A stretch of 64,000 nucleotides of DNA from an uncultured Candidatus Binatia bacterium (GTDB taxonomy: Bacteria > Desulfobacterota > Binatia > UBA9968 > JAJDTQ01), in contig OZ219754.1 of NCBI GenBank assembly GCA_964291295.2, positions 3,328,001 to 3,392,000 on the forward strand, given 5' to 3'. Below, piece after piece: positions 1-64,000 of the stretch (position 1 is its first letter; each line of letters opens with the position of its first letter). The notes under the pieces are model-generated. The model saw nothing but the letters and a program-made list of their open reading frames with translations. It was not told the DNA's origin and did no database searches. The position numbers and the translations under genes were made by a program.

Positions 1-585
1 CGGGGCGACGACGAGCTGCATGGCGGCGCGGGCGGCGATCAGGTTTTTGGCGGGCTGGGTGACGATACCCTGCACGGGGGCGCCGGCGACGATTACATGG
101 GCGGTGGCCCCGGCGACGATACGTTGCATGGCGGCCAAGGCGACGACACGCTGTATGGCGGCGCGGGAACGGATACGCTCAAGGGAGGCGCGGGCGACGA
201 CAAGTTGCATGGCGGTTCTGGCGATGACACGCTGCGTGGCGGCGCGGGAACGGACACATTCGACTTCACCAACGCAAGGGGTTCTGGCGGCAACGACATC
301 GTTGTCGATTTCGAGGAAGGTGAAACGATCAGGTTGTGTTATCAGAGCGACAACTGGCACAGGGGAAGCGAACGTGACGCCGCCAACTTCGATATGCTGC
401 AAATTGAGCAGGTCGGCGCCGATACCGTCATCACCTACAAGAATGGATTTTATGTAACCAACAGCGAGCTTCATGGAGAAGGTCACGATGGGTCGTCCTG
501 GACCTATGAAGAAGAAGTTCTTACATTGCTGGATGTCGATGCGGCATCCCTGAGCGTTGCAAACTTCGAATTCGATACGGCTTGA
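1..585 (+). CDS. RTX/hemolysin-type Ca-binding repeat protein, C-terminal part (5'-truncated by window edge)
   Basis: Frame is open from base 1. Repeated GGxGDDxLx nonapeptides, then a C-terminal tail (DIVVDFEEGETIRL...LLDVDAASLSVANFEF) typical of type I-secreted proteins. Confidence 0.85.
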   Translation, partial: RGDDELHGGAGGDQVFGGLGDDTLHGGAGDDYMGGGPGDDTLHGGQGDDTLYGGAGTDTLKGGAGDDKLHGGSGDDTLRGGAGTDTFDFTNARGSGGNDIVVDFEEGETIRLCYQSDNWHRGSERDAANFDMLQIEQVGADTVITYKNGFYVTNSELHGEGHDGSSWTYEEEVLTLLDVDAASLSVANFEFDTA

Positions 586-754
586 GCAGGTCGGCGCCGA
601 TACCGTCATCACCTGCAAGAATGGATTTCATGTACACAACAGCGAGCTTCATGGAGAAGGTCACGCTGGGTGGTCCCGGACCTATGAAGAAGCAGTTCTT
701 GTATTGCTGGATGTCGATGCGGCATCCCTGAGCGTTGCGGACTTCGAATTCGAT
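404..754 (+). repeat. 173 bp tandem duplication of the RTX gene 3' end (404-576 and 582-754)
   Basis: Manual alignment: ttgagcaggtcggcgccgatacc...ttcgaattcgat occurs twice with 12 substitutions and no indels. Confidence 0.95.
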
Positions 755-789
755 TGGCGAGAGCGGCACGGTGCCGCTGTACAGCAAGG

Positions 790-1720
790 AGCGGATTGCC
801 GGCCCGCGCAACCACCAAGACCGACATCTCCGACATGGGGATGTCGGTCTTTGCCTTTTCGCGCCCGTTTCCGGCCCATTCGAGGATGGTCCCGAGACCG
901 CCGTGCTGTGCGGCGCCCATCTCGGCCCATTTCTCGCTTGGAGTGAGCGCGATGCGCTCCATCAGGCCGCGGATGGCGGATACCGCGGCGTCGCGGTCCT
1001 CCGGATGGTCCAGCGCCTCCGCGGCCGCTTCCGGCGCCATCAGCCGGTCCTTCAGCCCGGATAGCGCCCGCTCCTTGATGACCGCGCGGCGGATGCCCCT
1101 GACGTTCGAGCAGGTCCCCGTCATGATGTGGTTCGAGCAGCCGCGGCGGTCCTGGCCGCGCATGGAACAGGGACCGCCGCAGACGCCGCACGCAAGCAGG
1201 CCCGAGAGCAGGTGCCGGTGGATGGTGTTCAGCCGATGGGCGCGTGCGCTCCGCGTGGCCTCGATGACGGTGGCATATTGCGCCCTGATCTCGCCCAGGC
1301 GGTGCTTCACCGCCTGCCAGAGACCGTCGACGACGATACGGAGCTCGGGGACTTCCGCGGCGATCCACTCCTCCGGCGGGTTGATCCGCGAGACCCGCTT
1401 GCCGGTCTCCGGGTTCTTGATGCTGCGCTGCCGGTTCCACACCAGCCGGCCGATGTAGAGTTCGTTGTTGAGCAGCCCCGTACCCCGCTTCGCGTGGCCG
1501 CGGATGGTGGAATCGGTCCACCGTCGGCCCACGGGGCCGGGGATGTTCTCTCCGTTCAGCCGCCGGGCGACGGCGCGCGGGCTGGCGCCGGCGGCGAACT
1601 CCCGGCGTAAGGTTTCGGCCTCGATTTCATTGACGGTCCGCCCGCCGAGGATCGGCTTGCCGGTCCCGTCGAACGACTTTATCCCGTCGTAGCCTTGGCA
1701 GAGACCGCCCGCCCGGCTGA
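790..1720 (-). pseudogene. Large serine recombinase remnant (recombinase + Zn-ribbon regions; catalytic N-terminal resolvase domain missing)
   Basis: Motifs [56 protein letters not shown]. No N-terminal YxRxS catalytic motif is seen, and the coiled coil appears internally deleted. Confidence 0.85.
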
Positions 1721-2433
1721 ATCGATCCACGCCTCGGCTCCGCCGCATGTCCCGGACCCCGAGCCCGGGTTGCCGTTTGCCGCCACGCCTGGCGGCAATC
1801 CCGCGACTTTCCCTGTCCGACATCTCCGGCGACTCCCGCGACCCCTACGCTTCCGGGAGTCGATCCGGACCCGTAATTCGGCCATGTCAAACCGCACGGG
1901 CAGGGGATTTCCTGCATGGAATCATACACTTGTGTAGCCAAGCGGGCGCACGCTGCGCTTGGCGCAGGATCGAAAAAAAGCGATGCACGGCCAAACGGCA
2001 CACAAGTCGTTTCCTGCACCGTCCATGGATCGACGGTCTTCAGTCCTGCCGCCCCGAACGGAGCCGTGTCCCGTGTCGCCACCATCATGCCGTTGGCTGC
2101 GGCGGTCGCCGCAATGTAACCGTCGGACACAGGCATGGGCTGCCCCTCGGACCGTGCCTTCGCCATCAACTCCGCATAGGCCTGCGAGGCCGCACGATCG
2201 AAGGACAGCACCCGCCCGGCGAACATCGGCAAGACCCACTCCTCCAGATCCTCATGCAGTCGGTGTCGCCGGCGGCCGGCTGGCAGCGACCAGACCCCGA
2301 AACGCAACTCGGCGACGGTAATGGCGGACAGATACAGCGTTTCCAGGGCCTGTGCGTCGAGCCACTCGGCGACGCGCGGTTCCGGAGACCTGCGCAGCGG
2401 CTCCGACACTACGTTCGTATCTAGCAGAATCAT
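1627..2433 (-). CDS. vapC: VapC/FitB-family PIN toxin (PIN domain about 2433-2023; frame runs on to 1627)
   Basis: MILLDTNVVSE...SAITVAELRFG...DGYIAATAAANGMMVATRDTAPF...DPW. ATGA overlap with the upstream antitoxin. Confidence 0.9.
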   Translation of the reverse strand: MILLDTNVVSEPLRRSPEPRVAEWLDAQALETLYLSAITVAELRFGVWSLPAGRRRHRLHEDLEEWVLPMFAGRVLSFDRAASQAYAELMAKARSEGQPMPVSDGYIAATAAANGMMVATRDTAPFGAAGLKTVDPWTVQETTCVPFGRASLFFDPAPSAACARLATQVYDSMQEIPCPCGLTWPNYGSGSTPGSVGVAGVAGDVGQGKSRDCRQAWRQTATRARGPGHAAEPRRGSIQPGGRSLPRLRRDKVVRRDRQADPRRADRQ

Positions 2434-2681
2434 TCCAGATCGAGCGGCCGTGCCGGAGCGGTATGACGTTGTGCGAAGCCCGCGAATTCCTCGTCCGTCA
2501 ACCCGGCGCGCCGGCCGACGGCGGCAAGCAGCGTCCCCAGCGCAGCCCGCCCTTCCGGCAGGACCGTTGCCTCCAGAATAGCGCGCACCTCGGCCTCGGT
2601 GCTGCGTCCCCTCAGTGCGGCGCGCGCACGCAGGGCGCGGTGCACCTCGTCCGGCAGGTTGCGCACGGTCAGCATGGCCAT
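2430..2681 (-). CDS. FitA/StbC-like ribbon-helix-helix antitoxin
   Basis: MAMLTVRNLPDEVHRALRARAALRGRSTEAEVRAILE; coupled to the PIN toxin. Confidence 0.9.
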   Translation of the reverse strand: MAMLTVRNLPDEVHRALRARAALRGRSTEAEVRAILEATVLPEGRAALGTLLAAVGRRAGLTDEEFAGFAQRHTAPARPLDLE

Positions 2682-2916
2682 GATCAATTACCCATCGTGC
2701 CTTTGATGCATGCAATATGCCACCATGAAGGCATCCGAACAGCGCCCGTCTTGTCCAAAACAAAGTGAGCCTGAAGATGTAAAGCGAATCCAAAGCAGCA
2801 GGGGCGTTGGGGATCATCAGGAGATGATCGTGACAGATCGTGACACTTGGAACGGAACGTTCGGGGACCATTGAGCAGGTTCCGGCCTCTGTGGAGGCGA
2901 GCGAGCCTGTAGACTT

Positions 2917-3400
2917 TCACCCGCCCGAGCGAGCCGACGCCTGCGAGTTCGTGAAGCGAACCCTGGTACGCCCCGGGGCTACCGTGGGTTGGACAAACCC
3001 TCCAGGGTTTCGGCGGCGTTCCTGGCGCAGGCGCGGTTTGAGGCAGACCGGGAGTCGTTCGCCGGGGAAGTCGGGGCTGGTGATCTCGGCCACCGCATCG
3101 GGCACCAGAGAATCCGGCGCCGGCACCGAAGCGGCCCCGAGCACCGCAATGACATTGCCATGATCCAGGGAACGTTCGATGTCGAGAAAATCGCTGAGAC
3201 CGCTGAGCGAGACACCGCCCTTGAGGACGGTTCGGACCCCCTTGATGATCTCGGGGGGCAGCTTGGACAGGTTTGCGATGATCTTCTTTCGGACTCTTGT
3301 GCCTTCACGCCAAGCCTGCCGCGGGAGGACCGCCGGCTTTCCTGTCTGGTTTGGTACACTTATGGGAACTTCGGAATCACGATATATCCCGCCTTGCATT
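2917..3400 (-). mobile_element. Internally deleted IS1634-family transposase remnant
   Basis: VPNQTGKPAVL..QAWREGTRVRKKIIANLSKLP...LKGG...IERSLDHGNVIAVLG joined directly to EITSPDFPGERL.VC, two segments that are normally far apart in IS1634 transposases. Confidence 0.7.
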
Positions 3401-3455
3401 GTGGGAACATATGTCCGGTCCGGATCCCGCTGAACACGCCAAAGCAGCAACTGAA

Positions 3456-4346
3456 TCAAACACTTGTGAGACTTCCCCGCCCGTGAGGTTCCGGCTGGGA
3501 GTCCCGAAGCGGCTCCTGGAGGGCCTCGAGGACTTCCGTGACCCCGGGGCCGGGGTCGGCGCGGTCCTTGAACGGCGCCAGCCGGCGGTAGAGGTCGGCG
3601 GCGGCCTGGTGGAAACCCGCGGGCAGTCCCGCGGCCGCGAAGCTGGCGGCGATCTCCTCCATCTCGCCGACGTAGCGCCAGCCCTTGGGCGCCGCCACCG
3701 CGGCGGCGCGCTCGCTCTTGCCGGCAAGGTCGGGCCGGGATTCCGCCCATTCCCGGAGCAGAGCCTCCTCGACCCCTTCGCGGACCGCCAGCGCGCGTAT
3801 GGCCAGAATCAGCGCGTCGCTTCCCTTGGTCCAGGCGGCGTAGGTCATCTTGAGCGCGGAAGCCGCACCCGGCTCCCCTTCGATGACCCGGGCGTCGAGC
3901 ATGCCGCCGGCGAACAGCCGCGCCACCTCCTCCGCCCCCGCTCCGGAAAGATAGAGCCGCGTCCGTCCCGGTCTGGTCACCGGAGGCCCGATGATGGCAC
4001 CGTCAACGAAACGGGCCCCGCCCGCGCCGACCACCTCTCCCACACGCCGCGCGGTGGCCCGGGAGACCGCGTTGGCATCCACGTACAGGCCGGCAAAGCC
4101 CAGGCCGGCCACCGTATGCGCCACCTCCTCGGCGGCGTGCGGCGGGCACACCGAAAGGACCGCTTCGCTCTCGCCGACGGCATCGGCCAGCGCCGTCTTC
4201 TCCACCAGACCGCCCGCTTCGGCTCGCTGCCGGCTTTCCTGGCTCCGTCCGGTCGAAACCCACAGCACTCGGGCTCCGGTTACCGCGGCGCCGATGGTGG
4301 CGCCCATGTTGCCGGGATGCAAAAGAGTGACGGTTCGGATCTGCAT
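3456..4346 (-). CDS. NAD(P)-dependent oxidoreductase, 6PGD-like NAD-binding domain + DUF1932-type C-terminus
   Basis: LLHPGNMGATIG, VLSVCPP, YVDANAVS, FVDGAIIGPP, ASALKMTYAAWTKG, WRYVGEMEEIA. Confidence 0.8.
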   Translation of the reverse strand: MQIRTVTLLHPGNMGATIGAAVTGARVLWVSTGRSQESRQRAEAGGLVEKTALADAVGESEAVLSVCPPHAAEEVAHTVAGLGFAGLYVDANAVSRATARRVGEVVGAGGARFVDGAIIGPPVTRPGRTRLYLSGAGAEEVARLFAGGMLDARVIEGEPGAASALKMTYAAWTKGSDALILAIRALAVREGVEEALLREWAESRPDLAGKSERAAAVAAPKGWRYVGEMEEIAASFAAAGLPAGFHQAAADLYRRLAPFKDRADPGPGVTEVLEALQEPLRDSQPEPHGRGSLTSV

Positions 4347-4430
4347 GGCTTCCTGGCTCCCCTGTCCTGTCCCCTGTCCCGATACGGCGGCGGCCTGCGG
4401 CACGTCAACGGATCCCGACACGGTTGCCCC

Positions 4431-4630
4431 CATGAACGACTGTCCCCGGTGAACGATCCTACCGGTGAACGATCCTACCCATGAACGTCATGAACAGCAT
4501 GAACGTCACGAACAGCGCCCTCCCGGCGGCCAGCGCCCTGCCACACAAGTGCCCGAAGAAGCACCGGAACAGCGCCCGAAGAAGCGCCCGGAACAGCACG
4601 GGAACAGCCCTCGAAGGAGCCCCGAAGAGG
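4431..4630. repeat. Intergenic short tandem repeats (16-, 9- and 12-bp units)
   Basis: gtgaacgatcctacc x2, then catgaacgt/catgaacag units x4, then degenerate gcccgaagaagc/ccggaacagc units. Confidence 0.75.
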
Positions 4631-4736
4631 CCGGCGCCGTGGTCCCGTCCGGTCTACCGGCATGCCTAACACCCGCCAGGGGCACTGTCAAAGCGCACCT
4701 GTGGCCGGGCGGATGCGAACGGATTATGATGAGCGG

Positions 4737-5456
4737 ATGATCGCGCGCAAGGGAGCTGCCCTCGTCACCGGTGGAGCCAGGCGCATCGGTGCGGCCATCG
4801 CCCGCGCACTGGCGGACCATGGTTTCGACGTCGCGCTGCACTACCGGACTTCGGCGGAATCGGCCCGGCACACCGCGGCGGAGATCGAGGGACGGGGCCG
4901 CCGGTGCCGGCTGTTCCGTTGCGACCTCAACGACCACCGGGAGACGGCGGCCTTGATTCCCAAGGTACGGGAACAGTTCTCCGATCTGAACGTCCTTGTC
5001 AACAACGCCTCCATCTTCGAGCGCGCCACGCTGGCGGCCACCGGACCGGAGCTGTTCGAGCGCCATTTCAACATCAACCTCAAGGCGCCCTTCTTTCTGA
5101 CCCAGGCGTTTGCCCGGGACTGCGGTCAGGGCCAGGTCGTCAACATCGTGGACACCCGTGTCAGCCGCTCCGACCCGCACCACGCCGCCTACACCCTGTC
5201 CAAGAAGACGCTCCTGGAACTCACGAAGATGGCGGCGCGCGAACTCGGGCCGGCCATCCGGGTCAACGGCGTCTCGCCGGGCATGATACTGCCGCCGTCC
5301 GGGGGAGCGGTGCATGAGCTTGAGCGGCGCAGTACCGCGCTGCCCTTGAAACGCATCGGCGACACGGATAATCTGATCGACGCGGTGCTGTTCCTGTTGG
5401 ACAATCCTTTCGTCACCGGCGAGTGCATCCGCGTCGACGGCGGGGAGCACCTCTGA
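4737..5456 (+). CDS. folM: Pteridine reductase (FolM/PTR1-like SDR)
   Basis: ALVTGGARRIG, VALHY, LVNNASIF, YTLSK, IRVNGVSPG, VDGGEHL; adjacent to folate genes. Confidence 0.8.
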   Translation: MIARKGAALVTGGARRIGAAIARALADHGFDVALHYRTSAESARHTAAEIEGRGRRCRLFRCDLNDHRETAALIPKVREQFSDLNVLVNNASIFERATLAATGPELFERHFNINLKAPFFLTQAFARDCGQGQVVNIVDTRVSRSDPHHAAYTLSKKTLLELTKMAARELGPAIRVNGVSPGMILPPSGGAVHELERRSTALPLKRIGDTDNLIDAVLFLLDNPFVTGECIRVDGGEHL

Positions 5457-5476
5457 CCGCACCCGCACGAGGCCCC

Positions 5477-5860
5477 ATGATCCGGCGCAATTCGGTCAGG
5501 ATCGTCATCGAGAACCTGCGTCTCCGAACCCTCATCGGCATCAACGACTGGGAGCGCGAGACGAAGCAGGACGTGGTGGTCCACGTCGAGATGGAACTGG
5601 TCGAAGGCACCGCCTTCGCCCGCGACTCCATCGACGAGACGGTGGACTACAAGCGGCTCAACAAGCGGCTCATCAAGGAAGTGGAGCAGTCCTCGTTCTT
5701 TCTCATCGAGAAGCTCTGCGACCACCTGTTGATGCGGGTGATGGAGGATCCGCGGATCCGCCGCGCACGGGTCCGGGTGGCCAAGCCCGGCGCACTTCGC
5801 TTCACCGACTCCGTTTCCGTGGAATGTTCCGGGGAACGGCCGGACGCCGACACGGCATGA
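5477..5860 (+). CDS. Dihydroneopterin aldolase / triphosphate epimerase (FolB/FolX family)
   Basis: IENLRLRTLIGINDWERETKQDV, VDYKRL, FFLIEKL, KPGALRFTDSVSV. FolB versus FolX cannot be resolved by eye. Confidence 0.85.
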   Translation: MIRRNSVRIVIENLRLRTLIGINDWERETKQDVVVHVEMELVEGTAFARDSIDETVDYKRLNKRLIKEVEQSSFFLIEKLCDHLLMRVMEDPRIRRARVRVAKPGALRFTDSVSVECSGERPDADTA

Positions 5861-6240
5861 ACCGGGCGGTCATCGGCGTGGGCTCCAACATCGAGCCCCA
5901 GCGCAACGTGCCCAGGGCCCTCGAGATGGTCACCGGCCGGCACCGGATCGTCGCCGAGTCGCCGCTGGTGGAGACGAGCCCCATCGGCTTCCGTCACCAG
6001 CCCGACTTCACCAACGGCGCGTGGCTGGTGGCGACCCCCATGGGCCGGGAGCGGTTGAACGCCGACCTCAAGGACATCGAGCGGAGGCTCGGACGCGAAC
6101 ACGGAGAGAATCGCTACGGCCCCCGGACCATCGACCTCGACATCGTCGTGTGGAACGGCAAGGTCATCGACCCGGACCTCTACACGCGGGACTACCTGCG
6201 CGCGGCCGTGCTCGCGGTCCTGCCGGACCTCAGGCTGTGA
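5857..6240 (+). CDS. folK: 2-amino-4-hydroxy-6-hydroxymethyldihydropteridine diphosphokinase
   Basis: IGVGSNI, QPDFTNGA, LKDIERRLGR, GPRTIDLDI; ATGA overlap. Confidence 0.92.
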   Translation: MNRAVIGVGSNIEPQRNVPRALEMVTGRHRIVAESPLVETSPIGFRHQPDFTNGAWLVATPMGRERLNADLKDIERRLGREHGENRYGPRTIDLDIVVWNGKVIDPDLYTRDYLRAAVLAVLPDLRL

Positions 6241-7250
6241 CACGGCCGCGTTCGAAAGCCAGACGGCTTCACCCGGCGCGCGCGGCGGCCGGCGCACTGG
6301 CGCTGCTGCTGGCCGCGGCGGCCGGCGCCGCCGGTGCGGAACTCCCGGTGCGGGCGATGCCGGTGGAACTGAACCCGCAACGACCCGCTCCGAGCAGGTT
6401 GGGACGGCTCGTCTTCATGGGCGGTTTCGAACTGGTCTCCGAGCATCCATGGTTCGGCGGGCTCTCCGGCCTGGCCATCAGCCCGGACGGAAGCCGGTTG
6501 CGGGCCGTCTCCGACCGCGGCCACTGGATCACCGCCACCCTCGCCCACGACTCCAAAGAGCGCCTCGTCGCCTTCCGTTCGTGGCGCGGCGCGTCTCTGC
6601 GGACCCCCGCCGGCAACCCGGTCCGGGGTGACGGCCGCGATGCCGAAAGCCTGGCGCGGGGCTCCGGCGACACCTTTCTGGTCTCCTTCGAAAGACGCCA
6701 CCGGATCTGGCAATACCCGGCGGCCGTCGATGCGCCGCCCCGGCCGGTGCCCACGCCCCGGGCTCTTGCCAACGCACCTTTCAACGGCGGACTCGAGGGT
6801 ATCGCGGTGCTGGCCGACGGCACCCTGCTGGGGGTCACCGAGCGGTACGCGAACGCGGACGGAAGCCTCAAGGGCTGGTTCATGGGCGCGGGTGCGGCCC
6901 GCGCGGTGGCCTACATGCCGGCGGACGGGTTCCGTCCCACGGACCTCGCCGCCATGCCCAACGGCGACGTGCTCCTGGTGGAACGGCGCTTCAGCCTGGT
7001 CGGCCTGCGCGCGCGGCTCGTCCGCCTCCCGCACCGCCGCCTGCAACAGGCCCGGCGCCGGGCCGGCGCCCGGATTCACGGAGAGAGCCTCGCCCTTCTC
7101 AGGCCGCCGCTGCCGGTGGACAACTTCGAGGGGCTCGCGCTCAGGACGGACCGGGCGGGACGGACGCTGCTCTACCTGGTGTCCGACAACAATTTCCAGC
7201 CGTTCCAGAGAACCCTTCTTTTCCAGTTCCGGATGATGGACGATGCGTGA
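6237..7250 (+). CDS. Esterase-like activity of phytase family protein with signal peptide
   Basis: FGGLSGL, AVSDRG, DAESL, VSFE, NGGLEG, DNFEG, YLVSDNNF..QRTLL; GTGA overlap with folK. Confidence 0.8.
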   Translation: MTRPRSKARRLHPARAAAGALALLLAAAAGAAGAELPVRAMPVELNPQRPAPSRLGRLVFMGGFELVSEHPWFGGLSGLAISPDGSRLRAVSDRGHWITATLAHDSKERLVAFRSWRGASLRTPAGNPVRGDGRDAESLARGSGDTFLVSFERRHRIWQYPAAVDAPPRPVPTPRALANAPFNGGLEGIAVLADGTLLGVTERYANADGSLKGWFMGAGAARAVAYMPADGFRPTDLAAMPNGDVLLVERRFSLVGLRARLVRLPHRRLQQARRRAGARIHGESLALLRPPLPVDNFEGLALRTDRAGRTLLYLVSDNNFQPFQRTLLFQFRMMDDA

Positions 7251-7303
7251 TTCCGGACTCGGGGATACAGCATTCGGTCCTGCATCCGTTCACGGGAGAA
7301 ACC

Positions 7304-8347
7304 ATGAGCCTTCAATCGCCTGAACAGAAACCGCTCGAGAATCTGAGCCTGGACGAGCTCCGGACGCTGTTCCACCAACGGGTCCGGCCGGAAGCCGTGG
7401 AGCACGTGATGGGGGCGGCGGAAAGCCAATCCACGCGGAGGCGCAACCGCACCGCCCTCGACCGCCTGCTGTTCCGCCAGCGGATCTTCCACGACGTCAC
7501 CGATCCGGACACCTCCATCGAGCTGTTCGGCCACAGACTGCCGTCACCGGCGCTGATCGGGCCGGTGGGCAGCTTCCGGCTCCTGCGCCGAAACGGCGAG
7601 CACGAGGTGGCCGAGGGCGGCAACCGGTTCGGCGCCATGGTGTTCATCAGCGGCGCCACCCTGTCCACCGTGGACCAGTGGGCGGAAGGGGTCTCCGCGC
7701 CCTTGGTCTACATGGCCTATCTCAGCAAGGGACGGGAAAAGGTGCTGGAGGCGGTGCGCCGGGCCGACACCCTCGGCTATGCGGCGGTGGGCCTCACCAT
7801 GGACACGTTGCAGCCCACGAAGCTGGGGGACCGCGTCCCCCTGTCCTCGGACGGCAAGCCCCGCACCGTCCACCTCTCGTCGCCCGACGACGTGGCCTGG
7901 CTCAGGAACGCGGTGTCGGTTCCCGTGGTGGTGAAGGGAATCATGAACCCCGACGACGCGCGCATTGCCATCGATGCCGGCGCCGACTGCCTTGTGGTGT
8001 CCAACCACGGCGGCCGCATCCTCGACTTCAACCGCGCCGCCATCGAGGTGCTGCCGGAAATCGTCGACGCCGCCGGCAACCGGGTGCCGGTTCTGCTCGA
8101 CAGCGGCGCCCGCCGGGGCGGCGACATCGCCAAGTCGCTGGCGCTGGGAGCCAAGGCGGTTCTGCTCGGACGCCCGATATGCTGGGGCCTCGGCGCCGCC
8201 GGCCCCGAGGGGGTCGCGCGGGTCCTGACCATCCTCACGGACGAACTGAAGCGCGTCATGATCATGACCGGCACCCCCGCCATCGCCGACATCACCCCGG
8301 CGCTTCTCAGCCTCGATCCGAACAACGTCTGGTTCAGAGGGATGTAA
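7304..8347 (+). CDS. FMN-dependent alpha-hydroxy acid oxidase/dehydrogenase family
   Basis: PVVVKGI, VSNHGGR, DSGARRGGDIAKSLALGAKAVLLGRP. Confidence 0.9.
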   Translation: MSLQSPEQKPLENLSLDELRTLFHQRVRPEAVEHVMGAAESQSTRRRNRTALDRLLFRQRIFHDVTDPDTSIELFGHRLPSPALIGPVGSFRLLRRNGEHEVAEGGNRFGAMVFISGATLSTVDQWAEGVSAPLVYMAYLSKGREKVLEAVRRADTLGYAAVGLTMDTLQPTKLGDRVPLSSDGKPRTVHLSSPDDVAWLRNAVSVPVVVKGIMNPDDARIAIDAGADCLVVSNHGGRILDFNRAAIEVLPEIVDAAGNRVPVLLDSGARRGGDIAKSLALGAKAVLLGRPICWGLGAAGPEGVARVLTILTDELKRVMIMTGTPAIADITPALLSLDPNNVWFRGM

Positions 8348-8369
8348 TCCGGCCATCCAGGAGGTCCAC

Positions 8370-8834
8370 ATGAGCGCGGAAGAACGGCTGAAAGAATTGA
8401 ATCTGAGCCTGCCGCCTCTGCCCAGTCCCATGGCCAACTACGTCAGCGCCGTGAGGACAGGGGCGCTGCTGTATCTTGCCGGCCACGGTCCGCTGGGCGA
8501 CGACGGCAGACCCGTCTCCCGCGGCAAGCTGGGCCGCGACCTCACCGTGGAGGAAGGCTATCAGGCTTCCCGCCAGACCGCGCTGAACGCCCTTGTCACG
8601 CTGAGGGCCGAGCTCGGGAGCCTCGACCGCGTCCGCCGCATCGTCAAGGTGCTGGGCATGGTCAACGCCGATCCGGACTTCCAGAAGACCCCGCAGGTCA
8701 TCAACGGCTTTTCGGATCTGATGGTGGAGGTCTTCGGCGCAGCCGTCGGCAGCCATGCCCGCTCCGCAGTGGGCATGGCGACGCTGCCCAACGGAATCCC
8801 GGTGGAGATCGAAGCCATCTTCGAAGTCGAGTGA
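8370..8834 (+). CDS. RidA/YjgF family protein
   Basis: ANYV, LYLAGHGP, KVLGMVN, INGFSDL, HARSAVG..LP...VEIE; GGAGG RBS. Confidence 0.9.
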   Translation: MSAEERLKELNLSLPPLPSPMANYVSAVRTGALLYLAGHGPLGDDGRPVSRGKLGRDLTVEEGYQASRQTALNALVTLRAELGSLDRVRRIVKVLGMVNADPDFQKTPQVINGFSDLMVEVFGAAVGSHARSAVGMATLPNGIPVEIEAIFEVE

Positions 8835-9003
8835 CCCCGGGGGCCGACCGCCCGGCAGCCGCGCTCTTCCGCCGCCATCAGCGGCGCCGGCTCGACGGAA
8901 TGGTCGACCCGCTTCGACCCTTTGGACGCAACGGCGGCCCGCAAGCGCCGGGAATCGCCGCCAGCCATCCAGAAAACCGCCACCTTCGCGCGATTCCCAA
9001 GGC

Positions 9004-9019
9004 TGGCACGGAATGTGCC
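9004..9019 (+). promoter_or_regulatory. Putative sigma54 (-24/-12) promoter upstream of degP
   Basis: TGGCACGGAATGTGC gives GG-N10-GC with a TGGCACG core; a sigma54 activator is encoded downstream. Confidence 0.7.
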
Positions 9020-9082
9020 TGTTGAAGGGGCCTGTTGAACATTGTTGTTCAAGGGTTATCGTTTCAAGAAGGAGGTTCTTCA

Positions 9083-10540
9083 ATGTACCGCAGATCATAC
9101 CGCTCCACATGCATGAAGGCGGCAGGCATGTCTGCCCTGCTGCTGGCCGCATTCGTGCTCTTCTCCGGGCTCGCCCCGCACGCCTCGACCAAGGCCGCCA
9201 CGGACCCCAGGCCCGCGAACCGCATCGTGGAACTGGTCAAGGCCGTGAGCCCGGCGGTGGTCAATATCACGACCAAGGGGGAGATCAGGCCGGCGGCCTG
9301 GCACCAGCGGTTCGGCCATTCCCTGCCCGAGGAATGGCGCCGGTTCTTCGAGAACTCCCCCTTCAACATGCCCAACCCGTTCAACATGCCCGAGACGCCC
9401 CGCAGGACCCGGGCATTCGGCTCCGGGGTAATCATCGACGCCAAGGGCCTCATCCTGACCAATCACCACGTCGTGACGGGACGCAAGAACACCACCATCA
9501 CCGTCACCCTGTCCGACGAGAACGAGTTCGAGGGAACGATTGTCGGCATGGACGAGAAGACCGACCTCGCTCTGGTCCGCATCAACGCCGATTATCCCCT
9601 GCCCACGGTGCCGCTGGGAGACTCGGACCAGCTGGAGATCGGTGAAGGCGTGCTGGCCATCGGCAATCCGTTCGGCCTCGACCGCACGGTCACGTCCGGC
9701 ATCGTCAGCGCCAAGGGGCGTCGTATCGGCGCCGGGCCGTACGACAACTTCATCCAGACGGATGCGTCCATCAATCCGGGCAACTCCGGAGGTCCGCTGA
9801 TCAATCATCGGGGCGAGGTGGTGGGAGTGAACACCGCCATCTACAGCCGGGGCGGCGGCAATGTCGGCATCGGCTTCGCCATTCCCATCAATCTTGTCAA
9901 GGAGCTGCTGCCGCAGCTCCAGAGCGAGGGCCGGGTCACCCGGGGCTGGCTGGGAGTCTCTTTCCAGAAGATGACGCCGCCGCTGGCGGAATCGCTGAAC
10001 CTCGACGAGGCGCGCGGCGCGCTGGTGGCCAAGGTGCTGCCCGGCACCCCGGCTCAGGAGGCGGGATTCAAGGCCGGAGACGTCATCGTGGAGTTCGACG
10101 GCAATCCGGTCGAGGAATCCCGAGATCTGCCCATGATCGTGGCCCGGGCCCCGGTGGGGCAGGACGTGGAGGTCAAGGTCGTGCGCGACGGTGAGGAACG
10201 GACCCTGACGGTGCGGATCGGCAAGCTCGAGGAAAAAACCGCGGCGGCGGCGGAGCAGAACTCCGGCCTCGGGCTCACCGTCACGGACCTCACCCCGGAT
10301 GTCGCCCGAAGGCTCTCCATGAAGCGGGCGGAAGGGGTTCTAGTGACCGCCATCGAGCCGGGGAGCCCGGCGGACGCGGCAGGGCTGCGCAAGGGAGACG
10401 TGATCCTCGAGATCAACCGCAAGCCGGTCACCACGCTGAAGGACTACAACGGCGTGGTGGAGCGGATGAACAAGGGCCAGCATGCCCTGCTTCTGGTTCA
10501 GCGGGGCGATATGACACGATTCTTCGTCGCCAGGACCTGA
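9083..10540 (+). CDS. degP: DegP/DegQ (HtrA) periplasmic serine protease with two PDZ domains
   Basis: GSGVII, LTNHHV, TDLAL, IQTDASINPGNSGGPL; two PDZ domains; signal peptide; GGAGG RBS. Confidence 0.93.
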   Translation: MYRRSYRSTCMKAAGMSALLLAAFVLFSGLAPHASTKAATDPRPANRIVELVKAVSPAVVNITTKGEIRPAAWHQRFGHSLPEEWRRFFENSPFNMPNPFNMPETPRRTRAFGSGVIIDAKGLILTNHHVVTGRKNTTITVTLSDENEFEGTIVGMDEKTDLALVRINADYPLPTVPLGDSDQLEIGEGVLAIGNPFGLDRTVTSGIVSAKGRRIGAGPYDNFIQTDASINPGNSGGPLINHRGEVVGVNTAIYSRGGGNVGIGFAIPINLVKELLPQLQSEGRVTRGWLGVSFQKMTPPLAESLNLDEARGALVAKVLPGTPAQEAGFKAGDVIVEFDGNPVEESRDLPMIVARAPVGQDVEVKVVRDGEERTLTVRIGKLEEKTAAAAEQNSGLGLTVTDLTPDVARRLSMKRAEGVLVTAIEPGSPADAAGLRKGDVILEINRKPVTTLKDYNGVVERMNKGQHALLLVQRGDMTRFFVART

Positions 10541-10640
10541 ATCCTGGAACCATGACCATGTGTCGGGATTCGGACACCCTTCACCCGGGGGCGATGGGGC
10601 GGCACGCCGTTCCACCGCCCCCTTCCCCTCTCCCATAGCG

Positions 10641-10686
10641 GGCACGGGGTTCGCATTCTTGCCAAGCTCGGGGGCGCTTGTATAAT
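10641..10686 (+). promoter_or_regulatory. Candidate promoters for the sensor kinase: sigma54-like and sigma70-like
   Basis: GGCACGGGGTTCGC (GG-N10-GC, 10641-10654) followed by TTGCCA-N16-TATAAT (10659-10686). Confidence 0.45.
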
Positions 10687-10815
10687 GGCCTTTGTCATCA
10701 TGCGATGGACTGCGGCTCACCATCCGGAAACCCGTCCGGAATCTCCCCCGGAAACCCATCGGAAACCCTGTCCGCAATCCCATCCGGAACCGCCGGGAAC
10801 CGGCCCGGAGTTCTC

Positions 10816-12525
10816 ATGAAACGCGCTTCCCTGGTTCCCTACTTTCTCGCCTCGGTACTGCTGCTGCTGGGCCTTTTCTCCGTCTACGTCTTCTACGAGA
10901 GCCGCTGGCTCCAGGAAGAACTCGTGCGCCAGGTGGAGGTCAAGGCGCTGGCCCTGACCCGGACCATGGAAACCAGTGCGAAGAAATCCATCAAGGGCAA
11001 CGCCTTGATCGAGCAACTGGTGCGCCAGCGGCTGCTGGACAACGCGCGGCTCATTGACCGGCTGCTGACCGCCAATCCCCCGGCGCGGCTGGTGCAGCGC
11101 ATCAGCGCTCTCAATGACCTTCACAAGGTGGAACTTCTGGACCGCCAGGGACGGCGCTGGGTTTCGCACACCGGAACCGGGGCGCCCGAGGTGGACGACC
11201 TGCTGGCGGGATTTCGCGAGCGCTGGTCCGGCCGCAAGGCGGCGGTGCATGTCTGGGGGCGGCTGTGGTCGCGATTTCCGGGGCAGGCGCCGGTTCTTCC
11301 CCAGCACAAGTTCTGGGAGGACAGCGTCTTCGGGGTCGCCCTGGAGGCCCGCAGCTTTCCCGGCTTCATCGCCGTTCACGCGGACGCCGCCTACATGCTC
11401 AAGCTGCAGCGCGAGATCGGCGTCCAGCGCCAGATCCAGGACCTGGGACGGCAGGACGACATCCACCACCTGGCGCTGCTGGACAACGATCTCACCGTGC
11501 TCGCCCATACCGACCCCGCCGTCACCGGGAGCCGGATGGTGGACGACCTGACCGCCAGGGCCCGCGTGACCGAGCGCTCGGCGCACCGTATCGTGGAGAC
11601 CGACAGCGGCGACCGGCGCTACGAACTGGTCAAGCCCATCACGCTGGACGATGATCCCATGGGTTTCCTGCGGATCGGGCTGTCCATGGCGGCCGTGGAC
11701 GCCACCTGGTGGCAGAGCCTCTGGTCCATGGTGGGGCTCGGATGCGGCATCCTGGTTCTGGGCATGCTCGGGTTCGCCGCGATCCTTTACAACCAGCGCT
11801 TCCACATGCAGGAGATCAAGGCCCTTGAAGCGGAGGTGGACCGCCGCGAGCACCTGTCGATGATGGGCAATCTGGCGGCCACGGTGGCGCATGAAGTGAG
11901 GAATCCGCTCAATGCCATTTCCATGGGCCTGCAACGCCTCAAGGGGGAGTTCAAGCCGACGCAGGACGAGGGCGAGTACAGCCATTTCATCGAATTGATG
12001 CGCGGCGAGGTGCACCGCCTGAACGCCATCGTGGAAGAGTTTCTCACCCTGGCGCGGCCGCTCAACATGAAGCCCGACCGGGTCAAGGTCGACCAGTTGC
12101 TGAACGAACTGACGACCCTGACCGAGGGCGACGCGGCGGCATCCGGGGTAACCATCCACGTGGTCAACCACGGACCCCGGCCGGTGGTGAAGGCCGATCC
12201 CGACTACCTCAAGCAGGTGTTGCTGAACCTCATTCTCAACGCGCTCCAGGCCATGCCCGAGGGCGGCGCGCTGACCATGGAGACCGCCACCGGCGACGGC
12301 ACTCTGCGTATTTCGGTCAGCGACACGGGGACCGGAATCGAACCGGAAAACCTGGCGCACATCTTCGAGCCCTACTTCACCACCAAGACGGAAGGTTCGG
12401 GGCTGGGCCTGGCCATTGCGCGCAGGATCATCGAAGGGCACGGCGGCACCATCGACGTCACCAGCCGGGCGCGCGGCGGCAGCCGGTTCGATATCCTTCT
12501 CCCCCTGGACCACGCTTTCACGTAG
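10816..12525 (+). CDS. Membrane sensor histidine kinase (ZraS/HydH-like)
   Basis: Two TM helices; H-box VAHEVRNPL; N-box QVLLNLILNALQAM; DTGTGI, FEPYFTTK, GSGLGL. Confidence 0.92.
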   Translation: MKRASLVPYFLASVLLLLGLFSVYVFYESRWLQEELVRQVEVKALALTRTMETSAKKSIKGNALIEQLVRQRLLDNARLIDRLLTANPPARLVQRISALNDLHKVELLDRQGRRWVSHTGTGAPEVDDLLAGFRERWSGRKAAVHVWGRLWSRFPGQAPVLPQHKFWEDSVFGVALEARSFPGFIAVHADAAYMLKLQREIGVQRQIQDLGRQDDIHHLALLDNDLTVLAHTDPAVTGSRMVDDLTARARVTERSAHRIVETDSGDRRYELVKPITLDDDPMGFLRIGLSMAAVDATWWQSLWSMVGLGCGILVLGMLGFAAILYNQRFHMQEIKALEAEVDRREHLSMMGNLAATVAHEVRNPLNAISMGLQRLKGEFKPTQDEGEYSHFIELMRGEVHRLNAIVEEFLTLARPLNMKPDRVKVDQLLNELTTLTEGDAAASGVTIHVVNHGPRPVVKADPDYLKQVLLNLILNALQAMPEGGALTMETATGDGTLRISVSDTGTGIEPENLAHIFEPYFTTKTEGSGLGLAIARRIIEGHGGTIDVTSRARGGSRFDILLPLDHAFT

Positions 12526-12592
12526 ACCCGGCCCACCGCTGCGCGGAAAAGGACGCGGGGCGGAATCCCGGAACCGGGCAAAGACGAACGAC

Positions 12593-14011
12593 ATGGCGGA
12601 ACAGGCCCAACAGGAAAAACCTCGGGTCCGGTCGTCAAGGCACGCGGCGGCGGGAGACCGCTTCCACGTCATGGTGGTGGACGACGAGCGCACCCAGCTC
12701 GAATTCGTCGGAGGTTTCCTGAGCAAAGCCGGCTTCGAGGTCGTGCTCATGGAGAGCGCCGTCCGGGCATTGAAGCGGTTTCGCGAGGAACCCTTCGACC
12801 TCGTTCTGACGGATCAGCGGATGCCGGAGATGTCCGGCCTGGAACTGCTCAAGCAGTGCCGCGGAGTGGACCCCGAGGTGGCCATCGTGATCCTGACGGC
12901 CTACGGGAGCATCGAAACGGCGGTGGCGGCGATGAAGGAGGGCGCCACCGACTATCTCACCAAACCGCTCAACCTGGAGGAACTGCTGCTGCGCATTGAG
13001 CGCGTCCGGCGCAGCCACCAACTGGTGCGGGAGAACACCGAGCTCCGGGAAGCGCTGCAGGACCGCCATCGTATCGAAGGCATCATCGGCGAAAGCGGCC
13101 AGATGCAGGAAGTGCTGGACCTGGTTCGCCGGGTGGCGCCCAGCGACGCCACCGTCCTGTTGCGGGGCGAGAGCGGCACCGGCAAGGAACTGGTGGCCAA
13201 GGCCATCCACTACGCCAGCGACCGCAGGGGCGGCTCTCTGGTGAAGGTGAACTGCGCCGCACTGCCCGAGAACCTGCTGGAATCGGAGCTGTTCGGGCAC
13301 GAGAAGGGCTCCTTCACCGGCGCCTTTGCCACGCGCAAGGGCCGGTTCGAAGTCGCCGACAAGGGCACGCTGTTCCTGGACGAGATCGGTGATCTGCCCG
13401 CCCACCTGCAAGCGAAGCTGCTGCGCGTGCTGCAGGAAAAGGAGTTCGAGCGGGTGGGCTCGAACCGCGCCATCGCCAGCGATGTCCGCATCATCACCGC
13501 AACCCACATGGACCTTGAGCAGCGCATGCGGGACGGGAGCTTTCGCGAGGACCTCTACTATCGTCTCAATGTCGTCACCATCCTCCTGCCGCCCTTGCGC
13601 GAACGCCGGCAGGATCTTCCCGCGCTGATCGACCACTTCCTCCGGAAGTTCGCGGAGAAGAACGGCAAGAACATCCAGGGCTTCTCGCGCGAGGCCCGGG
13701 AGGCATTGTTGCGCTACGATTATCCCGGCAACGTGCGCGAACTGGAGAATCTCGTGGAGCGCGCCATCGTGCTCACCCGGGACGACGTCATCGGGCTGGG
13801 GGAATTGCCGCTCACCATCAAGGAAACACGCGCCGCCACCAACAACCAGACCAATCTCTCGGCCGTGGTGGAAGGGATGGAGCGACGCATGATCGTCGAC
13901 GCCCTCCGCAACGCCGGCGGCATACAGACAAAGGCGGCCGACAGCCTCGGTATCAGCGAGCGGGCACTCCGGTACAAGCTCCGGAAATACGGCCTCCGGG
14001 ACGACAAGTGA
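12593..14011 (+). CDS. Sigma54-dependent response regulator (NtrC/ZraR family)
   Basis: Receiver VVDDE...TDQRMP; GESGTGKE; ESELFGHEKGSFTGA; LFLDEIG; FREDLYYRL; C-terminal HTH. Confidence 0.95.
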   Translation: MAEQAQQEKPRVRSSRHAAAGDRFHVMVVDDERTQLEFVGGFLSKAGFEVVLMESAVRALKRFREEPFDLVLTDQRMPEMSGLELLKQCRGVDPEVAIVILTAYGSIETAVAAMKEGATDYLTKPLNLEELLLRIERVRRSHQLVRENTELREALQDRHRIEGIIGESGQMQEVLDLVRRVAPSDATVLLRGESGTGKELVAKAIHYASDRRGGSLVKVNCAALPENLLESELFGHEKGSFTGAFATRKGRFEVADKGTLFLDEIGDLPAHLQAKLLRVLQEKEFERVGSNRAIASDVRIITATHMDLEQRMRDGSFREDLYYRLNVVTILLPPLRERRQDLPALIDHFLRKFAEKNGKNIQGFSREAREALLRYDYPGNVRELENLVERAIVLTRDDVIGLGELPLTIKETRAATNNQTNLSAVVEGMERRMIVDALRNAGGIQTKAADSLGISERALRYKLRKYGLRDDK

Positions 14012-14028
14012 AGTCCGGAAAGTCCGTT

Positions 14029-15674
14029 CAGGACTGTCCCACGCTGCGAGTTTGAGCGGGTGAGGGAGGCCTGGGTTCAGGCACTGGCGTTCTTGCGCTG
14101 TGGCAGATAGCGCTGTGGCAGATTGACATGGGGGATGTGGGAACGCATCAGCAAGGGGTCGGGCGCGATCCACGGTGAGGCACCGGAAGGGTATGCGCTG
14201 TGGGAGGTGGGGGAGGGTCGGGTGAAGCCGGAGGAGCGTTCCCGGAGGAGCGTCCGGACCGGGACGTGCTGATGGACAGGCATCCTTGTCCGGGCTTTCG
14301 CGGTCTGGCAGGCCGCGGCTTTCGTCATGCGGCGACCTTCAGAGGTCGATGGCCGGGCTTGGCGGCGTGGCAGAACGGCGCCTTCCAAGTGCCGACCGCG
14401 GGATCGTTGGAGCGGCGGACGGTCGAAGCAGCCGTTCGAGCGTCCGGGTCGGATCGCCAACCACACGCGCCTTCTGCTGCTCTCCGAGCCCGGAGTGTTT
14501 CCCAACCTTGCCTCCCGTTTCGTGGCGCCTCCCGTTTCGTGGCGCGGATGACCCGGCGGCGGGCGGGCGGTGCACGGCCATCCGGTGCTTGTGGCCGAGA
14601 CATTCCGCGATTCGGGGTTTTCCGAGGTTGTTTGCGGGCACGCTTTACAAGGCGGCGGGCCGGGCAGGCCCCGCGGGTTAGCGCGCGCCAACGGTCGTTC
14701 CACCGACCCCCACGGTCGGCGGAAGGAGACAGGGGTCAAGCCGCTGCGGCCCGACCCCCGGGCGCCGCTGTCGAATCCGCGTCCGCTGCCGTTCCACGTG
14801 GCGCCTCCGGTCGATCCCGGTCTGGCTTCCCGCCACCCGGTGGCGATGCGTTCCCAGTATGCCGAACGGGCGGTCGTGCCGGACTTCCGCCGGAACCAGG
14901 GCCGGAAGCCCGGGGTGGCCTGCGTGCTCGCCGTGCATGTGCGGTGCCGACGATCTTTTCCGGGTCAAGGCCAACGCGCCGGACACCTTCCATCTTCTCG
15001 CCCGCATTGACTGGGAGAAAGACGCCAGCGGCCACTTCGAGGAGGAACTCGACAAGCTTCCCGGTGGTCCGGAGCCGCGCTCCATCCGCGTCCCGCCCCC
15101 GCGCCGGGTCCACTACCCCGGCGTCCGCCAGATCACCCGCATCACCCGCTACGGCCAGCCCCTGCGCGAGGACGGGGACAGGGCCGGGGAAGAACACATG
15201 GAAACCGCCCATGTCCTCACCTCGCCCATGTCCTCACCTCCCTTGATGCCGCAGCGGCATCTCCGAGAGACCGGCTCCGGCTCAATCGCGGACACGGGGT
15301 CGTGGAGAACCGCAACCACCGGCAGAGGGACTGCGTCTTCGGCGAGGAGCCTGCCTGACCGGCATCGGACACGGAGCGGCCAACCGCGCCCGGGGTGATC
15401 TTCACCAACCGGCGCGACACCGAGAGCTTCACCGAAACCCGCCGACGGCTGCAACTCGACCGGGGCCAAGCCTTCGCCGCCCTGACCCGGCCACCGACGT
15501 CCCGGAACCCCAGCCCCAACCACCCCCGCAGGCCACTCCACCGCCAGGCCCATCCCCGGCTCACCCGGCCCGGCGCTCATCCCCGGAGAGTACCCCTGCA
15601 CCGACAACCGCATGAAAGGCACCTACCCCCCTCTGCCCCGCCCTCATCCCAACCCCCATCATGGGAAAGTCCTG
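14029..15674 (+). mobile_element. Degenerate ISAs1-like element with an N-terminal DUF4338 (DruA-like) region, multiply frameshifted
   Basis: Terminal inverted repeats CAGGACTGTCCCA (14029) and CAGGACTTTCCCA (reverse, ending 15674). Peptide relics in shifting frames: NHTRLLLL..GVFPNLASRF, VLVAETF, GTLYKAAG, VPDFRRNQGRK, FRVKAN, RGHGVVENRNHRQRDCVFGE. Confidence 0.7.
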
Positions 15675-15801
15675 TGTCGGGCGCGGCGCAGGTTGAAATC
15701 GGCCTGCGGACGGGTTACAGGTTGCAGCGACGGGTTTGCTGGGGTCTTGCAGGCTCGGCAGCCCGGAATTCGACAGGAATTCGGGACGGGAGGATGAGAT
15801 C

Positions 15802-18800
15802 ATGACGCGGACGCCGGGCGATGTCGGGATGTGCGACCTGCGGCAGTCCGGGCGGGGCGCGAGCGCCTCGCGCGCGAACCCCATACCCCCCCCCCCCCCG
15901 AGCACTCCGGCAACCGGTGTTCCGACAGCCGGCATTGCGAACAAACCGGGCGCGGGGCTGAGCCGGTGGGCGCCCTCGAAAGAACCGCCCGCCGCCTGAA
16001 GGCGGGACTCGCTGTCCTCTTCCTCATCGCGCTGGCCGCTGTCCTCGCACCGCAGGACGCGCAGGCGCAGGCGCAGGCGCCGGTACTTACCGCAACGCCG
16101 GGCGACGGGCAGGTCACGCTCAGTTGGACTCTGTCCAGCACCGGTGTGGGAACCAAGTGGGGGTACAAGATCAATGGCGGCGGATTTACCTGGGCTGGGA
16201 CACCCATCGCTATTCCAGGTTCCAACGCCGGCACCAGAAGCCACATGGTAACGGGCCTGACGAACGGAACCTCTTATCAGTTCATTGTCTACTTGCAGAC
16301 TGCGACCAATACAGCTTACCGTCAAAGCGGCCAAGTGAGCGCCACGCCGAATCCGCCCACCGCCGGGGTGACGCTTTCGAAGACATCGCTGACGATGATT
16401 GAGGGGAGCAGCGACACCTACACGGTAAAGCTGGACAAGGCGCCCACGGCGAACGTGACGATCACGGTGAGCGGCGCTTCGGGCGACGTGTCGGTGATGG
16501 GTTCGCCGCTGACCTTCACGCCGAGCAACTTCGGCACGGCGCAGACGATCACGGTGAACGCGGCCAGCGACGGGGACACGACGGACGACACGGCAACGCT
16601 GACGCACGCGGCGTCGAGCTCCGACACGGCCTACGGCGCCTCGCTCGAAATCGACGATGTGGACGTGACGGTGACCGACACGACGCCGACCTTCCAGCTG
16701 CTGACCGACCCGGCGGCGGTGACCGAGGGCACGGACATCAGTCTGACGGTGACCTCCGACAGGTCGATATTCGGCAACTGGCCCGTGCGCCTGACGCTGG
16801 CGGCCCGGAGTTCGAGCACTTTCACGGCGGCGGACATTGCCGGCACGCTGGGGCCGCGCGAGTTCACTGCGAACTTCGGCAGCACCAACGCCTTCGGCTC
16901 CCCCGTCCCCGGCACGACGGGCACGGTGACCATCCCGACCAGCACCGACTCGGCCACCGAGGGCGCGGAGGCCTACCGGATCACGCTGAGCCAGAGGACC
17001 ACCAACGTCACCTACGCGGTCGGCACCGATGCGACCGCCGACGGCACCCTGAACGATGCGGCGGCGACCGGGCCGACCATCACTCTCACCGCCGCGCCGG
17101 GGGACAGGCAGGTGACGTTGTCCTGGACCTATACCAACGACGACGGGGAGGCTTTTGATCACTGGCGGTACGCGCAGAAGAAAGGCGGCGGAAGCTACAA
17201 CGGCTTGGGCGAGGAGATGCCCGGCGGCAAGGCCATCCGAACGCACACCGTGACAGGTCTGGAAAACGGCGCCGCATACACTTTCAAGGTCACGCGCGGA
17301 GTCACAAGCCCCCCGCCTGTGAGGATCCAGACAACAGCACCTCCTTACTCCAACGAAGTCACCGCGACGCCGGCAGGGTCCCCCGCCAAGCCCACGGGGT
17401 TGTCGGCGGAGGCGGGCAACGGTCAGGTGACGCTGTCGTGGACGGACCCGGAGGACGATTCGATCACGGGGTATCAGGTGCAGCAGAGGAAGGGGAGCGC
17501 CGCCTGGGGCAGCTGGACCGACATTTCCGGTTCGGACGCGGACACCACGAACCACACGGTGACGGGTCTGGACAACGACAGCGCGTACCGTTTTCGCATC
17601 CGGGCGCAGAACGGCGGCGGCAACAGCGCCGCGTCGGCGGTGGTGCGGGCGACGCCGGCGGAGCCCGCTACGGCCCCCGCCAAGCCGACGGGCTTGGGCG
17701 CGACGAAGGGCGACACGTGGGTCTACCTGACGTGGACCGATCCGGGCGACGCCAGCATCACCCGTTGGGAGTACCGGCAGAAGGCCGGTACCGGAAACTA
17801 CGGTTCGTGGATGCGGATGACGGGTTCCGGCGCGGCGACGGTGAAGCACCAGATCCCGGGCCTGAAGAACGGCACGGTCTACGCGTTCAGGATTCGCGCG
17901 GTGAACGGCAACGGCAACGGCGCGGCGTCGGAGGAGGTGACGGCGACGCCGAATCCGCCGGTGGCGCCGGTGTTGACGGCAGCCACTTCAACGACCAATC
18001 GGAATCTCACGCTGACCTGGACCCATGCCGGCTCGACCGCGGTCGATTACATCGACGGCGGGGGTGCCAGCGCCGTCTGGTGGCAAACGGGGCATCGGCT
18101 GAAGGGGTCCACCACCTGGACGGCGTACGGCGGGAACGTATCCACCGCGAGGGGCAACTCCCGGCGCACCTCGTCGGCGCTCCTCGGCTCCGCTGCTCCC
18201 TACCCGAACAGAGCATCGGTGGAGGTGGCGATTCGGGCATCGGGCGATTCCTTATTGCTGGGCAGGTCGGATGTCAAGGGCCCCTGGTCGAACGAGCGCA
18301 CGGTCACGTTCATGAACACCGGTACGAACGCCCTGACGATCACCGGAGCGCCGGTGACGGTGGCGCCCGGTTCCACGGCGGTCTACAGGGTGGCGCTGAC
18401 GAAGGCGTATGCGGGGACGCTGTCGGTCGAGAGCGACGACACGGACACGGCGACGGTGAGTCCGCCGAGTCTGACGTTTACCGTGGACAACTACAGCACG
18501 GCGCAGGATGTGACGGTGACCGGGGTCAAGAACGGCACGGCGACCATCAACCACGCCTTTCGGCTGACGGGGGCCACGGTGGATGCGATACCGGATGCGG
18601 GCACGGTGGACGTGACGGTGGCGGATGCGCCGGGGGTGACGGTGTCGACGGCGGCGCTGACGGTGGCGGAGGGCGGCTCCAACACGTACACGATGCGGCT
18701 GAACACGGCGCCGTCGAGCGATGTGACGATAATGGTGGACGGCGCTTCGGGCGACGTAACGGTGGCGAATGCGACGCTGACCTTCACCACGGTCAACTGG

Positions 18801-21347
18801 AACATGCCGCAGACGGTGACGGTGAACGCGGGGACGGACACGGACACGACGCCGGACGCCGCCGTGACGCTGACCCACAGGGCCTCGGGGGGCGGCTACG
18901 CTTCGGTGAGCATCGCCTCGGTGGTGGTGAGCGTGACGGAGAGCGGCGTGGTGCCGGCGAAGCCGACGGGCCTGGCGGCGGCGGCGGGGGACGGTTCGGT
19001 GACGCTGAGCTGGACGGACGCGGGCAATCCGACCATCACGAAGTGGCAATACCGGCAGAAGGCCGGCGGCAAGTCCTGGGACGATTGGACGGACATTGGG
19101 GGCTCCGGAGCGAGCACCACAAGCTACGAGGTGAGCGGGCTGACCAACGGCACCGCGTATCAGTTCGAGGTGCGCGCGGTGAACGGTGCCGGCAACGGCG
19201 CTGGCCCGGATGCGCCGGTGAGCGCGACGCCGACGGGCGCCACGCCGCCATCCACGCCTCCCGGGACAACGCCGACGCCGCCTGCGGCGGTCGGGAGCGG
19301 GAGCGTGCGGGTGACGCCGGCGGCGCTGACGGTGGAGGAGGGCGGCACCGGGAGTTACACGGTGGTGCTGGGTGCGGAGCCCGCGGGGACGGTGACGGTG
19401 ACGGTGGGCGGGGCATCGGGGGAGGTGACGGTGGTGCCGCGGCGCCTGAGCTTCACGGTGTCGAACTGGAGCGAGCCGCAGCGGGTGACGGTGAGCGCGG
19501 CTCGTGATGCGGACACGGCGGACGACAGGGCGACGCTGACGCACGGAGCGAGGGGCGGGGGCTACGATTCGGTGAGCATCGCCTCGGTGGTGGTGCGGGT
19601 GAGGGACACGACGCCGGTGCTGAGTCTGGAGACGGACCCGGCGGCGGTGAGCGAGGGGGAGGACATCCGCCTTGTGGTGACCTCGGACCGTGCGCTGACG
19701 GGCAATCTGACGGTGAGCCTGACGCTGGCGGCGCGCGACGGCAGCGGCTTCGATGCGGAGGACCTTCCGGGGGGACTGGGGCCGCGTTCGTTGGATGCGG
19801 TGTTCGGCGCCACGGCGAGCCGGAGGGGAGTGGTGATGATCCCCACCCGCACGGATGGAGAGGTGGAAGGCCGGGAGTCGTACGGCATCAGGCTGAACGC
19901 GGCGGAGGGCTATGCGGTGGGGGTGGATGCGGAGGCGGAGGGAGTTCTGGAAGAGGGTTCGTCGGAGGGGGCGGATCGGGTGAACCGTGCGATCCTGCCG
20001 CAGGTGGCGGCGATGGCGCTGTCGCAGACGCTGGAGGCGGTGACGAGGCGGATCGAAGCGGTGTCGGATGGCGGTGCGGGCGGTGCGGTGCGTTTTGGAG
20101 CGGCGCCGGGGAAGGCGGTGGAGGAGGAGTGGGTTGGCTTGGGAGACCCGGGGCAACAGGGACCGGGCTTGCGGGAGATGCTGGACGGGGCCTCCTTCGC
20201 GCTGCCGCTGGGTGCTGCGGGGGCGGGAGCGGTGGCGGCGCCGGCGTTGTGGGGAGTGGGCGAGTGGCGGTCGCTGTCGGGTTCGGAGCGGGATCTTTCC
20301 TGGGAGGGCGGGCTGTGGTCGGGGTATCTGGGGGCGGACGTTCGGGTTCGCCCGGACCTGCTGGCGGGGGCGGCGGTGTCGTATGCGAAGGGCAAGGTGG
20401 ATGCGGTGTCGAAGAGGGGCGACCGGACGAAAAGCAGGCACGAGAGCCGGGTGGTGTCGGTGAATCCGTATCTGGCGTGGCTGCGTGCGGACGGCACGAC
20501 GCTGTGGGCCAGCGCGGGTTACGGGAGGGGCGAGGTGCGGATCGCCGAGGCGGGAGCGGCGGCGCGCACGGCGGACCTGTCGCAATGGAGTGGGGCCGCG
20601 GGCGGGCGCGGGGTTCTGATGGAGGATACGGAGATCATTGCCGGGGGCACCACGCGAGTGGCGGTGAAGGGGGAGGGCTCCCTGGTCCAACTGGGCACGG
20701 AGGCCGGCGACGGTCTGACGGAGTTGACGGTGAAGGCGAGCCGACTGCGGCTGATGGTGGAGGGGACGTGGGAGCACCGGGTCGGGGGCGATGCGACGCT
20801 GACGCCGGCACTGGAAGTGGGCGTGCGTCATGACGACGGCGACGTTGGGCAGGGCGGCGGGGTGGAGGTGGGGGCCGGCGTGATCTGGCGCGACCCGGGT
20901 GCCCGTCTGACCGCGGAGTTGCGCGCCCGGATGCTGGCGGTGCACGAGCGGGACCGGAAGGAATGGGGCGTGAGCGCCCTGGTGATCCTGGACCCCGGGG
21001 CGGACGGTCGGGGGAGCTATCTGAGCTTCGGCCCGGCCCACGGTCGCACGGCAAGCGGTGTGAGGGGGTTGTTCGACTACGGTCCGGCCACGGACAGCGG
21101 GGCGGGGGCGGAGGAGAGCCGTCTGGAGGCGGAGATGGGGCACGGCATCGGCATCGCCGGCCCGGCGCCGCTGGCGCTGCTGACGCCTTATGCCGGGCTC
21201 AGCCTGGCGGAGTCGGGCGAGCGCACGCTGCGCCTGGGTGCGCGCTACCGCCTGGGCTCGGGGGTCGCCCTGGGAATCGAGGGCACAAGCCGGCCCTGGA
21301 CCAACGGCGAGCAGAGCCTCATGCTGCGCGGTGCGCTGCGCTGGTGA
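15802..21347 (+). CDS. Large FN3/Calx-beta-like repeat surface protein with C-terminal autotransporter barrel; probable start (15802) is frameshifted at a C14 tract
   Basis: Several FN3 modules (GDGQVTLSW...VTGLTNGTxYxF), repeated VTVS..LTV.EG.S.TYTV.L modules, signal-like LAVLFLIALAAVLAPQDAQAQ, and an amphipathic beta-barrel C-terminus ending in W. Confidence 0.8.
15886..15899 (+). repeat. C14 homopolymer in the 5' coding region
   Basis: ata-C14-gag read directly from the sequence. Confidence 0.95.
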
Positions 21348-21538
21348 GGATCGCGACCGACCCGTGGCTGGAGGGAGGGGATTTCGCCGCGGCCGCGGCC
21401 CCGTCCGATCAGAGTCAGCAGCCTGATCCTGGTGGTGGAATCCAGGTTCCGCCGGGCCGGCGTCGGAATGCGAGCGCCGCCCCGATCCGGTTCAATGGAA
21501 TTTCTTCCCCGGCACCGGAGAGGTTCCGCCGCGGCGGA

Positions 21539-22551
21539 TCAGAAGGGCAGGGTGTGGACTGCGGCGGGGATTGCCAGGTCTCCGTGTCCGATGGTGACCC
21601 GGCTGCCAGGCTCGACGTAGTCCCGGTGGAGGTATCCCGGGGCGATGGGGCAACCGAGCCGTGGCGAGGCTGACACGCTGGTGATGCGGCCCATGTCGCG
21701 GTCGGCGCCGCGCAGGGTGTCTCGGGGGTGGGGTACGATGTCGTGAGCCCCACCAGCCGGCGGTTCACGTGGCCTCGGGAGTGAATGCGCTCCACCGTCT
21801 CCTGTCCCGGATCGCATCCTTTGGTGAAGCGGACGGCGTGCTGGAGAGCGGTTTCCAGCAGCAGCGTGTCGGCGTCCATATCGACCCCGTACCGTGGGAC
21901 CCCGGCCTCGATGCGCAGAGTCTCCCTTGGCGTTCAGGCCGATCCAGGGGATCGGCCTGAACGAGCGGCAGTGCCATTCGGACCGGCGCTTCATGTAGAG
22001 ACGCCACGCGGGTGGCCCGCGCGCGCGGCAGGGCCATCATGGCCGGCCGCCGATCCCGGGGTACCCGCAGGTCGAAACCGGGCTCCCCCGTATGCGTCGC
22101 GCGCACCGCCCGGATCCGGCTTCCGGCACAGACCCTCTCCCGGTGGCCCCGTTCTTCCGCTGGCAACACAGCGGCGTCCAGCAGCCCTGAGAGGCGAGTT
22201 TCCGAAGCCGGTCCCTGGATGGAGATCATGGCCAGCTCGCCCGAAAACTCGACAATCTCCACCTACAATCTCCACTTGGTCCGCCATCCGGTGGCGGTGG
22301 AGGTGTTCCAGCACACCCGGTGCGAGGAGTTCGTCCACCTCCCGCAGAAAGCCGCCGGCGGTGCGCAACACCCTCACGTCGGCCAGGATCTTTCCCTGAA
22401 TGTTCAGGATCGCCGCCGCCATGCCCTGGCCGGTGCCCAGGGCCGCGACGTCGTTGGAGAGCATTCCCTGGAGCCACCCGACGCTGTCGGGTCCGGCCAC
22501 GGACAGAAGGGCCTGAAAGTCCGTAACATGGTGGTTGACAAGGGATATCAT
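21539..22551 (-). pseudogene. YgfZ/GcvT-like folate-binding aminomethyltransferase, frameshifted
   Basis: Pieces in different frames: VAGPDSVGWLQGMLSNDV..NIQGKILAD; ISIQGP..THTGEPGFD; AVRFTKGCDPGQETVERIHSRGHVNRRLVGL. Confidence 0.85.
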
Positions 22552-22826
22552 TGATGATAATTTGGGCTATTGCTGGTTATCCTCAAGGACCAATGCTCAG
22601 AGCGCTGCTCAGTTCAGCGTTCAGTCCTGACGGGTCCGCAGGGACTGTCTCAACGCACAATTGCGAATTCGTGCCCGTTCCGCAACCCCTCCGGCCGTGA
22701 TCCGGGGCATCAGCGGTCTTGCGCGGGCCGAAGATTTCGACTGGTGGATTGTTGGCTTGCCGGGTGCTTCAAGGGAGCTTCGCCCCTTGGATGACGGCGT
22801 GATGAACACCGTGGAAGCCGAGACTG

Positions 22827-24347
22827 ATGGAGAGAGCCTTGAACATCCAGGACACCGAGGAGGCGATGGACGACTCAATCGACGAGCTTGACGATATTGC
22901 CATAGGCGAGGTCGAAGACGAAGAGCAGCCCGCGTCCCTCTCCGAGGAGTCCTCGTCGAGTCAGGTCCCGGCTGACGACGATCGGGTGGACGAAAAGACC
23001 GACCCGGTTTCGCTGTACCTTCGCGACATCGGCTCGACGCCGCTGTTGACCAGAGAACGCGAAGTCCAGCTCGGGATGCAGATGGAGCAGGGGCAGGCGG
23101 AGTACCTCGACAGCGTCATCGCCTCGCCGTTCGCCGTTCTCCGGGTGCTCAAGCTCGCCGAGGAGATCAAGAGCAACGCAGCCCCGCTGGACCGGGTGTT
23201 GATGGCCGGCGATGCCGGGGAAGCGTTCAACGAGACCATCGAGCGCCGGCGGTTTCTCAAAGGGGTCACGGCGCTGCGGGCACTGCTAAGGGACAAGAAG
23301 CGCATCAAGGGGGAGTTGGGTCGGAAACGGACTTCCCGGAAGCGCCGGGTGGCGTTGGAGGCGGACCTCGTCAAGAAGGAGGCCCGCATCGTCGATACGG
23401 TGAAGGCGCTGCGGCTGTCCAAGGAATGGATCGACGACATCGGGAACCACCTCAAGGAGTCGCACCGGAACCTGGTCACCCTGCAGGCCAAGGCTCGAGG
23501 TCGCAGCCGCGGCAACGCGGCCAGGCAGACCGCCGCCGAGATAGCGGCCATCGAGGACACTCACGAATCCTCCGCTGACGACATCGCGCGCCAGGTGGAA
23601 GCCATAGCCGCCGCCGAGTTCAAGGCCTCATCGGCAAAGAAGATCCTCATCGAGGCCAACCTGCGCCTGGTGGTGAGCCTTGCGAAGAAGTACGGCAATC
23701 GCGGCCTTCAGTTCCTGGACCTGATTCAGGAAGGCAATGTGGGCCTCATGCGGGCGGCGGAGAAATTCGACTATCGGCTGGGCTACCGGTTTTCGACATA
23801 CGCCGGCTGGTGGATCCGCCAGAGCATCACCCGCGGCATCATCGATTCCGCGCCGACCATTCGCATCCCGGTCCACATGATCGAGACCCGAAACAAGCTC
23901 ATCCGCGCGAATCGGTCGCTGTACCGCAAGCTCGGACGGGATCCGCAGCCGGACGAGGTGGCCGCCGAGATGGGACTGACCACCGACGAGATTCGCCGGC
24001 TGATGCGTATCGTCAAGGAGCCGGTGTCCCTGGAGACTCCCATGGGCGACGACGACGAAAGCCGGCTCGGCGACTTCGTGGAAGACAAGCACATTCTCAA
24101 GCCGGTGGAACAGACGATTCACGCCGACCTGCGCGACAAGGTGAAGCGGGAGCTGGCCAAGCTGCCGCCCAGGGAGGAGGCGGTGCTGCGGTTCCGCTTC
24201 GGCATCGGGGAGGTGCGGGACTACACCCTCGAAGAACTGGGCGAGCGGTTCTCGCTCACGAGAGAACGCATTCGCCAGATCGAGCAACGCGCCCTGAGAA
24301 AGCTCCGGACCAACATGGCGGTGTCGGGACTGAACCTTCAGGACTGA
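22827..24347 (+). CDS. RpoD-like sigma70 factor (group 1/2), no recognisable region 1.1
   Basis: [19 protein letters not shown]; [16 protein letters not shown]; [13 protein letters not shown]; [11 protein letters not shown]; [20 protein letters not shown]. Confidence 0.93.
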
Positions 24348-24526
24348 CGCCTCCCCCGCCAACGGAACCGCGCCACGCCGCGAACGGCGGAACCGTCCTT
24401 TCCGGACAGCCACCTCCATCAAGCATCGCACCGAGCGGCGTTGACATGGGAGTGCGGGGGGCTCGGAGGCCAAGAGCCCGGTGGTTTCCCGGCACGGCCT
24501 CCCTGCTCCCCTGCCCCGCTCGCGTG

Positions 24527-25081
24527 TCAAGTCGATCCGTGCGCCAGACGCACCGTGCTGGCCTGTGGCCCCTGCAGGCCCTCTTCTTCGGTAAAGTGGA
24601 CCGGCGTGCCCGGCGTCAGGCGTTCGAATCCGTCCAGGACGCTGTTCTCGTGGAAATAGATCTCGCGGCCGTCACGGGTCTCGATGAAGCCGTAGCCCTT
24701 GGCGGCAAAAAGCCTGCTCACCCGGGCCGAGGGCTCCGCCGCATGGGCCTTCACCTCGCCGCGCCGGCGTTGCGCATATTCCTGGACGCGCCGCCTGGCC
24801 GCATCGAAAGCGTCGCGTATGGCCACATGAATGTCGTGGTGCTCCGCAGCCTGGCTGTTGTCACGGTTCACCACCAACTCTCCACCGGGCACCGTCAAAT
24901 CGATGCGAACATTGTAGAGCTTGCCCTTGTGACGGTGACGGTGCGGGGCGGCCACCACGACCCGGCAACCCGTGATCCGGTCATGAAAGCGATCGAGCTT
25001 GGCCGCCTTGTCGCGAATGGCCTGCTCGATCTCGTGAGAGGGCTCCATGTCGCGAAAGGTCACTTGAAGTTCGAGTTTCAT
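24527..25081 (-). CDS. HPF/RaiA ribosome-associated protein fused to a cold-shock domain
   Basis: LQVTFRDME..KLDRFHDRITGCRVVV..AIRDAFDAARR followed by KGYGFIET.DGREIYFHENSV. Confidence 0.9.
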   Translation of the reverse strand: MKLELQVTFRDMEPSHEIEQAIRDKAAKLDRFHDRITGCRVVVAAPHRHRHKGKLYNVRIDLTVPGGELVVNRDNSQAAEHHDIHVAIRDAFDAARRRVQEYAQRRRGEVKAHAAEPSARVSRLFAAKGYGFIETRDGREIYFHENSVLDGFERLTPGTPVHFTEEEGLQGPQASTVRLAHGST

Positions 25082-25283
25082 CGGCGCCTCCCTCCTGGTC
25101 TCTCTTTCTCTCCTCCTTCTCTTTCTATAACCCGCAGCGATACCGCGTCAATTGCCTTTCATTCGGAACCGGCCTCCGCGCCCGCCACCACGGGCCTTTC
25201 CCGGACGGCGGATGACAGTGCGGCTCCTGCGAGCCGCGCCGCCCGGGACTGGAGCGGCTGGAACAAGCCCGGGCCACCAAGTG

Positions 25284-26036
25284 TCATTCATCCAGCATCT
25301 CCGCCAGGTCGGCCACGACGATGTCGGCGCCGTTCTCGCGAAGGGCTTCAGCGTCGTCATGCCGGTCCACGCCGATGACCAGACCGAAGCCGCCCCGGTG
25401 CCCGGCCTGAACACCGGAAAGCGCATCCTCCACCACCACCGCTCTCTCCGGGCGCACCCCCAACTCCTCGGCGGCCCTGAGGTAGGTGTCCGGCGCGGGC
25501 TTTCCGAGAATCTTCAACCGATGGGCGATCTCCCCGTCCATCCTGACGTCGAACAGCTCCTCGATGGCCGCGGCCGCCATGATGGTCTGGCAGTTCCTGC
25601 TGGATGACACCACCGCCGTTCTGAACCCCTGGCCTCGGAGCGCCCTGGCCCAGCGGATGGTCCCGTCGTAGGTTTCCACCCCTTCCGCGGTCAGCAGCTC
25701 GTTGAACAGCCGATCCTTGCGGTTGCCCAGGCCGCACAGCGTCGCCACCCCCGGCGGATCGTCCGGATCGCCACCGGGCAACTCGATTCCCCTGGACTCC
25801 AGGAAGCTCCGCACCCCGTCATAACGGGGTTTGCCGTCCACATGACGCTTGTAATCGCTATCGATGTCGAACGGTACGAAGGTGCCGCCGAGATCGGCTG
25901 CACGTTGCCGGAGGAACTCATCGAACATTTTTTTCCAGCACAGCGAGTGAACCCGCGCGGTGGATGTCAGCACGCCGTCGAGATCGAACAGCACGGCGTC
26001 GTAGTCGTCCGTGGTCACGCGTGGATGAGAGCTCAT
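25284..26036 (-). CDS. HAD hydrolase, beta-phosphoglucomutase family
   Basis: [42 protein letters not shown]. Confidence 0.9.
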
Positions 26037-26698
26037 GATGCAGACTCGTTCAGCTGCGAGAGGATCGCGCCGCGCACGTCCTCGACCCGGCCCACTCCCG
26101 ATACCCTGATGTATCGAGGCGCCGCCAAGCCATCCCGGCCCTGCCGCCGGGTATAGTAATCGATCAGCGGAGCGGTCTGTTCGTTGTAGACCTCCAGCCG
26201 CCGGCGAACCGTCTCCTCCCGATCGTCGTCTCGCTGGACCAGAGCTTCCCCGGTAACGTCATCCTTGCCGTCGACCTTCGGCGGATTGAACGCCACGTGA
26301 TAGGTGCGCCCGGACGGCGGGTGCACACGCCTGCCGCTGAGCCGCGCGATGACCACCTCGGCCGGCACGTCGATCTCCACCACATGAGTTACCGGGATGT
26401 CATTGTCCCGCAACGCCTCGGCCTGGGCCAAGGTGCGCGGGAAGCCGTCGAAAAGAAACCCGTTGCGGCAATCCGGATCCCGTATGCGCTCCTTGATGAG
26501 CTCCACCATCACGGAGTCGGACACCAGCGCGCCGGACTCCATCACGGCCTTGACCCGCAGCCCCAGCACCGAGCCTGCCTTCACCGCCTCCCGCAGCATG
26601 TCGCCCGTGGAGATCTGCGGGATGCCGAAGGCCTCGGCAACGGAACCGGCCTGCGTTCCCTTGCCCGCTCCGGGAGGACCCAATACGATGATACGCAT
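26033..26698 (-). CDS. adk: Adenylate kinase
   Basis: [37 protein letters not shown]. Confidence 0.97.
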
Positions 26699-27152
26699 CA
26701 ACGCGCTCTCCAGTCGCCGCTCGCGCGGCCGGCGCTGACGCCCTCGGCCGAACATGGACGGAATTTCGGGAGGCTCCGGCGTGTGAGACTCCATACCGGC
26801 ATCCTGGCGGGTGAACCCTCAAAAGGTCAAGAAAACCAGTAACATGAAAACCCTGCCCCATCAAGGCGGGGACCTGTCCCACGCTGTGGAGATGCCGATG
26901 AAGCAAGCCGGGTTGCTTCAGACAGTCCAGGTTTCTTGATGAATCCGCCGGCCCGCGTCGTCTCAAGGACACTCCTGCTGCGGCACGGTACGCCGAACGC
27001 CCTGGGGAAAGGCTGAGGCAGAAGGTCGAGGGCGCAAAACTGGCAACCGCCCGGTGAATGCCGTACAGTGGGAAACAGTCAGAAACCGGTATGGCTTGGC
27101 AAACGAGCCGCCGCCCCTAAGCCGCCGCCCCTAAGGTGCCAGGGAGACCTTC

Positions 27153-28562
27153 ATGCCCGACCCGGGAACCGAGGACAATCCTCTCAGAACAGCCATCATC
27201 GGGTCGGGACCGGCGGGCTTCTATATCGTCGAACGATTGTTCCGCGAAAAGGGATTGCGGGTCGAGATCGACATGTTCGACGAACTGGCGACCCCGTTCG
27301 GGCTGGTGCGGGGAGGCGTCGCCCCCGATCATCAGAAGATCAAGTCGGTGGTACGGGTCTATGACCGCAACGCCCGGAATCCCGACTTTCGCTTCTACGG
27401 CAACGTGCGCTACGGCCGGCAACTCCACCTGGACGACCTCAAGGTCCACTACCACCAGATATGCTTCACCACCGGGGCCCAGACCGACCGCAGCCTCGGC
27501 ATTCCCGGGGAGGAGCTCCGGGGCAGCCACGCGGCCACCGAATTCGTCGGCTGGTACAACGGCCACCCGGACTACCGGGACCGCCGTTTCGACCTGTCCG
27601 GAGAATCCGCCGTGATCATCGGCATCGGCAATGTCGCCATCGACGTCGCCCGCATCCTGTGCCGGAGCCACCAGGAACTGGCCGTCACGGACATCGCCGA
27701 CTACGCGTTGGAAGCGCTCGCGGCAAGCCGGATCCGAAACGTTCACCTCATCGGCCGCCGGGGCCCGGCCCAGGCCGCCTTCACCAACCCCGAGATCAAG
27801 GAAATGGGTGAACTCGCCGACGCCGACGTGACGATTCCCCCGAAAGAGGCACAAATCGATGACCTCAGTCAGGCCTATGTGGACACGCACCCGGACAAGG
27901 CCCTGCTCCGCAAGATCGCGATCCTCCAAGGCTACGCCGGTCGTCCCCCCACCGGGAAGTCGCGCCGGCTCAGCATCCGTTTTCTGCTGTCGCCGGCGGA
28001 GGTCATCGGCAACGCCCAAGGCAGGGTACAAGCCATACGCCTGGTCAGGAACCAGATCTACGCCGACAACGGCTCGCTGCGGCCGCGCGCCACGGGCAAG
28101 CACGAGATCCTCCCCGCCGACATCCTCTTCCGCTCCGTGGGCTACCTCGGCGTGCCGCTTCCCGGGGTTCCCTTCGACGAACGCCGCGGGGTGATCTTCA
28201 ACGACCGGGGTCGGGTGCTGGCCGGGGACGGCAAGGAGCCGGTCCGGGGCCTCTATGCCGCCGGATGGATCAAGCGCGGACCCACCGGCGTCATCGGCAC
28301 CAACAAGCCCGATGCCGCCGAAACGGTGGACCGCATGCTGGAGGACTTGCGGGCGGGTGCGATCCTCAACCCCGCCCGGCCCGACGTGGCGGCCGCCGAG
28401 AGACTCGTGCGGGAACGGCAACCCGACTACGTTTCCTACGACGACTGGCTCCGCCTCGACCACATCGAAACCGCCCGCGGCAAGGAACATGGACGCCCGC
28501 GGATCAAGCTCACGCGCACCGAGGACATGCTCGCGGCGCTCAGGGCCGCGGACCAGCCATAG
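27153..28562 (+). CDS. Ferredoxin/adrenodoxin-NADP+ reductase (FprA-like)
   Basis: GSGPAGFY, FGLVRGGVAPDH, FVGWYNGHPD, GIGNVAIDVAR, GRRGP, GWIKRGPTGVIGTN. Confidence 0.92.
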   Translation: MPDPGTEDNPLRTAIIGSGPAGFYIVERLFREKGLRVEIDMFDELATPFGLVRGGVAPDHQKIKSVVRVYDRNARNPDFRFYGNVRYGRQLHLDDLKVHYHQICFTTGAQTDRSLGIPGEELRGSHAATEFVGWYNGHPDYRDRRFDLSGESAVIIGIGNVAIDVARILCRSHQELAVTDIADYALEALAASRIRNVHLIGRRGPAQAAFTNPEIKEMGELADADVTIPPKEAQIDDLSQAYVDTHPDKALLRKIAILQGYAGRPPTGKSRRLSIRFLLSPAEVIGNAQGRVQAIRLVRNQIYADNGSLRPRATGKHEILPADILFRSVGYLGVPLPGVPFDERRGVIFNDRGRVLAGDGKEPVRGLYAAGWIKRGPTGVIGTNKPDAAETVDRMLEDLRAGAILNPARPDVAAAERLVRERQPDYVSYDDWLRLDHIETARGKEHGRPRIKLTRTEDMLAALRAADQP

Positions 28563-28787
28563 TCCGAACACGGCGCTGGCGCGACATCGCGCTGCTCGCA
28601 ACCTCTTGATTCAACCCAGGTGATATTGATTCAGCCCCGGTGACCCCGAGGTCGATCAGACCTTCCCCTGCGCCCGCCGTCCGTCCATCGTCTCGGCCCG
28701 GATCCGCCATGCCGGCCCGTAACCAAGCCTCGACGACGAGGAGGTTCGCAATCCTTCGGGTGGTTTCGCAATGGACGGTCAACCGTT

Positions 28788-29606
28788 TCAGAGCAGCGCC
28801 GCGGCCGCGGCGTCCGCCATGATCACCGCGGATCGGGCAGGAATGCGGCCTGCGGGAATGGCCCTGTCGCCGTCACGCAGCCGCAACAGCATCTCCCGCT
28901 TGTCATCGCCGGTCACCACCCAGAGGATCCGCCGGGCGGTGTCGAGGAGCGGAAAGGTCAGAGTCATGCGACGCCGCCCCTGATAGACGCCGGTCACCGC
29001 GACCCGCGCGTCGCGGATCGCCAGTTCCGGCGCGCCCGGAACCAGGGACGCCGTATGACCGTCCGCACCGAGCCCCAGATGCACCAGATCCAGCCGGTCC
29101 GACGGCTCGGTCAGACGCCGGAGGGTATCGGCATACTCCCGGGCCGCCACGGCGAGGTCCGCCGCCTCCACCGGCATGGCGTGTATCCGCCCGGGGTCGA
29201 GCGGCACCCGCCCCAGCAGGCATTCCCGCAAGTGCGTGAGGTTCCGGTCCGCATGGCCCTCCGGTGCCACCCGTTCGTCCACCTGCACGACCTCCACCGC
29301 CTGCCAGGGAACGTCCTCGCGCGCCAGCGCCCGCAGCATGATCCAAGGGGTGCGGCCGCCGCTTGCCGCGAACACGAACCGGCCGCGTGTGTTCACCGCC
29401 GCGCGCGCGGCCTCGGCGATGAATGCGGCCGCCCGTTGTGCCACGGCCTCGGCATCGGGCAACACCTCGATGTTCATGTGCGGCACACCGGCGCCGGCCA
29501 AGAGGCCTGCGTCGCAGGGGAGTTCGGGAGGTGACGGGTCGGGTCCCATGTCCGGCGTTTCGTCCGGAATGCCGGACAGGTGCGGCCTTGTCTCATCTTT
29601 GGACAC
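28788..29606 (-). CDS. pgl: 6-phosphogluconolactonase (true start may be the ATG at 29477)
   Basis: SGGRTP, VDERVAP, LGLGADGHTASL, RRMTLT. Confidence 0.9.
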   Translation of the reverse strand: MSKDETRPHLSGIPDETPDMGPDPSPPELPCDAGLLAGAGVPHMNIEVLPDAEAVAQRAAAFIAEAARAAVNTRGRFVFAASGGRTPWIMLRALAREDVPWQAVEVVQVDERVAPEGHADRNLTHLRECLLGRVPLDPGRIHAMPVEAADLAVAAREYADTLRRLTEPSDRLDLVHLGLGADGHTASLVPGAPELAIRDARVAVTGVYQGRRRMTLTFPLLDTARRILWVVTGDDKREMLLRLRDGDRAIPAGRIPARSAVIMADAAAAALL

Positions 29607-29748
29607 GCATGGGGCACCACGATTGGTACTCTGATATTGGCACTCTGATGAATCTCCGTCCCACGAGCAGGATCCCTGCCCCGCAGTATCCCTGTCCCAC
29701 GAGAATTTTCCGCGGCTCAGGCTCCTGTTTGCTGCCCTGTTTCCCGCC

Positions 29749-30780
29749 CTATTTGCTGCCCCGTTTCCCGCCGGGCAACTCCTGGTGGCCGCCGAACTGG
29801 AAGCGCATGGCCGAAAGCAGCTTGTCGGCGAAGTCCGCCTCGCCGCGGGAACTGAACCGCTCGAACAGCGCCGCGGTCAGGACGTGGGCGGGCACCGCCT
29901 CGTCCACCGCCGCCTGCACGGTCCACCGTCCCTCCCCGGAATCGGACACCCGGCCCGCGAACCGCTCGAGCCCGGGGTCCTCCAGGAGCGCGTTGGCGGT
30001 GAGGTCCAGGAGCCAGGACGCCACCACGCTGCCGCGGCGCCACAGCTCCGCCACCTCTCCCAGATCAAAGTCGTACTGATAGTGCTCGGGGGCCCTCAAG
30101 GGCGTCTGCTCCGCGCTGGCCTCGTGTCCCTGCTTGCCGGCGTTGGCGTGCTTCAGGATGTTGAAGCCTTCGGCGTAGGCCGCCATGATGCCGTACTCGA
30201 TGCCATTGTGGATCATCTTGACGAAGTGACCGGCGCCGTTGGGGCCGCAGTGCAGGTAACCGTGCTCCGCCGTGCCCCTGCCCGGCTCCCGGCCCGGAGT
30301 GCGCGGCGCCTCGTCGATGTCGGGCGCGAGCGCCGCGAAGATCGAATCCAGATGCTTCACCACGCCCGTCTCGCCGCCGATCATCTGGCAATAGCCGCGC
30401 TCAAGGCCCCAGACGCCGCCGCTGGTGCCCACGTCGACGTAGTGAATGCCCTTGAGGGCCAGTTCCCTGGCCCGCCGGATGTCGTCGATGTAGTACGAGT
30501 TGCCGCCGTCGATGATGATGTCGTCCTCCTCCAGAAAGGCGACAAAGGACTCGATGGTCCGGTCCACCACCGCCGCCGGCACCATCATCCATACCGTCCG
30601 GGGCTTCTCAAGCTGCGCCGCCAGTTCCTCCAGCGAACCGCTCCCCGCCGCACCCGCCTCCACCAGCCCCCGGACCGCGCCGGCATGGCGGTCGAAAGCC
30701 ACCACCTGGTGCCCGGCCGTGATCAGCCGCCTCGCCATGTTGCCGCCCATTCTTCCCAGACCGATGATGCCCACCTGCAT
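29749..30780 (-). CDS. gnd: Decarboxylating 6-phosphogluconate dehydrogenase (short YqeC type)
   Basis: GLGRMG, IDGGNS, DVGTSGG, GHFVKMIHNGIEYG, VSDSGEGRWT, MRFQFGGH. Confidence 0.95.
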   Translation of the reverse strand: MQVGIIGLGRMGGNMARRLITAGHQVVAFDRHAGAVRGLVEAGAAGSGSLEELAAQLEKPRTVWMMVPAAVVDRTIESFVAFLEEDDIIIDGGNSYYIDDIRRARELALKGIHYVDVGTSGGVWGLERGYCQMIGGETGVVKHLDSIFAALAPDIDEAPRTPGREPGRGTAEHGYLHCGPNGAGHFVKMIHNGIEYGIMAAYAEGFNILKHANAGKQGHEASAEQTPLRAPEHYQYDFDLGEVAELWRRGSVVASWLLDLTANALLEDPGLERFAGRVSDSGEGRWTVQAAVDEAVPAHVLTAALFERFSSRGEADFADKLLSAMRFQFGGHQELPGGKRGSK

Positions 30781-30954
30781 GCGAACCTCCCTGAAGAAGC
30801 TGTGTTGTAGAAGCTGCGTTGTCGCCCGACAAACCGTTTTGACGGCGCCGTCCCGTCCCGCTGCATCTTAGCACAGGAACCGTTCCGACATGCCACGAAG
30901 CCGGCCTGAGCATGATGGCGTTGCCCTCGTGGATACGCTACAGTGGCCGCCTCC

Positions 30955-32790
30955 ATGTACGCTCCCATCGAGAACTACGGGGTCATCGGCGACCTTCACA
31001 CCGTCGCCCTGGTAGGCAACAACGGCTCCATCGACTGGCTCTGCTACCCGCGCTTCGACTCACCCAGCATCTTCGCCGCGGTGCTCGACGACGCCAGGGG
31101 CGGGCGTTTCGTCATCGGCTCCGACACGGACAATGTCACCTGCCGCCAATTGTACCTGCCGGACACCAACATCCTGATCACGCGCTTCATGACCGAGGAA
31201 GGCGTCAGCGAGGTCATGGACTTCATGGTCCCGGGGCCGGCCGACGAGAACTACCACGGCCGCATCGTGCGTATCGCCAAGGTCGTGCGCGGCACCATGT
31301 CGCTCAGGCTCCAGTGCAGTCCGGCATTCGACTACGGACGCGCGGCGCACACGGTGGAGGTTCGCGGCAACCGGGCCGTGTTCCGGAGCGGCGGGCTCGG
31401 CTGCCTGCTGCACGTGTCCCAGCGGGGCCGGCACGCCGCCGTGTCCATCGCTCCCGACGGCAACGGCGGCGTGCTGGCCCGGGGAACCCTGCGCGAGAAC
31501 AGCGTGCTGGCGGCGGTGTTCCAGGGTGTCACCGCCGGCGGCGACGATGCGTGTCCGGATGTGGAGGGCTGTCTCGCTCTGCTGGAAGACACCGAACGGT
31601 ACTGGCATCAGTGGCTCCGGCAGTCCCGCTACACCGGCCGCTGGCGCGAGATGGTGGACCGCTCGGCCCTGGTGCTGAAGCTCCTGTGCTACGAGCCGTC
31701 CGGCGCCATCGTGGCGGCGCCCACCTGCAGCCTGCCGGAGGACATCGGCGGGGTGCGCAACTGGGACTACCGCTACACCTGGATCCGCGACGCCAGCTTC
31801 AGCCTCTACGGCCTCATGCGGCTGGGCTTCACCTATGAAGCCGGCCGGTTCATGGACTGGCTCAAGGAGCGCTGCGGCGACCTGAAACCCGACGGCTCGC
31901 TGCAGATCATGTACGGCATCCGCGGCGAGAAACACATCCCGGAGACCACCCTCGACCACTGGGAGGGCTATCGGAAGTCCGCTCCGGTGCGCATCGGCAA
32001 CGCCGCCGCCGACCAGCTCCAGCTCGACATCTACGGCGAGATGATGGACTCGGTCTACCTCTTCAACAAGTACGGCACCCCCATCGACTCGGAACTGTGG
32101 AACAACCTCTCGCGCCTGATGGAATGGGTCTGCGACCATTGGGATCAACCGGACGAAGGCATCTGGGAAGTCCGGGGCGGGCGTCAGCACTTCGTCTACT
32201 CCAAGCTCATGTGCTGGGTCGCCCTGGACCGGGGCGTGCGCCTGGCGGAGAAGCGCTCCTTTCCGGCCAACCGCGAGCGCTGGCTTCGGAACCGGGACGC
32301 CATCTACCAGCGGATCATGGCCGACGGGTTCAACACCCGGCGGAACGCTTTCGTGCAGGCCTTTGGCAGCGACACGCTGGATGCCAGCAACCTGCTCATG
32401 CCGCTGGTGTTCTTCGTCTCCCCCACCGATTCCAAGATGCTCTCGACCCTGGACGCCATCAACTGTCCGCCTCACCAGGGCGGGCTGGTGTCGGACAGCC
32501 TGGTCTACCGTTATGACGTAGCCCGGACGGACGACGGGCTGGCGGGCGAGGAGGGCACTTTCAGCATGTGCACGTTCTGGCTGGTGGAGGCCCTGACCCG
32601 CGCCGGGCGCCTCGGCAACGCCCGCTTCATCTTCGAGAAGATGCTGAGCTACGCGAACCATCTGGGGCTCTATTCCGAGGAAACCGGCCCCCGGGGCGAA
32701 TCCCTGGGCAACTTCCCCCAGGCCTTCACACACCTGGGGCTGATCAGCGCCGCGTTCAACCTGGACCGCAAGCTGGGATCAAGGGAATGA
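30955..32790 (+). CDS. Glycoside hydrolase family 15 (trehalase/glucoamylase-like)
   Basis: [59 protein letters not shown]. Confidence 0.93.
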
Positions 32791-32907
32791 CGCGCCGCGG
32801 AGGTTTGGCACCGGGCGGACCGGCGTGCGCCGGCCCCTGGACTGGACACGGACAGACGGGGCCGTGGCGCACGCGGCCCCGAGCCCACCCGGAAATGGAG
32901 GACGCCC

Positions 32908-34005
32908 ATGTTCACAAGGATGCTCGCAGCATTGGTCATGACAGCGCTTGCCTTTCCCGCCTTCGCGGAGGAGAAGGTCTCGCCCGCGCTTCAGAAGGTC
33001 ATCGACGCCGCCAGGGAGGAAGGCGAACTCAAGATCCAGTGGACCTCCGGACGACTCGGAGGCGACGCCGGCGTGCGCAAGATGGTGGCCGCCATGAACA
33101 AGCGCTACGGAACCGATCTCAGGTTCCGTTTCACCCCGGGACCCAGCTTCCCGCGCATGACCGCCAAGCTGCTGCAGGAGCACGCCGCCGGTCAGCGGGC
33201 CAGCAGCGACATCCATCTCGGCACCTCGAATCACATCTCCCAGGGCACGGCCAAGGGCATGCTCACGGAACTGGACTGGGAAGGTTTGCTGGAGCGCCCC
33301 AACCCCGGGGACGCCAACATCAGCCGGACCGCCCCCAACGGTGCGGCGGTGGCCATCGCGTCGCGCGTGGTGGGCATCTCGTACAACGCGCGGCTGGTCA
33401 AGGGCGATGACGTTCCCAAGAGCATGGAGGACGTCTTCAACCCGAAATTCAAGGGCAAGATCGCTTCCACGCCCTACGCCACCGGACTCTACCAGTTCGC
33501 CGCGGACGACATGCTCGGGCGCGAACGCATGACCGACTACACCAGACGCCTCGCCGCGCACATCGGCGGACTGATGAGCTGCAATTCGATGGACCGCGTC
33601 GCCAGCGGCGAGTTCCTGATGCTGGTGTTCGACTGCGGCCACGACGACGCCCTGCGCATGACCCGCAAGGGCGCGCCGGTGAAGCAGGCCACCATCAAGG
33701 AGATCGCGCGGGTCAACGTCATGTACTTCGGCGTACCCAGACACGCGCAGCACCCCAACGCCGCCATCCTGTTCACCAACTTCATGAACACGGCGGAAGG
33801 CCAGAAGCTCCAGTGGGACCTGGGCGGTCATGACCTGCACATCTACCCGGAGGCGCATACGCGCGCGCCGGTGATGGCGATCGTCAAGAGCGGCGGCCTG
33901 CTCTTCATCGACACGGTGGAGCGCAACAACCGGCGCGACCCCAAGGAGTTGCGGAAGATCCAGGCGGAGTTCCGCAAGATCCTGAAGGACGGCGGAAAGT
34001 CCTGA
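32908..34005 (+). CDS. ABC transporter substrate-binding protein (AfuA/iron-type fold)
   Basis: Signal peptide; AAREEGEL; FKGKI; AQHPNAAILF; followed by permease and ATPase genes. Confidence 0.8.
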   Translation: MFTRMLAALVMTALAFPAFAEEKVSPALQKVIDAAREEGELKIQWTSGRLGGDAGVRKMVAAMNKRYGTDLRFRFTPGPSFPRMTAKLLQEHAAGQRASSDIHLGTSNHISQGTAKGMLTELDWEGLLERPNPGDANISRTAPNGAAVAIASRVVGISYNARLVKGDDVPKSMEDVFNPKFKGKIASTPYATGLYQFAADDMLGRERMTDYTRRLAAHIGGLMSCNSMDRVASGEFLMLVFDCGHDDALRMTRKGAPVKQATIKEIARVNVMYFGVPRHAQHPNAAILFTNFMNTAEGQKLQWDLGGHDLHIYPEAHTRAPVMAIVKSGGLLFIDTVERNNRRDPKELRKIQAEFRKILKDGGKS

Positions 34006-34139
34006 GGGACGGCAGGAAGCCGCCAGCGCTTCGACGGGCTCCGGGCGGCCTTCGGTCTCCCGGAGCGGTTCGGGGCATGCCCTGAACCGCTTCGCAGCTG
34101 ACGGACCGTTCACCCCCGCCGCGAGAAAGGCCCACAGCC

Positions 34140-35852
34140 TTGCGCCTGCCGCGTCTTGACTCACCGGTTTCCCCGCTGCTGCCGGTGGCGCTGGTGCCCA
34201 TGGCGCTGGTGGCGATGTTCATCCTGGTGATCGTCTGGGTGAGCGTCCAGACCGGCACCTTGGGCACCGTCCACTCCGAATACACCCTCGAGAACTACCG
34301 CGATGTACTCGGGGACACCGCCATCTACGGGGTGGTGTGGAACACCCTGTGGTTCGCCTGCGCCACGGTGTGCTTCGCGCTGATCATCGGTCTTCCCGTC
34401 GCCTGGCTGACCGAGCGCACCACCATCCCGGGCAAGCCCGTCATCTACGTCATCATGACCCTGGGGCTGCTGATCCCGGGCATCTTCGTGGCCATGGGAT
34501 GGACCTTCATCGCCCATCCGCGCATCGGCTTCATCAACCGCTGGCTGGTGGACCTGCTGGCACTGGACAGCGGCCCCGTGAACATCGCCACGCCTCTGGG
34601 CATGGGCTTCGTGCAGGGGCTCAACCTGGCGCCGCTGGCGTTCATCCTCACGACGCAGATGTTCCGGGCCATGAATCCGATGCTGGAGGAGGCGGCGCGC
34701 ACCGCGGGCCTGAGCGCGGCCGCCACCCTGCGCCGGGTGACGCTTCCTTTGGCCATGCCCGCCATCCTGGCCGCGGTCATCTACATCTTCATCGTGGGCA
34801 TCGCCACCTTCGACGTGCCCGCGGTCATCGGACTCGGCAACCGCGTCTACCTGTTCAGCACCTACCTGTTCACGCTGACGTTTCCCGAGGACATGGAACC
34901 CCGCTACGGCATCACCGGCGCGGTGGGAGTGTTCATGATCGTGCTGGCACTGGCGCTCACCGCCTGGTACGGCGGCGTGCTGCGGCGCGGCAACCGTTAC
35001 CAGGTCATCACCGGCAAGGGCTACCGTCCCAGGATGCTGGACCTGGGCGGGTGGAACTGGGCGGCGTGGGCGATGATCGGCCTCTATGCCATCATCTCCA
35101 AGCTCGTGCCCATCGGACTCGTGGGCTTCATTGCCTTCGCCCCCTACGTCGCACCGCCGTCCCTGGAGATGTGGGAACAGCTCTCCCTCGACAACTTCCA
35201 CAACGTCAACTGGGAGCTGGTGTGGCGCGGCATGAAGCATACGCTCATCCTGATGTGCGTGGTGCCGCTGCTGGTGCTGGTGTGCGCCTTCGCCATCTCC
35301 TGGCTGGTGGTGCGCACCCGCAGCCGCGGGCGCTACCTCCTGGAGTTCGGCGCGTTCCTGCCGCACACGGTGCCGGAGCTGCTGTTCGCCATCGGCGCGC
35401 TGCTGGTGGCGCTGTTCGTGCTGAGGGATTACGTGCCCCTGTACGGCACCGTGTGGCTCATCGCGCTGGTGTACCTCATCACCCGCCTGCCCTTTGCCAC
35501 GCGCGCCCTCAACGGCGCGCTGCTGCAGGTGCACAAGGAACTGGAAGAGGCCGCCTGCGTCTCCGGTCTCACCATGCTGCGCACCAGCCGCCGCGTGTTG
35601 CTGCCGCTGCTGCGCCCCACGCTCATGTCCGTGTGGATCTGGACCGCGCTGCTGGTCTACCGCGAGGTCACCGTGGCCGTGTTCCTCGCCACCGAGAGCA
35701 ACATCACGCTGACCGCGGTGGTGTGGAGCTACTGGGCGGCCGCGGGCATGACCGAGGCGTCGGTGGTGACCACCCTGATGATCCTGTTCTTCTCGCCGTT
35801 GCTGCTGCTGTTCTGGATCTTCGGCCGGCGCAGCGCCCTGGCGGAACAGTGA
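34140..35852 (+). CDS. ABC transporter permease (two fused modules, FbpB-like)
   Basis: About 12 TM helices; two EAA motifs (LEEAARTAG, LEEAACVSG). Confidence 0.9.
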   Translation: MRLPRLDSPVSPLLPVALVPMALVAMFILVIVWVSVQTGTLGTVHSEYTLENYRDVLGDTAIYGVVWNTLWFACATVCFALIIGLPVAWLTERTTIPGKPVIYVIMTLGLLIPGIFVAMGWTFIAHPRIGFINRWLVDLLALDSGPVNIATPLGMGFVQGLNLAPLAFILTTQMFRAMNPMLEEAARTAGLSAAATLRRVTLPLAMPAILAAVIYIFIVGIATFDVPAVIGLGNRVYLFSTYLFTLTFPEDMEPRYGITGAVGVFMIVLALALTAWYGGVLRRGNRYQVITGKGYRPRMLDLGGWNWAAWAMIGLYAIISKLVPIGLVGFIAFAPYVAPPSLEMWEQLSLDNFHNVNWELVWRGMKHTLILMCVVPLLVLVCAFAISWLVVRTRSRGRYLLEFGAFLPHTVPELLFAIGALLVALFVLRDYVPLYGTVWLIALVYLITRLPFATRALNGALLQVHKELEEAACVSGLTMLRTSRRVLLPLLRPTLMSVWIWTALLVYREVTVAVFLATESNITLTAVVWSYWAAAGMTEASVVTTLMILFFSPLLLLFWIFGRRSALAEQ

Positions 35853-35930
35853 GGCGATGGCTGGAGCCGCAGGCCCTGACCTGACCCGGCGCCCGCGCAC
35901 CCGCTCCCTCGGGAGCCGGAGACCCTGCTC

Positions 35931-37004
35931 ATGATCCGCATTCGCAAGCTGGAAAAGATATTCGACTCGGCCCGCGGACCGGTGCGCGCCGTTGGCGGTA
36001 TCGACCTGGAGGTGGCCCAGGGGGAGTTCATGGTGCTCCTGGGGCCCAGCGGCTGCGGCAAGACCACCACCCTGCGCTGCGTGGCCGGCCTTGAGCGCCC
36101 CGACGGCGGCGCCATCGAGATCGACGGCGCGCTGGTGGACAGCGCCGCGGGGGGGACGTACGTGCCGCCCGAGCGCCGCGACATCGGCATGGTGTTCCAG
36201 AGCTATGCCGTGTGGCCGCACCTGAACGTCTACCAGAACGTGGCCCTGCCGCTCACCGAAGGGCAGCAGCGCCTCCCGCGCCCGGCGGTGCGGGACCGGG
36301 CGCGGGAGGCGCTGCGGCTGGTGCGGCTGGAAGGGCTGGAGGAACGCCCGGTCACGGACCTCAGCGGTGGACAGCAGCAGCGCGTGGCGCTGGCCCGGGC
36401 CGTGGTGACCCGGCCCAAGGTGCTGCTCATGGATGAACCCCTGAGCAACCTCGACGCGCGCCTGCGCGACCAGATGCGCGACGAACTGCGGCGTATCGCC
36501 GAGTCCGTCCATGTCACGTCCCTCTACGTCACTCACGATCAGGCCGAGGCCCTGAGTCTGGGCGACCGCGTGTGCGTCATGAACGAGGGCGAGATCCTTC
36601 AATTGGGCACGCCCAAGCAGGTCTATTCCGAGCCCCCCAACCTCTTCGTTGCGCGCTTCGTCGGCGAGATGAACTTCCTGCCGGCCAAGGTCATGGACGC
36701 CGGTCGGGTGGAATCCGGCCTGGGCGCCATCGACTGCGCGGTGCCGCCGGGATGCGCACCGGGTGCCGCGGTCACCCTGGGCATCCGCCCCGAACACATC
36801 GGTATCGCGGCGGGCGAGGCGCCCGCGGGTCTGCGCGGCCAGGTGCGGCGTCAGACCTACCTGGGCGACGCGCTCCACTGCCAGGTGCAGGTGGGGCAGG
36901 TCGAGTTGACGGTCAAGGCGGCAGGCAGCGCCGAGTATACCCGCGGCGAGACGGTGACCGTCTCACTGCCCGAGAAGGGCTGGCACGTATTCCCTGAAAC
37001 GTAA
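35931..37004 (+). CDS. ABC transporter ATP-binding protein
   Basis: GPSGCGKT, LSGGQQQR, LLMDEP, YVTHDQ; TOBE-like tail. Confidence 0.95.
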   Translation: MIRIRKLEKIFDSARGPVRAVGGIDLEVAQGEFMVLLGPSGCGKTTTLRCVAGLERPDGGAIEIDGALVDSAAGGTYVPPERRDIGMVFQSYAVWPHLNVYQNVALPLTEGQQRLPRPAVRDRAREALRLVRLEGLEERPVTDLSGGQQQRVALARAVVTRPKVLLMDEPLSNLDARLRDQMRDELRRIAESVHVTSLYVTHDQAEALSLGDRVCVMNEGEILQLGTPKQVYSEPPNLFVARFVGEMNFLPAKVMDAGRVESGLGAIDCAVPPGCAPGAAVTLGIRPEHIGIAAGEAPAGLRGQVRRQTYLGDALHCQVQVGQVELTVKAAGSAEYTRGETVTVSLPEKGWHVFPET

Positions 37005-37126
37005 CCCGCGCCGTGGCCGCGAGCCGGCTCGCCAGGAGCGCTGCCCGTCCGTTCCACCATGGTGGGGCGGCACCGGCGTCGCCCCACCGGGCGGGCGCTG
37101 CCGCACGGCCCGGGAAAGGAGACCCC

Positions 37127-38065
37127 ATGGCCCTGATCATCAGTGCCGAACAGACCCGCGAACTCGTGGACATGACGACATGCATGCGCCTCCTCGACCG
37201 GATGTTTCGCGACCGGGCTGCGGAGCGCGTGCGCATCGTGCCGCGGCGGCGGCTCCAGGGAAGCGCCCGGCAACTCAACGTGATGGCGGCCTGGCACCAG
37301 GGCTCGGATCTGATGGCGCTGCGCGCCTACGTGGCCAAGGCCAATACCATCACCCTGTACGACGGCGCCTCCGGCAATCTCAGGGCCATCATGAGCGCCG
37401 CCTGGCTGAGCAGCCTGCGCACGGGCGGTGCCACCGGCGTCGCGGCGAAATACCTGGCGCCGTCAAGGCCGTCGGTGCTGGGGCTCATCGGCCCCGGATG
37501 GCAGGGCACGTTCCAGGTGGAAGCCGTGGTCAAGGCCTGCCGGCCGAAGCAGGTGCTGGTGTTCGGCCGCAACGCCGAGCGGCGCAAGGGCTTCATCGAG
37601 GCCATGCGCAAGGTGGTGCGCACGCCCTTCCGGGTGGCGGCCTCCGTGGACCAGGTCGAGAGCGAGTCCGATATCCTGATCCTGTCCACCGACTCCACCT
37701 CGCCCATCGTGGACGGCCGGAAGCTCAAGGACGACGTGCTGGTGGCCAGCATCGGCGCCAATCAGCCCGTCAAGCACGAAGTGTCCGGAAGGCTCATCCG
37801 GTCCATGGACCTGGTGGTCACCGACGACCTCGCCACCGCACGGAACGACAGCGGCGACCTGATCGATGCCTGCGCCCGCCGGCAACTGCGCTGGCGCGAC
37901 GTGGTACCGCTGGAGCACATCGTCGCCCGCGGCGTCCAGGGCAAACCTCGCAAGGTCCTGTTCCAGTCCAACGGCATACCGGACGAGGACCTGGCGGTGG
38001 GCACCCACGTCCTGCGGCAGGCCCTGCGGAAAAAGATGCGGCTGCGGGAGATAGCGGAGTTCTAA
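37127..38065 (+). CDS. Ornithine cyclodeaminase/mu-crystallin family protein
   Basis: LSSLRTGGATGVAAKYLA, LIGPGWQG, ASIGAN...HE, VLFQSNG...DL. Confidence 0.85.
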   Translation: MALIISAEQTRELVDMTTCMRLLDRMFRDRAAERVRIVPRRRLQGSARQLNVMAAWHQGSDLMALRAYVAKANTITLYDGASGNLRAIMSAAWLSSLRTGGATGVAAKYLAPSRPSVLGLIGPGWQGTFQVEAVVKACRPKQVLVFGRNAERRKGFIEAMRKVVRTPFRVAASVDQVESESDILILSTDSTSPIVDGRKLKDDVLVASIGANQPVKHEVSGRLIRSMDLVVTDDLATARNDSGDLIDACARRQLRWRDVVPLEHIVARGVQGKPRKVLFQSNGIPDEDLAVGTHVLRQALRKKMRLREIAEF

Positions 38066-38216
38066 CCCAACCTTGCCGCCTCTGGAGTCGTGGCAGGGCA
38101 GGAATCCAGAAATCAGCATTGATATATCGTGAGCATGTCGTCGGGCGGGCCAATGTAGTGCCATAAAGTGCAAATTGGGTATCGCTGAGGGTGGCGCGCC
38201 ATGCTGCCATCCTCCC

Positions 38217-39999
38217 ATGTTCATCCGCCACACCCCTACTCGCAGTAGCAGCGAACCTTGCGTCACCCACCGCCCGGTGCGCTCCGAACGCGACGGTTCA
38301 AAGGTGCGTCAACGCAATCTGCTCAATCTCGGGCGGCACTTCGACGTGGCTCCACAGGAGTGGCCCGTGCTGTGCCGGCGCATTCAGGAGATGCTTGCCG
38401 GCCAACTTCCCCTGTCTCCGGGCTGCCCCCCGACACTCGAAAACCACGCCCAGCGCATCACCGCCCAACTCCTCGACCGTGAGCGCGTCGGCACCGCGAC
38501 CGCGTCCACAAGCCAAGAGGGCAATCTCCAAAGCGTCGATGTCGACCCCCTGGAGTTGGTTCGACCACGCTCGGTGGGCGTCGAGCACGTGGGCCATGGA
38601 CCAACTCGGCCTGCGCACCCTGCTCGACCAACTCGGCCTCGGCGCGTCGATGCACGCAGCCGCCATCGGCTCGATCATCGCGCGTATGGCGCAGAGCGCG
38701 CCACCCGGCGCTGGCTTGGCGACCGCAGCACCCTGGGTGAACTGCTCGGGGTGGAGTTCGCCACCATGGGACCGATGCGGCTGTATCGCGCCTCCGATGC
38801 CCTGATGGCCCACCGCGACGTCATCGAAAAGCATCTGTTCGACCGGGCCATGGACCTGTTCGAGATCGAACCCACCGTCACGCTCCATGATCTGACCACT
38901 CTATTCTTCGAGGGCAAGGCGCCCCTCCAACCGAAGGCCCTGCGCGGCCACTCCAAGGACAAGCGCACCGATTGCCCGCTGCTCACCCTGGGGCTCGTGC
39001 TCGACTCCGGCGGCTTCGTGCGCCGCTCCCAGGTCTTCGCCGGCAACGTCCGCGAGCACCACACCCTGGCCCGGATGCTGGATGCGCTCAACGCCCCGCG
39101 CTCCGCCCTGGTGGTGATGGACCGGGGCTTCACCACCGAAGAGCGCCTGCAGTGGCTGCACCAGCAGAGATACCCCTGCCTGGTGGTCAGCCGTGAACGC
39201 AACCGGCACTTCAACCCCCAAGCGGCACAGCGCCTCAAGACCGCTTCCAGGCATGGCGTGCAATTGCACAAGGCCTTGTCCCAGGAGGCCAGGAGGTGCG
39301 CCTGTACTGCTTCTCCAAACAACGTGCCGCCAAGGAACGCGGCATCGTCGAGCGCTTCGCCCGGCGCTTCGAGAACGCCCTCAACAAGCTCTCCGAAGGT
39401 CTCTCCCGACCCCGCATCCAAAAACGTGTGGAGCAGGTCTGGCAACGTATCGGGCGGCTCAGGGAGAGCACTCGTGGCATCGCCCAGCACTACGACATCG
39501 CACGCGACACCGATGAGTCCGGACAACGCGCCACCGCCGTGCGCTTCACCCGCCGCCCTCTCCCCGGCTCGATGATGACCCATCCGGGCGTCTACTGCCT
39601 GTGCAGCAGCGAAACCCACTGGAAGGAAGAAACCCTGTGGCGTACCTGGTTCAGGCTCACCGACATCGAAGCCGTCTTCCGCTCCCTCAAATCTGAACTC
39701 GGCCTGCGCCCCGTCTACCACCACAAGCCGCTCCGCGCCGAAGGACATCTGGTTCATTACCGTGCTCGCCTGCCAACTCGTCCAGGTCATCCGTACTCGC
39801 CTGCGTCAATCGGACGAGCACGCCAGCTGGACCACACTACGCCGCGTCCTCCATGGACAACACCGCGTCACCACCACGTGCTGATGGGCGCACCCTGCAC
39901 GTGCGCAAGGCGACCCGCGCCGAACCAACCCAGCAGGCCATCTACAAAGCCCTGCGCATCAATCCCGCTCCCGGAGGAACTCGCAAAACCGTCGTGTAA
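38217..39999 (+). mobile_element. IS1634-family transposase pseudogene (several frameshifts)
   Basis: MFIR...KVRQRNLLNLG, RSVGVEHV, LYRASDAL, HDLTTLFFEG, GHSKDKRTDCPL, VMDRG, IEAVFRSLKSELGLRPVYH, spread across shifted frames. Confidence 0.88.
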
Positions 40000-40085
40000 C
40001 CAACCTTCAAACCTGTCCCCTTCCATATTCTGTCATGTGCTGCAGAGCTTGCATCTGAAACCGATACTACGACTAACCCGCAGGT

Positions 40086-40580
40086 TCACAAGCCGGAATA
40101 GGCGCGAAGCCTGGCGCGAACTTCTGTCCGGGGGAGCCGGCACCGAGGATGCGCGGCAATTCGCCGGAGCCCCTCGATCAAGGCGTCCTGGCCGAGGATT
40201 CGATGGCCTTGCAAGTGATCGAGCAGCCACAGGACACCGTGGCATTCGACATCTTCTTCGAGTGCCGCGGCGCGTAGCCGGGCGTCTCCGGAGAGCAGCG
40301 TCCATGAATATGTCTTGGCCAGGGAAAGCGCGAAGCTGTCGGGAAGCGAGAGGCTGCGGCGTATGCGACGGTACGCAAGGGCGAGGGCGACTGCGTTTCC
40401 GTCCAATTCTTCAACGCGGAGCCCCAAGTTGATGAGCATGGGGCCGCCGTGATCCTTGAGTTCGCGTTCATAGAGCAGGTCCGGCACGGCGAACTCGACC
40501 GGAAGACGAAAGACAGCTTCCAGGAACGAGCCGCGTTCAAGGTCGATGAGCACCGAGGTGTCGGAGACGAGCACCGGCAT
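40086..40580 (-). CDS. PIN-domain (DUF3368-like) putative RNase toxin
   Basis: VLVSDTSVLIDL, LSLPDSFAL, LLSGDARLR, HGVLWL; starts 5 bp after the XRE-ImmA stop. Confidence 0.8.
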   Translation of the reverse strand: MPVLVSDTSVLIDLERGSFLEAVFRLPVEFAVPDLLYERELKDHGGPMLINLGLRVEELDGNAVALALAYRRIRRSLSLPDSFALSLAKTYSWTLLSGDARLRAAALEEDVECHGVLWLLDHLQGHRILGQDALIEGLRRIAAHPRCRLPRTEVRARLRAYSGL

Positions 40581-40585
40581 GAAGG

Positions 40586-41674
40586 TCAAACACTGACGGG
40601 AGCGGCTTTCATGGTCGGTGGTTCGTCCATGAGCCGGACGAGCTCGTGGACCGAGTGTCCGAGCAGTTCGGCGGCCTTGGACTCCGAGATGGCACCTTCC
40701 GCCAAGGCGCGGAAGCATAGACGACCGAAACGCCTGGGCTCTTCGCCGTCCATCGCCCACGGCTCCCTGTAGGGTGGACTGCGCCAGCCGCGACGCTTGA
40801 ATTCGTTGAACAGGCGCTGGAACAGAGGGCTACCGAAGATCCCCAGATCCTTGCAGCGATAGGTGAGGGCCTGCACGCTGACCCCGAAAATCCGCTTGAG
40901 GTCGAACAGCTCGCTCCAGCCAATGGACTGGCGATGCCTGCCTACCTCGGCACGCAGCGTTTCGGCTGGCATGAGGAAGGCACCCGCAAATCGGTGAGCG
41001 GCCCTCTCGTCATCAATTTTCGGCGCGACGTTCAAAACCATGTGCCCGAGTTCGTGGGCGACGGTGAATCGCTGGCGCTCTCCCCAGTCCCGTCGATTGA
41101 CGACGATCACCGACGCGATGCTCCGGTCTTCACGGCGCACGCCGGCCGTGAGACCGTCCATGTTGGAAAGAGGCATCGAAAGAACCTTGATGCCGCGTTC
41201 CTCCAGAAGCTCGACCAGATTCGGTATTGGATCGAGTCCGAGTCCCCAGTGACCACGGAGGCCGTGCGCGGCCTGTTCCGCCTCCACCAAGTCGTGGAGC
41301 AAAGGCCAAGGGGCGTCGCGCGGCATGTCCCAAGCGACAGTATGCAGACCGAGAATTCCCTCCACCGTGAGATAGCGCTCCAGCAGATCGAGCACCTTGG
41401 CCTCGACCTGAGCTTCTTCGCGCTTGCTCGTCAGCCGCTTCCGTCGGAAGTCGACGTCTTCCAGGGCGATGACGCTGTCGCTGGCCAAGTAATCCACGGA
41501 TACGCCGAGAGCGCTCGCGAGCGCAATGAGGACACCCGAGCTCGGCATCGACTCATCGCGCTCGTACTTGCTGATCGCCTGCGCCGTGACGCGGTTGTCG
41601 ATTCTGGATTCAAGATCGCGGAGCGATAGACCTTCCGCACGCCGTGCTATCCTGATGCGTTGCCCTATTGACAT
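40586..41674 (-). CDS. XRE-family HTH fused to an ImmA/IrrE (Peptidase M78) metallopeptidase
   Basis: IGQRIRIARR..GLSLRDL...AISKYE; RQRFTVAHELGH; ERAAHRFAGAFLMP. Confidence 0.92.
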   Translation of the reverse strand: MSIGQRIRIARRAEGLSLRDLESRIDNRVTAQAISKYERDESMPSSGVLIALASALGVSVDYLASDSVIALEDVDFRRKRLTSKREEAQVEAKVLDLLERYLTVEGILGLHTVAWDMPRDAPWPLLHDLVEAEQAAHGLRGHWGLGLDPIPNLVELLEERGIKVLSMPLSNMDGLTAGVRREDRSIASVIVVNRRDWGERQRFTVAHELGHMVLNVAPKIDDERAAHRFAGAFLMPAETLRAEVGRHRQSIGWSELFDLKRIFGVSVQALTYRCKDLGIFGSPLFQRLFNEFKRRGWRSPPYREPWAMDGEEPRRFGRLCFRALAEGAISESKAAELLGHSVHELVRLMDEPPTMKAAPVSV

Positions 41675-41728
41675 TTTCTCCCACCTCGCATGGTTGACAT
41701 TCTCTCATCTATCGACAATACTTGTCAA
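41668..41728. promoter_or_regulatory. Divergent promoter/operator region
   Basis: Direct repeat TTGACATTyTCTC at 41668 and 41694; inverted TTGACA (41694)...TGTCAA (41723). Confidence 0.55.
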
Positions 41729-41920
41729 GCACAGAGGCTTGAAACGCCTCAGGGAAGGTCCGAACAAGGCGACGGAGCAACAGTGGCCTGCTTACAACCC
41801 ATTGGTTTTTCCTGATTCAGCCCCATCGAACTCGGGGGTGTCCAGACCTTCCTTAAGGGCGACTCGTGTCGTGGAACGCACCTGTTCTCGAATCTGTTCC
41901 GGTTATCGGAGGTTGAGACC

Positions 41921-43096
41921 ATGACTGCATCCCTTTCGTTTTTTCCCGTTGGTAATGGCGACATGACGCTTGTCGAAACCGAGGAGGGCTTCAGGATATT
42001 GATCGACATGAACATCCGGGCCGCCGCGGACGACCCGGACGACGACACACCGGACGTGGCGAAGGAGCTCCGGGACAGGCTGACCCGGGATTCGCAGGAT
42101 CGGCTCCATGTGGATGCGTTGCTCGTCAGCCACCCTGATGAGGACCACTGCCGGGGGCTGTGCAAGCACTTTCACCTGGGTCCGCCGGACGAATGGTCAA
42201 AGCGTACCGACAAGATACTGATCCGGGAGGTCTGGTCGTCGCCAATGGTCTTCCGGCGTGCCTCGCGACAGGACCCGCTGTGCGACGATGCGAAGGCGTT
42301 CAACAGCGAGGCGCGGCGCAGGGTGCGCAAGCACCGTGCGTCGCGGCGGCCGGCCGGCGATGGCGACAGGATCCTCATTCTCGGCGAGGATGAAGGCGGC
42401 AAGACAGACGATCTGCAGGACATTCTGGTACGTGTGGACGACGAATTCTCACACATCAATGGTCGATATGATGGATCGATGCATGCCCGGCTGCTCGCGC
42501 CGCTGCCGGCGGCGGATGTCGATGACGAGGAGGTTCTATCAAAGAACAACTCGAGCACGATCTTGCGATTCTCGTTGAAGGGTGGCGGGATCAGGGATAA
42601 GTGCCGGTTCCTGACAGGGGGCGACGCGGAGGTCGCGATATGGGAGGAACTGTGGGGCCGTCACGGCCGGCAGGCCGACCGGTTGTCCTACTACGACATC
42701 CTGCTGTGCCCGCATCATTGCTCCTGGCACAGTCTGTCGCACTACAGTTGGGGCGAGTTGCGCAACAAGGGCGCAGTCTCGGAGGAGGCCCGGAATGCCC
42801 TGTCGCAGGCAAGGGATGGCGCAACGATCGTGGCGAGCAGCAATCCGATTGAGGACGATGACAACGATCCGCCCTGCATAGGCGCCAAGCAGACATACCA
42901 CGCCATCGCAAAGGGCGCAGCCGGCTCCTTCGAATGCGTCGGAGAGCGACCGTCGAAGAAGTCGCCCGGTGTGATGAAATTCGAGATCGGCGCGCACGGC
43001 GCACGCTTGAGGACCGCGCTCATGGCGGCGCCCGCAGTCTTCGGGGCCGGAGCCGTCGGGCGGCAGGCACTGGCGCACGGCAACGGTACGTCATGA
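41921..43096 (+). CDS. Metallo-beta-lactamase-fold hydrolase (ComEC/Rec2-like) with a Gly/Ala-rich C-terminal tail
   Basis: FFPVGNGD, LIDMN, SHPDEDH, NNSS, LTGGDAE, PHHCS; GGAGG RBS; ends GAGAVGRQALAHGNGTS. Confidence 0.85.
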   Translation: MTASLSFFPVGNGDMTLVETEEGFRILIDMNIRAAADDPDDDTPDVAKELRDRLTRDSQDRLHVDALLVSHPDEDHCRGLCKHFHLGPPDEWSKRTDKILIREVWSSPMVFRRASRQDPLCDDAKAFNSEARRRVRKHRASRRPAGDGDRILILGEDEGGKTDDLQDILVRVDDEFSHINGRYDGSMHARLLAPLPAADVDDEEVLSKNNSSTILRFSLKGGGIRDKCRFLTGGDAEVAIWEELWGRHGRQADRLSYYDILLCPHHCSWHSLSHYSWGELRNKGAVSEEARNALSQARDGATIVASSNPIEDDDNDPPCIGAKQTYHAIAKGAAGSFECVGERPSKKSPGVMKFEIGAHGARLRTALMAAPAVFGAGAVGRQALAHGNGTS

Positions 43097-45474
43097 CCCG
43101 CTCTCGGCCCAATGACGCGATCCGGCGTGCCCTTGCTCTGATCTCCGAACATCCCAACGTCCATGGAATGGATGCACCGCTGTATGACGCGACGAGGGGC
43201 GCGGCCACTGTCGACGTGACCTTCAGGGTCAACCTGCCGAGCGAGTGGCGGCGGCAGGGAGAGAGCCCCTCGGGCGTCAGGAGTCGGGAGGTCGTGCGGT
43301 TCGACTTTTCCGCCGTGTATCCCTTGTATCCACCAGCCTTGTCGCTTCGCGAGGACTTCACCAGAAATCTGCCGCACATGCAGCCGTGGATGACGGACGG
43401 ACGGCCCGTACCGTGCATTTGCGACGGCGATACGGCCGAACTGCTCCACCGGGACGGACTGGTGGGCATCCTCAACCAGATCTCCCTGTGGCTGGAAAAT
43501 GCCGCACTCGGCAAGCTTATCGACCCGGAGCAGGGGTGGGAGCCGGTCCGCCGCGACTCGTTGCACGATGTCGTTATTGCCGACGCAGGGCATTTACGGG
43601 GCTTGGTCAACCGGCAGGGCGACTGGTGATTCCTGAAGGTCAGCTACCTGAAGAGCGCCGCGCTGGATGGAAGCCATCTCTTTCATGGCCAAGTCTTGAA
43701 CGAAGTGATCAGAGTAAATCCAAAGTCGATCGGACAGCACTTTTGTGAGGCAGAACTGAATGGTCATGCCGGACTGAGCTGGGGCATTTCGCTGGCACTG
43801 GTTGCCTGGCCGGGGAAGCGACCGTCGGGCGAGGTCATTGTCAGCGACAGCTATTTCCCGGAGACGGTCGAGACCATCGACGGCATGAAGAAACGCGCGG
43901 CGATGTACGGTTGCGGCCGAGAGCTGGACGACGGGCTGCGCTGGCTCAGAAGGCGTCTGTCGGGCTGCGCGAAAGCGGGGCCGTTTCCGATGCCGGTAAT
44001 CATCCTGGTTCGCCGGCCGTTCCACCTGATCGGAAGCACGAGCCCGATTGAACTCTGCCCGTACATGGTCGAAGTCCATTTGCCCGGTCTGTTCAGTGAC
44101 GGAGGGGCCACGGCCGTACGCGCGGCGGCGCACCGCCACACAATATCCCGGCCGCTTCTCGCCGGAATGGCCGGATGGCCGTCAACGACCGATCAACCGC
44201 GCTGGACGCTCGTGGGCGCAGGCAGCCTCGGCTCGAAGATCGCCCTTCATCTCACCCGCGCGGGCAATGGCCCTGATGTGGTGGTCGATCGGTCGGTGAT
44301 GAGCCCGCACAACGCGGCCCGGCATGCGCTCGTTCCGGTAGCAGGGGACATGCAGATACTCTGGATGGATAGCAAGGCACGGAGTCTATCCCGTGCCTTG
44401 CGCGGCCTGGACCAGGACGCGACGGCGCTGTTGGCGGACGCGGTCACGATGGCGATGGACCGGCAGGACACACAAGGGGCATGGTCGGAAAAGTCCTGGG
44501 CCGTGGTGAATGCCACGGCGTCGCTTGCCGTCCGGGAAGCGATCGGCGCGAGCAAGTGCATCCGTTCGCGGGTGGTCGAGGCATCACTGTTTGCCGGAGG
44601 AGCTCTGGGGGTCATCACAGTCGAGGGACCAAGACGCAATCCGGGCACAACAGATCTGATGGCGGAATTCTACGCAGTGCTGCAGGAGGAGCCGGAGCTC
44701 TCATCCATCGTCTTCGACAACGGACAGGCACTGGCGAGACAGGACACCGGTCACGGATGCGGCTCGCTGACGCTGGCCATGTCGGATGGCCGGTTGTCTT
44801 TGTTTGCTGCGGGGATAGCCGAGTACCTGCTCTGCAGGCAGAAGGATGGACTCCCCGATGAGTGCGGAGAGGTCGTGATCGGGCGGATGTCGGACAACGG
44901 TTTGGGTGTGGCATGGCGGGCAAAGCGAATCCCACCTGTCACCGTTGTGGAAACGAAGAACGGCTCACCCTGGCACATTCATTTGCACCATCGGGCACTG
45001 TCCAAGATGCAGGCGGAGGCCGGACGCTGGCCGAATGCGGAGACTGGGGGCGTGCTCATGGGCCGGCTCTCGGAGGTTTCGCAAGTTGCCCATATCGTGG
45101 ATGTGTTGGACGCTCCAGAGGACAGCGAGCGCTCGTCCGACGAATTCATCCTCGGCAAGCAAGGCCTTGGACGAAGCCTGGAGGACTACTCAACGTCCGT
45201 CGGCTGGTCGCTCTACTGCTTGGGAACGTGGCACAGCCATCTGTCTCCGGGCGGTCCATCGCTCACGGATCGGGCGACGGCAAGAGCAGTGTCGCTGGCG
45301 CGCCTGGCACCCTCCATATTCGTGATCAGGACGCCAACGGGGTTCGAAGCGTTGACGGCGGATGGGGATGATTCCATGGTTCCGGGTGCGGATATGCTCG
45401 CAGGCGGTGAACGAGGACGTGGGAGCCGGGCCTCGCCCGTGCCGTCCGCGACGCCTGTCACTGGTGGGAGGTAG
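43093..45474 (+). CDS. Prokaryotic E2 - E1(ThiF) - JAB fusion (Cap2/Cap3-like), interrupted by an in-frame TGA at 43627-43629
   Basis: E2: YPLYPP, NLPHMQP...PVPCI, WLENAA. E1: GAGSLGSKIA, VVDRSVMSPHNAARH, VVNATAS, GHGCGS. JAB: ETGGVLMG, GTWHSH...PSLTD. Both ORF-track pieces are in the same frame with no other stop between them. Confidence 0.85.
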
Positions 45475-45479
45475 ACCTC

Positions 45480-46022
45480 ATGGACGCGTTGCTGGACAAA
45501 CTCTCCTCCTACAACATCTTCAACTACCTTCTTCCAGGCAGCCTGTTTGCAGTGATTGCGGATGCCGTGACCGGGGCCGAGTACCGCCTTGTCCAGGAAG
45601 ACATCGTAGTCGGGCTCTTTCTCTACTACTTCATCGGTTTGGTGGTCAGTCGAACAGGATCCCTGATCGTCGAGCCCATTCTGAAGGCAGTCGGATTCGT
45701 TAGGTTCGTCGAATACAGCAAATTTGTCGAAGCCTCAAGGGCCGATCCGAAGATCAACGTGCTTTCCGAAACGAACAACATGTACCGTACTCTATTCGCG
45801 CTCTTTCTTCTTCTGATACTTGTCGCTTTGTTTGACCAATTTGCCTCCTTCCTTCCTTGGCTCGTGGGCGGGTTGTCGTATATCGTCTGGACTGCTCTCC
45901 TGATAATGTTCGTGTTCGCTTATCGAAAACAGACCGACTACATCGTCAGGCGAGTCAATGAAGCCATCCATGAGGAAAAGGCCGGACCCGACGTAGGGGA
46001 TGGGAGTCAGAAGCTGTCCTGA
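45480..46022 (+). CDS. Small membrane protein with about 4 TM helices; putative accessory/effector of the E2-E1-JAB operon
   Basis: Four hydrophobic segments; GGAGG RBS within the end of the upstream gene; visibly lower GC than its neighbours. Confidence 0.75.
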   Translation: MDALLDKLSSYNIFNYLLPGSLFAVIADAVTGAEYRLVQEDIVVGLFLYYFIGLVVSRTGSLIVEPILKAVGFVRFVEYSKFVEASRADPKINVLSETNNMYRTLFALFLLLILVALFDQFASFLPWLVGGLSYIVWTALLIMFVFAYRKQTDYIVRRVNEAIHEEKAGPDVGDGSQKLS

Positions 46023-46050
46023 TCGAGAGTAACCGGGGGGAGGGACCGTT

Positions 46051-46329
46051 CAGGACTGTCCCACGCTGCATGTTTGTGCGGGCGGTGAGGTTTGGGTCAG
46101 GCACTGGCGTTCTTGCGCTGGGGTAGTCATAGTATGGGAATATTGGAACGGATCTGCGATGGGTCGAGCGCGATCCACTGTGAGGCTCCGGAAGGGTACT
46201 CGCTGTTGGAGGTGGAGGTTTGTCTGATGACAGCCGGGGGAGCGTCTGGACTGGGACGTGCTGATGGACACGCATCCTCATCCGGGCTTTCGCCGTCTGG
46301 CAGGCTGCGACCTTCAGAGGCCGTTGGCC
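46051..46329 (+). mobile_element. Truncated left end of the same ISAs1-like family as the element at 14029
   Basis: Shares caggactgtcccacgctgc, caggcactggcgttcttgcgctg, gggacgtgctgatggaca and ccttcagagg with about 14029-14353. Confidence 0.85.
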
Positions 46330-46501
46330 AGGAGTCTGCGCCGCACAAAATTTTCGTGGGACAGATATCCACCAGAATCCCGCTTGGCGCCCAATTCATG
46401 TCCAATAATGGGACAAGGCTACACGTTTCTGGCATTTTGGACGAAAATCCGGTCATGCTCTCCCACCGGTTGCATCCCGAAGCGTCCTGCGGCACAGGCT
46501 C

Positions 46502-47527
46502 CTAGCAGGTCACGCCGTACAGCCGCTTGGCCGAATCGGCCAGCAGCCACTTCTTCTCCTCGGGAGACAGATCTTCCCGGCGGCCGAGCTGGTCGATGTT
46601 CTCGGGGAACTCCATGTCCCAGTGCGGAAAGTCGGAAGCGTAGTAAAGCACGTCCGGGCTCAGGAACCTGGCGGTCTCGCCGACAAAGGGCTCGTAGTCC
46701 TCGGCGTGAAAGTAGATGTTGCCGCCGCGCACGTACTCGCTGGGTCGCTTCTTGCAGAGCGGCGCTTCCGCCTGGCCGCGCTTCTCCCATTCCTCGTCCA
46801 TGCGCCCGGCCCAGTAGGGTGCCCACGAGCAGCCGGCCTCCATGAACGCCACCCGAAGATCGGGGAAGCGGTCCATCACGCCGCGAAAGATCATGCTGGT
46901 CATCTGCATCATCTGGGCGAAGGCGTGGGACAGGGTGTGCACCTCGATGAACCGGTCGAATCCGTCGGCGCCGAAATACTGCGGCCCGCGCACGGTGGCG
47001 TGCACGCCCACCATGCAGTCGAGCCTCTCTGCCTCCTCGTAGATGGGCCAGTAGTCCTGGTGTCCCAACGGCAGCCGCAGCCCCACGGCCGGCAGCATGA
47101 GTCCGGTGAGGTGCAACTCCCGGACCGCCCGGCGCAACTCCTTGACCGCCTCGGGCACGTCCTGAAAGGACACCAGCGCCACCCCCTTGAGCCTGGGGCT
47201 GACCTTCTGGAACTCTTCGGAGACAAAGTCGTTCCAGGCCTTGCAGAGGGCCACCGCAAGGTCCGGCTCGCGGATCCAGCCGATGCCCAGGCCGCCCGTC
47301 GGATAGAGGTAGGCGGTGGTGAGCCCGCCGTCGTCCATGGCGTCAAGCCAGGTTCTGGCGTCACACGCCGTCGTCCCCAGCGTCCCGCCGATGGAGCGGT
47401 CCCAGTTGTCTATCGGGTAGAGGGTGGCGGTGCGGTCCACCCAGGGCGCCTCCATGTATTTCTTGAGCTGCGCGTCGGTCTCGGTGATGTGTCCGTCCGC
47501 ATCAATGACTTCGACGTCTCTGGCCAT
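46502..47527 (-). CDS. Amidohydrolase family protein (Amidohydro_2)
   Basis: IDADGH, LYPT, AWND, VGVH, FPDLRVAFMEAG, YASDFPHWD. Confidence 0.9.
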   Translation of the reverse strand: MARDVEVIDADGHITETDAQLKKYMEAPWVDRTATLYPIDNWDRSIGGTLGTTACDARTWLDAMDDGGLTTAYLYPTGGLGIGWIREPDLAVALCKAWNDFVSEEFQKVSPRLKGVALVSFQDVPEAVKELRRAVRELHLTGLMLPAVGLRLPLGHQDYWPIYEEAERLDCMVGVHATVRGPQYFGADGFDRFIEVHTLSHAFAQMMQMTSMIFRGVMDRFPDLRVAFMEAGCSWAPYWAGRMDEEWEKRGQAEAPLCKKRPSEYVRGGNIYFHAEDYEPFVGETARFLSPDVLYYASDFPHWDMEFPENIDQLGRREDLSPEEKKWLLADSAKRLYGVTC

Positions 47528-47817
47528 GATTCCTCCTCGACGGATTGCCGAAAACCGGCGCAAGCTGCGCCCGATGGCCCTGCCGGCCACCCTTCCGTGA
47601 ACACGCCGGGAGACTCTACGGCCACCCGCGCCGCGCTGTCAACCGTGCTGGAAAGGCCAGGGACGACAACGTGTTCGTCCCGAAGTCCCGGCCGGTGCCG
47701 GACCCGGACGGTTACGGACTGGCCGTCGCGATCCCGCGGCGCTGACCGAAGAACGCCAATTTGTTATATCGATATTCGATATCGGAGCCGTGCCGACCCG
47801 ACAGCGGGAGACCCGCA

Positions 47818-49029
47818 ATGTCCGACCGCCGCCTGCTTACGCGCATTGCGTTGCGAAACTACAAGAGCATCGGCGCCTGCGATGTGAAGCCGGCGCAGCT
47901 GTCCTTCCTCGTCGGGCCGAACGGCTCCGGCAAAAGCAACTTCCTTGATGCACTCCGATTCACCGCGGAATCCCTCGGTTACTCCATGGACCACGCGCTG
48001 CGCGACCGGGGCGGCATCGGAGATGTCCGCCGGCGCTCGGGCGGCCACCCGACCCATTTCGGCATTCGGCTCGAATTCGCACTTGAGGAATGGACCGGCT
48101 ATTACGCTTTCACGGTCGGGGCCATGAAGCGGGGCGGCTATGAGATTCAGAAGGAAGAATGCCGCGCCGCACCGCGAAACGCCCTCGGCGAGCACCGTTA
48201 CCGAGTCGAGCGGGGCCGTGTGGTCGAAAGCACCTTCGCGACTCCTCCCATTGCCGCCGCCGACCGGTTGTATCTCGTCACGGTCTCGGGTCTGGAGCCC
48301 TTCCGCGCGGTTTACGAATCTCTGGCAACCACCGGTTTCTACAACCTGAGCCCGGAGGCGATCCGGGACCTCCAGCCGCCCGACCCGGGAAAGCTTCTGG
48401 AGCGGGACGGGAAAAATCTGGCCAGCGTCCTGCACAACCTTTCCGAGAACGCTCCCCACTTCAAACAAAGAATCGAGGACTATCTCGGAAAGGTGGTTCC
48501 CGGGATTGCCGGCGTCGAGCGGCGCGCCTTGGGGCCAAAGGAAACCCTGGCATTCCGCCAGAAGGTTCGAGGGGCGCGACATCCCTGGCAGTTCCTTGCC
48601 GGGAACATGTCGGATGGCACACTGCGCGCCCTCGGCATTCTGGTGGCGCTGTTCCAGAGCCGCGCGCAGGACCATGGGAGGCGCCGGCTCGTCGGCATCG
48701 AAGAGCCGGAGATCGCGCTGCATCCCGCCGCCGCCGGCGTGCTGGTGGACAGCCTCCGGGACGCCGCCGAGCATACCCAGATCCTTGTCACCAGCCACAG
48801 CCCGGAACTGCTCGACAATTCGGACATATCGGCGGACCAGATCATCGCGGTCACGGCGGAAAGCGGCGAAAGCCGCATGGGACCGCTGGACGAGACCGGA
48901 CGGTCGGCGTTGAGAGATCGTCTTTACACAGCCGGCGAATTGCTCAGGCTGAACCAACTCGACCCGGTCCCGTCGCTCTCAAGACCGGGTGTCCGCCAAA
49001 TGGACCTGTTCGGCCCGGTGGCCGAATGA
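47818..49029 (+). CDS. ABC-type ATPase (AAA_21/AAA_15-like)
   Basis: LRNYKSI, GPNGSGKSN, MSDGT, IEEPE, VTSHS. Confidence 0.9.
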   Translation: MSDRRLLTRIALRNYKSIGACDVKPAQLSFLVGPNGSGKSNFLDALRFTAESLGYSMDHALRDRGGIGDVRRRSGGHPTHFGIRLEFALEEWTGYYAFTVGAMKRGGYEIQKEECRAAPRNALGEHRYRVERGRVVESTFATPPIAAADRLYLVTVSGLEPFRAVYESLATTGFYNLSPEAIRDLQPPDPGKLLERDGKNLASVLHNLSENAPHFKQRIEDYLGKVVPGIAGVERRALGPKETLAFRQKVRGARHPWQFLAGNMSDGTLRALGILVALFQSRAQDHGRRRLVGIEEPEIALHPAAAGVLVDSLRDAAEHTQILVTSHSPELLDNSDISADQIIAVTAESGESRMGPLDETGRSALRDRLYTAGELLRLNQLDPVPSLSRPGVRQMDLFGPVAE

Positions 49030-49628
49030 TGCGCAGGACCGTCCTGGCCATTGTGGAAGGACATGGCGAGGTGTTCGCGCTGCCGGAGTTGATCCGGCGC
49101 ATCGCCCGTGAGGTGTCGCCGGATGTTGTTGTCGAGACGCCCCGGCCCTTCCGGCTGCCGCGCAACAGGATGGTGAAAGATGGCGAATTGGAACGCGCCG
49201 TCACGCTTGCTTCGCGCAAGGCGGGGACCGGCGGATGCATTCTGATATTGCTCGACGCCGACCGCGACTGCCCGGCGGAGCTCGCCCCGCGGCTTCTTGC
49301 CCGCGCTGTGGCGGCCTGTCCGGGCCGGGACATCCGTGCGGTGGTGGCCACGACGGAATACGAAGCCTGGTTCCTGGCAGCCGCCCGCTCGCTCGCCGGG
49401 AAGAACGACCTCGACGAAACCCTTGAGCCGCCGGATAGTCCCGAAGCAATCCGGGACGCCAAGGGCTGGCTCAGCGCCAGAATGCCGCGTGGCCGGAGTT
49501 ATCGGGCAACGCTCCACCAGGCAGCGCTCACGAAAACCTTCGACATGACGGCCGCGCGTCGGCTTTCCCCTTCCTTCGATAAATTGTGGCGGGACATCGG
49601 AAGCCTTCTCCGGCCGCCGCCAGCGTAA
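49026..49628 (+). CDS. DUF4276-like TOPRIM-fold protein
   Basis: IVEGHGE, LLDAD.DCP, EYEAWFLA, SPSFDKL; ATGA overlap with the ATPase. Confidence 0.8.
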   Translation: MMRRTVLAIVEGHGEVFALPELIRRIAREVSPDVVVETPRPFRLPRNRMVKDGELERAVTLASRKAGTGGCILILLDADRDCPAELAPRLLARAVAACPGRDIRAVVATTEYEAWFLAAARSLAGKNDLDETLEPPDSPEAIRDAKGWLSARMPRGRSYRATLHQAALTKTFDMTAARRLSPSFDKLWRDIGSLLRPPPA

Positions 49629-49629
49629 G

Positions 49630-49800
49630 CCCGCAGTTTCGGCACAGATGGCAGGCGACCGTGTGGGGCTTCGCGACGTGGCGAAGCCCCGTGGATTCGA
49701 CCCGGGAGCGTTCCTCCGCATGGGGGACGGCGTGTGCGGAAGTGGCAGCCGGACCGGCGGTTGATCGGACTTGGCACATCGCCATGGAGCAGCGTCTTTT
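49630..49800 (-). pseudogene. Fragment of an oligopeptide ABC ATPase C-terminus
   Basis: LHGDVPSPINRRSGCHFRTR and HTVACHL in shifted frames. Confidence 0.7.
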
Positions 49801-49837
49801 TCCAGCGCAATCGCAGGTAGGGTACCGCCTCGGCCAA

Positions 49838-49896
49838 GCGCCCGTCACTCGCCGCGCCACCGCGGCGTCCGCTTCTCCACGAAGGCTCGTGCGCCC
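49838..49896 (-). repeat. 59 bp diverged copy of the enoyl-CoA hydratase 3' end (partner at 53914-53972)
   Basis: Manual alignment gives 53/59 identity; encodes GARAFVEKRTPRWRGE* versus GAQAFVEKRAPQWRGE*. Confidence 0.9.
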
Positions 49897-49971
49897 ACGA
49901 CGGGTTTTGTCAGCCTGGTGATAAGCGTGAAGTGGTGGCGACGCTGACCATTTCATTTTCGATATGGCAGT

Positions 49972-50334
49972 ATGTCGGTCATGGCGAAGCTGCCGGCGCT
50001 CGATTCGTCCATTGATCTGCACGCGGTCAAGGTGCTTCCAACCTTGGGTTCGCACGAGCACCGGGACCGAATGTTCGAGGCGCATCACGGTACGCAGCGG
50101 GGTTACGCTGTGAACGAGGATCTGGCGCTGATGCCCGGGCTCCTTTTCCACACCGCGGCGCCGATGCACAGCCGCGAGAACATGCGCGCCGTGGCGGAAG
50201 GGGTCGGGGCAATGGACTGCGAAAAGGCAGCGTACTGGCTGGACATGGCGACGCACCGCAGGTATCCGCGCCGGGCACTGGCGTCGTTGCGATGCCGGCT
50301 GCCGGTGCCCGAGACGAGGGAGTGGCGATCATGA
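49972..50334 (+). CDS. Small, probably 5'-truncated protein resembling the accessory gene of DUF499/DUF1156 defence operons
   Basis: VNEDLAL..GLLF...AEGVGAM..E.AAYWL.MA.HRRYPRRALASLR (family recalled, not searched); stop overlaps the start of the next ATPase. Confidence 0.5.
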   Translation: MSVMAKLPALDSSIDLHAVKVLPTLGSHEHRDRMFEAHHGTQRGYAVNEDLALMPGLLFHTAAPMHSRENMRAVAEGVGAMDCEKAAYWLDMATHRRYPRRALASLRCRLPVPETREWRS

Positions 50335-51611
50335 AGCTGGAGCGTGTGGAGATCGAGAACTATCGTGCCATTGAGAGGCTCGATCTGCCGCTGAACCCCG
50401 GTTTGACCGTGTTTCACGGGGACAATGCGCATGGCAAGACCAGCGTCCTGAGCGCGATTGCGACCGGTCTCGGGAGCATTCCCATGCTCCTGCCCGGTGT
50501 GTCGGGGGTTGGTTTTCGCAGGACCGACGGTCACGACCCCTGGCGGGAGGTGAGGGTCGGACTGACGGCCCTCGACGGTGTGGCATGGGACCGGCGCATG
50601 CGCGGACCGCGGCGAACGACAGTCAGGCGGGATTTGAAGGACGCCATGGATGCCATCGCAAGTGCGGACCGGGAGGGAGCGGAACCTGTTGTCCTGCCCA
50701 TCGTGGCCTTTTACGACACCGACCGGGCGGTGTTCGATCAACCGCAACGTCGGAGAGGGTTCAAGGCCGAGTTTCCACGCTACGCGGCGTTGCAAGGCGC
50801 GCTATCCGCTCGCACCGATTTTCGGGACTTCTTCAAGTGGTTCTATGCCAAGGAGAACGAGGAACTCCGGGAGCAAAAGGAACGCCGGGACTTCAACCAT
50901 CGGCTCAACGATTTGAAGGCCGTGCGCAGGGCCATCGAAACCATGGTCCCCGGTGTATCCGGCCCCCGCATCGAACTCCGTCCCCTCCGGTTTGTCGTCT
51001 CCGTCGAGCCGAACGAGGGCAAACCGGAAAAGCTCTCGCTCGACCAGTTGAGCGGGGGTTACCGGATCATGCTCGCACTGGCGGCCGACCTCGCGCGGCG
51101 GATGGCCCAGGGGAATCCCCATCTCCACGATCCTCTCCAGTCGGAGGCGGTCGTGCTGATCGACGAGGTCGAACTGCACTTGCACCCTTCGTGGCAGCAA
51201 CGGATTCTCGCCGATCTCGCGAAGACCTTCCCCAATACCCAGTTCATCGTTTCCACCCACAGCCCGCAGGTTCTGACCACCGTCAAGCCGCAAAATATCG
51301 TGGAGCTTCGGCGGGAGCAGGGCAGAATCGTGGCCGTGCCGGCGTCTACCTCGGCCCCGACCTACGGCGCGGAGGCCGGTGATGTGCTGGCGACCGTGAT
51401 GGGAGTGGACGAACGGCCGGGCGGCAACGAGTTCTCGAAGAAGCTGGCGCGTTATACGGAACTTGTTGCGGATGGCAAGGGCGATTCCCCGAGCGCCGTC
51501 AGCTTGCGGCGAATACTGAACGAGTTGTCGCCGCGCGATCCCGCACTCGACCGAGCCGACATCGAGATCAGGCGGCGCAATCTGCTCAAGCGCATGGACC
51601 GATCCCGGTGA
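50331..51611 (+). CDS. Septu PtuA-like ABC ATPase
   Basis: IENYRAI, GDNAHGKTS, QLSGG, ADLARR, VLIDEVELHLHPSWQQ, FPNTQFIVSTHSPQ. Confidence 0.85.
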   Translation: MKLERVEIENYRAIERLDLPLNPGLTVFHGDNAHGKTSVLSAIATGLGSIPMLLPGVSGVGFRRTDGHDPWREVRVGLTALDGVAWDRRMRGPRRTTVRRDLKDAMDAIASADREGAEPVVLPIVAFYDTDRAVFDQPQRRRGFKAEFPRYAALQGALSARTDFRDFFKWFYAKENEELREQKERRDFNHRLNDLKAVRRAIETMVPGVSGPRIELRPLRFVVSVEPNEGKPEKLSLDQLSGGYRIMLALAADLARRMAQGNPHLHDPLQSEAVVLIDEVELHLHPSWQQRILADLAKTFPNTQFIVSTHSPQVLTTVKPQNIVELRREQGRIVAVPASTSAPTYGAEAGDVLATVMGVDERPGGNEFSKKLARYTELVADGKGDSPSAVSLRRILNELSPRDPALDRADIEIRRRNLLKRMDRSR

Positions 51612-52357
51612 AACACATCCGGGCGCTGGATGGGCCAACCCCCGGTCTGGCCGACTATCTGGCCTGCGATGGTGGGCACGCGAGTTGGGAGGGATTCCAC
51701 AGTCACCGGGCGGGTGCGGCCTACCGTGAAATCATTGAGACGCTCTGTTCCATCCAGCACGGGCTGTGCGGATACTGCGAGATCGACATCACCGAACGCG
51801 ACAAGCAGGTCGAGCACGTCATACCACGGAGCAATCCGCTTCAAGGCGTGGCTCGTGCCCTCGACCCGACCAACATGATCGCCTGCTGCAAGGGCGGCAC
51901 TCGTGAGACTGACGATCCGATGCGATGGCTGGAACCCGCCCGGCGCAATCGCAGTTGCGGAGAAGCCAAGGGCAATCGGACAGACGCGGATTTCGTCGAT
52001 CCAAGGACTTTGACCGACTTGCCGTCACTGACACGGGTGAGCTTCGACGGCCGAATCAGAGCCGATGCCGAGTCGTGTGACCGTTGCGGGATTCCTGTTG
52101 CCAGGATGGAGAAAACGATCGAGATACTCGGACTGAACATTGAGCGGTTGCGGCGAGCACGAGAAAAACACTGGAACGCGCTGACCGACAACTGGGAGTT
52201 GAAGACGGACGATCCCTTGATGATCGAAGCGGCTGCAAGAGCAGAGCTTCTTCCGGGCAAGAACAGTCGCCTGCCGCGATTCTTCACCACAAGCCGAAGC
52301 TACTTTGGCGTGTACGCCGAGAGGGTTCTTTCGGAACCTCCACGGGACTGGATATGA
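51608..52357 (+). CDS. Septu PtuB-like HNH endonuclease
   Basis: QHGLCGYCE, VEHVIPRS, NMIACC, SCGEAKGN, TIEILGLN; GTGA overlap with the ATPase. Confidence 0.85.
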   Translation: MKHIRALDGPTPGLADYLACDGGHASWEGFHSHRAGAAYREIIETLCSIQHGLCGYCEIDITERDKQVEHVIPRSNPLQGVARALDPTNMIACCKGGTRETDDPMRWLEPARRNRSCGEAKGNRTDADFVDPRTLTDLPSLTRVSFDGRIRADAESCDRCGIPVARMEKTIEILGLNIERLRRAREKHWNALTDNWELKTDDPLMIEAAARAELLPGKNSRLPRFFTTSRSYFGVYAERVLSEPPRDWI

Positions 52358-52361
52358 GCCG

Positions 52362-52400
52362 ATGTCCGACACCCGTCTGATCGAGCGTTGGCTGCCGATC
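52362..52400 (+). pseudogene. N-terminal stub resembling a DUF1156 adenine-methyltransferase
   Basis: MSDTRLIERWLPI starts 4 bp after the HNH stop and resembles the recalled DUF1156 N-terminus. Only 13 codons long. Confidence 0.45.
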
Positions 52401-52590
52401 GGGACCGCCCGCGACGAGGCAGAAACCCACATGCTCGGACCCGGCGGCATGCTCGGCAGCAAGACCCCGGCTCCCGTGTACCAGGAACTCCACGGCTTGA
52501 TGCCGGCCCATTACGCCGTGCGCCGCCTCATCCAAGAGGCCGCACGAAGATCCGGATCGGCTATCCTTCCTTCACGCCGTGAACGTCGCC
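52401..52590 (+). mobile_element. IS4-family transposase C-terminal fragment
   Basis: DEAETHM...LGSKTPAPVYQELHGLMPAHYAVRRLIQEAA. Confidence 0.65.
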
Positions 52591-53643
52591 CGTCGCCTTC
52601 GGTCCGTACTCCACGACCGCTTGCGCCACGGCCCCGCACCATCCCGCGAGCGCATCCACTTGATCATCGGTGAACGCCCGGTCGATCGGGCATTTCAATT
52701 CGCTGCCCGCAGGCATGAACAGCCTCGTCGCGTCCGCGGCGGTCCGAAGTCGGTTGATAGCCTCGGGGGGAGCACTTGTCTTCCCTGCGATGCCGTAACC
52801 GTCAGCCAAGGCCGTGTAGAGCGTCTGCTTGTTCCCTGAAGAGGGTGGGTAGCAGTAGCAGACGACCACGCGCGCTCCGTTGACCTCGACACCGACCGTG
52901 AAACTCGTGTCTCGTATTCTGACGGACATCGACCGGCTGCGTGCCAGTTCGAGAATTCTGGAGAAGACACGTTTCCCGTGCTCGTCGCATTTCTTCAGGA
53001 AGTCGCCTTCCGAAACCACGGGCGGTGGTTTGGACGCCACGTGGCGCGGCTTTACGTCTCCTACCCCGACGACGGTCTCCTGAGACAGCAGACGACCGCC
53101 CTCGGCAGCCTTGAAGAAGGCGAACTCGACGCACGTCACGCGGACGCCCTTGGATCCAAGGAACGAGGCCGTCTGCCTGATCGCCGGCGTCACCTGCTGT
53201 CCGACAACCACGATGCGTTGGTCCTGGTTGAACGCGACGGCTTCCGATGGATCGACGCTGAAACAGTCCCGGTGGCAGTCGGCAAGACTGAGTGATTCGT
53301 CCTGCTCGTGGCGGCGGAGGATGCACTCCAGCGTGTCCACATCCAGCCGCGCGGCGAACGCGGCGTATTCGAGTGCCTGGGCGAGGACATCCCGCGGCGT
53401 GCGGTCTCGCTTCAGTTCCACCACGACCACATTCCCCTCGCGGTCTACGCCGAGGAGGTCGATGAGCCCGCCGAGGTCGGTTCGCACCTGGCGCCCGAGG
53501 ATCAGAATCCGGCCGTCCTCGAGAATCTTGTCGGGATTGGACACCAGCCACTGTTCAAGGACGGATTCCTGATGATCGACCTCGAACGGCAACTGTTCGT
53601 ATTCCGTGAAATCGCCGTCGGAACCAACGCGGAAGAGTCTCAT
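52561..53643 (-). CDS. NucS/DUF91-like PD-(D/E)xK endonuclease domain protein
   Basis: ESVLEQWL...IDLLGVDREGNVVVVELKR...VLAQALEYA. Confidence 0.8.
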   Translation of the reverse strand: MRLFRVGSDGDFTEYEQLPFEVDHQESVLEQWLVSNPDKILEDGRILILGRQVRTDLGGLIDLLGVDREGNVVVVELKRDRTPRDVLAQALEYAAFAARLDVDTLECILRRHEQDESLSLADCHRDCFSVDPSEAVAFNQDQRIVVVGQQVTPAIRQTASFLGSKGVRVTCVEFAFFKAAEGGRLLSQETVVGVGDVKPRHVASKPPPVVSEGDFLKKCDEHGKRVFSRILELARSRSMSVRIRDTSFTVGVEVNGARVVVCYCYPPSSGNKQTLYTALADGYGIAGKTSAPPEAINRLRTAADATRLFMPAGSELKCPIDRAFTDDQVDALAGWCGAVAQAVVEYGPKATGDVHGVKEG

Positions 53644-53704
53644 GGTTGCCCATGCCATCGGGCGTCGCCGGGCCTGCATCCAGGGTGAACGTGCTTCCCG
53701 CACG

Positions 53705-53876
53705 GCCTCCGGCCACCGCGGTCTCCTCGTGGCGGCACACGATGATATCCGAGTGGTTGCAGATCACCAGCGAATCGTGAATGCCGCGAAAGCCCGCCCC
53801 GGGATTCAGCGCGGCGTACCTTGTCCCCAGGCTCCCTGAACATGTCCACGATCAGGTCGGAGCCGCATTCCGCCAT
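53705..53876 (-). pseudogene. Truncated, frameshifted N-terminus of a thiamine-pyrophosphate-binding enzyme
   Basis: GSDLIVDM, then LNPGAGFRGIHDSLV...IIVCRHEETAVA. Confidence 0.65.
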
Positions 53877-53920
53877 GTCAAAATTCGTTTCGTGGACTGC
53901 TCGTTCCGGTACGGCGCCGG

Positions 53921-54706
53921 TCACTCGCCGCGCCACTGCGGCGCCCGCTTCTCCACGAAGGCCTGCGCGCCCTCCTTGATGTCCGAGGTGGTCCTCAGCA
54001 GCGCTGACAGGTCGGTCTCCAGACGCAGGCCGTCGTCCAGGGACATCTCGTAGCCTTCGCGCACCGCCTCCTTGGCGAAGACCACGGCCAGCGGCGCGTT
54101 GGCGGCCATGGCCCGGGCGTACTCCTCGGCCGTGGCCATGAGCCGGTCGCGCGGCACCACCTTGTTCACGAGGCCGATGCGGCCGGCTTCCCGGGCGTCG
54201 ATGACGCTGCCGGTGAGGATCAGCTCCAGCGCCTTGCCGAGTCCCACGACCCGCGACAACCGCTGGGTGCCGCCGCTCCCCGGGATCATGCCGCGGGAAA
54301 CCTCGGGGAGACCCAGCTTCGCCTCTTCCACCGCCACCCGGATGTCGCAGGCCAGCGCCAGTTCGCAACCGCCGCCCAGGGCGAAACCGTTGATGGCCGC
54401 GATGACCGGCTTGTGGAGCCGGGCGATCATCTCGGTGTCGCTGATCTCCAGCTTGGCCTGCCGGGCCGCCACCACCCCGACCTGCTCCCGGGCGGCCTCC
54501 TTGAGGTCCCTGCCGGCCGAGAAAGAGCGATCCCCGGCGCCGGTGATGATGGCCACCCGCACCTCCGGGTCCGCCCGGATGATACCGACGGCATCGATGA
54601 GTTCCTCGCGCATCTGCCGGTTGCGCGCATTCAGCACCTCCGGACGGTCCAGCGTCACGCGGGCGATGCCGTCCCGGCGCTCGAATCGTATGGTTCCGTA
54701 GTCCAT
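53921..54706 (-). CDS. Enoyl-CoA hydratase/isomerase family
   Basis: VTLDRPEVLNA, FSAGRDL, KPVIAAINGFALGGGCELALACD, LPEV, PGSGGTQRL. Confidence 0.93.
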   Translation of the reverse strand: MDYGTIRFERRDGIARVTLDRPEVLNARNRQMREELIDAVGIIRADPEVRVAIITGAGDRSFSAGRDLKEAAREQVGVVAARQAKLEISDTEMIARLHKPVIAAINGFALGGGCELALACDIRVAVEEAKLGLPEVSRGMIPGSGGTQRLSRVVGLGKALELILTGSVIDAREAGRIGLVNKVVPRDRLMATAEEYARAMAANAPLAVVFAKEAVREGYEMSLDDGLRLETDLSALLRTTSDIKEGAQAFVEKRAPQWRGE

Positions 54707-54783
54707 GTCGCTCCTCGTTGTCGTTCCCGCATCCGGTGTCGTTGCAACTCCGGCGCCAACCCCCGTTTCCGCGGCCCTGCGGT

Positions 54784-55905
54784 TCAGCCGCGCCGATCCA
54801 GCGGTTCGAATGCGAGACCCGCCGCGCCCACGTAGCGTGCGTTGGGCCGGAACAGGCGGTTGTGGTCGAGCTGTTCGATGACGTGCGCCGACCAGCCCAC
54901 GGCCCGGCTCATGGCGAAGATGGGCGTGTTGAGGCTGACGGGGATCTTCATCATGTGGTAGATGGGAGCGGCGTAGAAGTCCACGTTGGGGCAGAGGTTC
55001 TTCTCCCGGCGCATCACCTCCTCGACGGCGGTACAGATGTCGCTCAACCGGGTATCGTCGAGTTGCCTGCCGAGCAACGCGCCCCACTTCCGGGCCACCG
55101 CCACCCGTGAGTCCGCGGTCTTGTAGATACGATGGCCGAAGCCCATGACGCGCCTCTTCTGTCGCAGGCTTTCCCGCACCCACGCCTCGGCCCGGGCCGG
55201 TTCCCCGATCTCCAGGACGACGTCCAGGGCCTTCTCGTTGGCGCCGCCGTGAAGCGGTCCCTTGAGCGCCGCGATGGCCCCCACCACCGCGCCGTAGAGA
55301 TCCGCCAGCGTGGAGGCGATGACCCGGGCGGTGAACGTGGAGGCGTTGAACTCGTGCTCCATGTAGAGGATGAGCGTCACCTCCAGCACCTTGGCCTCGA
55401 ACGCATCCGGCCGCTCGCCGCGCAGCATGTAGAGAAAGTTCGCCGCGTGGTTGAGTTCCGGGTCCGGCGCCACCACCTCCAGGCCCCGGGAGAGCCGGTG
55501 CAGCGCCGCCACCATGGAGGGCAGGCGCGCCAGCAGCCGGGTGGCCTTTCTCAGATTGGCGCCGCGGGAGTCGTCGCCGGCGTCGGGGTCGTAGAGTGCC
55601 AGCACGGAAACCGCGGTGCGAAGGGCATCCATGGGAACCGCGTCCGAAGGGAGCCGTTCGAGGCTTTCGATCACCCCCGGCGGCAGCGCCCGTCGAGAGC
55701 GCAGTTCCGCATCGAAGGCCGCCAACTCGGCCCGGGCGGGAAGCCTGCCGAACAGCACCAGGCAAGCCACCTCTTCGAAGCCCGCCTGCTCCGCCAGGTC
55801 GTGCACGTCATAGCCGCGGTAGACCAGCTTGCCTTCCGGGCGCACCGAACAGATGGCCGTCTCGCCGGCCACGACCCCTTCCAACCCGGCCTTTGTCTCT
55901 GCCAT
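54784..55905 (-). CDS. Citrate synthase / 2-methylcitrate synthase
   Basis: GLEGVVA, YRGY, EHEFNASTF, GPLHGGANE, MGFGHRIYK, PNVDFY. Confidence 0.92.
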   Translation of the reverse strand: MAETKAGLEGVVAGETAICSVRPEGKLVYRGYDVHDLAEQAGFEEVACLVLFGRLPARAELAAFDAELRSRRALPPGVIESLERLPSDAVPMDALRTAVSVLALYDPDAGDDSRGANLRKATRLLARLPSMVAALHRLSRGLEVVAPDPELNHAANFLYMLRGERPDAFEAKVLEVTLILYMEHEFNASTFTARVIASTLADLYGAVVGAIAALKGPLHGGANEKALDVVLEIGEPARAEAWVRESLRQKRRVMGFGHRIYKTADSRVAVARKWGALLGRQLDDTRLSDICTAVEEVMRREKNLCPNVDFYAAPIYHMMKIPVSLNTPIFAMSRAVGWSAHVIEQLDHNRLFRPNARYVGAAGLAFEPLDRRG

Positions 55906-56300
55906 CGCTGCCTCCCCGCGCCCGCGTACCGGACACCCCGCAAGAACGCTGTCGGACACTTACTCCAACAGGCGATGGCGTTCAACCGGCATCGGACGCC
56001 TCCTCCATTCCCGCATCGCCGCGTCCCTGCCGTACTCCGGTCCCAGGGCCTTGCACCGCCGCCTTTGCGGCCTCCCGTCCTTGACGGGCCGTGACGGCAT
56101 CACGGGCGGCGGCCTTGGACAGGCGGGCGACAACGCCGGGAAACCATCGTCCGCATCCGCCGGGCGGTCCCGGCGTTCAGGGGAGCGGCCGCGTGGAGAA
56201 CCTCGCGGCACGCCAGCCACTGTTGAAACGGCGTGCGGACTGGTCTATCGTACGCCCGTCGAATCGCGTCGAATCTGTCTGTCCGACAAGGAGGATCCCC

Positions 56301-57344
56301 ATGTTGCGACGAAGGGTCTGGATCGGGCTCGTCACGGCCGTGCTGTCGTCGTTCGCAAGCGCTGTCATGGCCGAATCGTTCTACGACGGCAAGACGGTCA
56401 AGATCGTGTCGGTGCATGCGCCGGGCGGCGGCTACGACACCTACTCGCGCCTGTTCGCGCGTCACCTGGGCAAGCACCTGCCCGGCAAACCCAAGGTGAT
56501 CGTCATCAACATCCCCGGCGGCAGCGGCCTCATCGGCACGAACTACGTGTTCAATGTGACGAAACCGGACGGCCTTACCCTTGTCCAGCCCAGTTGGGGC
56601 CTCGCACAGGCACAGTTCCTGAACTTCCCCGGGATCAAGTACGACGTCAACAAGTTCATCTGGCTGGGGCTCGCCAATGCCGGTCCCGTCACCGTGGTGG
56701 TGCGCAAGGGATCCCCGGTCCGGAGCATGGACGATTGGCTGGATCCCGGGACCCGGACGCTGATCTTCGGCTGTACGTCACGCAACAGTCCGACCTGCAG
56801 CATCCCCTTGGCCATGAACGACATCTTCGGTCCCACCACCTCCAGGATCGTGCCGGGCTACCGGGGCACGGCGCCGATCCGCGCCGCGCTGTTGCAGAAC
56901 GAAGTGGACGCCCTTACCGGATGGAGCTGGGACTCGGTGAAGTCCACGGGCATGTCCATGATCGATGAGGGCGCGGCCAGCATCATCGCCTACATCGGCG
57001 AGGAACGCCATCCGGAACTCGAGGCGCGCAACGTCCCGTATCTGAACCCCCGCATCACCCGGGCGAACGACATCGCCTTCATGAAGGTACTGATGCTGCC
57101 GGCGGCCATGCTGCGGCCCTGGGCGCTGCCGCCCGGAACCCCGCAGGACAAGGTCCGGATCGTGCAGACGGCCTTCGACGCCACCTTGAAGGATCCCGCG
57201 TTCCTGGCGGACGCCCGACGGGCGCGGCTGGACATCAACCCCAGGAGCGGCGGGTATCTCGTGAATCTCATGAACGACATGAAGAACCGGATGACGCCGG
57301 AGATCGTCAGCCGGGCACGGAAGATCATCGGCCTGGACAAGTAG
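56301..57344 (+). CDS. Tripartite tricarboxylate transporter substrate-binding protein (TctC/Bug-like)
   Basis: Signal peptide; FYDGKTV..PGGGYD..R..ARHL; NIPGGSG; GYRG; PPGTP...DPAF. Confidence 0.85.
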   Translation: MLRRRVWIGLVTAVLSSFASAVMAESFYDGKTVKIVSVHAPGGGYDTYSRLFARHLGKHLPGKPKVIVINIPGGSGLIGTNYVFNVTKPDGLTLVQPSWGLAQAQFLNFPGIKYDVNKFIWLGLANAGPVTVVVRKGSPVRSMDDWLDPGTRTLIFGCTSRNSPTCSIPLAMNDIFGPTTSRIVPGYRGTAPIRAALLQNEVDALTGWSWDSVKSTGMSMIDEGAASIIAYIGEERHPELEARNVPYLNPRITRANDIAFMKVLMLPAAMLRPWALPPGTPQDKVRIVQTAFDATLKDPAFLADARRARLDINPRSGGYLVNLMNDMKNRMTPEIVSRARKIIGLDK

Positions 57345-57414
57345 GAAGGCGGGAAGCCGGGACGCTTCGTGCGACCCCGCGGATTCCCGGACCCGCGCGG
57401 ACAAGGAGGCAATC

Positions 57415-58569
57415 ATGTCGAACCTCTCGGGAAAGTACGCCGTGGTGGGCGTGGGCGAGACCCGGGTGGGCAAGCGGCCGGAAGCCACCACCCACTCGCT
57501 GCATCTGGAAGCCATACGCCTGTGCCTTGAGGACGCCGGCGTCGACACCTCCCAGGTGGACGGCCTGCTCACCAACCAGCCGCTCACCGACGCCCACCGG
57601 AGCTACGCCGTGCGTCTCGCGCACATGGCGGGCATCGACCCCAGCTATGCCACCGACCTGGCATTGGGGGGTGCCACCCCCATCGCGATGATCCAGAACG
57701 CGGTGATGGCCATCGAAGCCGGCATGGCCCGCTACGTGGTATGCGTCCACGCGCGCAAGCGGGCGACGCCAGACCCCACGCCGGGCTTTCCCATCCGCAG
57801 CGGTGACGAGCACTGGGAGCAGCCTTGGGGGCATTTCTCCGCGGTCGCCAATCACGCATTCGCGGCCACACGTCACATGCACGAGTTCGGCACCACGAGC
57901 GAGGATCTGGGCCAGATCGCCGTGTCCACGCGCAAGCACGCATGCCTGAACGGCAACGCCGCCATGCGGAAACCCATGACCATCGAGGACCACCAGGCCT
58001 CGCGGTTCATCGTGGAGCCGCTCCACCTGTTCGACTGCTCGCTGGAGTCGGACGGCGGCGCGGCCCTGCTGGTGACCGACATGGAGCGAGCCAGGGACCT
58101 TCCCAGGAAGCCGGTGCAGGTGCTGGGCATGGGACAGCACCACCCCCACTCCAGCGTCATGGATGCGCCCACCCTCACCACCCTGGGGAGCCGGAAGTCG
58201 TCGGAGGCCGCCTACCGGATGGCCGGGCTCGGACCCGGGGAGATGGACTTCGCCCAACTCTATGACTGCTTCACCATCACCACGATGATCACCATCGAGG
58301 ACTACGGCTTCTGCGACAAGGGCGAGGGCAAGGACTTCGTCAAGGACGGCCGCATCGAGGTGGGCGGCGAGATCCCGGTGAACACGCACGGCGGGTTGCT
58401 GTCGCAGGCCCATCTCGAGGGCATCCTGCACGTCACGGAAGGCGTCCGGCAGCTGCGTGGCAACGAGGTGGAGCCGGAGCGTCAGGTCCAGGGGGCCAGG
58501 GCCGGCATCATCAGCGGCCACGGCGGCAGCCTCAGCATGCACGCATCACTCATATTGGGGGTATCATGA
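57415..58569 (+). CDS. SCP2-type (non-canonical) thiolase family protein
   Basis: AVVGVGET, PLHLFDCS..SDGGAA, QLYDCFT, NTHGGLLS. Confidence 0.9.
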   Translation: MSNLSGKYAVVGVGETRVGKRPEATTHSLHLEAIRLCLEDAGVDTSQVDGLLTNQPLTDAHRSYAVRLAHMAGIDPSYATDLALGGATPIAMIQNAVMAIEAGMARYVVCVHARKRATPDPTPGFPIRSGDEHWEQPWGHFSAVANHAFAATRHMHEFGTTSEDLGQIAVSTRKHACLNGNAAMRKPMTIEDHQASRFIVEPLHLFDCSLESDGGAALLVTDMERARDLPRKPVQVLGMGQHHPHSSVMDAPTLTTLGSRKSSEAAYRMAGLGPGEMDFAQLYDCFTITTMITIEDYGFCDKGEGKDFVKDGRIEVGGEIPVNTHGGLLSQAHLEGILHVTEGVRQLRGNEVEPERQVQGARAGIISGHGGSLSMHASLILGVS

Positions 58570-59006
58570 GCAAACCACACGACGAACGCGGGCGCGCGGT
58601 GCCGCGCGCCGAACCGTTTCTCGCGGAGGTGGAGGCCAGGCCCTTCTGGGACAATCTCAGGGAACACATGCTCACGGTGCAGCGGTGCAACGCCTGCCAA
58701 GCCTACTTCAGCTTCCCGCCGCAGGCGCTGTGCGCCCGATGCCTGTCGCCGGACAACGCCTGGGTGCCGGTGAGCGGCAAGGGCACCGTCTATTCCTTCG
58801 TCACCTATCACCGGGCCTGGCACCCGGCCTACCGGGACCGGATTCCCTACAACGTCTCGCTCATCGATCTCGACGAGGGGCCGCGGCTCGTGAGCAACGT
58901 CGTCGACATCCCGCCGGACGCGGTGCAGGTGGGGATGGCGGTGGAGGTGGTGTTCGACGATCAAGGAGAGTTCACGCTGCCGAAGTTCAGGCCGAGCACT
59001 GCGTGA
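58566..59006 (+). CDS. Zn-ribbon/OB-fold (DUF35) protein
   Basis: PFW, QRCNAC, CARC, SGKGTVYS, LDEGPR; ATGA overlap with the thiolase. Confidence 0.92.
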   Translation: MSKPHDERGRAVPRAEPFLAEVEARPFWDNLREHMLTVQRCNACQAYFSFPPQALCARCLSPDNAWVPVSGKGTVYSFVTYHRAWHPAYRDRIPYNVSLIDLDEGPRLVSNVVDIPPDAVQVGMAVEVVFDDQGEFTLPKFRPSTA

Positions 59007-59046
59007 ACGAGCACGTCCTGAAGGATGACGCCGCGGACGGCAAGGG

Positions 59047-60261
59047 CTACGCCAGCACTCCCTCCTCTTGCCACTTCCTGATGGCGTCGTCGTCGTAGCC
59101 AAGCACGTCGCGCATCACCTGCGCGGTGTGCGCGCCCAGCGGCGGGGTGAGAGGGATGTCCTCCTCCGGCATGTCCTTGAAGATGAGGCCGCCGCGGGGC
59201 ACCTCGAAGGGGCCGATGGGGGAATCGTCGTACTTCTGGAAATAGTCCCGGTGGCGAAGCTGGGGATCGTTGATCAGGTCGATGCCGTTCTGCACCACGC
59301 CGGCGGCGACGCCGGCCGCCTGCAGCCGGTGCGCGACATCCTCCACCGTCTCGGTGGCCAGCCATTCGGACATGAGCGCGTCCAGTTCGCCGGCATGGCG
59401 GCGGCGCTCCAGGCAGGTGGCGAAGCGGCGGTCCTCCACCAGCGCCGGCCTGCCCATGACGCCGCACAGGCGGCGCCACTCCTCGTCGCTGTTCACCGAC
59501 ACCACGCACCAGCGCTCCTCCCCCTGGCAGCGATAGCAGCCGTGGGGGGCCGCGGTGAGGCTCCGGTTGCCCCGGGGCTCGGGGTCGACGCCGTTGAGGC
59601 TCGACTCCAGGTAGCTCGCTCCGAGGGCATAGCCGGTCAACTCGCCCTGGGAGACGTCGATGGCGCAACCCTTGCCGGTGAGCCGCTGGCGCAACAGGGC
59701 GGCCACCATGAGGGTGGGTCCGGAAATGAAGCCCAGATGGTCGGGATAGACGCCCTGGTTGCCCACGGGGCGCTCCTGACCGGGATGGTTCCACAGGTAG
59801 GTCATGCCGCTGAAGGCGTTCAGATTGAAGCCCCAGGTGCCGTACCGATGCTTGGGTCCGGTCTCGCCCAGGCCCGGCATCTTCAGGATGACGATGGCAG
59901 GGTTCACTTTCCTGAGCTCGTCGTCGCCGAGGCCGAGGCGGTCCAGCACCCGGGGCCGGAAGTTGACCAGCACCGCGTTGGACCTGGCCGCCAACTCCCG
60001 GACGATCCTCTTGCCATCGTCATGCTTGACGTTGACGGTCATGGACCGTATCGCCAGATTGCATTCGACGAAGCGCGGCGAGGTGTTCACGTCGCTGCCC
60101 TGGCCGTAGTGCCTGAACGTGTCCAGCCCGCCCGGACTGGACTCCACCTTGATGACCTCCGCGCCGTACTGGGCCAGCAGCCGGCCGGCATAGGGGCCCG
60201 CGTATCCGGTGGTGAACGCGATGATCCGCACGCCTTCGAGAATCCGGTTGGGGCTGGGCAT
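59047..60261 (-). CDS. Family III CoA-transferase (CaiB/BaiF), subunit with catalytic Asp
   Basis: LEGVRI, AGP...GAEVIKVE, NFRP, GVYPDH, PPLGAHT. Confidence 0.9.
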   Translation of the reverse strand: MPSPNRILEGVRIIAFTTGYAGPYAGRLLAQYGAEVIKVESSPGGLDTFRHYGQGSDVNTSPRFVECNLAIRSMTVNVKHDDGKRIVRELAARSNAVLVNFRPRVLDRLGLGDDELRKVNPAIVILKMPGLGETGPKHRYGTWGFNLNAFSGMTYLWNHPGQERPVGNQGVYPDHLGFISGPTLMVAALLRQRLTGKGCAIDVSQGELTGYALGASYLESSLNGVDPEPRGNRSLTAAPHGCYRCQGEERWCVVSVNSDEEWRRLCGVMGRPALVEDRRFATCLERRRHAGELDALMSEWLATETVEDVAHRLQAAGVAAGVVQNGIDLINDPQLRHRDYFQKYDDSPIGPFEVPRGGLIFKDMPEEDIPLTPPLGAHTAQVMRDVLGYDDDAIRKWQEEGVLA

Positions 60262-61454
60262 CAGATGACTCCCTCCGCCGACAACACGCCGAGTTCGTCC
60301 CCGCTCAACCCCAACTCGCCGAAGACCTCGGCGTTGTGCTGGCCCAGCATGGGAGCGGGCCGGGGGCCGCGGCGCTGGCCGTCCAGCAGGAACGGCGCGC
60401 CCGGTTGCGCGAAGGAGCCGAGCACCGGGTGCGACACCGTGCCGAAGAATCCCCGCTCCACGATGTGCGGATCCTCCATGAAGTCCCGCGGCGAGTTCAC
60501 CGGCAGCGCCGGAAGGCCGTGCTCCTGAAACAGCACGGACAACTCCTCCTTGCCATACCGGGACGTGAACGACGCGACCATGGGATTGAGCCAGTCCGCC
60601 GCGGCGCGCCGGCTCCGGTTGTTCCGGAGCTCCGGGTCGTCCAGCTCCTTCGGATGCCCCTGCCACATTTCGAGGAAGACGGGCCAGTGCCGCTGAGTGG
60701 CAAAGAACGAGATCCAGCCGTCCTTGCACGGGAACAGATTGGCCGGGGCCACGTGCTGGTGCTGGCTGCCGGCGCGCTTCATGAGCCGCCCCTCCACCGA
60801 CCAGGTGAAGGCCACGTGCTCGTGGAGCGCCATGCTGGCCTGCACCGAGGCGTCGATGTGGGCGCCCGTACCCTTGGCCTCGCGCTGCCACAGGGCCAGC
60901 AGTGCGCCGTAGGCCGCGTAGAGGCTGGTGTAGACAAAGGATTGGCCGCCGGGCGGCGCGCACGGCGTCATGTCGGGGTCGCCGCTGATGAACAGCAGCC
61001 CGCCCATGGCGTTGGCCACCAGGTCGGGCGCCTGGTAGCCGCGGTAGGGGCCGTCCTGGCCGAAGGCCGAGATGGACACCAGCACGAGCCTGGGCCGGCG
61101 CGCCACCATTTCGCCGTAACCGACCCCCAACTCCCCCAGGTAACCGGGATCATGGCTGTCGATGACCACATCCGCCCCCTCCACCAGATCCAGGAGGAGG
61201 CCGCGCCCGGTCTTCCGGGACAAGTCCAGGGTGATGCCGCGCTTGCCCGAGTTGAAATAGGCGAACCGGAGGCTGCCCTCGCGGTTGCCGTGCCCGTTGG
61301 CGAAGGGCGGCTCGGTCCGGAGATCATCCCCCGAAGGCGGCTCGACATGGATCACGTCCATGCCGAGGTCCGCCAGCACCTTGCCGCAGAAGGCCCCCAT
61401 GGCGGTGCTGAGGTCCAGCACCCGAAAGCCGGGAAGCAGCGACGCTTCGCTCAT
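60261..61454 (-). CDS. Family III CoA-transferase (CaiB/BaiF), second subunit
   Basis: RVLDLS, LADLG.DVIHVEPP.GD, NSGKRGITLDL, FGQDGPY, APMLGQHN. Confidence 0.9.
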   Translation of the reverse strand: MSEASLLPGFRVLDLSTAMGAFCGKVLADLGMDVIHVEPPSGDDLRTEPPFANGHGNREGSLRFAYFNSGKRGITLDLSRKTGRGLLLDLVEGADVVIDSHDPGYLGELGVGYGEMVARRPRLVLVSISAFGQDGPYRGYQAPDLVANAMGGLLFISGDPDMTPCAPPGGQSFVYTSLYAAYGALLALWQREAKGTGAHIDASVQASMALHEHVAFTWSVEGRLMKRAGSQHQHVAPANLFPCKDGWISFFATQRHWPVFLEMWQGHPKELDDPELRNNRSRRAAADWLNPMVASFTSRYGKEELSVLFQEHGLPALPVNSPRDFMEDPHIVERGFFGTVSHPVLGSFAQPGAPFLLDGQRRGPRPAPMLGQHNAEVFGELGLSGDELGVLSAEGVI

Positions 61455-62620
61455 TTGTTCCTGGCGCGGGTGCGCAGGAGGTTCTGGGCCATGCGCCAGC
61501 GCAATACCTCGGTGGCGCCCTCGGTGATGCGTATGCTGCGCATCTGGCGGTACCACCACTCCAACGGCAACTCCCGGGTCAGACCGATGCCGCCGTGAAC
61601 CTGGATGGAGCGGTCCACGACGCGGCTGGCCATCTCGGTGCAGACGCACTTGACCATGTAGGCGAGATTGCGCACGTCCTCGCCCCGGTCGTGGCGCCAG
61701 GCGCATTCGTAGACCAGGTTGCGGGCCATGTGCAGTTCCATGACCGAGTCGGCGATCATGAACTGGACGGCCTGCCGCTCCGCCAGCGGCTGTCCGAATG
61801 TCGTGCGCACCTGCGCGTAGTCCATCATCATGTCCAGGGAGCGCTCCGCGATGCCGATGCAGCGCGCGCCGTGGCCCTTGATGCGCCCCTCCTGGAGCCA
61901 TCCCTGGGCAAGCCGGAAGCCCTGGCCCACCTCGCCCACCACATTGCCCGCCGGCACCCGGGCGTCCTCGAAGCGGATCTGGAACGGCGCATCGCCCATC
62001 ATGGTGGGCCAGCGCCGTTCGATGGTCACCCCCGGCGTGTCCATGTCCACCAGAAAGCAGGTGATGCCGCCGCGGGCGCGCTTCTCGGGATCGGTGACCG
62101 CCATGACCTGGGCGAAGTCCGCATGGCCGGCGCCGGTGATGAAGCGCTTGGTCCCGTTGATCACCCAGTGGTCGCCGTCCGGCACCGCCCGGGTCTTCAT
62201 GCCGGCGGGGTCGCCGCCGGCATCGGGCTCGGTCTGGGCGAAGCAGGCGGTCTTCTCGCCGCGGATGACCGGATGGAGATAGCGCTCCTTCTGCGCGTCA
62301 TTGCATTCGAACAGCACGGCGCGCACTTCCGGGCCGAAGATCGGATTGTTGCGAAACGGAATGGCGACGGTGCGGGAGACCTCCTCCTGGATGACGCAGC
62401 GCGTCAGCAGGTCGAGTTCGGCACCGCCGTACTCCGCGGGCACGTCCAGCATCCAGAACCCCATGGCCCGGGTCTTTTCCTGAAGCGGCTTGTACAAAGC
62501 CTCCGGCATCTCCTCGCCTTCCGGACGATAGTCCCGCTCCAGCGGAATCAACTCCCGGTCCACGAAATCGCGCATTGTCTTCTTGATGATCCTGATCTCT
62601 TCGGGAAGCTCGAAATCCAT
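61451..62620 (-). CDS. Acyl-CoA dehydrogenase
   Basis: FAQTEPDAGGD, INGTKRFIT, RTTFGQPL, QVHGGIG, RITEGATE. Confidence 0.93.
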   Translation of the reverse strand: MDFELPEEIRIIKKTMRDFVDRELIPLERDYRPEGEEMPEALYKPLQEKTRAMGFWMLDVPAEYGGAELDLLTRCVIQEEVSRTVAIPFRNNPIFGPEVRAVLFECNDAQKERYLHPVIRGEKTACFAQTEPDAGGDPAGMKTRAVPDGDHWVINGTKRFITGAGHADFAQVMAVTDPEKRARGGITCFLVDMDTPGVTIERRWPTMMGDAPFQIRFEDARVPAGNVVGEVGQGFRLAQGWLQEGRIKGHGARCIGIAERSLDMMMDYAQVRTTFGQPLAERQAVQFMIADSVMELHMARNLVYECAWRHDRGEDVRNLAYMVKCVCTEMASRVVDRSIQVHGGIGLTRELPLEWWYRQMRSIRITEGATEVLRWRMAQNLLRTRARNK

Positions 62621-62741
62621 TCGTCCCCTCCGTCGCCGGCGCCGGTCCGACTGAAAGATGGCTCGTAACATAGGCCCGCTTCCGGTCGAAGGTCAAGCCA
62701 ACGTGGAACGCCGGCACACGTGGACGCGGCCGGGAGTCTGT

Positions 62742-62770
62742 TTGACAACAGAATGCTCGGTGTCTATGTT
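62742..62770 (+). promoter_or_regulatory. Candidate sigma70 promoter for the FmdB-like gene
   Basis: TTGACA-N17-TATGTT, 30 bp upstream of the ATG. Confidence 0.5.
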
Positions 62771-62800
62771 TCCGAAAATCCACCCGCGCGAGGTCGGCGT

Positions 62801-63106
62801 ATGCCCATCTACGAGTACGACTGTTCAAAATGCGGTGTTTTCGAGGCGACCCAGAGGATCACCGAGGAGCCGCTGCAAGAGTGTCCGACCTGCCGGGGCC
62901 GGGTCCGGAAGCTCATCTCGAACACGTCGTTCCAACTCAAGGGCACCGGTTGGTACATCACCGACTACGGACGTGGCAAGGGTTCCGACGGGGACAAGCC
63001 GGCATCGGGCGGGGCCGGGGACTCCGCCGACTCGACCAAGTCCACGGAGAGCGCCAAGGCCGGGAAGTCATCGTCCGGTGACGGTGCGGCCAGCACCGCA
63101 TCCTGA
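62801..63106 (+). CDS. FmdB-family zinc-ribbon protein
   Basis: [12 protein letters not shown]...CPTC...[13 protein letters not shown] followed by a low-complexity tail. Confidence 0.92.
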
Positions 63107-63142
63107 TTGCGGCATCACGCCCTCGCCCGTGTCCGAGCACTC

Positions 63143-63946
63143 ATGAGGACAAAGACACTCGGCGGCACGGAGATCCAGGTGCCCGAGATCGGCTTGGGGG
63201 TCTGGCAATACCGCGGCGGCGTCCATCCTCTGCGGCACGGCATCGAACTGGGCGCCCACCTCATCGACACGGCCGAGATGTACGGCACCGAGGGCGTGGT
63301 GGGCGAGGCGGTGCGCGGCATCCGGGATTCCGTATTCATCGCCAGCAAGGTGTCGGGCGACCACCTGGGATACGACGACGTGCTCCGGTCTGCCGAGGCC
63401 AGTCTGCGGCGGCTGGACATGGACACCATCGACCTCTACCAGATTCACTGGCCAAGCCGCCGTACGCCGATCAAGGAAACCATGCGTGCCATGGAGGCGC
63501 TGGTAGATTCCGGACAGATCCGCCACATCGGCGTGAGCAACTTCTCGACCGAAGAGTTGGCGGAAGCCCGGGCGGCCATGAACCACCACCCCATCGTCTC
63601 GAACCAGATCCTGTACAACCTCCGGCGACGGGAGATCGAGCGCACGCTGATGCCCTACTGCCAGCGCCACGCCGTCACTGTCATCGCCTACACTCCGCTG
63701 GATGGCGGCCGGCTGGCGGCCGGAGCCGACCTGCTCTCCTCCCGGGGCCGCAAGGTGCTCCGGGAGGTCGCCCGGCAACACGGCAGGACACCCGCTCAGG
63801 TGGCGCTCAACTGGTGTGTCTGCCACGACGGCGTCATCGCCATTCCCAAATCCGACAGCGCCTCCCGCACCGCCGAGAACTGCGGCGCATCGGACTGGCG
63901 CCTGTCCGCCGAAGACCGGGCTCGTCTGGAACAGGCCTTCGCCTGA
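63143..63946 (+). CDS. Aldo/keto reductase
   Basis: IGLGVW, IDTAEMYG, IDLYQIHWP, IGVSNF, AYTPL, IPKS. Confidence 0.93.
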   Translation: MRTKTLGGTEIQVPEIGLGVWQYRGGVHPLRHGIELGAHLIDTAEMYGTEGVVGEAVRGIRDSVFIASKVSGDHLGYDDVLRSAEASLRRLDMDTIDLYQIHWPSRRTPIKETMRAMEALVDSGQIRHIGVSNFSTEELAEARAAMNHHPIVSNQILYNLRRREIERTLMPYCQRHAVTVIAYTPLDGGRLAAGADLLSSRGRKVLREVARQHGRTPAQVALNWCVCHDGVIAIPKSDSASRTAENCGASDWRLSAEDRARLEQAFA

Positions 63947-64000
63947 CCGAGGCGGCGGAGAGCGTCACCCACCGGGAAGCACCGCGAGCCGAGGAAACCG

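Follow-up and report, generated by a model that had tools for sequence, protein, structure and literature searches.

A stop-codon-broken 6A-MBL locus of a Candidatus Binatia bacterium and the third gene slot of its intact relatives

The window analysed here, a stretch of 64,000 nucleotides from the 3.7-Mb genome of an uncultured Candidatus Binatia bacterium, contains an operon for ubiquitin-like conjugation that ends in a gene for a small membrane protein. Which system does it encode, is this copy functional, and what does the third gene contribute? The three genes were as tightly coupled as an earlier note, made from the letters alone, had described them. The MBL gene (41921..43096, forward strand, 391 aa), encoding the 6A-MBL enzyme, a ComEC/Pce-like hydrolase of the metallo-beta-lactamase fold, overlaps through an ATGA (43093-43096) the cap2_3 gene (43093..45474, forward strand, 793 codons), an E2-linker-E1-JAB fusion, which a 5-bp gap (ACCTC) separates from the membrane gene (45480..46022, forward strand, 180 aa), whose product is a small protein with four predicted helices, of the PDC-M48A family, hereafter M48A (PDLC04670, 1.2e-61). 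The MBL scored 417.4 bits against NCBIfam model NF058524 (cut-off 220) and cap2_3, with codon 179 read as X, 561.6 bits against NF058523 (cut-off 320); passing both cut-offs confirmed the 6A-MBL identity that the same note had suggested. The first two genes are 6A-MBL, an already named and phage-tested anti-phage system, reportedly treated as such by van den Berg and colleagues in 2024. The order E2, E1, JAB in cap2_3 is that of row 6a in Iyer, Burroughs and Aravind 2006 (PMC1779556), where operon type 6a was described, usually as two genes. As in 6A-MBL, the operon has an MBL followed by a single-chain E2-E1-JAB and no ubiquitin or cyclase gene; it differs in its coupled third membrane gene, in a four-residue tail past the terminal Gly of the MBL and in a nonsense codon within cap2_3. 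That no CD-NTase or ubiquitin-like gene lies nearby holds for the 11-13 neighbouring ORFs scanned, among which no CD-NTase or beta-grasp family was matched. The operon DNA is 71-82% identical to that of four other genomes over about 3.6-4 kb, with dN/dS values against them of 0.10-0.26 where computable, implying that the operon is real beyond chance. The stretch is also present, as contigs, in three public runs, with no RNA run among those listed.

Profile searches supported the three folds predicted for the conjugation protein, both with Pfam (Prok-E2_A 2e-31, ThiF 2.4e-7, Prok-JAB 2.5e-7) and with PADLOC (E1-E2 1.1e-14, JAB 3.1e-14); phmmer against the PDB returned no match at E<=0.01. In an alignment of 69 cap2_3 sequences, E2 residues H95 and C108, E1 residues G375, G377, G380, R410, K428 and C556, and JAB residue E650 were each present in 69/69, and JAB residues H714, H716, S723 and D726 in 68/69, so the E2 Cys, ThiF loop, E1 Cys and JAB motifs first read by eye are genuine, and the window protein agrees at every column conserved in at least 85% of the sequences. 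The window gene carries, however, an in-frame TGA (43627..43629, forward strand) at codon 179, directly past the E2 domain (residues 38-165), which the earlier note had seen but named only in its test plan. The four close relatives all have Arg at this position (codon CGA in two of them) and an open, fused cap2_3, implying that the window copy is probably dead, a pseudogene allele of a 6A-MBL member. Its products would be limited to the MBL, an isolated E2 fragment and the membrane protein, with which it is probably inactive. Recoding, including selenocysteine, was rejected as unlikely, since the relatives have Arg and TGA is the working stop of both flanking genes.

It is improbable that the window copy is active because the TGA is an error in the consensus or because a split between E2 and linker-E1-JAB is tolerated. 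The TGA is the only lesion found, the dN/dS between the window and its relatives (0.18-0.26) is similar to that among the relatives (0.17-0.24), and the stop falls just beyond the E2 domain with an in-frame TTG at 43696. Against an active copy, CGA to TGA is a common transition, the protein is fused in all four close relatives, a restart at 43696 would cost 22 linker residues and lacks a clear ribosome-binding site, and the leader also holds a MITE-like insertion; the unlikelihood of recoding weighs on the same side. What the window holds is a known kind of system, one that attaches an enzyme in ubiquitin-like manner, in a copy that a single stop codon has broken. Being probably dead, this copy is itself of little weight, and its intact relatives, such as those of the L001 or L003 type, are the better material.

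Which enzyme is attached is suggested by the MBL itself. Residues H71, D73, D75, H76, D235, H265 and H266 are kept in 97-102 of 102 sequences, and the window enzyme agrees at every column conserved in at least 85% of them. Its model (pLDDT 91) gave as best fold matches the MBL domain of ComEC (9ic4, 1.5e-12) and Pce (2bib); a drug-resistance beta-lactamase was rejected on this ground. A search of a phage collection with the MBL found no match. Residues 371-390 mostly have pLDDT values below 50, and the chain ends in LAHG-NGTS, the Gly being residue 387 (G387 in 87/102); among the 74 MBLs listed, those adjoining cap2_3 end in Gly or in Gly plus 1-6 residues, and all five members of the window clade end in HG plus four residues. 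Passages of the Cap2 study (10.1101/2022.03.31.486616) describe Cap2 as conjugating a disordered, conserved C-terminus and Cap3 as cutting exactly after it. We infer that the MBL, through its predicted disordered tail, is the conjugated moiety, and the conserved terminal Gly thus supports the earlier suggestion that the MBL takes the place of the conjugated cyclase.

The third gene was assessed across 6A-MBL loci. With counting profiles partly built from the counted loci themselves (those for 4-TM proteins from the metagenome set, those for patatins and other membrane proteins partly from the genome set), the third slot was filled in 18/18 independently sampled cores of a genome set (nine 4-TM, one 4-TM plus patatin, seven patatin and one other membrane protein) and in 23/23 cores of a metagenome set (21 4-TM and two other). 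About 1,600 genomes were searched for the family, yielding 23 regions, 19 cores and, with flank, the 18 of the genome set. Left out were L187 and L188, where neither an MBL nor a partner was seen beside cap2_3; L206, which a transposase splits and in which the patatin is fused; L207, whose MBL scored nearer M48B and which has a family A gene downstream; and L191, a patatin locus with short flank. Of the 80 loci of the metagenome set, both core genes were present in 55; 31 of these had 1.5 kb of flank on either side, and deduplication left 23. The slot was also filled in 3/3 deduplicated relatives from the genus, all by patatin, and in 7/7 hand-picked plasmid loci. The L209 type, from a plasmid of a commensal E. 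coli, has the other membrane family. As background to these counts, the own genome contains two M48A genes and nothing else from the third-slot families. Pfam confirmed the patatins, and natural fusions occur: E2-E1-JAB-4TM in P0253 and E2-E1-JAB-patatin in L182 and L200. On a FastTree tree the window clade, whose cores carry M48A, groups as sister with L123 (family A) and L131 (family B), and patatin cores form the sister group of the Bacteroidota M48A cores. The slot is filled almost universally, and its occupant is exchanged with patatin, both of which the earlier note understated. Such swapping of unrelated partners on sister cores fits a link through a small molecule or membrane state better than a fixed protein interface.

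The M48A family proper is rare beside 6A-MBL; the slot as such is not. Whether the 4-TM gene ever co-occurs with the core had been raised as a test, and the co-occurrence is real: M48A lies directly behind a 6A core in 12/80 M48A loci. An MBL gene lies within 3.5 kb of M48A in 79 of these 80, and about 65 have an MBL and no adjacent ligase. We therefore weighed the reading of the membrane gene as a hitch-hiker, the surviving partner from a PDC-M48 pair (M48A membrane protein plus M48B MBL) in a defence island, the two-gene 6A-MBL working alone. M48A behind the core was found in 0/80 MBL-anchored loci, and M48A was not found in 60 related genomes, four of which have a 6A enzyme over the cut-off; a second M48A copy in the own genome lies away from any core; and three Poribacteria loci have the entire PDC-M48 behind the core. 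This reading is nevertheless very unlikely, given that related or analogous proteins fill the slot in every core of both sets, that fusions to the ligase exist, and that M48A, with no MBL of its own, has come to adjoin 6A cores in two distinct clades (two origins do not follow from the starred branches by themselves) and is maintained by purifying selection, judging from dN/dS. The operon resembles PDC-M48 in that its third gene is an M48A; it differs in having no M48B, the 6A enzyme, which M48B models match at 3e-4 at best, being its only MBL. No published text on PDC-M48 was found in our search.

What kind of protein is M48A? The label 4-TM is reasonable: the AlphaFold model (pLDDT 87) has four long helices (12-30, 42-70, 91-124 and 126-167), but hydropathy puts only three segments above threshold. 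The earlier note had thought that the gene might help to define an undescribed extended variant, a novelty that was overstated, as the gene is already the PADLOC candidate part PDC-M48A and probably related to Csx27. The Csx27 model PDLC01605 was matched by 52/84 M48A-family members at E<=0.5 (best 7.8e-5) and NF040557 by 8/84 (best 0.0014, a value that an unrelated channel model equalled), the window protein matching neither; by these profile matches M48A is probably a remote relative of Csx27, the type VI-B1 CRISPR accessory. Going by the AlphaFold model, the two would share four helices; they differ in that Cas13b is absent here and the window protein fails to match the Csx27 models. A Csx27 gene was not found in 261 genomes, in which the controls gave no match either. 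A fold search of the PDB with the membrane protein (Foldseek, VIA-align) gave no match (best Z 5.0), and the ESM Atlas returned unnamed clusters only. Compared profile to profile, M48A showed no match to families A and B (probability 0.6% and 2.3%). It matched family C at 62% (score 37.9; the highest of 30 block shuffles reached 29.3), and family C matched family B at 61%. As M48A is tied to A and B solely through family C, a single superfamily of M48A with families A, B and C is probable, not proven.

We tentatively propose that the intact relatives encode an anti-phage system of three parts, which has the layout of type II CBASS and an MBL in the cyclase's position; the chance of this model as a whole we place slightly below even. 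The JAB would remove the four residues that follow Gly387 in the MBL and could later cut conjugates; the E1 would adenylate Gly387 and, by analogy with Cap2 chemistry, the MBL would pass via Cys556 and E2 Cys108 to its target, a conjugation that would prime or localise the enzyme. On infection, the ComEC/Pce-like MBL would cut a phosphodiester, most likely in nucleic acid, to give a product that turns on the third gene; this is the weakest step. The third gene, Csx27-like and four-helical here and a patatin phospholipase elsewhere, would damage the membrane and cause abortive infection. The MBL and the 4-TM protein would form the basic pair, because PDC-M48 has that pair without any ligase, and the ligase would be an add-on regulator. 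The membrane protein or phospholipase of the third slot is probably the output arm.

The proposed system resembles type II CBASS in its E2-E1 and JAB chemistry on a predicted disordered, Gly-ending tail and in a swappable slot with membrane or patatin genes. It differs in that the neighbouring ORFs scanned include no CD-NTase, the JAB is fused to the ligase, there is no known second messenger and the patatins are far from CapV. Indeed, these patatins only faintly resemble the cGAMP-activated CapV (31 bits against a cut-off of 200), the closest structures of the MBL are hydrolases rather than signal synthases, and neither Pfam nor PADLOC revealed a sensor domain on the membrane proteins, all of which counts against the CBASS-like model. 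So does the clone of 6A-MBL that reportedly protected with two genes. The catalogues likewise give 6A-MBL two genes (Iyer 2006; two NCBIfam models) and state no output. Moreover, a second, M48B-type MBL adjoins 9/23 metagenome and 7/18 genome-set cores, so the membrane protein there may serve the M48B-type enzyme instead. Were a third gene that acts on the membrane general, tests with two genes may have overlooked the main effector, and 6A-MBL would become a testable parallel of CBASS in which a hydrolase replaces the cyclase.

The kinship with Csx27 bears on two other readings. Csx27 is reported, in passages of PMC11662929, to dampen Cas13b immunity rather than to execute it, which argues against the CBASS-like model and favours a membrane protein that does not kill but serves as sensor, as target of conjugation or as brake of the MBL. 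Lys150, invariant in M48A, and Lys7, nearly so, agree with a target, and in some loci the gene forms a divergent unit with a WYL regulator, separate from the core. We consider this reading quite unlikely, since Lys150 is kept in the roughly 65 M48A loci without an adjacent ligase, where it would not serve conjugation, and a patatin is unlikely as a brake. Makarova and colleagues reportedly also name WYL and multidomain ubiquitin proteins. The title of Makarova et al. 2019 (PMC6700684) and passages citing that work tie the Csx27 family to competence and ubiquitin-signalling genes, and such citing passages give a prediction of Csx27-family proteins as ssDNA channels in competence-like operons. 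The 4-TM protein could accordingly be a nucleic-acid channel or anchor, or could, like a patatin, open a phage-made membrane compartment, where the conjugated MBL would degrade incoming DNA with neither relay nor suicide. The nearness of the MBL to the ComEC nuclease domain fits this idea, as do the place of 6A-MBL in the list of jumbo-phage defences, a group that includes Juk and Dionysus, attackers of the EPI vesicle, and the 4-TM or patatin domains fused to the ligase, which would bring conjugation to the membrane. We regard it as doubtful: patatin and 4-TM swap on sister cores, yet a phospholipase cannot stand in for a DNA channel, and the neighbour scans revealed no pilus or other uptake genes.

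Extending the CBASS-like model, 6A-MBL, PDC-M48 and orphan Csx27-like operons might form one CBASS-like signalling family, in which an MBL, optionally primed by conjugation, makes, by cleavage and not by synthesis, a second messenger that gates interchangeable effectors, Csx27-like membrane proteins or patatins. We hold this unlikely; if true, the Csx27 of CRISPR VI-B1 would gain a ligand. A link of PDC-M48 and Csx27 to 6A-MBL would join three poorly understood modules and give a handle on the role of Csx27.

The flanks vary. A divergent, accessory and clade-specific HTH and IrrE/ImmA peptidase regulator (40586..41674, reverse strand; Pfam HTH_3, Peptidase_M78) is 77-89% identical beside the core in L001, L003, L004, L082 and L131, and behind it lies an accessory PIN-domain gene (40086..40580, reverse strand; Pfam PIN 9e-6), also found in L001, L003, L082 and L131. 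These genes, which the earlier note had read as a regulator-toxin pair, are real, but we rejected them as a defining part, as WYL regulators stand instead beside 8/23 metagenome cores and near a second HTH-IrrE/PIN pair of the genome no 6A core was matched. The earlier interpretation thus stood as to identity, the role of the MBL and co-occurrence, but not as to novelty or the regulator-toxin part. Downstream, the membrane gene is followed by MITE-like repeats and an unrelated gene, with no adjacent M48B-family MBL. Between promoter and MBL start lies a 112-bp MITE-like repeat (41747..41858) with 20-nt terminal inverted repeats, which has 24 further matches in the genome and is absent from six aligned relatives. 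Regulator and operon are separated by overlapping divergent sigma70-like promoters (41694..41728), a candidate operator whose -35 boxes form TTGACA-N23-TGTCAA; two promoter sites stand against 0.2 in shuffles, and TTGA.A and TGTCAA are invariant in 7/7 aligned loci.

The ORF reading placed the MBL gene at 41921-43096, the E2-E1-JAB frame at 43093-45474, overlapping the MBL gene at an ATGA, and the membrane protein gene at 45480-46022 after a 5-bp gap, bearing out the tight coupling of three genes described in the earlier note; the E2, ThiF and JAB motifs it had claimed proved genuine and conserved across the aligned relatives. Its suggested identification of the locus as 6A-MBL was also upheld, both genes scoring above the NCBIfam cut-offs: 417 bits against 220 for the MBL enzyme, and 562 against 320 for the E2-E1-JAB ligase cap2_3, whose frame was read with an X at the stop. 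Judged by these profile matches, the two-gene core is a known system. The relevant passages of Iyer et al. 2006 (PMC1779556) describe operon type 6a, usually of two genes; those of a review (PMC13276650) report that van den Berg 2024 confirmed 6A-MBL, among other systems, in Pseudomonas aeruginosa, those of a preprint (PMC11601596) treat "CBASS/Pycsar/MBL" pathways as one group, in which a pathway's own enzyme is conjugated, and those of 10.1101/2025.09.30.679545 include 6A-MBL among jumbo-phage defences.

The operon block is part of a defence island (PADLOC, Pfam). Upstream lies a frameshifted DDE transposase element (38117-40012, Pfam), of which the same genome holds three further nearly complete copies (about 91%) besides several partial copies; downstream, a HEC-01A/B pair, Septu PtuA/PtuB and a match to the NucS-like PDC-S11 (47761-53703, PADLOC) are the remainder of the island. 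Two adjacent MITE-like repeat families, which between them have 36 other matches in the genome, follow the membrane gene at 46050-46506.

The E2-E1-JAB frame carries a single in-frame TGA at codon 179 (43627-43629), where four relatives with cap2_3 proteins 66-79% identical, open over 791-793 residues, have Arg, encoded by CGA in two of the four. The TGA is recent or an error, since dN/dS between the window's copy and these relatives (0.18-0.26) resembles that among them (0.17-0.24). The leader also holds an inserted 112-bp repeat, which has 24 other matches in the genome and is missing from six aligned relatives. The window's copy of this known system, in what is a genuine variant with three genes, is probably broken and dead.

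The membrane protein belongs to the PADLOC family PDC-M48A (M48A). Among the best 80 of 107 M48A loci in genomes, an MBL gene lay within 3.5 kb in 79, and M48A stood directly behind a 6A core in 12, in nine of them without an MBL of its own; the co-occurrence on which the earlier note had made its variant depend was thus found. These nine and the window formed two clades in the tree of the ligase and again in that of the membrane protein (FastTree), an arrangement that does not force separate origins, a single one being compatible with the starred branches. M48A was behind the core in none of 80 MBL-anchored metagenome loci and was found in none of 60 relatives of the window's genome. That genome has a second M48A gene, 70% identical (G000:C1:2409292-2411445, L161:8292-10445), where it comes straight behind the stop codon of an unrelated hydrolase gene. 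After it come a membrane ORF of 167 aa with internal repeats, seen behind M48A in L001 too, and a convergent MBL of the M48B type (the MBL partner in PDC-M48). Short remnants of a further 6A-MBL locus, in which pieces from the 3' portion of the MBL gene and from the E2 are joined, lie at G000:C1:3197199-3197395 (L162:7200-7396). At L062:5204-7513 a 6A-like MBL, a stand-alone E2 resembling short type II CBASS and M48A stand in a row; E1 and JAB were not seen there.

A third slot beside the core is general to 6A cores. MBL-anchored metagenome loci carried other four-helix proteins, which we named families A-D. Profile comparison gave clear homology for A, C and D (98%) and joined M48A and B through C (about 60%), the M48A link exceeding 30 block shuffles; M48A members were also matched by a deep family-C profile, reaching 2.8e-5. 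When partners were counted up to 2 kb from a complete core, the slot was filled in 23/23 deduplicated metagenome cores (21 by this superfamily, two by another membrane family), a count partly circular as the profiles were seeded from the same set. It was likewise filled in 18/18 cores obtained by family search in four genome sets, each of about 400 (nine superfamily, one superfamily plus patatin, seven patatin, one other). Patatin, confirmed by Pfam, occupied it in 3/3 genus relatives, and a membrane partner was present in 7/7 plasmid loci hand-picked from 40 listed of 258. Sister cores had swapped slot partners in the tree, and the ligase C-terminus was fused to patatin in L182 and L200. As background, the window's genome held no slot-family gene besides its two copies of M48A. 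In protein P0253 a family-C domain is fused to the E2-E1-JAB C-terminus.

A second, unrelated membrane protein family of ~170 aa (motif GGxxYCxRxxY) sits in the slot at L203:5485-6021 and in L111, L101, L151 and L209; no scanned member matched Pfam, PADLOC or NCBIfam.

The PADLOC Csx27 model weakly matched 52 of 84 M48A members (best 7.8e-5), family C and D members and the fused P0253 domain; NCBIfam support for Csx27 in M48A was marginal. Passages of PMC7642515, PMC11662929 and 10.1101/2021.11.02.466367 credit Makarova et al. 2019 with tying Csx27-family proteins to competence and ubiquitin-signalling genes and with predicting them to be ssDNA channels. Because these passages make that tie, a link of the family with 6A-type operons is probably already in print; 6A-MBL, PDC-M48, Csx27 and patatin were nowhere joined in the literature covered, which left primary papers outside, or in the PADLOC candidate preprint.

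We tentatively prefer, at a little under an even chance, a membrane-damaging third gene, in a scheme whose parts, residues, co-occurrence, fusions and swaps are observed and whose every biochemical step we infer. The JAB domain would trim the MBL tail, E1 and E2 would conjugate and prime the enzyme, primed MBL would cut a phosphodiester, and the product would turn on the third gene, which would damage the membrane. Among the rival readings, a channel or access protein working with a nuclease is in our estimate unlikely, a role of the membrane protein as conjugation target, sensor or brake less likely still, and hitch-hiking of the membrane gene with the core the least probable. The MBL is likely, by prediction, the conjugated unit. 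Its structure model, confident outside tail residues 371-390, has as its nearest structures the nuclease domain of ComEC and Pce, a phosphodiesterase; G387 is retained in 87 of 102 aligned relatives, and in MBLs adjoining cap2_3 a Gly is the last residue or is followed by 1-6 more. In the window's clade the tail is HG plus four residues, a product of the ATGA overlap, so JAB would have to mature it. In the relevant passage of 10.1101/2022.03.31.486616 the cyclase's last residue is the exact upstream edge of the Cap3 cut, which by analogy makes such maturation plausible. In eight loci (L092, L097, L112, L118, L119, L122, L128, L129) the 6A-type MBL lacks a terminal Gly and ends in GGN(T/S)RYA or EGNGRYA, possibly a distinct subtype with Ala-terminal conjugation; in L092 and L097 an E2 family B-ThiF protein, in which JAB was not matched, follows, and several of the eight have divergent WYL and 4-TM genes.

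The divergent promoter TTGACA-N23-TGTCAA was kept in 7/7 aligned loci. Of the extended variant proposed earlier, the three-gene part is real; the regulator-toxin part did not generalize, the HTH-IrrE/PIN pair being confined to the window's wider clade and WYL regulators adjoining 8/23 metagenome cores. Elsewhere, L187 and L188 hold an orphan cap2_3 above the family cut-off, without MBL, adjoining an RND-type efflux locus. ThiF, JAB and M48B-type MBL genes are consecutive in L182 (3247-5834), L183 and L208. In L208 a family-A membrane gene follows them; in L182 and L183 a 6A system with fused patatin lies immediately downstream of them.
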